From positions 1 through 28,042 of the forward strand of contig JAYEJL010000006.1 of the NCBI GenBank assembly GCA_034660555.1: 28,042 nt of DNA. Direction: 5' to 3'. The notes under the pieces were generated by a model that ran no database searches, was not told the origin of the DNA, and worked only from the letters and a program-made list of their open reading frames with translations. Shown here piece by piece: positions 1 through 28,042 of this stretch (position 1 is its first letter; each line of letters starts with the position of its first letter). The translations under genes were made by a program, and so were the position numbers. This DNA comes from Thermotogota bacterium. Its GTDB lineage: Bacteria > Thermotogota > Thermotogae > Petrotogales > Kosmotogaceae.

Positions 1-359
<359 letters not shown>

Positions 360-369
360 CTACACCTCC

Positions 370-747
370 TCATTTGTTTAAGATATCTTCAGGTAAATTC
401 AAATCACCTGTTAATTTTGACGTTTCTTCATCTCTCTTCTTTTTAATATTTTCTAGAACTTCATTAACTCCAGCAATTATCAAATCCTGGACAATTTCAA
501 ACTCCTCTTCCTTTAAATCCTCGTTTATTTGTATGTCTTTTATTCTGTAATCACAGCTAGCTGTAACCTCTACTGCTCCTCCTCCAGATGTTGCAGAAAC
601 TTCAATATCTTTGAATTTTTCTTCTATCTCCCCCATTCGTTCTTGTGCTTTTTGTGCCTGTTTCATCATTTCATTCAATTGGTTTGATTTTTTGGACGAT
701 CTTTTTCCTATGCTTTTTCCTCCCAATCCTCTTATTTTTTTAGCCAT
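370..747 (-). CDS. ybaB: YbaB/EbfC family nucleoid-associated protein
   Basis: MMKQAQKAQE...SGGGAVEV...QDLIIAGVNE signature; directly downstream of dnaX; start moved to ATG 747 (MAKK), which follows SD GAGGAGG. Confidence 0.9.
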   Translation of the reverse strand: MAKKIRGLGGKSIGKRSSKKSNQLNEMMKQAQKAQERMGEIEEKFKDIEVSATSGGGAVEVTASCDYRIKDIQINEDLKEEEFEIVQDLIIAGVNEVLENIKKKRDEETSKLTGDLNLPEDILNK

Positions 748-2242
748 TATCTTCCTCCTCAATTATCTCAATATCACTGTTATAATCAAATAAACTCATA
801 ACACGTTCAATGTATTCCTTTTCTTTCGGAGCAAGCTTTTTAAGCAGTTCTCTGTTTTCATTTTTCCTGCCCAAATTTTCTTCCAGAACAAATTTCATTC
901 CCAATTTTTTCTGTACGAGCTCTTCTAATAACACCAATCTTTCACGTGCTATCGTATAAGAAATTGAGTCTCCTTGTTTAAAAGTAACCTTTAAGGTATT
1001 ATTATCTATCTCAATTTCAGCAATGTTGAGAAGAACCCAGTCGAGAATTCTATCTTCATTGTAAAGCGAATCTAAAAATTGACCTACTCTATCCGGTAAT
1101 GTATTTTTTTGTTCATCCACAGATGAATTTTCTTTCTCAGAAACATCTATGCTTCTACTTTTTCCTGTCGTTTCAGATGTATTGGTGATAACTGAACGAT
1201 CTTCTTTCTCAAGTGACTTTTTCTTAAACTTTCCGCTTATGATATTTGCCTTTAATAAATTTAACACATCAAAAGCTGACTCTTTATCTTCAGCTGTTTT
1301 CAATTCTTTTTTGAGATCCCATAATTCTGTAACTAATTGCGCAATTTTGTTAAAATTTTTCTTTTCTTTTATTATTCTTTCTCTTAACAAATCGATTGCC
1401 TGTTCTACCATTACCTCATAAGAAAAACCAAGCTTCTTTACCTGTTCCGAAATCAGGCTTAATGCATCCATATCAGCATTTTCGAGAGCTCCCAAATAAC
1501 CCTTAACAACGTCTTCAGGGATTATTCCAAGAACCTCTCTGACAGCTTTTTCATTGATTTCATCGGAAAATACCATTACTCTTTCAAGCAAATTAATCGC
1601 ATCTCTCATTCCACCATTGGATGCCTTTGCAATAATATCTAATGCCTTATCTTCATACTTTTTCTCTTCCTTTTCCAATACGTTTTTAAGATAAACTAAT
1701 ATTTCACCTTTCGATAATTCATTGAAAGTAAAAATTTGACATCGCGAAAGTATAGTTTCAGGCACTTTTTCAAGGTTTGTTGTAGCCAAAATAAAAACAA
1801 CATGATCTGGTGGCTCTTCTAATATTTTCAAAAGCCCATTAAAGGCTTCTCTTGTTAGCATATGAAACTCATCTATAATATATATCTTATATCTGCCCAT
1901 TGTAGGTCTATAAGAAGCTGCATCTCTGATTTTTCTTATCTCATCAATACCCCGATTTGAAGCAGCATCAAGTTCTATAACATCCATATGGTTCAATCTG
2001 TTTATCGCAATACAGGATTCACATTCATTGCAGGGCCTTTTTTCTTTAGAAAGACAGTTAAGCGATTTTGCGAGTATTCTTGCTGTAGTAGTTTTGCCGG
2101 TTCCTCTAGGACCATAAAAGATATAAGCATGTGACACCTTACCCTTATCTAGAGCCTTTTTTAGAATATCCTTTACCTGATTTTGTCCGATTAACTCATC
2201 AAAATTTAATGGTCGATATTTTCTATAAAGAACCTCTCCCAT
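740..2242 (-). CDS. dnaX: DNA polymerase III subunit gamma/tau
   Basis: LYRKYRP, Walker A GPRGTGKTT, Zn-binding cysteines, ELDAASNRG, IIDEFHML, SRC motif. Confidence 0.97.
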   Translation of the reverse strand: MGEVLYRKYRPLNFDELIGQNQVKDILKKALDKGKVSHAYIFYGPRGTGKTTTARILAKSLNCLSKEKRPCNECESCIAINRLNHMDVIELDAASNRGIDEIRKIRDAASYRPTMGRYKIYIIDEFHMLTREAFNGLLKILEEPPDHVVFILATTNLEKVPETILSRCQIFTFNELSKGEILVYLKNVLEKEEKKYEDKALDIIAKASNGGMRDAINLLERVMVFSDEINEKAVREVLGIIPEDVVKGYLGALENADMDALSLISEQVKKLGFSYEVMVEQAIDLLRERIIKEKKNFNKIAQLVTELWDLKKELKTAEDKESAFDVLNLLKANIISGKFKKKSLEKEDRSVITNTSETTGKSRSIDVSEKENSSVDEQKNTLPDRVGQFLDSLYNEDRILDWVLLNIAEIEIDNNTLKVTFKQGDSISYTIARERLVLLEELVQKKLGMKFVLEENLGRKNENRELLKKLAPKEKEYIERVMSLFDYNSDIEIIEEEDNG

Positions 2243-2269
2243 AACTCACCACCAATCATTACTACGTTA

Positions 2270-2278
2270 ATTATATCA
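2270..2278 (-). promoter_or_regulatory. candidate extended -10 promoter for dnaX-ybaB-gap
   Basis: TGaTATAAT on the minus strand about 30 nt upstream of the dnaX ATG; no convincing -35. Confidence 0.45.
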
Positions 2279-2321
2279 GAAAGGTTCAATCTGCTGGTAA
2301 AGAATATTTTAATAGAACATC

Positions 2322-2359
2322 AAACTAAAAACTGGAGCAATGAAAAAAGCATCGCTCCA
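2322..2359 (-). terminator. intrinsic terminator closing the alpha-2-macroglobulin operon
   Basis: Minus strand TGGAGCGATG-CTTTTTT-CATTGCTCCA (10-bp stem, one G.U) followed by GTTTTTAGTTT. Confidence 0.7.
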
Positions 2360-2415
2360 TTACAATAAAGTACTATACCAGTTTATAATCCCATGAATTT
2401 TGTTTGCAACTTCTA

Positions 2416-2960
2416 TTAATTCATTCTTCCAAGATTAAGTAAATCTGAAAAGCTTCCGTTTTTCAGTAATTTGCTTACCTTCATCCAGCACGTATAACTA
2501 TAATTTTGATATTGATAGTAGTCAAGGTCTATCGGGTTGATTCCATCAATATTATTCATTGGCATAAGTGTTCTACCCTCCCAGTTTTTTGCAACAATAC
2601 AAGCCAATCCTTCTTCGATCCAGTAATATAATTCATATGCTTGTAGTTCCAAATGTGTTAATTCATGAGCCAGTGTTGTAACAAGTGATTCATGTGAACT
2701 CATTGGCTGTAAGAAAATTACGCCGTTCTTGACACCAGCCATCACCCAATGGGGTAATCTCGATAATTCGACAAATTCAGAAACTGAAGAGGCTATATAC
2801 ACCCTATAATTTGTACTGGTTGCTGTTTTTCCTATATTCTTTTCAAATCGATCTTTGAATTCTGCAGTTCGCTGTCATACCACGATACATACGTGACAGA
2901 AAATGCAAAGGATAAATTTACAGAAATAATAAGCACGAACGTCAGAAAAATACTTTTCAT
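2416..2960 (-). pseudogene. secreted HEXXH (peptidase MA-like) protein, frameshifted
   Basis: ATG 2960 overlaps the A2M stop (ATGA) and encodes a signal peptide MKSIFLTFVLIISVNLSFA; that frame stops at TAG 2834-2832. The LAHELTH...WIEEGLA domain is in another frame (open from about 2874 to 2416), so one frameshift lies near 2835-2875. Confidence 0.72.
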
Positions 2961-5900
2961 TCTCTATCATGAACTTCCAAAATTGTTGATTCTGAAGTTC
3001 TAAAGCTTTCTTCGTCGTACATTCCCCACACTTTTGATGGAGGAATCACGTATTCTCCTGTAGCTATCATTCGATAAGCTGAACTGATTACTCAGTCACT
3101 TGGATAGAAATATGAAGCTTTCTCGTATCGTGGTTCAAAATGCAAATAACCATGTTGATAGGAAAAGCTTGAGTACTTACTGCAGAAATGACCAATATTA
3201 TCATGAATTCTGTATTCATCAATGTATAACGCTCCAGAAGGAACAGGCTCTTCAAAAATGAAGTATCTTACATCTTTATCAAGTATAAGTTTGCTTTCCG
3301 CAATAATGAGATCTCCCACCTCAAGCGGTTTGTTTTCTGTCAATGAAAGTTAATATACTCAACCCTGTCGTTATACAGCTTATGCTTTAGTAAGAACTCT
3401 GATTTGCCTATCTTTCCTAACAGCTCAATATTTGAACTCATCCAACCCAGTCGATATTTTCCAAGACAGAGTTCATCATTGTCAATGTGCAGCATCATTC
3501 CGTCATATTCAGTCCTGGTAATGTTTGGAATTTCAGTATTTTCTTCCAGTTCAATTTTTTCAAGCTGTCCGATTACGTAAGGTGAATCTATCTGAGGAAT
3601 GTTTTTTCAACGAGTGAATTCCTTGAAGTAATCTCGACCTCTTTTCGGAAAAATCTGGTTACAGTCATACCATTACTTAAAGGCTCCACCGAATCTAGGG
3701 AGTATTTTGCTTTACTATTAACAACGTTGAAAGCATTTCCTTCTGTAGATATTGAAATCGGACTTCTTAATTCAGGACTAATTTCTATTCTTACGGAAGT
3801 TGAGTCATCCATGAATCCGTTGTCAATTAATCCCGAACTGTCACTTATGATATATTTTATCTTCTCATTTGCCACGCTTTTTGAGAAATCTGAGAGCTCA
3901 CTCACAGCGAGACAAGTCGTAATGGTTCTATCCCATCTTCCTCCATTATTTCTGTTAAAGATAGCCTGACCTATACGCACGACAAGTTCTTCATCGTAAT
4001 CTAATTCATTAATGACTTTAAAAAGCATCAAAAGAGATAAATCGCTTTCAAAGAAATAGCTAAAGGAATCGTTTTGTTTTACTTCTAAATTGTTATCATC
4101 AAACTTTATAAAGTCCCAGGCTTTTTCTATAAACTGAATTGCTTCCTGCCTTTTCCCAACATTTTTAAGTGCCAGCGCAGTCAACGCAACTGATGCAAGA
4201 TCACTACCATATTTTTGGATAACCAAATCTGGACTATTATCGTACAGTGTATATACATATTGAACAAAGGGATCTCTATTGTTATTCATCATATATCCAA
4301 GTATTCGGGCTCCGTTCTTTATAACATCATTATTAAGCTCTATTCCAGCCTTTTCTGCAAGATAAAATCCAAACATAACATATGCAGTCATAAAACTACT
4401 TGTTGAATCATTTTTCCACCAACCCCAGCCTCCATCATGGTGCTGATATCCATAAAGACGTTCAAGAGCCTCATCATTGTAGATCGAAATTTTGTTCTTC
4501 ATATCAACCGTAAGGATATTATCCAGATTCTTTGCTGCAATTACCGGCAACCAGGTGCTCATTGTTTGCTAAACGCATCCATAAGGATACCTGAGAAGAT
4601 AAATTATTGACTCAAGTAGCACATCATTAATGTCTGATGTTATGGTCATAGTGCCATATTCGTTTCCCTCAAAAGCTATTACATTTTCACCGTTAGAAAG
4701 CAGGGTTCTTTCGGTATCAACAGTTAAAAATCTTTCTTTGACAGGTAACAAAAGTTCAATAGCATCTGAATATTTATCGGAATTCACAATAAGTTTGATG
4801 TTCACCTCATCTTCACCAATTTCAGGTGCCACATCCTTTACAGCATAATCAAATTTTAGAGTATTTGAACTTTTATGTTTCAAAATCAGGTTGCTTTCTT
4901 CAATTAACTCCTGATCAATATAAAGGCTACAATTTGCTAAAATATCTTCATTCGTACTGTTCATTACAGAAAAGGTTAATTGAGCATTATCACCGGAAAT
5001 AAAGTATTCTTGATTATAAGTATTTATGGACAGGGGTAGCCATGTTTCAAGCTCACCCCTGCGATAACCAAATCCTTCCATACAAATGATAGCGCTCTGA
5101 TGCTCCACAAGTCAAGGTTATCGGGCATTTTGAAAGTAATATTAACCTTCCCATATTGATCTGTAAACAGCCCAGTATTCCAGAGTGCGGTATCAGAGAA
5201 GTCTCTTCTAACATCTGGTTTACTCTGAGCAGATGACCAACTTTAGCTTCAGCAACTATAAAATAATCTTCTGTATAATCGATGATATTTGTTATTGAAG
5301 GGAACATACTGGGTAATTCATCCGTTAAAATACGTGAATCATAGGTTACAAAACCTCTGTTAAACAGTGATTGAACAGAGGACTCCCATCCATGCTCTTC
5401 ACCTTCAAACATCTTTCTAAGAGACTCTGATAATCCAGCAACAGTTAAAGCTGTTATTGCAGGATTACCATCATTATCAGTAACTTCTAATGAAAGCTCG
5501 ACTCTTTCCCCGGGTAATGCTCTATCTGGAAAGTGCAAATCAGTGTTGTACGGAAAAGGATTCTTCTCAAGATCCACCTGTCTTTCAATTGTTTTTACAA
5601 TCCCGTCGGTAGAATAATGTAATGTAAAATGAAAGGATCCGAATGAATACCCATCTGGTTTTTGAATAATGATGCTTTTTTCGTTTTTGTTCATTGAAAA
5701 CTCTCTAGATATGAGTTTGCCTGAAAAATCTGCGACCAGCCACACGTCGGACTTTACTCCTGTTACCAACCCAATTTCTATGTTCCCGTCTTCTAATGTC
5801 TTTATTTCTTTTAAAACAATTCTGTTTCCAATATTTTCTTCAATAAACAAACTTCGATTCAATGAATTTTTTTCTTCTACTACATTTCCATATTCATCTT

Positions 5901-7395
5901 TCGTAGTTAATTTATAATTTAAATTTTTCTTCATCGGGAATGAAAATTTCAAAATTGCCCTCAGAATTAGTTGTATATGTTTCATTTCTTACAATGAATT
6001 TCAAATTTATTGTTTTTATTCCGTCTTCAGTATAATTGGTTTGTTTTTCTATAAACCAGAGTTCGAAGTTGAAATCCAATGAAACTGGATTTTTCATAGA
6101 ATCAAGGCTCTCAACTTCGATAATTACACCGTCTTCTACTTCTTTATAGTTACTATTTAAAATATACATACCTTGAATTACTTCGAATTCTACTGATCGT
6201 TGAAGTTCCATACCTGTGTCATCAGATACTGTCAAAATCATTTTATATGTTCCAGGAGAAAGTTCTTTTCCGTAACCAACAACTGTATTTCCATCACTGC
6301 TAATCTTTGTTGTACCATTGTCTACATATCTACCATTTTTTGGATTACATACGAGATATTTCCGCTTCTAACAGGTTCACCAAAGTAATAATCAGCTTTA
6401 ACATTTACCGTAACAGTATCCCCCACTATGAATACTCTGTTTCCTACATCAACTTTTGCATCAAATGTTGGCTTTTTGTAATCAGATATTTTGAAATACT
6501 GGGTGTAACTAACATCATCCCAATTAAGCTGAATCTTATAAGACCCTCTAGTGATTTCTTTGTTGGTAACTATTGATCCTTCAATTGAACCAGTTTTATC
6601 TGTTCTGATAACTTCATTCTTTACTTCTCTATACATGGGACCATAAACTACTAAATTCACTTCTTTTTCAAGAATCTCAAAGCCCTCAAAAGCGACCTTC
6701 CGCAGAAATGCTCTGAAATTAACTGTCTCACCAGCTTTATATGCTGGTCTATCGGTTACTATGAGCGCAATTTCTCTTGAAGGAACAGTTTTTGCAAATT
6801 CATCAGGTTTCCACAAATAATCTCCATATGATGTATGAAAAAGAAAAGGGTTTTCAGGTAAAGGAATGAAATTTAATTTACTTGCTTTTTCATTTTCTAT
6901 ATGCTGAACAAGTTCCCCGGTTGTTAAGTTATATATTTCAATATCTTTAACCATTTCACCTTCATGGTTCCATATAGATAACAAAAAACTGTCTTCGTTA
7001 TAAACCAAAACAGGAACAATTGTCTTCTTGAATAACATATATTTCCTCGATTCAACCTCAGAAACAACATTTAGATAGATAATGCCCTTCTCGTCTTCAA
7101 AAGGTAACTCTAAAAATTCACTCGTAAGAAGTTCTTTTTTCGAATAATAAAAAGGTTCCCTTCCGGGATCTATATCAGCAATTGTTTTTGCCATTGATAA
7201 ATCTTCTGGAAGTATTTTGTATGCCTTTATCTCAATAACATTATCGTATCTACTCGCGATTATTTCCAGAGAATCAGCTGAATAGAATCCTATAAATCTA
7301 TCACTAACAGGACTTTCGTTTTTTATTAAACTGAAGGAAAAAATACTTAAAGATAACGCAGTTATTAATGAAAAAACAAGAAACAGTCTCTTCAT
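2957..7395 (-). pseudogene. bacterial alpha-2-macroglobulin (YfaS-like, about 1480 codons), multiply disrupted
   Basis: Signal peptide; MG2 motif TDRPAYKAGETVNFR and DYKKPTF; VRRDFSDTALW...FKMPDNL; thioester region YPYGCV*QTMS; YQHHDGGWGWW; C-terminal YRMIATGEYVIPPSKVWGMY. Frameshifts near 6338, 5926, 5237, 5090, 3605 and 3350; in-frame stops TAG 4571-4569 and TGA 3094-3092. Confidence 0.9.
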
Positions 7396-7409
7396 CGTTA
7401 CACCTCCAC

Positions 7410-8405
7410 CTATTTATTCAAAATTCTGAATCGATAAAATCCCAAAAAGAATGGGTTCTCTTTCACAGGTAGCCATTGTATGGGCATCAGTCTTAAGTAG
7501 TCATCAAGTAACCACAATTTAACCTTGCCCTTGTCATCTTCAGAAACAGGCCCTGTATGATAAACCAGTCCATTACCCGTATATATCATACTGTGAAATG
7601 TAGAAGGGTCAGGAATATGAAAAAAAAGTATATCTCCAGGTTTTGCTTCTTCAATATTCTTGCTTATAAAATCAGTATTGTGCCTTAGTAAATTATACGC
7701 ATCAGCATATGCTAAGTATTGACCTGACTCTGTTAAGAACAATTCAGTTTCAATGACAGGAACATATGGATAATTATATGAATCTATATCTTTAAGATTT
7801 GAAAGTTCAACTCCAGTTAATTTCTTCCATTCTTCCCTATTAAAAACTAGTGATCTAAACCAGTTCTTATCATGTTTTTTTAGCGTTTCTTTATACGCAA
7901 ACCTAATCAAACCCACACAATCTCTTTCATTTTCTGACCAGTATTCTGAATTATTTATCGCCTGAAGAACAGCGATATTGACAAACTATATTCTGAATCT
8001 TTCAGTATCAGACTCATTTAGTTCTACTACATCAGGGAAACCATTGCTGTTAAAATCATTCCAGTCCTGGAAGTGTAATTTAATTTTTTTAACTATCTCT
8101 TTGAATCCTGAATAAACCACTTCTAAAATGGCTTCCTGTTTAATAATCTGCATTTTATATGTGATTCTGGCATCATCGTAATCCTTTGATACTATTCTTA
8201 ATCCATAAGCATTTAATGCAGTAATTTTTTCAAAATATCTCGCTGGAAGGCTGACTTCAAAATAATCTCCAAGATTCAATTCTTCAGATATGATAGGTTC
8301 GTATTTCTGAACGAAAGAAGCATCCATTGAAGCTATAACAAAAAGAATTGTAATCCCGCAAACCGCAAAAAGGTAAAATAAAATAATAATAGAAAATTTT
8401 TTCAT
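7410..8405 (-). pseudogene. DUF1175/YfaT family protein with internal amber stop
   Basis: ORFs 8405-7986 and 7916-7410 are in one frame; read-through gives RFRI*FVNIAVLQ...RDCVGLIRFAYKETLKKHDKNW...PGDILFF...HSMI...YHTGP. TAG 7988-7986 sits at the Trp of the FRxWF motif. Confidence 0.85.
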
Positions 8406-8538
8406 AATTATTTTATTTTAACATTATATCACCTTGAACCCTTACAATTTTAAAGGCGATAGAGTTAATTATTCTTCAAATAATGTGGTAATATTGGCAA
8501 ATGAAAGATTGTTTATAGGCGTTTTTTGGTTGGTGATT

Positions 8539-9324
8539 ATGATGCTCGGTGATTCCAGAGAATACTATGATGACATAGCAGAAATTTACGATTCTATGTA
8601 TGAAGAACCTTATTGGAAACTATATCATAGTGTGCTGGAAAAGTTGATAGTTGCTCAACAACCAGAAGGCAGTATTCTTGATATTGGAACGGGTACCGCT
8701 CGATGGGCTATCTTTCTTGCAGAAAAAGACAATAGCGTAAAAGCCATTGATGTTTCTAAAAAGATGCTTTCGGTTGCAGGTCAAAAAATTAATGCTGCTG
8801 AACTTAATGTTGATCTTATAGAAGCATCAGGAGAAAGGATTCCCTTTTCTGATAACTCTTTTGATATTGTTACAGCCTTTGGCGATGTTCTATCATATAC
8901 AGATGATTTTGAAAAAATGCTTGGCGAGATAAGAAGGGTATTAATACCCGGTGGCAAACTACTCGCGACGGTGGACAATGGTTACGCTTTTTTACATGAC
9001 TTTATATCAAATGCTGAACTACGAAATGCTCACAGCTTATATGAAAAACGAAAGAAAGTGGTTATAGGTGACAGTGAAGTGAGCAAACACAGTTTTTTAA
9101 CACGCCCATTTTTTCCCGAAGAAATAGAGCCTATTCTGAAAAAATTCGACATGCATCTAATAGACCTTGCTGGTGTCGTGGTCTTCTATCCCTACGTTGA
9201 AAAACGACTATCCAGGCATATTGATGAAATCGCGGAATGGGAATATGCTTTTTGTAGAAATCACGAACTTTTTGGAAGAACTGAGCATTTATTTTTCTGC
9301 GCGAAAAAGGAGAAAATAACTTAA
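8539..9324 (+). CDS. class I SAM-dependent methyltransferase
   Basis: YYDDIAEIYD, ILDIGTGTA, IDVSKKML, IPFSDNSFD, RVLIPGG; start ATG 8539 (or 8542) after GGTGA rather than 8434. Confidence 0.88.
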   Translation: MMLGDSREYYDDIAEIYDSMYEEPYWKLYHSVLEKLIVAQQPEGSILDIGTGTARWAIFLAEKDNSVKAIDVSKKMLSVAGQKINAAELNVDLIEASGERIPFSDNSFDIVTAFGDVLSYTDDFEKMLGEIRRVLIPGGKLLATVDNGYAFLHDFISNAELRNAHSLYEKRKKVVIGDSEVSKHSFLTRPFFPEEIEPILKKFDMHLIDLAGVVVFYPYVEKRLSRHIDEIAEWEYAFCRNHELFGRTEHLFFCAKKEKIT

Positions 9325-9947
9325 TGAAGAATTTTACGCTTTTTATAGGCATATTTTTAATCATACTTTTAATTGTTAGTTCAAGCCTTTCTTTTTTAAC
9401 ACTGGCTAAAGTGAATGAATTAAATAATGAAATAAAATCATTTCAGAATAAAACAAATGAAAGAGTTAATAATTTTACTTCGAAATTTGAATCAAATATT
9501 ACGAAAATAACTGATCTCATAACACCTGGAGGCGTACTTGAAGAATACGTGGTAGCAAAATCCTTTATAGAAAACCTTGAGGAATATCTTGCGTTAATAC
9601 TAACCGAAGCACAACAAACTGATGATAAACCTTATTTCAGATTTTTTATTACTGGCAAGGATCAAATATGGATAGGATTAAAGAACAGTGAAAACGATTC
9701 ATCTTATTTTTTCCAGAAAAACTTCTCACCTGGTCTGTCTAAAGAAAAATTTTTCTATTTCAAGGAACCCTTTGTTGAAACTCAATACACTATAAAGATT
9801 AACAGCGATTCGTATATTCGTACAGCCAATCCTGCATCTGTTTATTTGATCTTTTTTGGATTTGATAGTGGTAAATTAGTTCAAATGCCAGGTACAACAG
9901 TTGAAAATCTATCCAAAGAATTCAACCTATATATACCAGGGCAGTAA
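9324..9947 (+). CDS. hypothetical membrane-anchored protein (N-terminal TM, coiled coil, beta-rich C-terminal domain)
   Basis: 207-aa ORF coupled by TAATG overlap to the methyltransferase; hydrophobic residues about 4-28. Confidence 0.8.
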   Translation: MKNFTLFIGIFLIILLIVSSSLSFLTLAKVNELNNEIKSFQNKTNERVNNFTSKFESNITKITDLITPGGVLEEYVVAKSFIENLEEYLALILTEAQQTDDKPYFRFFITGKDQIWIGLKNSENDSSYFFQKNFSPGLSKEKFFYFKEPFVETQYTIKINSDSYIRTANPASVYLIFFGFDSGKLVQMPGTTVENLSKEFNLYIPGQ

Positions 9948-9958
9948 GGGAGAAAAAG

Positions 9959-11122
9959 ATGAGTAAATTACGAAAACATTTTTTAATAACAGGTTCAGGT
10001 GGATTTTTTGTATTTGGGTTTTCAATCCTGATAATTGGTAGTGCATTACCAGCTATTGAAAAATCGTTAGGAATAGACCATCAACAGGCAGGATTGATAT
10101 TTGCAACATCTTCAATTGGCTTTGGCTCATCTGCATTTGTCAACATGATCTTTTCCAAAAAGCTGGGGCCCTTCAGATCTTTATCTATTGGCATTTCAAT
10201 TGTATCTTTATCACTCTTTATTTTTGTTTTCTCAAGAACATTTTCACTTTTGTTGATAGCAAATGCTATTCTGAACTTCGGAACAGGTTTGATCGAAGTA
10301 AATGCTGCAATAGGAGTGTCGGTATTAAAGGAAAAGAAGAATGCCGGAGTTCTAAATTTTATGCATGCTTTGTACTCTTTGGGAGCATTAATATCACCAA
10401 TTGTAGTCTCACTATTTCTTCTAAATGTAGACGATTGGTATAAACCCTTTGCATTTGCAGCAATTATAAGCACATCTTTATTTGCATTTTCATTGATTCT
10501 ATTCAAATATGATGTTGTATATGAGCCTTCCGATACACCTTTTGAGCACTGGTTGATAGTCAAAGAACCTTTGTTCTGGTTAATAATTGCTGGAGTTTTT
10601 CTTTATGTTGGTTATGAAGTTTCATTCTCTTCATGGCTATCCGCTTATTCTAACGAAATAAAGGGAATACCCATGAGAATTTCAAGCGCCATGCCTTCAT
10701 TCCTATGGTTGGGATTATTGATTGGAAGGTTATTTTCTTCGGTAGTTTCTGAAAAACTTGGTTACAGCAAATTGATGCTAATGCTTACCTCAGTTGCTAC
10801 TGCCCTGTTTATAACAATGCTTTTTATTGAAACAATGTGGATTTACATCATTTCCATTGTGATAATCGGTATGGGATTTTCTACCATGTTCCCGACGTTG
10901 CAGGCAACATTAATAAGACATAAACCAAAATATTCAACAGTGTCTGCTGCGTTATTTACTGTTGCAGCATCAGCAGGTGCTGCCCTGGTTAATGTAATAA
11001 TAGGTACTCTGGGTAAATTTCTTGATCTGCAATACGGAATGTATTTCATTCTTTTATTGCTATTGGCAGAATTGATAGTAATTATTTTAATATACAGGAA
11101 GGAAAAATATGAAACGCCATGA
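9959..11122 (+). CDS. MFS transporter (fucose permease/TsgA-like)
   Basis: About 12 hydrophobic segments; LNFMHALYSLGALISP, FLYVGYEVSFSSW, GLLIGR motifs. Confidence 0.88.
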   Translation: MSKLRKHFLITGSGGFFVFGFSILIIGSALPAIEKSLGIDHQQAGLIFATSSIGFGSSAFVNMIFSKKLGPFRSLSIGISIVSLSLFIFVFSRTFSLLLIANAILNFGTGLIEVNAAIGVSVLKEKKNAGVLNFMHALYSLGALISPIVVSLFLLNVDDWYKPFAFAAIISTSLFAFSLILFKYDVVYEPSDTPFEHWLIVKEPLFWLIIAGVFLYVGYEVSFSSWLSAYSNEIKGIPMRISSAMPSFLWLGLLIGRLFSSVVSEKLGYSKLMLMLTSVATALFITMLFIETMWIYIISIVIIGMGFSTMFPTLQATLIRHKPKYSTVSAALFTVAASAGAALVNVIIGTLGKFLDLQYGMYFILLLLLAELIVIILIYRKEKYETP

Positions 11123-12236
11123 TGTCATTGTTGTAGGAGCAGGGCCCGCAGGAATTTCAGCTGCCAAAGTGCTTTCTAATGCTGGACTTGATGTACTTCT
11201 GATTGATAAATCAGCTTTTCCGAGAGATAAAGGTTGCGGTGGAGGTTTAACTCCTCGTTCAATAAAGCTTTTAAAAAGGTTGTTTCCAGATTTCAACTAT
11301 CCAAAAAACGTCGTAAATACTTTTGAGTTTGGTCAAATTCAAAACAAATCGTTTAAACCGTTTCACAGGGTAAGAATAAAAAGTGATATCCATACGGTTA
11401 AGCGAAAGGATTTTGATAATTTATTACTTAAAGAAGCAAAAAAATATGGAATAAATTATTCTGTAGATAAAATAAATTCGATAAAAGTCGAAAACAACTC
11501 TTTTATCATTGAAGGTAATGAAAAATACAGCTCAGAATACGTTATTGTAGCTTGTGGTTTATTCGGACCGAAATTGTTGAAAATTCCTGATATTGAATTT
11601 GAAGTTCCCAGGTTTTCTTTTGTTTACCACACTTCAAAAATAACTGAAAGTAATATCATAAGAATTGGATTTTTTTCTGATGGATACTTCTGGCATTTTC
11701 CGCAAACAAAAGGTTCTACAACAGGAATGGGTTTCTATAACAAGAAAAATAATGATCTTCAAATGGCAAAAGAGATTTTGGGAGAAACAGATAAAAGGAT
11801 AAAAACAAGCGTCATTCCTTTATTTGAAGCTGAGAAATCCTTTAAAAATAACAACAGATTTGATGGTTGTCTGTTTGTTGGCGACAGTGCAGGGTTTGTC
11901 GATAACTGGACGGGCGAAGGAATAAGTTTCGCTTTAAAATCCGGCATGGAAGCTGCATCAGCAATAATTAAACATTTCACAAAACCCACCAGGATCAATG
12001 ATCAATACCTATACAATATTAGAAAAATGGCAAAACATTTGATACTTGCAGATTCTTTTAGAAAAACATTTTATGGGAATTTACCAGTTAATCTGAATTT
12101 GCTTAAAGAAAAAAGATTACTTAAGTTATTTATAAGTTATATAAGCTCATTTAGTAAGAGTGCTAATTATCTGCTTATGAAAAGCATTTTTGTAAGGACT
12201 CCAGATTCAGTTCACTATTTTCAAGATACTGAATAG
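11109..12236 (+). CDS. geranylgeranyl reductase-family FAD-dependent oxidoreductase
   Basis: DVIVVGAGPAG, FPRDKGCGGGL, RKDFD, GYFWHFP, VGDSAGFVDNWTGEGISFALKSG. Confidence 0.85.
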   Translation: MKRHDVIVVGAGPAGISAAKVLSNAGLDVLLIDKSAFPRDKGCGGGLTPRSIKLLKRLFPDFNYPKNVVNTFEFGQIQNKSFKPFHRVRIKSDIHTVKRKDFDNLLLKEAKKYGINYSVDKINSIKVENNSFIIEGNEKYSSEYVIVACGLFGPKLLKIPDIEFEVPRFSFVYHTSKITESNIIRIGFFSDGYFWHFPQTKGSTTGMGFYNKKNNDLQMAKEILGETDKRIKTSVIPLFEAEKSFKNNNRFDGCLFVGDSAGFVDNWTGEGISFALKSGMEAASAIIKHFTKPTRINDQYLYNIRKMAKHLILADSFRKTFYGNLPVNLNLLKEKRLLKLFISYISSFSKSANYLLMKSIFVRTPDSVHYFQDTE

Positions 12237-12931
12237 ATCTTACTTTTAATAAAATCTTCGTTTATAGCACCATTTACGAGTTTCACCTTGCGTTCTCCAT
12301 AATTCATGGCAAATTCTTTATTATGAGTAACCATAACCACTGTCATACCAAGTTGTTTATTGATTTTCTCAGTAAGATCCATTACTTTTAGAGCGCTTTT
12401 TGGATCAAGCGATGCAGTATGTTCATCAAGCAAAAGTAATTTTGGCTTTGCTGCGATTGCCATCACCATTGCGAGAGCCTGTTTTTGACCACCAGAAAGT
12501 TCTCCAGCAAGAACATCTAACCTTTTTTCAAGTCCCAATTCCAAGTTTTTAAGCAATGTAAGCGTTGTATTAGAAAAATTACTGAATGTTAATCCTCTTA
12601 ATCCTTTTCTGGAAGAAATAATGAGATTTTCTCTTATGCTCAGATTAGAGAAAACGCCAGAATTTGGATCCTGATATACTCTACCAATTAACCTTGCAAG
12701 TTTTGCGGTACTTTTTCCGTTCATGATCTCTTCGTTCAATCTGTAAATTCCCGAATCAGGACTTATTTCTCCAAGAATGATCTTAAGTAATGTAGATTTT
12801 CCAGATCCATTGGGACCGATAACTACAACAAATTCTCCTTCGCTGATTGTCATATTGACATTGTTCAAAGCAACTGTCTCATTTGTCATTCCTCTATTAT
12901 AAACTACACTGATGTTTTTGAGTTCGACCAT
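12221..12931 (-). CDS. ABC transporter ATP-binding protein (COG1101-like)
   Basis: GPNGSGKST, RVYQDP, LSGGQKQ, LLLLDEHTASLDP. Confidence 0.93.
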   Translation of the reverse strand: MVELKNISVVYNRGMTNETVALNNVNMTISEGEFVVVIGPNGSGKSTLLKIILGEISPDSGIYRLNEEIMNGKSTAKLARLIGRVYQDPNSGVFSNLSIRENLIISSRKGLRGLTFSNFSNTTLTLLKNLELGLEKRLDVLAGELSGGQKQALAMVMAIAAKPKLLLLDEHTASLDPKSALKVMDLTEKINKQLGMTVVMVTHNKEFAMNYGERKVKLVNGAINEDFIKSKIYSVS

Positions 12932-13935
12932 AACTTTCTGACCTCCAATTTGAACGTTGACTTCCTTTTCTTGGAAAGAAGGCTTATACCGATCATTCCA
13001 ACTATAAATAATGCTGTTAATAGTTTCATGTCACTTGATCTAAAGCCAATTCTATACCCGTATCTCATTACTAATGCCAGGATTGCCTGATAAATTATGG
13101 CTCCTATAATAGGAGCCAATAAGCCAAACAGTATTTTTCTTCTTCCAAATAATATTTCACCAAGCATAACCATAGCCAATCCTGTTACAATCATTCCCTG
13201 TCCCATTGTTACATCTGAGAAACCACTATAAAGGGCAAATAATCCTCCACTTAAACCAACCAGTGCATTAGCAATAACAAATCCGAGAACAGCTATGAAG
13301 GTTTTGGGAACTCCAAATGCCTGCACACCATCAGGATTGCTTCCAAAACCTCTCATTACCATTCCCAGATCAGTCCTAAGAAAAATACCCATTAGAATTA
13401 CTACAATCAGCGCAAATAATAATAGAATGATTAGATTACCAAATGTTCCATCAGTAGAAAAAATATTATTTGATGTATTTGCATTTCTAGAAACCATAAT
13501 ATCTGATTTTGATTCATTAGTACTTTCTGCATCTCCAAACAAACCTGCTAATGGATCTTCACCTGTTATCTCTTCGTAACTCTTCATGGTATTTGTGATG
13601 TTAATACTGGGAATAGGAAGATTTGGACCGTTCATTATTCTTAGATTCACAGAATAGATCATGGTCATTACAAGTATCCCGGCCAGCAGGGGATTCACCT
13701 TTAGTTTTCTATGAATTAATGCTGTGATCATACCTGCAAGTCCTCCAAAAATGGCTCCTGAAAGTAATGCAGTTAATGCTGGAGTTCCAGTAATCAATAA
13801 ACTTACGCTAACCGCACCTCCCAGCGCAAATGAACCATCAACTGTAAGGTCTGGCATATTTAGTATCCTGAAGGATAAGAAGACTCCAAGAGCCATTATT
13901 CCCATTATCAAGCCTTGCTCAAAGATAGCTATCAC
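12904..13935 (-). CDS. ABC transporter permease (COG4120-like)
   Basis: FRILNMPDLTVDGSFALGGA, LLAGIL, DVTMGQGMIVTGLA, DMKLLTA; GTG start after GGGAG. Confidence 0.92.
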   Translation of the reverse strand: MIAIFEQGLIMGIMALGVFLSFRILNMPDLTVDGSFALGGAVSVSLLITGTPALTALLSGAIFGGLAGMITALIHRKLKVNPLLAGILVMTMIYSVNLRIMNGPNLPIPSINITNTMKSYEEITGEDPLAGLFGDAESTNESKSDIMVSRNANTSNNIFSTDGTFGNLIILLLFALIVVILMGIFLRTDLGMVMRGFGSNPDGVQAFGVPKTFIAVLGFVIANALVGLSGGLFALYSGFSDVTMGQGMIVTGLAMVMLGEILFGRRKILFGLLAPIIGAIIYQAILALVMRYGYRIGFRSSDMKLLTALFIVGMIGISLLSKKRKSTFKLEVRKLWSNSKTSV

Positions 13936-13939
13936 GTTA

Positions 13940-14920
13940 TCAACTCCCTGTTATTTCAACGCCTTCCATAACCAAAATATCTGCCCGATCGATTAAAGTT
14001 TCAGGCAAACTGATGTCCAGTGCTTCTGCAAGATCAACGTCAACATAAAGAACCAAAGAATCTGCTCCTACTATCTTCGATTCAATTTCTGAAGGATCTT
14101 TGCCCTGTAAAATTTCAAAAACTATCTTTCCCGTTTCTCTACCAACACTATAATAATTAAAGCCAAAACCTATCAGTCCTCCACCTCTTGCAACATCAAT
14201 GTCTGCCGCAATTAAAGGTACCTTATTATTTCTTGCTATATTACCTATAGATTCAATACTTGAAGCTGCCGTGTTATCTGTTCCAACATAAAGGGCATCA
14301 ACGTCAGAAATCAATGCATTAAGAGAAGAAATCATCTCTGGTGCAGTAGTACCTGTAATTTCGATTAACTCCATTACCAGTTCCTGACACGCTTCCTTTG
14401 CAAAATCTGTAATTACAGCTGAATTTGTCTCACCGGGATTATATATAATTCCTACAGTTTTAATATCAGGATCAATTAGTTTTATCAATCTGAACTGGGT
14501 TAGTACCGGAGTCATATCACTTATACCAACTACATTTCCTGAATTAAACCCAAAATTCTCAATTAATGAAGCAGCAATTGGATCGGTCACAGCAGAAAAT
14601 ACTATAGGGATATTCTTGATAACGTTCACACATGCTTGAGCTGAAGGCGTAGCAATTGCAACAACAACATCTGGCTTAATAGATAGAAAATGTTGAGCTA
14701 TCGAAACTGCAGTGTTCATGCTACCTTGAGCGCTTTGAAATCTAACTTCAAAGTCGGACCCCTGTACAAGCCCGTTGTCCTTTAGTTCATCTATGACACC
14801 CTCTCTCACAGCATCCAGTGCGGGATGCTCGACTATCGCTGTGATCACAATAAGATCTGTTGAAAATGCTGAAAATATCATTAGAAAAACAACTGCAAAA
14901 ACCAAAACCAACCTTTTCAT
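13940..14920 (-). CDS. ABC transporter substrate-binding protein, COG2984/TrpX-like (aromatic amino acid)
   Basis: IVEHPALD, AIATPSAQ, PIVFSAVTDP, GIIYNPGETNS, TDN motifs; signal peptide; start ATG 14920 after AGGAGGTG. Confidence 0.9.
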   Translation of the reverse strand: MKRLVLVFAVVFLMIFSAFSTDLIVITAIVEHPALDAVREGVIDELKDNGLVQGSDFEVRFQSAQGSMNTAVSIAQHFLSIKPDVVVAIATPSAQACVNVIKNIPIVFSAVTDPIAASLIENFGFNSGNVVGISDMTPVLTQFRLIKLIDPDIKTVGIIYNPGETNSAVITDFAKEACQELVMELIEITGTTAPEMISSLNALISDVDALYVGTDNTAASSIESIGNIARNNKVPLIAADIDVARGGGLIGFGFNYYSVGRETGKIVFEILQGKDPSEIESKIVGADSLVLYVDVDLAEALDISLPETLIDRADILVMEGVEITGS

Positions 14921-14935
14921 ACACACACCTCCTAG

Positions 14936-14970
14936 AATAAAAAAGAGGGTATCCGTTTTGGATACCCTCT
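14936..14970 (-). terminator. attenuator terminator in the 5' leader of the ABC operon
   Basis: Perfect 11-bp stem AGAGGGTATCC-AAAAC-GGATACCCTCT followed by TTTTTATT, immediately before the SD of the binding-protein gene. Confidence 0.9.
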
Positions 14971-15003
14971 CGTTATTAATCGTCTGACTATGCCATGGCA
15001 CAT

Positions 15004-15081
15004 TTAGGCAAAGCCACAAGAGGGCTTTGTCTTATACCAGTAAAAGTTAACAAATTGTGCCAGTCGCATTTGATCAGTCAT
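15004..15081 (-). CDS. attenuator leader peptide MTDQMRLAQFVNFYWYKTKPSCGFA (25 aa)
   Basis: SD GGAGG (15092-15088) 6 nt before ATG 15081; TTT-GTT-AAC-TTT-TAC-TGG-TAT cluster at 15054-15034; TAA 15006-15004. Confidence 0.82.
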   Translation of the reverse strand: MTDQMRLAQFVNFYWYKTKPSCGFA

Positions 15082-15107
15082 AATAATCCTCCAAAATTGC
15101 TTATCTT

Positions 15108-15137
15108 TTTATACCACAAATCGGAAGCAAAAGTCAA
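15108..15137 (-). promoter_or_regulatory. sigma70-type promoter of the attenuator/ABC operon
   Basis: TTGACT-18 nt-TATAAA with an extended -10 TG. Confidence 0.7.
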
Positions 15138-15284
15138 ATAACTGACGGACTATTACTAAAATAAAATATATTCCCGGCTCAAAAACATTAATATTAATAT
15201 GTTAATCAACAAATAGATAAGTAAGTTTATCCGGTTCAATCAAGATGATGATAAAACAAATAAACTAAAATGAGGGGTGAAAAG

Positions 15285-15776
15285 ATGATTAGCGAAAAAT
15301 TGGTTAAACTTATTAATGATCAGATCAAAGCTGAGCTTGAGTCTGAGTATATTTACCTTGCAATGGCAGTATGATGTGCAAAAGAGGGTTTTACTGGGGC
15401 ATATAGCTGGTTGGTCAAACAGTCTGAAGAAGAGCATGCACATGCAATGGAATTTATAGAATATCTCAAATCAAGTAATGCTGAGGTTATTATTCCTTCG
15501 ATATCAAAACCAGACACAAGTTTTGATTCTTTGCTTGATATTTTTGAAAAAGCCTTCGAACATGAAAGGTATATCTCTTCACGGATTTTCAAACTTGTAG
15601 ATAGTGCTGTTGAAGAAGATGACAAATTTACTTAAGATTTTCTTTCATGATATGTGGAAGAACAAAGAGAAGAAGAAACAACTTTCAATTTCGTCGTAAA
15701 GAAAATCAAGCTTGTGGGATCTAATATTCATATTCTAATGATGATCGATTCCATGCTCGCAAACAGAGAAGATTAG
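15285..15776 (+). pseudogene. ftn: non-heme ferritin with three in-frame stops
   Basis: SD GAGGGGTGA; MISEKLVKLINDQIKAELESEYIYLAMAV*CAKEGF...QSEEEHAHAM...HERYIS...DDKFT*DFLS*YVEEQREEE...LANRED. Stops are TGA 15372-74, TAA 15633-35 and TGA 15648-50; 163 codons, no frameshift. Confidence 0.92.
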
Positions 15777-15838
15777 AAGAGAGTAAATTACTGAACATTT
15801 CATTTTCTATTATGCAAACTTTTAGTATTATTTAACAA

Positions 15839-15865
15839 AAAAGACCCTCAAAATGAGGGTCTTTT
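15839..15865. terminator. bidirectional intrinsic terminator between ferritin and the pyrophosphatase gene
   Basis: AAAAGACCCTCA-AAA-TGAGGGTCTTTT, with A/T tracts on both sides. Confidence 0.85.
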
Positions 15866-15881
15866 CTATAATCTATCTAAT

Positions 15882-18056
15882 TCACATGAAAAATGGTTCA
15901 ACAGGGAATAATGAACCAAAGACAAGTGAAATCACCGACATTAACTTTATCAGGATATCCATGGAAGGTCCTACTGTATCTTTTAATGGATCGCCAACGG
16001 TATCGCCAACAATGGTAGCGTCATGAACATCTGTACCTTTGCCTCCAAGATTCCCTGATTCTACATACTTTTTAGCGTTATCCCAGGCTCCACCTGAGTT
16101 CGCACTAAATAAAGCTATCATAACAGCGCTTCCAAGACCACCTATCAATAGACCTGCAACAGCACTTCTACCAAAAAGGAAGCCAACAATAAATGGAGTT
16201 GCTATGGCTATAACACCGGGTAATAACATCTTGCTTAGAGCACCCTTGGTGGTTATTTCAATACATTTTGTATATTCAGGCACTTCATCACCGGTCAATA
16301 TACCTTTGTGCTCTTTAAATTGCCGTCTAATTTCCATAATCATCAAATCCGCGGTATCAGAAACTCCTCTAATTAACAGAGACGTGAAGAAGAATGGTAA
16401 CATTACTCCAATTAATGATCCAATTATTGTATATGGTTCTACTAGATTGATTACCGGATTCACTACAATATCTTCAGTTGCCCGAGCTGAACTCCATATA
16501 TATGAAACGATTAGTGCGAGCGCAGCAAAAGCTGCTGATCCTATGGCAAAACCTTTACCTATAGCAGCTGTTGTATTTCCAACTGAATCAAGTCTATCTG
16601 TAACCTTTCTAACCTCTGGAGGCAACTCAGCCATTTCTGCAATTCCACCAGCATTGTCCGCAATAGGCCCATAACTGTCAGTTGTTACTATATATCCTAC
16701 AAAGGAAAGCATACCAAGAGCGGCAATTGCTATACCGTAAACTCCAGCTGACCAGTACGCACCCAATATTGCCATTGAAAGCACTATAACAGGCCACAGA
16801 GTACTGCTCATACCAAGAGCCAATCCTGAGGTGATATTTATCGCCACCCCGCTGCGTGTCCTTTCAGCGAGTCTTCTCGTTGGCTTGTAATCATCGGATG
16901 TGTAGTATTCAGCCAATCTGCTTATTATTATTCCAGCAACAAGACCACAGGCTATCGCCAAAAAGAATCTCCACTTAGAAGTGAATTCAGGATTTATGAT
17001 GAAAGCATCCTTAAACTTATAGTTGTCTGGTGCTACAAAACCTATCACAATAGCTGTAGATATTAGAACTAAAGCGCCAGTGAAAACATTACCAAAGGCC
17101 AAGGATTTACGTGCATTATCAGATTTACGGAATCCCACAAATATAACACCAATCATGGATGATATAGCTCCTGCAGCAGCAATAAGAACAGGTAACAAAA
17201 TCAAGCCATAGTACTGGTCTTTGCTCATTCCAAAAACAACTTCTCCATTGATTACCTGTTTGTCAGCCAATTTCATAAATATGGCAAGTACTATAGCTGA
17301 GATGGTTGATGCTACATAAGATTCTAGAATATCTGCTCCAAGTCCAGCTACATCTCCAACGTTATCCCCAACATTATCTGCAATTGATGCCGGATTACGC
17401 GGGTCATCTTCAGCCAGTCCTTCTTCAACCTTACCAACAAGGTCAGCACTCATGTCCGCGGCTTTTGTGTAAAGACCGCCTCCAACTCTATCAAACAAAG
17501 CAATCAAGCTGGCTCCCAACGAGTAAGAGCTAACAAGCATTACACTGTCAAGAAAGGATATTCTACCAAATGCTTTCGATATGCCTGTAATGTTTTCATA
17601 AATAAAGAGATCTTGATTAACCAAAAGGACCACTGCTAAACCCGCCAGAGAAAATCCAGCCACAGCAAGTCCCATTACAGAACCACCTGAAAAGGCTACT
17701 CTAAAGGCCTGAGATAATCCGCTTCTTGCACCTTCAGTAACTCTGCTGTTCGCTCTTGTAGCAGCGTACATTCCAATCACACCGGCCATTTCAGATACAA
17801 AAGCTCCAAATAAAAGGGCTAGCGGAAATCTGAATGATTGAAATATTACACCCAGAGCTGCTGCTATAAGAATAGTCACAATAAAAATCTTTCTTGCTTC
17901 CTCTGAAAGAAATGCGGAAGCGCCTTTCTGAACATATCCTGAAAGCTCTTTCAACCGTTCTGTACCTTGAGAAAACTTAAACGTTCTTCTTAACATTATA
18001 AAAGCAAGAATCGTGGAAAGTATTCCAGCTATTAGTGGAAAATATAAAGCATTCAC
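15882..18056 (-). CDS. hppA: membrane-bound ion-translocating pyrophosphatase, K+-dependent, probably Na+-pumping
   Basis: GGGLYTKAADMSADLVGKVE, EDDPRNP, DNVGDNVGD, GNTTAA (Ala = K+-dependent), GGAWDNAKK, GDPLKDT; SD AAGGAGG before GTG. Confidence 0.95.
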   Translation of the reverse strand: MNALYFPLIAGILSTILAFIMLRRTFKFSQGTERLKELSGYVQKGASAFLSEEARKIFIVTILIAAALGVIFQSFRFPLALLFGAFVSEMAGVIGMYAATRANSRVTEGARSGLSQAFRVAFSGGSVMGLAVAGFSLAGLAVVLLVNQDLFIYENITGISKAFGRISFLDSVMLVSSYSLGASLIALFDRVGGGLYTKAADMSADLVGKVEEGLAEDDPRNPASIADNVGDNVGDVAGLGADILESYVASTISAIVLAIFMKLADKQVINGEVVFGMSKDQYYGLILLPVLIAAAGAISSMIGVIFVGFRKSDNARKSLAFGNVFTGALVLISTAIVIGFVAPDNYKFKDAFIINPEFTSKWRFFLAIACGLVAGIIISRLAEYYTSDDYKPTRRLAERTRSGVAINITSGLALGMSSTLWPVIVLSMAILGAYWSAGVYGIAIAALGMLSFVGYIVTTDSYGPIADNAGGIAEMAELPPEVRKVTDRLDSVGNTTAAIGKGFAIGSAAFAALALIVSYIWSSARATEDIVVNPVINLVEPYTIIGSLIGVMLPFFFTSLLIRGVSDTADLMIMEIRRQFKEHKGILTGDEVPEYTKCIEITTKGALSKMLLPGVIAIATPFIVGFLFGRSAVAGLLIGGLGSAVMIALFSANSGGAWDNAKKYVESGNLGGKGTDVHDATIVGDTVGDPLKDTVGPSMDILIKLMSVISLVFGSLFPVEPFFM

Positions 18057-18093
18057 GTTTTCTCCCTCCTTAGTTACATTTAGTTATATATTA

Positions 18094-20052
18094 TCAGAAA
18101 TCCCAGCCTATATCCCATTTTTCAACAACGTTTTCTGGTATTTTCGAAGTAAAATCATGACCGGTTCTAAACACGAATTTGTTCCCCATCATAGGCCTGC
18201 TTCTTCCGCCTCTCTGTCTAACGATATATAAAAAGTCTCTACATCTTGTTACAGCGACATAAAATATTCTTTCCTCTTCATCATAATTACCTTCCATAAT
18301 AGCCATAGCATGAGGGAAATCTCCTGGATTAACTGCAAGAATAAAGACTACATCCCATTCGAGTCCCTTTGCCTGGTGAACGGTAGTTAAAACTATGTTG
18401 TCAGAGCGTTCTTTTTCTTCCCGTTCTATATCAACCTTTTCACTAACAGCAAGATCTTCAAGCAAAACACCTATATCATCATATCTCTCGCTAATATCAA
18501 TAAGTCTTTCAACATCAAGCCTTCGTTCTCTCGCGTTTGGATATTTTTGATCAAGGTAATCGCCGTAAAATGTTGAGTAAAAATCCTCTATTGGATTCGT
18601 AGGTCGATCATTGGTATCATTTCTCTTCAATAATTCAACTATCTTATCGAGATTGTATCTGTTTGATTCGAAATTACTGATTATTGTATAAGGTTCAACA
18701 CCATCATTTACAGCTGACATTATTGCAGAGATGATTTTAAAGGATGTTTTTGTTCCAACACCCGGGAAAAGTCTGAGTAGACGTCCCCAGGAAAGTTGAT
18801 CCAGTGGATTAAAAATAACTTTAAGAAACGCTAGGATATCTTTCACATGGGCAGTCTCTACAAACTTGGGTCCAGAAAACAATATATAATCGATCTTTCT
18901 TTTATCAAGCTCCATCTGCAGCTCCATTGAGTGATAATGCGATCTGTATAAAACAGCTATTCGTTCAGGTGAGATGCCGTCATTTAAATGTTCTTCAATC
19001 TTTTGTACTACGAAAGCTGCTTCTTCCAGATTATCCCATGTTTCAGCAATAACTGGGGCAGGCCCTGAGTCCCTCACGGCCTTTAATTCCTTTTCTAGAG
19101 AGCTACCTGGTACGATTTTGTTAACAAGCTCAACAATCTCAGGAGTAGAACGATAATTGTTTTGAATTTTAAAAATATTTGCATCACCTTTATTAAGGAA
19201 ATCATAGACATTTTCAAATCTTGCACCACGGAAAGAATATATCGACTGGGCATCGTCTCCAACTACAATCAAATTTCTATTTACGCCGGAAAGCATTTCA
19301 ACCAGTTTGTATTGTACTATATTGGTATCTTGAAACTCATCAACAAGAACCCATTGAAATCTTTCTGACTCTTTGTTAAGTATTCTTGGGTTGTTCTCAA
19401 ATAATTCTGTAGCTTTTACTAGAAGATCATCATAATCAAGGGCATTGTGATCAAGTTTTATTTGTGTATAACGTTTCCATATTTCTTCTATATGCTCGTA
19501 TACACCAAGGAATTTTCTGTTCTTTCTTACAATTGATTCTTCAAGATCTACCAAACAGTTTAAGCAATAAGAAAAGATCGATAATAGAACTCCGGCGCTT
19601 GGTAATATAGGTGCTTCTTTTTTGCCAATATCTTCAAGTAACTGTCCTCTAACGTGCTTAATCAAATCCTTGGAATCTTCTCTGTCCAATATAGTAAAAT
19701 TATCGTTGATGTTTAGATATTTAGAATACTTCCTTATGAAATAATTACAAATATGATGAAATGTACCGCTTAACATCCCTTTAAGACTGGTCCCGCTGGC
19801 CTTACGAGCTCTATCAATCATTTCCTTAGAAGCCGCTCTGGTAAATGTAACAAGTAAAATATTCTCTGGTTTTACCCCCTGTGAAATGAGATGTGCAATT
19901 TTGAAGGTAATGACCCTTGTTTTTCCTGAACCAGGTCCGGCTACAACAAGACTTCTACCCTTTGAGTTAATAACAGCATTTAGTTGTTCGGAATCAAGTG
20001 AACTCTGCAAGAAATCGGGCACAGAATGTGGTTTTAAAGAATATTTTTTCAT
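18094..20052 (-). CDS. UvrD/PcrA-family (SF1) ATP-dependent DNA helicase
   Basis: AGPGSGKT, VDEFQDTN, VGDDAQSIYSFRGA, NYRS, TVHQAKGLEW, EERIFYVAVTR; start ATG 20052 after GGAGG. Confidence 0.93.
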   Translation of the reverse strand: MKKYSLKPHSVPDFLQSSLDSEQLNAVINSKGRSLVVAGPGSGKTRVITFKIAHLISQGVKPENILLVTFTRAASKEMIDRARKASGTSLKGMLSGTFHHICNYFIRKYSKYLNINDNFTILDREDSKDLIKHVRGQLLEDIGKKEAPILPSAGVLLSIFSYCLNCLVDLEESIVRKNRKFLGVYEHIEEIWKRYTQIKLDHNALDYDDLLVKATELFENNPRILNKESERFQWVLVDEFQDTNIVQYKLVEMLSGVNRNLIVVGDDAQSIYSFRGARFENVYDFLNKGDANIFKIQNNYRSTPEIVELVNKIVPGSSLEKELKAVRDSGPAPVIAETWDNLEEAAFVVQKIEEHLNDGISPERIAVLYRSHYHSMELQMELDKRKIDYILFSGPKFVETAHVKDILAFLKVIFNPLDQLSWGRLLRLFPGVGTKTSFKIISAIMSAVNDGVEPYTIISNFESNRYNLDKIVELLKRNDTNDRPTNPIEDFYSTFYGDYLDQKYPNARERRLDVERLIDISERYDDIGVLLEDLAVSEKVDIEREEKERSDNIVLTTVHQAKGLEWDVVFILAVNPGDFPHAMAIMEGNYDEEERIFYVAVTRCRDFLYIVRQRGGRSRPMMGNKFVFRTGHDFTSKIPENVVEKWDIGWDF

Positions 20053-20130
20053 TGTAAACCTCCAATAGTTGATTTTATCATAAATTCTTTTTACCATTAT
20101 TCTGGTATATTTTATCTAGGGGGTGAAATA

Positions 20131-21162
20131 ATCAATTCAAATAATACAAGTATCACCAGATCCATAATATTATTGATAGCAGTTATTGTTATTGGAGTAG
20201 TTGGCTATAGCATCATTCAGGACTGGGATCCCCTCCAATCCTTTTTTATGACAATTATTACCATTTCAACTGTGGGGTATGGTACCCCAGAAGACTTAAC
20301 AATAGCAGGTGAAATATTTACCAGTATTTTGATTCTTGCCAGCTTGACAGTTGTATTATACGCGCTATCCAATATTACTGCATTTTTTGTTGAAGGAAGA
20401 GTAAATCAGGTACTTAGGAGGCGAAGATTCTTGAAAAAAATTGAGAAATTCAAAGAACATTATATAATTGTCGGTTCAGGTATGCTTGGCAGAAACATAT
20501 GTCGCGAACTACTGAAAATGGGTGAAAATGTCGTTGTTGTAGATAACAATGAAGAATTGATAAAACATCTTGAAGAATCAGATCAGCCAGGTAATGGTGA
20601 AGTAGTCTATTTGCTTGGGGATGCAACTAATGAAGAGGTTTTGGAAAATGCTGGTGTGAAAAAGGCAATGGGTCTCATTACAACTCTTCCTAGCGATGCC
20701 GACAATGTTTTTGTTGTACTTACAGCAAGAAGCCTGAATAAAGACTTAAATATTATTTCAGAAGTTACCGATCCCACAAACATGAAAAAGCTTGAATATG
20801 CTGGAGTAAGCAGGACTATCCCGCTTCCCGAAATAGGAGCTCACAGAATTGTAAATATGCTTCTCAATCCTGATATCGTAGGATTTCTCGACTCTATAAA
20901 CAGATCAGGTGGTCTTGAGCTTCGATTTGAGAAGATAGATATTCCTGATAATTTTCCTACTAATGGGTTAACCCTTGAAAAAATGAAAATTCCTCAAAGA
21001 GCTGGACTTATTGTGATTGCCGTTTCTGATGGATCTCAAAGCATTTTTAATCCCAGCGCATCAACGGTAATCAAAAAAGGATATTCTATTATGGTTCTTG
21101 GAGAATACAGCAAAATCGAAAAACTTAGAAACCTTGTTAGTTCTGGAGAACTAGCTACTTGA
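20131..21162 (+). CDS. 2-TM potassium channel with TrkA-N/RCK and RCK-C domains (start uncertain)
   Basis: TISTVGYG selectivity filter, HYIIVGSGMLG, GDAT, DADNVFVVLTARSLN. Frame is open from ATC 20131 behind SD GGGGGTGA; first canonical start is TTG 20173. Confidence 0.88.
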   Translation: MNSNNTSITRSIILLIAVIVIGVVGYSIIQDWDPLQSFFMTIITISTVGYGTPEDLTIAGEIFTSILILASLTVVLYALSNITAFFVEGRVNQVLRRRRFLKKIEKFKEHYIIVGSGMLGRNICRELLKMGENVVVVDNNEELIKHLEESDQPGNGEVVYLLGDATNEEVLENAGVKKAMGLITTLPSDADNVFVVLTARSLNKDLNIISEVTDPTNMKKLEYAGVSRTIPLPEIGAHRIVNMLLNPDIVGFLDSINRSGGLELRFEKIDIPDNFPTNGLTLEKMKIPQRAGLIVIAVSDGSQSIFNPSASTVIKKGYSIMVLGEYSKIEKLRNLVSSGELAT

Positions 21163-21831
21163 ATCATTTTTTTCAAGATACTCGACCAGTGCTATAAAAT
21201 TGAAGAATAGCATACTGCCATGATTTATCTTCTTTCCATCATCTTTTTCAGGATGAAATTGAAAGCCATAGATGTATTTTTCTTTATGTTTGATTATCTG
21301 TATCGTTCCATCAGTATCAGTAGCAAGGAGTTCAAAACCTTCTGGAATATCAGCCAGAGCGTAAAGATGGTTTTCCCAGACATTGCACTTCTCGGAAACA
21401 CCTATAAATATAATGTCTTCTTTTACCACATCTAAAATGTTCCATTTGCGCTCTTCATCAAATTTTAATTCAACATCGTAAGCTTTTCCAATAATCTGAC
21501 ATCCTAGACAAATTCCCAATACTGGTTCGTTTGTTTTTTTTATTAACTCAACTCCGATAAGTTCTTCATTATTCCCATCAAAATAGTTGAGAAAACTGGA
21601 CCCTCCACCTACAATTAAAGCTGAATAATCGTCAGCTTCAGGAAATTCACCCTGGAAGGTTTTATAGAGAGTATAAGGAATTTCATTTTTCTTAAGAAAC
21701 TTTTCCATCGGAGATAGATTCTCTCCATAATCTGGGTTGTTCAAAAGTAGCGCCAGTGGTGTTTCAAGTGCAAATATTGAATTGAACAAAACTACAAAAA
21801 TTATAAAAGCTAATAATGTTCTTAAATTCAT
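21151..21831 (-). CDS. class I glutamine amidotransferase-like protein with N-terminal signal peptide
   Basis: PVLGICLGCQ nucleophile elbow, YGFQFHPE; start ATG 21831 after GGGGTG; MNLRTLLAFIIFVVLFNSIFA. Confidence 0.85.
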   Translation of the reverse strand: MNLRTLLAFIIFVVLFNSIFALETPLALLLNNPDYGENLSPMEKFLKKNEIPYTLYKTFQGEFPEADDYSALIVGGGSSFLNYFDGNNEELIGVELIKKTNEPVLGICLGCQIIGKAYDVELKFDEERKWNILDVVKEDIIFIGVSEKCNVWENHLYALADIPEGFELLATDTDGTIQIIKHKEKYIYGFQFHPEKDDGKKINHGSMLFFNFIALVEYLEKNDSSS

Positions 21832-21836
21832 GAAAC

Positions 21837-21865
21837 TTGACACCCCCAAACCTTGATGATAAACT
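21837..21865 (+). promoter_or_regulatory. sigma70 promoter of tRNA-Leu
   Basis: TTGACA-17 nt-TAAACT with extended TG, 13 nt before the tRNA. Confidence 0.8.
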
Positions 21866-21878
21866 ATCTATGCCAGTA

Positions 21879-21965
21879 GCCGAGGTGGCGGAATTGGCAG
21901 ACGCGCATGATTCAGGTTCATGTGAGCGCAAGCTTGTGCGGGTTCAAGTCCCGCCCTCGGCACCA
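21879..21965 (+). tRNA. tRNA-Leu (anticodon CAG)
   Basis: Acceptor GCCGAGG/CCTCGGC-A-CCA; anticodon arm CATGA-TTCAGGT-TCATG; long variable arm; GGTTCAAGTCC T-arm. Confidence 0.96.
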
Positions 21966-21973
21966 GCAAAACG

Positions 21974-22008
21974 GGGATAGCAAAATCAACTATCCCTTTT
22001 TATTTTTT
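21974..22008 (+). terminator. intrinsic terminator after tRNA-Leu (possibly bidirectional, also serving hutH)
   Basis: GGGATAG-9 nt-CTATCCC followed by TTTTTATTTTTT. Confidence 0.75.
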
Positions 22009-22072
22009 CTTGATAATGCAGTAAAGAATCAACATCAAATCGCTCTTAACTTCTTCTCTTAATAACATAAAT

Positions 22073-23560
22073 TCAAAGATTTGCCTTATTCAGTAAAAAT
22101 TCACTTACAATTTCAAAGTCCCTACCAAAGTATCTGTCACCGGCATCCTCCGGTAAGAGATCGGCCAACTCACCACAAAGCTCATCTAAAATATTACTGG
22201 ATTTCATAGGTTTCCTAAACTGTATAGCTCTGTAAGAAAGCATTAATTCTATCGCGATTATTTTTTTCCAATTTTCATATATTCTATCAAGTTTAATTGC
22301 TCCCCATGCACCCATACTCACATGATCTTCTTGAAATCCTGAAGTTGGTATACTATCAGCTGATGCTGGATGTGCAAGTGTTTTATTCTCCGAGGACAAT
22401 GCAGCTGCCGTATATTGCCATAACATATATCCCGAATTTAACCCTTCAGGTCCCTTTGTGAGAAACGCAGGAAAGTCATTAAGTTTTGGGTTCACCAATC
22501 TATCAATTCTTCTTTCGATCATATTTCCCATATCTGTTAAAGCGATGGACAGAAAATCATATACAAGAGCAAGCGGTTCACCATGAAAATTACCACAGGA
22601 AATGACATCACCATTTTCAAATACTAACGGATTGTCTGTGGCAGAGTTAATTTCAATTTCTAAAGTGTTATACACATGGAACAAAGTATCATAAAAAGCA
22701 CCATATACCTGTGGTATTGCACGTAGAGTATATGGATCCTGTACTCTATCACAATCCAAATGTGAACTTCGAATTTCACTGTTTTTTAGCGCTTTTCTTA
22801 GTTCATCAGCTACAATTCTTTGTCCTTGATGCTTTCTGGCATTCTGCACCCTTTCATCAAAGGGTGATGTGCTGCCTTCAAGTGCATCAACCGATAATGC
22901 CGCGACCTTTATCGCTTCAAAAAACAGCCTATATACTGCGTAAGCTACACAGGAACCAATTCCAGCCATAAAAGCAGTCCCATTTACAAGACTTAAACCT
23001 TCCTTGGCTTTGAGAGTTAACGGCTCTATGTTATTCATTTTCAGAGCTTGTAATGTATCTATTAATTCGCCCTGATAAAATACCTGTCCTTCTCCAATTA
23101 ATGACATGGCTATATGAGATAAAGGCGAGAGATCGCCACTAGCTCCAACAGAACCCTGCGTAGGGACATATGGACATATCCCTTTGTTAATATAATCTAT
23201 GAGCCTTTTAACAACTATTGATCTTATGCCAGAATATCCTTTACACAAGCTGTTTGCTCTAATAAGCATTACAGCCTTTACATACTCAACTTTGAGAGGC
23301 TCTCCCACACCAGCTGCATGTGACTTAACAATGTTTTCCTGCAGCTGTTCAATTTCTTCCTTTTCTACTCGTTTATTCTCAAGTACCCCAAACCCTGTAT
23401 TAACACCATAAATAATCTTTTTTTCAATATCCTTGTCTAGTCTTTTTCTGGACTCATTCAAAATTGAAAGGGTTTCTTCTGATATGTTAACCTTTTCACC
23501 TTTGAATGCGACATTGTAGACATCTTTTATAGTAAGGTTATTACCGTCGATTATGACCAA
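22073..23560 (-). CDS. hutH: histidine ammonia-lyase
   Basis: YGVNTGFG, SHAAGVG (SH specificity pair), GSVGASGDL (MIO), KEGLSLVNGT, QDPYTLR, GNFHGEP, QEDHVSMG; TTG start after GGAGG. Confidence 0.95.
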   Translation of the reverse strand: MVIIDGNNLTIKDVYNVAFKGEKVNISEETLSILNESRKRLDKDIEKKIIYGVNTGFGVLENKRVEKEEIEQLQENIVKSHAAGVGEPLKVEYVKAVMLIRANSLCKGYSGIRSIVVKRLIDYINKGICPYVPTQGSVGASGDLSPLSHIAMSLIGEGQVFYQGELIDTLQALKMNNIEPLTLKAKEGLSLVNGTAFMAGIGSCVAYAVYRLFFEAIKVAALSVDALEGSTSPFDERVQNARKHQGQRIVADELRKALKNSEIRSSHLDCDRVQDPYTLRAIPQVYGAFYDTLFHVYNTLEIEINSATDNPLVFENGDVISCGNFHGEPLALVYDFLSIALTDMGNMIERRIDRLVNPKLNDFPAFLTKGPEGLNSGYMLWQYTAAALSSENKTLAHPASADSIPTSGFQEDHVSMGAWGAIKLDRIYENWKKIIAIELMLSYRAIQFRKPMKSSNILDELCGELADLLPEDAGDRYFGRDFEIVSEFLLNKANL

Positions 23561-23575
23561 GAAAGACCCTCCATA

Positions 23576-24310
23576 CTAACGAACAGTTTCCAGTCCGGGA
23601 ATTCTAAGCTTCTTTTCAACCTTGCCAAAAAACCATGTAAACAGTAGAACTATTACAAGATACATCAAAGCAACAATCAAATATACCTTAAAAAACTGGA
23701 AATTTCTGCTGGCTATAAACTTTGCCTGCGTCATTAATTCAGGAGCACCCACAATATATGCTAAAGATGTGTATTTCAAAAGATAAATAAATTCGTTTGT
23801 CCATGAAGGAATCACCTTTCTCAATGCTTGAGGAAGCATTATACTTATAATTGATTGAATCCTGGTCATTCCCAGGGATCTGGCAGCTGTCATTTGATTA
23901 CTTTCAATAGATTGAAACGAACCACGTAAATATTCAGCCTGATAGGCAGCACTGTTGATAGTAAAACCAATTATTGCAGCTGTAAAGGGTGTCAGGTTTA
24001 TTCCATAAGGAGGGAGTCCGAAATACAAAATGAATAACTGGACAAGTAACGGTGTTCCTCTAATTATCTCAATAAACACCATAACTATAAAAGAAAAAGG
24101 CTCCGGTCCATAAACCTTAATCAAAGCCAAAAATATACCTATGACAAAACCTATTGCTACAGCCAAAAGCGTCATCTGCAAAGTAACACCAAGGCCTTCA
24201 ATTAACACTTTCCAATGTTTTGAAAAAATATTTATTAACTCTTGTGAAAATACAGTGAGTTCTTGAATTTTACTTATGAATGATCTAAATAAGTCATTAA
24301 ACAACTCCAC
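23576..24310 (-). CDS. polar amino acid ABC transporter permease
   Basis: IRGTPLLVQLF, SAAYQAE, AARSLGM, LPQA, LLKYTSLA. Confidence 0.93.
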   Translation of the reverse strand: MELFNDLFRSFISKIQELTVFSQELINIFSKHWKVLIEGLGVTLQMTLLAVAIGFVIGIFLALIKVYGPEPFSFIVMVFIEIIRGTPLLVQLFILYFGLPPYGINLTPFTAAIIGFTINSAAYQAEYLRGSFQSIESNQMTAARSLGMTRIQSIISIMLPQALRKVIPSWTNEFIYLLKYTSLAYIVGAPELMTQAKFIASRNFQFFKVYLIVALMYLVIVLLFTWFFGKVEKKLRIPGLETVR

Positions 24311-25077
24311 TACTCTTCACCTTCACCGTAAAGTTCTGTTAGCCTGAATAAGAATTCCTTTGTGCGGGGCACTTTAGGATTCTTAAAGAGCTGTTCCGGA
24401 TTTCCTTGCTCCACTATAACACCCTTTTCCATGAAGATTATTTCATGAGAAACAGTACGTGCAAAACCCATTTCATGAGTTACTACCAGCATGGTCATTC
24501 CACTTTTTGCAAGATCTTTCATAACTCCGAGAACTTCTCCAATCAACTCTGGATCAAGCGCTGAAGTGGGTTCATCAAATAGAATAATCTCCGGATCCAT
24601 GGCAAGTGCTCTGGCAATACCAACACGCTGTTTCTGCCCGCCAGATAATTGCGCTGGATATTTTTTCATCTGATCTTCAAGGCCCACACGGACGAGTTTC
24701 TCTTTTGCAATTTTTTCAGCTTCTTTTTTATTCAAACCTTTAACTTTTGTCAGACCAATCATCACATTTCTCAATGCTGTCAAATGATTAAACAATCCAA
24801 AATCCTGGAAAACAAAACCAATTCTTTGCCTTATCTTATTAAGATCTTTCACTCTGGTTACATCTACCCCTCTGAGTAAAATCTCTCCTCCATCTGGTTG
24901 CACCAGCATGTTTATACAGGAAAGAAGCGTACTTTTTCCAGTTCCGCTGGGTCCAATAATGACCTTCGTCTCTCCTTCTTTAACATCGAAACTGACATCC
25001 TTCAGCACAACCTTTTTATTGAAATTCTTTCTTAGATTTTTTACTCTAAGTAGAACCACTTCATTGTTATCAGTCAT
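24310..25077 (-). CDS. polar amino acid ABC transporter ATP-binding protein (GlnQ-like)
   Basis: [38 protein letters not shown]. Confidence 0.95.
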
Positions 25078-25730
25078 CGTATTCTCTCCCTTGTTGAAAA
25101 ACCGGGTATTTCCAATCTTTTCTCAAGACTTCCAATTCCTCTGTTCACAACAAGTGTTATGAAAAGATATATTCCAGCAACGGTAAGATAAATCAACATC
25201 GGTTCATATTGAGTTGAAATTATGTATCTACCCTGTCGAAGTAATTCAGTTACTCCCAGAGCAAACGCAAATGAAGAATCCTTCAAAACTATTGTAAACT
25301 CGTTAGTCCAGGGAGGTAAAGCAACTCTAGCAGCTTGAGGAAGTACCACATATCTGAAACCTTCAAAACTTGTCATGCCCAGTGACCTGGCTGCTCTCAT
25401 TTGTGTTGTGCTAACAGACTGTATTGCTCCCCGGAATATTTGAGACTGGTATGCAGAACTCCTAATTCCAAGTCCAATGAAACAAGCTACAAAGGGCGAA
25501 AAACGTATTCCGACTTCCGGAAAACCGTAAAAAACCAAAAATAGTATCACAAGTCCTGGTATACTCCTTACCACCCTTTCATATCCACCGATAATACTTT
25601 TAATCAATTTATTTCCATACACCTGACCAAAAGAAAAGGGCAGGGCTATAATTAGCCCCAGCCCTAGAGAAAGAAAGGTTATTTTTAATGTTACCCAGGT
25701 TCCTGCCAGCAATGCTGGAAATGAATTCAC
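25074..25730 (-). CDS. polar amino acid ABC transporter permease (start may be slightly upstream)
   Basis: [32 protein letters not shown]. Confidence 0.92.
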
Positions 25731-25785
25731 TATAATCTCAAATTTTTCGATATCGTTATCTTCCCTTCACCTGTAAAAAATAGTA

Positions 25786-26511
25786 TTACTTAAAGTATAT
25801 ACCTATTAGTTCATCCATTTTGCCTGATTCTCTAACCTTCTCAAGCCCTGCATTTAATTTCTCAAGTAGCTCCGTATTGCCTTCTCTTACTGCAATGCCA
25901 TATTCTTCATATGTTTTAATAATGCCAACTATCTTTACCGGTCTAATTTTTGCATATCTTTCTGCAACTGGTTCATCAAGGACCACGCCATCAACATTAC
26001 CATTAACAAGATCGGTCATTGCAAGAACAAATGTCTCATACCTTTTAAACTGTCCTTCCAATATTCCTGTGTTAACAAGATTTTCTTCAACCCAGATATC
26101 GCCGGTAGTTCCCGTTTGTGCTCCAATCTTGTTGTCACCAAATAGAACTGTCAAATTTTTCTCAGTATCTTCTTTTACAACTACACTCTGGTCGGCTGTC
26201 CAGTAGGGATCAGTGAAATCTACCGCATCTTCTCTCTCTTCAGTTATTGTCATCCCAGCTATAACGATATCAAGATTTCCCGTCATCAGAGCAGCTATAA
26301 GAGAATCAAAGCTCATATCAACAATCTCTATTTCTATATCTGCCTCATCCGCAATAGCCCTTATAAGATCCATATCGAATCCAACATACTCTCCATTTTC
26401 AACATATTCAAAGGGTGGGAAATCAGCACTGGTACCTACTTTGTAAGTCTTTGCAAGCCCAAAACTGATTGAAACCAGGATTACAAGAGATATAACCACT
26501 AATTTCTTCAT
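25786..26511 (-). CDS. basic amino acid ABC transporter substrate-binding protein (family 3)
   Basis: Signal peptide, VGTSADFPPFEY, GFDMDL, AGMTITEER, VDFTDPY, QTGTTG. Confidence 0.95.
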   Translation of the reverse strand: MKKLVVISLVILVSISFGLAKTYKVGTSADFPPFEYVENGEYVGFDMDLIRAIADEADIEIEIVDMSFDSLIAALMTGNLDIVIAGMTITEEREDAVDFTDPYWTADQSVVVKEDTEKNLTVLFGDNKIGAQTGTTGDIWVEENLVNTGILEGQFKRYETFVLAMTDLVNGNVDGVVLDEPVAERYAKIRPVKIVGIIKTYEEYGIAVREGNTELLEKLNAGLEKVRESGKMDELIGIYFK

Positions 26512-26581
26512 ATTTTCACCTCCATATTTTTGTCTGATAGTAACCCCAAAAAAATCTATATAAAAATCTGTTACTATTCTT

Positions 26582-26609
26582 ATTATACTAAATGCAACAC
26601 TTTTATCAA
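26582..26609 (-). promoter_or_regulatory. candidate sigma70 promoter of the amino-acid ABC-hutH operon
   Basis: TTGATA-16 nt-TATAAT on the minus strand. Confidence 0.55.
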
Positions 26610-26641
26610 AAAAAGCTGATATATTTCTTAGGGTGATGTAT

Positions 26642-27712
26642 ATGAAAGTAGGTATAGCTTTAAGCGGTGGAGTGGATAGCGCATCTGCTGCAATAGATCT
26701 TATGAATGAAGGTTATGAAGTTACAGCTTACCATATGAAAACAATTCCAGATGAAACATTCAAAATCTTTCCAGAGAAAACCAAAGTATGTTGCAGCCCG
26801 TCAGATACGCTTGATGCAATGAAAATAGCTGATATTCTCGGGATTGAACTTAAAATTATAGATATAAAGAATTTCTTTGAGAAGAATATTATTAATTATT
26901 TTGTTGAAGAATATTTAGTTGGTCGAACCCCCAATCCCTGTGTTGTATGCAATGATGTTGTAAAATTTGGAAAATTAATGAATACCGCGCTTGAAGATGG
27001 AATGGATATGTTTTCCAGCGGTCATTACGCTAAAATAATCAACTCAGATGCTTTTGGCTATGTTATTTTAAGAGGAAAATCAAAACAAAAAGATCAGAGC
27101 TATTTTCTTTCAAGAATAAAAAAACATAAATTAGAAAGAATTATGTTTCCCAACGGAGCGAAAACAAAGCAGGAGATTAGAAAATTAGCAGAACAATCCA
27201 ATCTTCCTATCCATAGAAAAGAAGAGAGTCAGGAAATTTGTTTTATTCCAGATAATGACTACAGACGTTTTCTCAATGACAGAAACATTAAGCCAAAAGC
27301 AGGAAATATAGTTGATGAAAATGGCAAAATACTGGGGAAACATAAAGGATTGCCTTTTTATACCATAGGACAAAGAAAGGGGCTTGGTATAACCTCTGTA
27401 GAAAAACTTTATGTAATAGAATTTGATTATGAAAACAATCTCATTATTGTGGGACCCAGGGAAAAAACAATGAATAAACATTTTACTATAAATCATTTAA
27501 ATTGGTTTGTAGATGAACCGCAAAAACTTGAACTGAAGTGCATGATTAGAAGTTCCATGAGTGCTGTTCCATGCGAAATAAAAGTGCTTACAGAAAAAAC
27601 AGAAATTATATTTGAAGAACCTGCATCTGCTATCACCCCCGGACAACTGGCAGTGCTGTATCATAAGGAATATGTGATCGGGAGTGGCTTTATTTCCGAG
27701 ATAATCGAATAA
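26642..27712 (+). CDS. mnmA: tRNA 2-thiouridine(34) synthase
   Basis: ALSGGVDS PP-loop, TPNPCVVCN, SGHYA, KDQSYFL, ESQEICF, YTIGQRKGLG, ITPGQ; start ATG 26642 after GGGTGA. Confidence 0.97.
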   Translation: MKVGIALSGGVDSASAAIDLMNEGYEVTAYHMKTIPDETFKIFPEKTKVCCSPSDTLDAMKIADILGIELKIIDIKNFFEKNIINYFVEEYLVGRTPNPCVVCNDVVKFGKLMNTALEDGMDMFSSGHYAKIINSDAFGYVILRGKSKQKDQSYFLSRIKKHKLERIMFPNGAKTKQEIRKLAEQSNLPIHRKEESQEICFIPDNDYRRFLNDRNIKPKAGNIVDENGKILGKHKGLPFYTIGQRKGLGITSVEKLYVIEFDYENNLIIVGPREKTMNKHFTINHLNWFVDEPQKLELKCMIRSSMSAVPCEIKVLTEKTEIIFEEPASAITPGQLAVLYHKEYVIGSGFISEIIE

Positions 27713-27741
27713 TTGTAAGCACGCATTAACTGTGATAAAAT
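27713..27741 (+). promoter_or_regulatory. sigma70 promoter of tRNA-Pro
   Basis: TTGTAA-17 nt-TAAAAT with extended TG, 9 nt before the tRNA. Confidence 0.65.
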
Positions 27742-27750
27742 CATTGAAGC

Positions 27751-27826
27751 CAGGGGATAGTTCAGCTGGAAGAACGCTGGTTTCGGGAATCAGAGGTCCG
27801 GGGTTCAAATCCCCGTCCCCTGACCA
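27751..27826 (+). tRNA. tRNA-Pro (anticodon CGG)
   Basis: Acceptor CAGGGGA/TCCCCTG-A-CCA; anticodon arm CTGGT-TTCGGGA-ATCAG; GGTTCAAATCC T-arm. Confidence 0.95.
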
Positions 27827-27827
27827 A

Positions 27828-27864
27828 AAATACCCGTGACATATGTCGCGGGTATTTCTTATTT
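27828..27864 (+). terminator. intrinsic terminator after tRNA-Pro
   Basis: AAATACCCGTGAC-ATAT-GTCGCGGGTATTT followed by CTTATTT. Confidence 0.8.
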
Positions 27865-27966
27865 ATTAACACTTAACAAACAAAAAGCTAATGAGAATTC
27901 TTCGTTAGTAAAATTTAATGTGAGACTCTCTATATCACTTCTATACTTTATTAATAAAGGGATATC

Positions 27967-27982
27967 ATTAAGTTAACTTAAT
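27967..27982. promoter_or_regulatory. perfect 16-bp palindrome, candidate operator
   Basis: ATTAAGTTAACTTAAT immediately upstream of an SD (GAGGAGTGA, 27988-27996) for a gene cut off by the window end. Confidence 0.4.
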
Positions 27983-28042
27983 TAAATGAGGAGTGATAAA
28001 ATTGTTGTGTCAAGTACCTGCTGTAAAAATGACCCGAATCCT

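Follow-up and report, generated by a model that had tools for sequence, protein, structure and literature searches.

Among the described systems closest to the one reported here are the amino acid-responsive attenuators of Escherichia coli, trpL-trpEDCBA and pheL-pheA / pheST. In these systems, a leader open reading frame (ORF) preceded by a Shine-Dalgarno (SD) sequence carries a run of codons for the cognate amino acid, and an intrinsic terminator stands before the first gene. Formation of an antiterminator that is mutually exclusive with the terminator is set in trpL and pheL by the position of the ribosome (PMC11802643). A leader of mixed aromatic composition has been described for aroR of Corynebacterium glutamicum, in which a Phe-Tyr-Phe leader is reported to answer limitation of Phe, not of Tyr (Neshat et al. 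2014, as cited in PMC11802643). For the uptake of aromatic amino acids, the account given in PMC9382623 presents TrpXYZ of Streptococcus suis as a tryptophan uptake system that is induced at low Trp via a T-box.

Here, we analyze a window of 28,042 nucleotides, i.e., the whole stretch of DNA under study (positions 1 to 28,042 of contig JAYEJL010000006.1, assembly GCA_034660555.1), from an uncultured member of the Kosmotogaceae. A sequence-only reading of this window had proposed a hidden leader-peptide attenuator that senses Phe, Tyr and Trp together and controls an ABC importer, and had named as relevant evidence the conservation of a short aromatic ORF upstream of orthologous operons, covarying stems, and a search of Rfam for a T-box or riboswitch. 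Following these lines, we describe what is very probably a ribosome-mediated leader-peptide transcription attenuator of the trpL/pheL kind, controlling the sole TrpX/CD0873-family aromatic ABC importer of a Kosmotogaceae-type Thermotogota genome.

Results

Architecture of the leader and the importer operon

The sequence-only reading had laid out promoter-like hexamers, an SD sequence, a 25-codon ORF rich in aromatic codons, a terminator, and the SD sequence of a binding-protein gene, and every detail of this anatomy was found where it had been placed. In the order of transcription, the features of the leader and the genes behind it are:

15137-15132, minus strand: candidate -35 hexamer TTGACT, read from the sequence
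15113-15108, minus strand: candidate -10 box TATAAA, with TGG just before it (whole TGG-TATAAA, 15116-15108), i.e., of the extended -10 type
15092-15088, minus strand: leader SD sequence GGAGG, 6 nt 5' of the ATG
15081-15004, minus strand: leader ORF of 25 codons plus TAA (ATG at 15081, TAA at 15006-15004), from the sequence and the ORF list
15054-15034, minus strand: putative regulatory codon run TTT GTT AAC TTT TAC TGG TAT, codons 10-16
15029-15009, minus strand: P1 hairpin of 7 bp with a loop of 7, inside the leader ORF, predicted by folding (-8.7 kcal/mol at 37 C)
15025-15016, minus strand: predicted antiterminator 5' strand (P1 loop together with the end of the P1 5' arm), from pairing
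14973-14964, minus strand: predicted antiterminator 3' strand, overlapping the terminator 5' arm, from pairing
14971-14943, minus strand: stem of the intrinsic terminator (loop 14959-14955, T-run through 14939), from a terminator scan
14932-14928, minus strand: binding-protein SD sequence GGAGG; gene 13940..14932 including the SD sequence, ATG at 14920, PF04392 at 1.6e-72
12904..13935, minus strand: ABC permease gene, PF02653 at 1.8e-25
12221..12931, minus strand: ABC ATPase gene, PF00005 at 7.5e-31

The two promoter-like boxes are separated by an 18-nt spacer. This candidate promoter is absent from a consensus promoter scan because the rule applied there wants T at the last position of the -10 box, which is A here. 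We retained it because 38 of 44 related leaders show a box pair at the same place upstream (TTGA[CT]N, a spacer of 16-19 nt, TAnnnn); the longer TGG-TATAAA also occurs in loci L001-L012, L015, L016, L018 and L019. Codons 10-16 of the leader encode F V N F Y W Y, with aromatic codons at five of the seven positions (F, F, Y, W, Y). For the P1 hairpin behind this run, we propose a role as an anti-antiterminator or pause hairpin. The intrinsic terminator, which separates the leader ORF from the first structural gene, has a stem of 11-12 pairs (12 with a terminal G-U), six of them G-C, and a loop of 5 followed by the T-run; its folding energy is -20.1 kcal/mol, compared with -13.5 for the bare antiterminator and the -8.7 of P1. 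A mechanical ORF, 13940..15019, spans both the binding-protein gene and the terminator, exactly the overextension of the ORF track that had been claimed. We place the true start of the binding protein at ATG 14920 because relatives align from residue 1 of the resulting protein, and this start corrects what is likely to be an annotation error, the extension of the binding-protein ORF across the terminator.

The first structural gene encodes a protein of 326 aa that matches PF04392 (ABC_sub_bind) with 244.7 bits. The nearest NCBIfam model, NF041285 TrpX, scores 233.6 bits, which is under its cut-off of 390, and by this measure the binding protein is related to TrpX, yet a different named protein. 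Its relatives in the PDB are 3lkv (6.8e-63), 6hni (2e-57) and 3lft (8.3e-42), and homology assigns it to the TrpX / CD0873 / VC_1101 family of aromatic amino acid-binding proteins (PF04392). The ligands reported for solved relatives are Phe (3LKV), Tyr (CD0873) and Trp (3LFT). Two selectivity sites are set out in the CD0873 paper: at the first, Glu-263 binds the tyrosine hydroxyl, and Ala stands in the Phe and Trp binders; at the second, Tyr-279 is replaced by Gln in the Trp binder. In our alignment, the offset of which was verified on Val-235/Pro-236, Glu-263 and Tyr-279 correspond to D240 and Y256 of the window's protein, as against Ala and Gln in the Trp-binding SP1069. The pocket Tyr is said in the published descriptions of CD0873 and VC_1101 to exclude tryptophan; because the window's protein retains it as Y256, transport of Trp by this protein is uncertain. 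The genome, which is 95.5% complete, holds one PF04392 gene.

Conservation among the Thermotogota

We searched 61 related genomes and found the binding protein in 39 of them, in one by a weak match alone. For comparison, we used 45 binding-protein genes, orthologues or paralogues, with E <= 1.6e-67 from 38 genomes and 14 genera; eight weaker matches (20-28% identity) stayed outside this set. Upstream of 44 of these 45 genes stands a short ORF that is preceded by an SD sequence, holds a run of aromatic codons and is followed by a terminator. The conservation of a short aromatic ORF in orthologous upstream regions, to which the sequence-only reading had directed attention, is thus nearly complete in this set. 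A first batch of loci had 4-7 aromatic residues in seven together with a terminator in 30/30 cases, a second batch in 14/15, and the sole exception to leader conservation is L032, a paralogue in genome G056. Rule-based automatic detection recovered the same leaders without manual choice. SD-like boxes stand before the chosen leader start in the relatives, and the terminators end 15-100 nt before the gene start (gene starts being approximate for L031-L045).

Among named contigs, the leader was found in the Kosmotogaceae, Mesotoga, the Petrotogaceae, Pseudothermotoga and Fervidobacterium. It is present at 44/46 named-contig loci, a count that overlaps with the 61-genome set and is not independent of it, and the two negative loci have less than 240 nt of upstream sequence. 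The named-contig search reached the Thermotogota and one contig labeled Patescibacteria. The closest matches, at 86-93% identity, are metagenome-assembled genomes (MAGs) of uncultured Kosmotogaceae/Petrotogales; the guess that the window comes from the Thermotogota, which had been made from the letters alone, agrees with the identity of these named relatives.

What is conserved within the leader ORF is narrowly confined. The length of the ORF ranges from 18 to about 50 codons across the relatives. In four congeners the ORF is open and in frame with a variable N-terminal part, and changes within the run are synonymous (TAC/TAT and AAC/AAT), so that the aromatic run is kept. The region from the start codon to the run varies freely in sequence and length and stays open. 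Outside the run, the peptide is conserved solely where the RNA pairs and otherwise differs between lineages.

Chance expectation and codon reading

An aromatic run alone is commonplace in the window's genome (36.4% G+C), where 493 of 38,479 short ORFs (1.3%) reach five aromatic codons in seven. Likewise, when the 173 nt preceding the terminator were dinucleotide-shuffled, 7/500 shuffles yielded an equally aromatic ORF. By itself, the run is weak evidence in an A+T-rich genome. The full arrangement of an SD-preceded short ORF, a strong terminator and an SD-preceded gene start is found at one aromatic-run locus genome-wide, the one in the window, and the leader RNA folds better than 200/200 shuffles (z = -4.1). 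Only one other aromatic run is accompanied by a strong terminator. It is found on contig C92, at a gene's 3' end and with neither SD sequence nor downstream gene, and was rejected as a chance occurrence.

Counted over 28 unique related runs, frame 0 contains 148 aromatic codons, against 27 in frame +1 and 20 in frame +2. For 12 genus representatives, between 0 and 26 of 500 shuffles reach the observed run. Judged by frame, the run appears to be read as codons.

Pairing and covariation of the proposed RNA switch

In the window, the predicted antiterminator joins 15025-15016 with 14973-14964 in 10 bp, including two G-U pairs. The 5' arm and loop of P1 are shared with one antiterminator strand, and the other strand shares nucleotides with the terminator's 5' arm, which makes antiterminator and terminator mutually exclusive. 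Terminators differ between lineages, and within each lineage the RNA 3-20 nt downstream of the run can pair with the 5' arm of the lineage's own terminator: the mean duplex energy is -19.7 kcal/mol with the own arm versus -12.2 with dissimilar foreign arms. A foreign arm performed equally well or better in 121/1594 comparisons, 40 of which come from L040, a locus for which the script had picked a second, downstream terminator.

Helix covariation was assessed in a sub-family alignment of 14 sequences that share the window's scaffold. Taken together, P1 and the terminator are 92.9% paired with seven pairs changed on both sides, of which P1 contributes three (90.3% of cells paired) and the terminator helix four (95.5% paired). 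The covarying stems that the sequence-only reading had hoped to see are therefore present in these two helices. None of 500 shuffles matched their paired fraction or covariation score, and slid controls were 36-53% paired. The antiterminator is paired in 89.3% of cells, a fraction reached by 37/500 shuffles, and its six core pairs are invariant. Because this core never varies, covariation of the antiterminator is weak within the sub-family, and its support comes from the comparison between lineages.

Ribosome positions

Ribosome positions were modeled as static states: transcripts truncated at the terminator loop were folded with a mask of 28 nt for each ribosome. With the ribosome on each of the window's five aromatic codons in turn, the fraction of the terminator arm predicted to be held by the antiterminator is 0.91, 0.91, 0.91, 0.91 and 0.73. 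With no ribosome it is also 0.91, and with the ribosome at the stop codon it is 0.27. The antiterminator is predicted to form in all 44 leaders when the ribosome is stalled, in 40 when none is present and in 31 when it stands at the stop. The stop codon of most relatives lies between the two antiterminator strands, i.e., inside the antiterminator loop.

In this model, the on state is well explained throughout, and the off state is explained in the window, where the ribosome at the stop covers the strand 15025-15016, not in most relatives. Since static masks fail on the off state of most relatives, termination there must rest on kinetics, on P1, or on a ribosome inside the antiterminator loop. 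For these relatives, we suggest that closing of the antiterminator helix would be hampered by the ribosome as it terminates, with P1 being the first to form.

Recoding between paralogues

Some genomes carry two or three tandem binding-protein genes, and every one of these genes has a separate leader built on the same scaffold. Runs of Trp codons only, W-W-W, precede the second gene in genomes G009, G013 and G017 and one gene in G042. In three MAGs, three successive genes are preceded by a Tyr run (Y-A-Y-Y), a mixed run and a Phe run (F-A-F-A-F), which occupy homologous codon positions in the alignment. In one Fervidobacterium leader, the run is Y-G-W-W.

These codon swaps can be compared with the binding pocket. 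Position 240 is Asp in all genes with Tyr-codon leaders, bar L093 (Asn), and Phe in six of the eight genes with Tyr-less leaders (three W-only, three Phe-only); the two exceptions are the Tyr-free leaders L040 and L044 (genes L094 and L095), where position 240 is Asp. A match between leader codons and pocket is what a codon-sensing attenuator tuned to its transporter predicts. We treat it as a lead and not as a statistic, related genomes not being independent.

Search for a T-box and for aromatic biosynthesis

A permissive Rfam scan of positions 14600-15500 (E <= 10) returned no T-box and no family resembling Trp_leader or Phe_leader. The best sub-threshold match, L20_leader, reached 24.1 bits against a threshold of 58.7 and rests mainly on the terminator; it was set aside. 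The T-box model (RF00230) was not found anywhere in the window's genome and was found in one of the 61 related genomes, one with 6% contamination. The search for a T-box or riboswitch that the sequence-only reading had called for was accordingly negative both at the leader and in the genome.

Chorismate synthase, TrpA and prephenate dehydratase were sought in the window's genome and none was found, each control search being positive in 14/14 named genomes; chorismate synthase was found in 0/5 genomes of the window's genus. In this genus, a single importer with a mixed run would serve the needs for all three amino acids. The attenuator is not tied to auxotrophy, because Mesotoga-like and Petrotogaceae-like genera have chorismate synthase and also carry the attenuator.

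A genome-wide scan revealed a second leader-like element elsewhere in the same genome. Its 27-codon ORF has a stretch of six codons of which five are Asn, and behind the ORF lies a terminator that again has a 5' arm complementary to the segment following the Asn run; the next gene encodes a 311-aa class II synthetase-like protein of the AsnA type (PF00152). As far as its sequence goes, this Asn leader suggests that the attenuator design is in general use in this organism.

Discussion

The attenuator interpretation put forward for this locus finds support in the conservation of the leader (44/45 genes), in covarying stems and in the lack of a T-box or riboswitch match. Most likely, the element turns aromatic amino acid uptake on when Phe, Tyr or Trp runs short. 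In the mechanism that we propose, transcription would begin some 20 nt before the leader ATG, with the 25-codon leader then translated by a ribosome. With ample charged tRNA-Phe, -Tyr and -Trp, the ribosome would reach the TAA and cover the strand 15025-15016; after its release, P1 would form, the terminator at 14971-14943 would fold, and transcription would end before the binding-protein gene. With a charged aromatic tRNA in short supply, the ribosome would stall in F-x-x-F-Y-W-Y and open the base of P1, leaving 15025-15016 free to pair with 14973-14964, the 5' arm of the terminator, and the importer genes would be transcribed. We infer that the ribosome stalls, where its footprints lie and, from codon content, that each of the amino acids elicits a response. 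In the window, Y14, W15 and Y16 would have the most favorable positions for opening P1, with the A-site standing 13, 10 and 7 nt before P1, compared with 25 nt for F10. As the aroR case illustrates, a leader may contain codons for several amino acids without responding to every one of them.

Other explanations for the locus deserve consideration. The leader might act as an arrest peptide of the TnaC kind, in which free aromatic amino acid in the ribosome tunnel stalls the ribosome and it is the substrate, rather than starvation, that induces the importer. Leaders of many lineages do carry Trp and other aromatic residues followed by basic ones, and an importer could feed catabolism. We nevertheless regard such a peptide as very unlikely, because the run alone is conserved as peptide and the terminator is intrinsic and not of the Rho type; the codons that are conserved downstream are explained by RNA pairing. 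Moreover, 3-8 cognate codons, along with W-only, Y-only and F-only runs before paralogues, are a mark of charged-tRNA sensing, and a genus in which the searches made found no aromatic biosynthesis genes argues for starvation control.

We give even less credence to a switch made of RNA only (a riboswitch, or a leader that binds tRNA or protein), with the short ORF present incidentally. The good folding of the leader and the conservation of its hairpins would fit such a switch, as would the RNA-only T-box used by Firmicutes relatives of the transporter. What tells against it is that the conserved signal consists of codons in one frame (148 versus 27 and 20) with an SD sequence and a start codon, that nucleotide changes preserve aromatic identity, and that the region between start codon and run varies freely yet remains open; in addition, no Rfam family matches at threshold, and T-boxes number none in the window's genome and one among the 61 relatives. 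The least probable explanation, in our judgment, dispenses with regulation altogether and sees a small expressed peptide or chance ORF, behind which a leaky terminator merely insulates the operon from upstream transcription. The frequency of equally aromatic short ORFs and the shuffles that match the window's run would allow for it, but chance is excluded by the recurrence of the arrangement in relatives: a chance ORF would not recur before 44 of 45 genes across 14 genera, nor would the sequence behind the run vary in step with the local terminator arm or the codon set change with the paralogue.

More tentatively, with our confidence somewhat short of even, we consider that the Thermotogota may harbor a codon-programmable family of attenuators, in which one scaffold is recoded as Trp-only, Tyr-only, Phe-only or mixed in step with the pocket of the paralogue that it precedes. 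The mixed run of the window might then be a three-in-one sensor for an aromatic auxotroph with a single importer, and in most members the off state might be steric, with the terminating ribosome inside the antiterminator loop, rather than brought about by strand masking as in E. coli trpL. If such a family exists, the leader would predict the substrate of the transporter, and its codons would provide a free specificity label for a vaguely annotated family of ABC transporters. The findings also suggest that members of this genus, as yet uncultured, rely on import for their Phe, Tyr and Trp, a point that may be useful for cultivation.

The mechanism itself is classical attenuation and already known, and the findings are a tidy extension for the specialist more than a surprise. 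They place leader-peptide attenuation of this kind in the Thermotogota, a deep-branching and partly thermophilic phylum. We found no published description of this element, nor any account of a leader-peptide attenuator in the Thermotogota or before this transporter family, in full-text searches whose reach ends before the older subscription literature.

Among described systems, the S. suis trpXYZ operon encodes a transporter of the same family; 3lft, the template of the S. suis model in PMC9382623, is also a PDB relative of the window's protein. Going by that account, the two also share their logic, a choice between terminator and antiterminator made by tRNA charging, which we propose here by inference. 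The S. suis operon has a T-box, whereas none was found at the window's leader or in its genome, and the attenuator may fill the job that the T-box performs for this transporter family in Firmicutes; that the one stands in place of the other is an evolutionary reading. With the aroR-aroF attenuator, as presented in PMC11802643, the window's leader shares a mixed-aromatic peptide placed over a function in aromatic amino acid metabolism, with stalling described for aroR and presumed here. The aroR leader controls DAHP synthase and has no Trp codon in that description, in contrast to the ABC importer and the run with F, Y and W found here. The likeness to E. coli trpL and pheL extends from the SD-preceded leader ORF, the codon run and the terminator before the first gene to the mutually exclusive antiterminator, whose formation would here too depend on ribosome position. 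Unlike those systems, the Thermotogota element controls an importer and not a biosynthetic or synthetase operon, and its run mixes three amino acids. Its architecture differs as well: the partner of the terminator arm is the 5' arm and loop of the first hairpin and not the 3' arm, and the stop codon of most Thermotogota relatives falls inside the antiterminator loop.

Annotation of the probable attenuator and its divergent neighbour

The sequence-only reading held that the ORF track extends the binding-protein ORF through the attenuator, and this was borne out. The longest mechanical ORF of the PF04392 substrate-binding protein begins at a TTG within the 25-codon leader ORF and crosses the terminator, so automatic annotation could hide the attenuator. 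On its other side lies a divergent ferritin-like gene with an interrupted reading frame.

13940-15019, minus strand: the binding protein's longest mechanical ORF
15285-15776, plus strand: ferritin-like gene with in-frame stops

Three in-frame stops interrupt the latter (TGA 15372-15374, TAA 15633-15635 and TGA 15648-15650), and all four congeners carry the gene unbroken, with W, E and W at the respective sites. In this genome the gene has either decayed into a pseudogene or been misassembled.

A possible pseudogene and a probably mis-binned contig among related loci

Downstream of the mixed leader L045, the binding-protein gene L096 (G042 contig C5, 131198-132328) contains one in-frame TAA and thus may be a pseudogene that has kept its leader. 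The leader and binding protein of L089, on a contig labelled 'Patescibacteria group bacterium' (JALNZW010000027.1), are near-identical to those of L037 from a Petrotogaceae-like genome; this contig is probably mis-binned.

Leaders with other codon content

Elsewhere in the window's genome (G000), the following element was found.

L106 190-340 (G000 contig C148, ~2189-2340): ORF and terminator, second candidate leader-peptide attenuator

Asn codons fill five of the six positions in the run of this 27-codon ORF, and the leader segment behind the run resembles the 3' arm of the terminator that comes after it. Downstream lies a gene for a 311-aa class II synthetase-like protein of AsnA type (PF00152). 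By its sequence, the locus would be a second such attenuator in this genome.

In relatives, leaders coded for one aromatic amino acid precede paralogous binding-protein genes, often in tandem with a gene bearing a mixed leader.

W-only leaders: L033, L035, L034, L040
Tyr-only leaders: L031, L056, L058, L059
Phe-type leaders: L074, L076, L078, L044

At L040 (G042 contig C10), two terminator hairpins stand in succession between the W-W-W leader and the gene. Binding-pocket position 240, aligned to the tyrosine-hydroxyl-binding Glu-263 of CD0873, is Phe in six of the eight genes with Tyr-free leaders and elsewhere Asp, except for one Asn.

Follow-up and report, generated by a model that had tools for sequence, protein, structure and literature searches.

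A probable ribosome-mediated attenuator upstream of a putative TrpXYZ-type aromatic amino acid importer operon, and its homologs in Thermotogota

Described attenuators and the present locus

The trpL and pheL leaders of Escherichia coli follow the classical model of 1:2, 2:3 and 3:4 pairing, in which the 5’ strand of the antiterminator is the 3’ arm of the upstream hairpin. In the trp leader of Bacillus subtilis, the TRAP protein binds (G/U)AG repeats on the 5’ strand of the antiterminator, which leads to termination. Candidate attenuators in Thermotogales are reportedly mentioned by Vitreschak et al. in FEMS Microbiol Lett in 2004 and could overlap the finding described here. The general mechanism of leader-peptide attenuation is summarised in a passage of a review (PMC11802643). 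The same passage relates the case of the Corynebacterium glutamicum aroR-aroF attenuator (Neshat et al. 2014), for which a Phe-Tyr-Phe leader peptide and ribosome stalling are described and a response to Phe, not to Tyr, is reported (PMC11802643). Passages of a comparative-genomics survey (PMC3766115) mention the TRAP-controlled trp leader of B. subtilis, note that the catalogued amino-acid attenuators are those for His, Leu, Thr and Trp only, mostly with biosynthetic targets, and suggest that such attenuators may stem from gamma-Proteobacteria. A full-text literature search found no aromatic leader-peptide attenuator in Thermotogota; beyond the texts searched, Merino and Yanofsky have predicted attenuators genome-wide, as PMC1173090 cites.

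The window analysed here is the whole 28,042-nucleotide stretch of contig JAYEJL010000006.1 from a Thermotogota bacterium. All features described below lie on its minus strand, and their coordinates are given in the direction of transcription. Positions 15137-14939 are a regulatory leader. Its elements fit a ribosome-mediated attenuator: an ORF with its own RBS, a cluster of aromatic codons, an intrinsic terminator and an antiterminator that excludes it. The leader is very probably a ribosome-mediated (leader-peptide) transcription attenuator that controls a TrpXYZ-type aromatic amino acid ABC importer; translation of the ORF, stalling of the ribosome, kinetic competition between the helices and the substrate of the transporter are what we infer from these elements.

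The locus resembles trpL and pheL in its short leader with a run of regulatory codons, its intrinsic terminator, an antiterminator that uses the terminator’s 5’ arm and an upstream hairpin that would form when the ribosome does not stall, and also in a thermodynamically favoured terminator, so that the decision would be kinetic. It differs from them in its target, a transporter instead of a biosynthetic operon, and in its sensor, which combines Phe, Tyr and Trp codons; neither sequence nor Rfam models link it to them. In addition, the 5’ strand of the antiterminator is here the apical 5’ side and loop of the upstream hairpin, so that a stalled ribosome has to halt right in front of that strand. 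The C. glutamicum aroR-aroF leader is likewise mixed-aromatic and provides a precedent for codon-dependent sensitivity; unlike the present leader, it belongs to Actinobacteria, has a biosynthetic target (DAHP synthase) and lacks a Trp codon, the comparison being one of descriptions only. As described in a passage of PMC9382623, the T-box of Streptococcus suis trpXYZ serves the same kind of operon and likewise lets polymerase pass a leader terminator under tryptophan shortage, but senses uncharged tRNA on the RNA and not a translating ribosome. In the TRAP leader, too, an occupied antiterminator 5’ strand leads to termination; the occupant here would be the translating ribosome, and the window lacks (G/U)AG repeats.

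Rfam searches of the window at the gathering score gave no amino-acid leader family (Trp, Phe, His, Leu, Thr) and no T-box, and those over 14880-15160 with E values up to 10 gave no relevant leader family and no T-box. The mechanism is of a textbook kind, and the Thermotogota-wide family to which the leader belongs matches no catalogued RNA family. Its importance would lie in the use of the attenuation principle in a deep-branching, largely thermophilic phylum, where it would govern uptake and not synthesis and read three amino acids together.

The operon downstream begins with an RBS, AGGAGG (14933-14928), and encodes a substrate-binding protein (14920-13940), a permease (13935-12904) and an ATPase (12931-12221). 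Pfam matches were PF04392 for the binding protein (244.7 bits), BPD_transp_2 and ABC_tran. The NCBIfam equivalog model ABC_SBP_TrpX scored 233.6 bits, below its curated cut-off of 390, and the binding protein is a relative within PF04392, not a TrpX equivalog. Its relatives in the PDB are 3lkv, 6hni and 3lft, and the solved PF04392 structures in Table 1 of PMC10443332 have L-Trp, L-Tyr or L-Phe as their ligand. The operon (14920-12221) is probably a TrpXYZ-type aromatic amino acid ABC importer induced by starvation, with a substrate range that we infer from the leader codons and the solved structures of the family.

The leader ORF and its competing helices

A candidate promoter, read from the sequence, lies at 15137-15108, with a -35 element TTGACT (15137-15132), an 18-nt spacer, and TGG followed by TATAAA, the -10 element being at 15113-15108. 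A TTGAC...TGTGGTATAAA arrangement is also found upstream of homologous leaders in other genera. The promoter scan did not list the element at 15137-15108, as its rule demands a T at the last -10 position, which is absent here. An RBS, GGAGG (15092-15088), stands 6 nt 5’ of the leader ATG, and RBS-like motifs precede 67 of the 75 homologous leaders analysed. The leader ORF, MTDQMRLAQFVNFYWYKTKPSCGFA (15081-15004), comprises 25 codons and a TAA stop (15006-15004). Its peptide contains the aromatic cluster FVNFYWY, and the regulatory codons are F10 (15054-15052), F13 (15045-15043), Y14 (15042-15040), W15 (15039-15037) and Y16 (15036-15034). Homologous small ORFs with aromatic runs lie upstream of related genes; an equivalent ORF is present in each of the 75 curated leaders, and all 75 have at least three aromatics within eight residues. 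The best eight-codon window of the 75 homologs held on average 5.35 aromatic codons in frame versus 1.84 and 2.17 in the other frames, a comparison that is partly circular. RBS-preceded ORFs with at least five aromatics in eight residues were found in 39 of 78 real regions, in 2 of 390 dinucleotide shuffles and in none of 78 reverse strands.

The intrinsic terminator (14971-14939) has a 12-bp stem (14971-14960 with 14954-14943; six G-C pairs), the loop AAAAC and a six-U run (14944-14939) whose first two U lie within the stem. It was found by an independent terminator scan and has an energy of -20.7 kcal/mol. The initial annotation had proposed a 10-bp antiterminator with two G.U pairs, and exactly 10 pairs are present: GCCCUCUUGU (DNA GCCCTCTTGT, 15025-15016) and ACGAGAGGGU (DNA ACGAGAGGGT, 14973-14964) form 10 antiparallel pairs, eight Watson-Crick and two G.U. 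The 3’ strand overlaps the terminator’s 5’ arm, as had also been claimed; the overlap spans 8 nt, and the antiterminator and terminator are mutually exclusive. Among all pairings of the leader (15081-14982) with the terminator’s 5’ arm, this one was the best, with an energy of -17.6 kcal/mol; when the leader was dinucleotide-shuffled, the value was -9.8 +/- 2.0 kcal/mol, and 4 of 2000 shuffles did as well as the real sequence. The antiterminator energy is -14.5 kcal/mol for the core and -24.3 kcal/mol when extended. For the full 166-nt leader, the fold has z = -5.46, equalled by none of 200 shuffles.

The antiterminator 5’ strand forms the top of the 5’ arm and the loop of a further stem, P1 (15039-14996), a candidate anti-antiterminator that also overlaps the W15 and Y16 codons. 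A local hairpin at 15029-15009 had been described previously; its perfect 7-bp stem is indeed present, CAAAGCC (15029-15023) with GGCTTTG (15015-15009) around the 7-nt loop CTCTTGT, and its extent is here corrected, as it is the apical part of P1. Below it lie AG/CU (15032-15031 with 15007-15006) and the outer helix UGGUAUA/UGUGCCA (15039-15033 with 15002-14996). At 37 C the inner helix has an energy of -8.6 kcal/mol and the extended stem -16.5 kcal/mol; at 60 C, near which the organism may grow, the inner helix retains only -3.9 kcal/mol. The fold of 15045-14990 reached -17.7 kcal/mol versus -11.4 +/- 2.6 kcal/mol for shuffled sequences, 18 of 1000 being as low. The earlier reading of the local hairpin as an anti-antiterminator or pause hairpin calls for adjustment: the hairpin encloses the antiterminator strand, but the inner 7 bp are weaker than either form of the antiterminator and do not hold the strand at equilibrium. 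An anti-antiterminator role would have to be kinetic, as the barrier estimates given below suggest, and shared with the longer stem and a long-range helix. In the minimum-free-energy fold, the latter (15077-14984) pairs the start of the ORF (15077-15056) with sequence past the stop (15002-14984) and encloses P1 in ribosome-free RNA. Support for it is thin and consists of two pairs with compensatory changes (RNAalifold, five sequences of the genus). An auxiliary hairpin of the read-through state (15015-14986), predicted in the window only, consists of GGCU/AGUC (15015-15012 with 14989-14986) and UGCC/GGCA (15010-15007 with 14994-14991) and would tie up the P1 3’ arm within the antiterminator loop.

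Homologous leaders across the phylum

Of 151 Thermotogota genomes, 70 encode a homolog of the binding protein. When P1 and the terminator are described by a covariance model, built from the very sequences on which it was scored, the model matches 77 of 81 upstream regions and 67 of 68 genomes. An independent scan for an ORF plus terminator found 79 of the 81 regions, and 75 leaders were kept after curation. Among the regions that the model does not explain, L046 consists of just 199 nt before the contig end, no leader was found in L064 and L079, and L096 has another arrangement, with an NNWWWHL ORF and two terminator-like hairpins. Upstream of four binding-protein homologs from Spirochaetota or Brevinematales (37-42% identity), the aromatic leader and terminator were absent. 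A search of the window’s own genome for a second copy (model R2) scored the window copy at 94.4 bits and the next best hit at 31.1 bits (E 0.019).

Across the 75 leaders, the antiterminator duplex averaged -19.1 kcal/mol (z = -4.47 versus shuffles), and in 55 of them none of 200 shuffles was as good, although the leaders are kin and shuffle controls of this kind overstate significance. The duplex was stronger in all 75 than an equal-length upstream control (-6.8 kcal/mol). The terminator stems of the clades are AGAGGG, GAGGACG, GGGUGUC and GUGGAUGCC, and the leader strand is altered to match each; the partners, leader strand first, are CCCUCU/AGAGGG, ACGUCCUUUCU/AGAGAGGACGU, GACACCCA/UGGGUGUC and GGCAUCCAC/GUGGAUGCC. 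The peptide residues (PS, NVLS, DTQ, GIH) shift between clades along with the pairing strand. Covariation of the antiterminator was measured on an alignment fitted to P1 and the terminator, not to the antiterminator itself. In this alignment, 78.8% of antiterminator cells were paired versus 68.6% when shuffled, the covariation score was 0.328 versus 0.181 (0/500 shuffles in both cases), 9 of 10 pairs showed double changes, and every slid register scored lower. The pairing is kept phylum-wide with compensatory changes, and its absence from homologous leaders, named in the initial annotation as an observation that would tell against it, did not occur.

The homologous terminator helix was 91.4% paired, with double changes in all 12 pairs. 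P1 was paired in 64.0% of cells versus 57.7% when shuffled (0/500), with 69.9% for the inner and 56.4% for the outer helix; double changes were seen in 9 of 9 inner pairs, and the register varies by clade. Comparative support for P1 is moderate, and both structural alignments come from covariance models, which bias them towards the modelled structure. RNAalifold on a sequence-only MAFFT alignment of 73 leaders gave 0 consensus pairs, terminator included, because registers shift between clades. When leader strands were set against cognate and non-cognate terminator arms, the diagonal was best in six of nine rows and four of nine columns; the matrix is partly informative, as several stem types are related. 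Pairs that enclose the antiterminator strand were present in 64 of 75 leaders versus a fraction of 0.77 of controls, a measure that does not discriminate. The region before the terminator is more stable than its shuffles (mean z = -2.3; z below -2 in 49 of 75 leaders), and mean column identity outside the helices is 53%. Because terminator, antiterminator and peptide change in concert across some 80 natural variants, these leaders make a good test set for models of co-transcriptional folding and a candidate new RNA family.

Ribosome position, the proposed switch and its alternatives

Ribosome footprints were modelled from -15 to +12 relative to the A site, with energy parameters for 37 C. Footprint-constrained folding had been suggested earlier as a check: full-length transcripts always gave the terminator (p ~0.98 at equilibrium for every ribosome position), whereas cut transcripts showed occlusion from codon 17. 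With the terminator favoured at equilibrium, the switch would have to work kinetically. Because full-length folds gave the terminator everywhere, the switch was tested on transcripts cut before the terminator’s 3’ arm, and refolding barriers were computed from the downstream RNA only, since letting strands pair across the ribosome produced artefactual helices that spanned it. In the cut transcripts, the terminator’s 5’ arm was sequestered in most leaders even in ribosome-free RNA (0.84) or with a ribosome at the stop (0.80), so the OFF decision would rest on folding kinetics and on the timing of transcription and translation.

In the window, the antiterminator strand is masked once the A site has moved to any of codons 17-25 or to the stop. 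The modelled antiterminator probability is then 0.00-0.03, in line with the earlier claim that a ribosome that has passed the aromatic codons and reached TAA covers the strand, and from K17 onward the antiterminator cannot form in the model. Modelled refolding barriers, from downstream RNA only, were 16.2 kcal/mol at F10, 10.9 at F13, 10.2 at Y14 and 4.4 at W15 and Y16. They predict graded sensitivity, with W15/Y16 foremost, then F13/Y14, then F10, which agrees with the previous suggestion that sensitivity differs by codon position. Masking of the 5’ arm of the local hairpin by a stalled ribosome, also suggested before, applies to W15 and Y16; a ribosome at F13 or Y14 reaches the outer extension only, and one at F10 reaches nothing.

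The same geometry was computed for all 75 leaders, with only the RNA downstream of the ribosome and the leading edge set at A site +12. Antiterminator availability, by codon distance to the last aromatic codon, was 0.95 at -9 to -3, 0.85 at -2, 0.77 at -1, 0.56 at 0 and at most 0.02 from +1 onward. The median refolding barrier dropped from 10-12 kcal/mol to 6.9, 5.6, 5.2 and 4.3 kcal/mol at -3 to 0, positions at which 75-100% of codons are aromatic. In this model, the last aromatic codon sits one codon short of the boundary of antiterminator occlusion, and this spacing is conserved.

The proposed mechanism builds on elements that were observed here, that are mutually exclusive and that are conserved and covary, and on the equally conserved distance from the last aromatic codon to the antiterminator strand. 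Transcription would start about 20 nt 5’ of the 25-codon ORF, and the F13, Y14, W15 and Y16 cluster together with F10 would sense how well tRNA-Phe, tRNA-Tyr and tRNA-Trp are charged. With ample supply, the ribosome would proceed over 15025-15016 and be there, or at the stop, as the terminator’s 5’ arm emerges; after its release, P1 and the long-range helix would re-form, the terminator (14971-14943) would then fold, and the transcript would end ahead of the operon. Under shortage, a ribosome stalled at the aromatic codons would melt the base of P1 with its leading edge. The antiterminator 5’ strand, left free just ahead of the stalled ribosome, could capture the 3’ strand once the latter is made. 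With the P1 3’ arm held in the small auxiliary hairpin and the terminator blocked, RNA polymerase would enter the operon.

In a simpler, unlikely scheme of three segments, the ribosome alone covers or exposes the antiterminator strand, and P1 either makes RNA polymerase pause, which keeps translation and transcription in step, or is a side effect of that strand’s sequence. The models lend it some weight, since a free strand lets the antiterminator outcompete P1 at equilibrium and occlusion by itself is enough for an abrupt ON/OFF transition one codon beyond the final aromatic codon. Three leaders (L091, L093, L099) also have a pause- or terminator-like U-run after P1, and covariation is weaker for P1 than for the other two helices. 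In most clades, however, the leader ORF goes on for 39-54 nt after its last aromatic codon, so that a ribosome which has reached the stop leaves the strand uncovered. Something else must therefore hold it, and P1 is the only candidate. The stability of the region before the terminator, the double changes in every inner P1 pair and a modelled barrier that drops stepwise as P1 melts argue in the same direction.

It is very improbable that the switch is independent of translation, with a riboswitch or a TRAP-like or T-box-like leader sensing aromatics or their tRNAs directly and the ORF incidental. RNA structure is conserved, as such a sensor would have it, and a T-box governs related trpXYZ operons in S. 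suis according to a passage of PMC9382623. Nevertheless, no Rfam family, T-box included, reached threshold (the best match below it, an L20 leader, scored 24.1 bits where 58.7 are required), and positions 15101-14935 contain no series of (G/U)AG triplets (longest run 0; four GAG/UAG in total). What is conserved is the in-frame aromatic run behind an RBS and start codon, while its nucleotides and F/Y/W mix vary by clade and paralog, and the RNA beyond the helices is poorly conserved. Still less probable is a TnaC-like arrest peptide, in which the nascent peptide and a free aromatic amino acid stall the ribosome and excess is the signal: residues after the aromatic run are conserved within clades (KPSCGF, RGMPSS) and substrate control of an importer is conceivable, but from clade to clade these residues differ in just the way that the RNA pairing demands, so that the constraint acts on the RNA, the terminator and antiterminator suit starvation sensing, and induction of an importer under substrate excess would be unusual.

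Leader-peptide attenuation is thus the preferred reading. A wider proposal, which we hold tentatively and at somewhat less than even odds, is that the leaders form an ancient, phylum-wide, uncatalogued attenuator family with wiring inverted from that of the classical model, whose F/Y/W mix is tuned to the substrate of each paralog. Because the antiterminator strand would occupy the loop and the upper 5’ side of the anti-antiterminator, the ribosome would both open P1 and directly occlude the strand. From sequence alone, the leader codons would also point to the specificity of the transporter, be it general aromatic or biased to Trp, Phe or Tyr, and if codon tuning is true, leaders would predict the ligands of otherwise unassignable PF04392 binding proteins. 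The codon mixes among paralogs include WWW, F[AV]FAF, YAYY and FYFYYFWW besides the window’s FVNFYWY.

Leader anatomy and census

On the minus strand of the window, a promoter-like pair (-35 TTGACT at 15137-15132, an 18-nt spacer, TGG-TATAAA, -10 at 15113-15108) precedes an RBS, GGAGG (15092-15088), that lies 6 nt from the ATG (15081) of a 25-codon leader ORF, MTDQMRLAQFVNFYWYKTKPSCGFA, ending at TAA 15006-15004. The antiterminator 5' strand, GCCCUCUUGU (15025-15016), pairs over 10 bp (8 Watson-Crick and 2 G.U) with the 3' strand, ACGAGAGGGU (14973-14964), and a local hairpin, CAAAGCC-CUCUUGU-GGCUUUG, occupies 15029-15009. An independent scan found the terminator (14971-14943), a stem of 12 pairs capped by the loop AAAAC and trailed by a U-run. 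Downstream are a second RBS, AGGAGG (14933-14928), and the ATG (14920) of the binding-protein gene. The initial annotation had located both antiterminator strands and the local hairpin exactly when read on the minus strand. Overall, the 166-nt leader folds with z = -5.46.

The promoter-like motif, TTGAC-N18-TGTGGTATAAA, is kept upstream of the window leader (15108-15137, minus strand) and in three homologous upstream regions from different genera (L003, L005 and L009), while the leaders themselves have diverged. Divergent from this promoter is a plus-strand ferritin-like ORF (15285-15797) with three in-frame stops in a single frame: TGA at 15372-15374 (AMAV*CAKEG), TAA at 15633-15635 (DKFT*DFLS) and TGA at 15648-15650 (FLS*YVEEQ). 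Both TGA codons presumably fall at ferritin Trp positions. Pseudogene decay, recoding or a faulty assembly could each account for these stops.

Homologs of the binding protein (E <= 1e-40) were found at 84 places in 70 of 151 Thermotogota genomes. Upstream DNA was taken for 82 places, two genes at contig starts being left out, and L101 was excluded (its match includes a stop and starts at residue 70), giving 81 regions. A scan for a small aromatic-run ORF followed by an intrinsic terminator was positive in 79 of these. Curation changed the terminator calls for L091, L093 and L099 and removed mis-picked ORFs (L064, L081, L083 and L100), which left 75 leaders. A covariance model matched 77 of the 81 regions (67 of 68 genomes), a measure of consistency and not of discovery because the same sequences trained the model; it regained two regions with a WWW leader, L081 and L083, as well as, weakly, L100. 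By scan and covariance model, the standard leader was absent from four of the 81 regions: L046 (at a contig edge), L064, L079 and L096. L096 (G086:C10) is atypical, with two successive terminator-like hairpins behind a short ORF that ends NNWWWHL, and matched neither covariance model. No such leader was found upstream of four binding-protein homologs outside Thermotogota, and the window's own genome has only one copy.

The leader peptides vary widely among clades, and all contain an in-frame aromatic run: QFVNFYWYKTKPSCGFA in the window's genus, and FAYAYWFRRNVLS, FYFYWQVPSWRNLS, FAYAYWWFRGMPSS, QYFYFWYWKDTQLGAF, YYYWYGKGIHK, FYFYYFWWKALS and WWWKRTLS in others. The best 8 codons encode a mean of 5.35 aromatic residues in frame, and the other two frames reach 1.84 and 2.17; the comparison is partly circular because ORFs were chosen by that score. 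The control criterion, an ORF behind an RBS with five or more aromatic residues among 8 codons, picked out 39 of the 78 real regions, 2 dinucleotide shuffles out of 390 and no reverse strand out of 78.

Antiterminator and P1 pairing

When the whole leader (15081-14982) was tested against the terminator 5' arm with RNAduplex, the best pairing was the one initially annotated, at -17.6 kcal/mol; dinucleotide shuffles of the leader gave -9.8 +/- 2.0 kcal/mol, with 4 of 2000 as good. The initial annotation had taken absence of this pairing from homologous leaders as a refutation, and the homologs pass that test. In 75 of 75 leaders, the terminator 5' arm has a complementary strand near the last aromatic codon, with a start offset of -1 to +11 nt relative to the first base of that codon, and the pairing is compensated between clades. 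Duplex energies ranged from -8.8 to -25.7 kcal/mol (mean -19.1; mean z against shuffles -4.47), none of 200 shuffles was as good in 55 of the 75 leaders, and an equal-length upstream control segment (-6.8) was beaten in all 75. The leader strand tracks the terminator stem: an AGAGGG stem accompanies CCCUCU in the leader, stem AGAGAGGACGU accompanies leader ACGUCCUUUCU, and likewise UGGGUGUC with GACACCCA and GUGGAUGCC with GGCAUCCAC. The residues encoded at this strand shift along with the pairing (PS, NVLS, DTQ, GIH), which indicates a constraint on the RNA and not on the peptide.

When the antiterminator itself guided the alignment, the paired fraction of cells was 80.7%, as compared to 69.3% when shuffled (0/500). 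On an alignment fitted instead to P1 (the candidate anti-antiterminator stem) and the terminator, the antiterminator was 78.8% paired (68.6% shuffled; 0/500), with a covariation score of 0.328 (0.181 shuffled; 0/500) and double changes in 9 of 10 pairs. Slid registers were all lower; the best, +1, reached 64.7% because Petrotogaceae-type leaders have a one-column register shift. On a MAFFT-only alignment RNAalifold returned no pairs whatever, so the pairing and covariation counts rest on alignments guided by a model, and the sequences that enter them are related to one another.

The local hairpin exists as initially annotated, but its extent was underestimated: in the window it caps a longer stem, P1 (15039-14996). 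Its role also needs refinement. The outer arm of P1, UGGUAUA, consists of the W15-Y16 codons themselves. The local fold (15045-14990) scored -17.7 against -11.4 +/- 2.6 for shuffles, with 18 of 1000 as low, and across leaders the pre-terminator region folds more stably than its shuffled versions (mean z = -2.3). The comparative counts for P1 offer moderate support from alignment: 64.0% of cells paired as compared to 57.7% shuffled (0/500), covariation 0.324 as compared to 0.213, an inner helix 69.9% paired with double changes in 9 of 9 pairs, and an outer helix 56.4% paired. In other clades, 16 of 18 representative leaders folded a hairpin of unrelated sequence at this site, often beginning within the last aromatic codons; the antiterminator strand forms the apical 5' side and loop of these hairpins.

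In the Petrotogaceae-type leaders L091, L093 and L099, a U-run lies 3' of the P1 hairpin, which the scan took as terminator-like; the polymerase may pause there, or the hairpin may act as an early terminator within the leader ORF. The window's genus also has a long-range helix (14984-15077, minus strand) pairing codons 2-9 with the region just past the stop codon (15077-15056 with 15002-14984; 2 compensatory pairs, n = 5 sequences), and in the single-sequence fold weaker pairs extend to the start codon. Such a helix, as modelled, could keep ribosomes from re-initiating once a transcript has terminated, or could force termination when the RNA is not translated.

Ribosome position and the proposed switch

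Predicted energies at 37 C and 60 C, respectively, were -8.6 and -3.9 kcal/mol for inner P1, -16.5 and -8.7 for extended P1, -14.5 and -7.8 for the antiterminator core, -24.3 and -12.9 for the antiterminator with an auxiliary hairpin (GGCU/AGUC, UGCC/GGCA), and -20.7 and -12.8 for the terminator. With the whole window transcript at equilibrium, the terminator has a probability of about 0.98 at every ribosome position; the decision must therefore be kinetic, as in classical attenuators.

In a second model, the transcript stopped short of the terminator 3' arm and the footprint of the ribosome (A site -15 to +12) was masked. Here the window antiterminator had a probability of 0.17 with no ribosome, 0.85-0.95 with the A site at codons 2-15, 0.74 at Y16, 0.00 at codons 17-25 and 0.03 at the stop codon. 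Barriers for refolding the pre-formed structure into the antiterminator, with only RNA downstream of the ribosome folded, were 16.2 kcal/mol at F10, 10.9 at F13, 10.2 at Y14 and 4.4 at both W15 and Y16; from K17 onward the antiterminator was unable to form. At 60 C, barriers from F13 to Y16 converge at ~5 kcal/mol, with F10 at 11.6. These values assume a ribosome footprint and growth temperature, and findpath barriers are heuristic.

Across the 75 leaders, antiterminator availability was 0.95 up to position -3 from the last aromatic codon, 0.85, 0.77 and 0.56 at -2, -1 and 0, and at most 0.02 from +1. The median barrier fell from 10-12 to 6.9, 5.6, 5.2 and 4.3 kcal/mol over the last four positions of the run, where codons are 75-100% aromatic. 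According to these modelled profiles, the aromatic run occupies a narrow window in which the ribosome has opened P1 before covering the antiterminator strand. In most leaders, pre-3'-arm transcripts have the terminator 5' arm sequestered without a ribosome (0.84) and with one at the stop codon (0.80), and the OFF state would require prior P1 formation and correct timing. The initial proposal of a mutually exclusive antiterminator and terminator, with ribosome position deciding, was right at its core, as judged by the pairing data and footprint model.

Known attenuators and operon cargo

The E. coli trp and pheA attenuators and the C. glutamicum aroR-aroF attenuator share this textbook leader-peptide mechanism; the window leader represents a widespread, uncatalogued family of unusual geometry. 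Unlike classical cases, the window leader is found in Thermotogota, targets uptake instead of synthesis, mixes three aromatic amino acids, and has its antiterminator strand upstream in P1 instead of in the P1 3' arm. The window leader belongs to no Rfam family. A T-box was ruled out by the Rfam search, and a TRAP-type leader by the lack of TRAP-type triplets. Our literature search found no description of a Thermotogota aromatic leader-peptide attenuator family. The abstract of Vitreschak et al. 2004 reportedly mentions Thermotogales. A cis-regulatory RNA survey of 11 Thermotogales genomes catalogues no amino-acid attenuators beyond those for His, Leu, Thr and Trp, which mostly precede biosynthetic genes (PMC3766115). 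The aroR leader, with Phe-Tyr-Phe, is described as responding to Phe and not to Tyr (PMC11802643).

The binding-protein gene (PF04392) is followed by BPD_transp_2 permease and ABC ATPase genes. Its product scored 233.6 bits against the NCBIfam TrpX model, under the cut-off of 390, and matches solved structures 3lkv, 6hni and 3lft (E 7e-63 to 8e-42). Three PF04392 structures have L-Trp, L-Tyr and L-Phe as ligands in a survey of binding-protein structures (PMC10443332, Table 1), and TrpXYZ of Streptococcus suis is given as a tryptophan uptake system with experimental support, controlled by a T-box (PMC9382623). Phe/Tyr/Trp-rich leader codons therefore suit the operon's probable cargo.

Some genomes have several TrpX-like operons, each with its own leader of differing aromatic make-up. 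Three-operon sets (L051, L054 and L060 in genome G062; L055, L058 and L063 in G061; L045, L057 and L059 in G063) carry F[AV]FAF, Y[GY]FWY and YAYY leaders; in G061 and G062 the three operons follow one another on a single contig. Paired operons (L047-L049, L081-L083; genomes G009, G013 and G017) carry FYFYYFWW and WWW leaders. These paralogous operons suggest, from sequence, that the codons of a leader reflect the specificity of its transporter.
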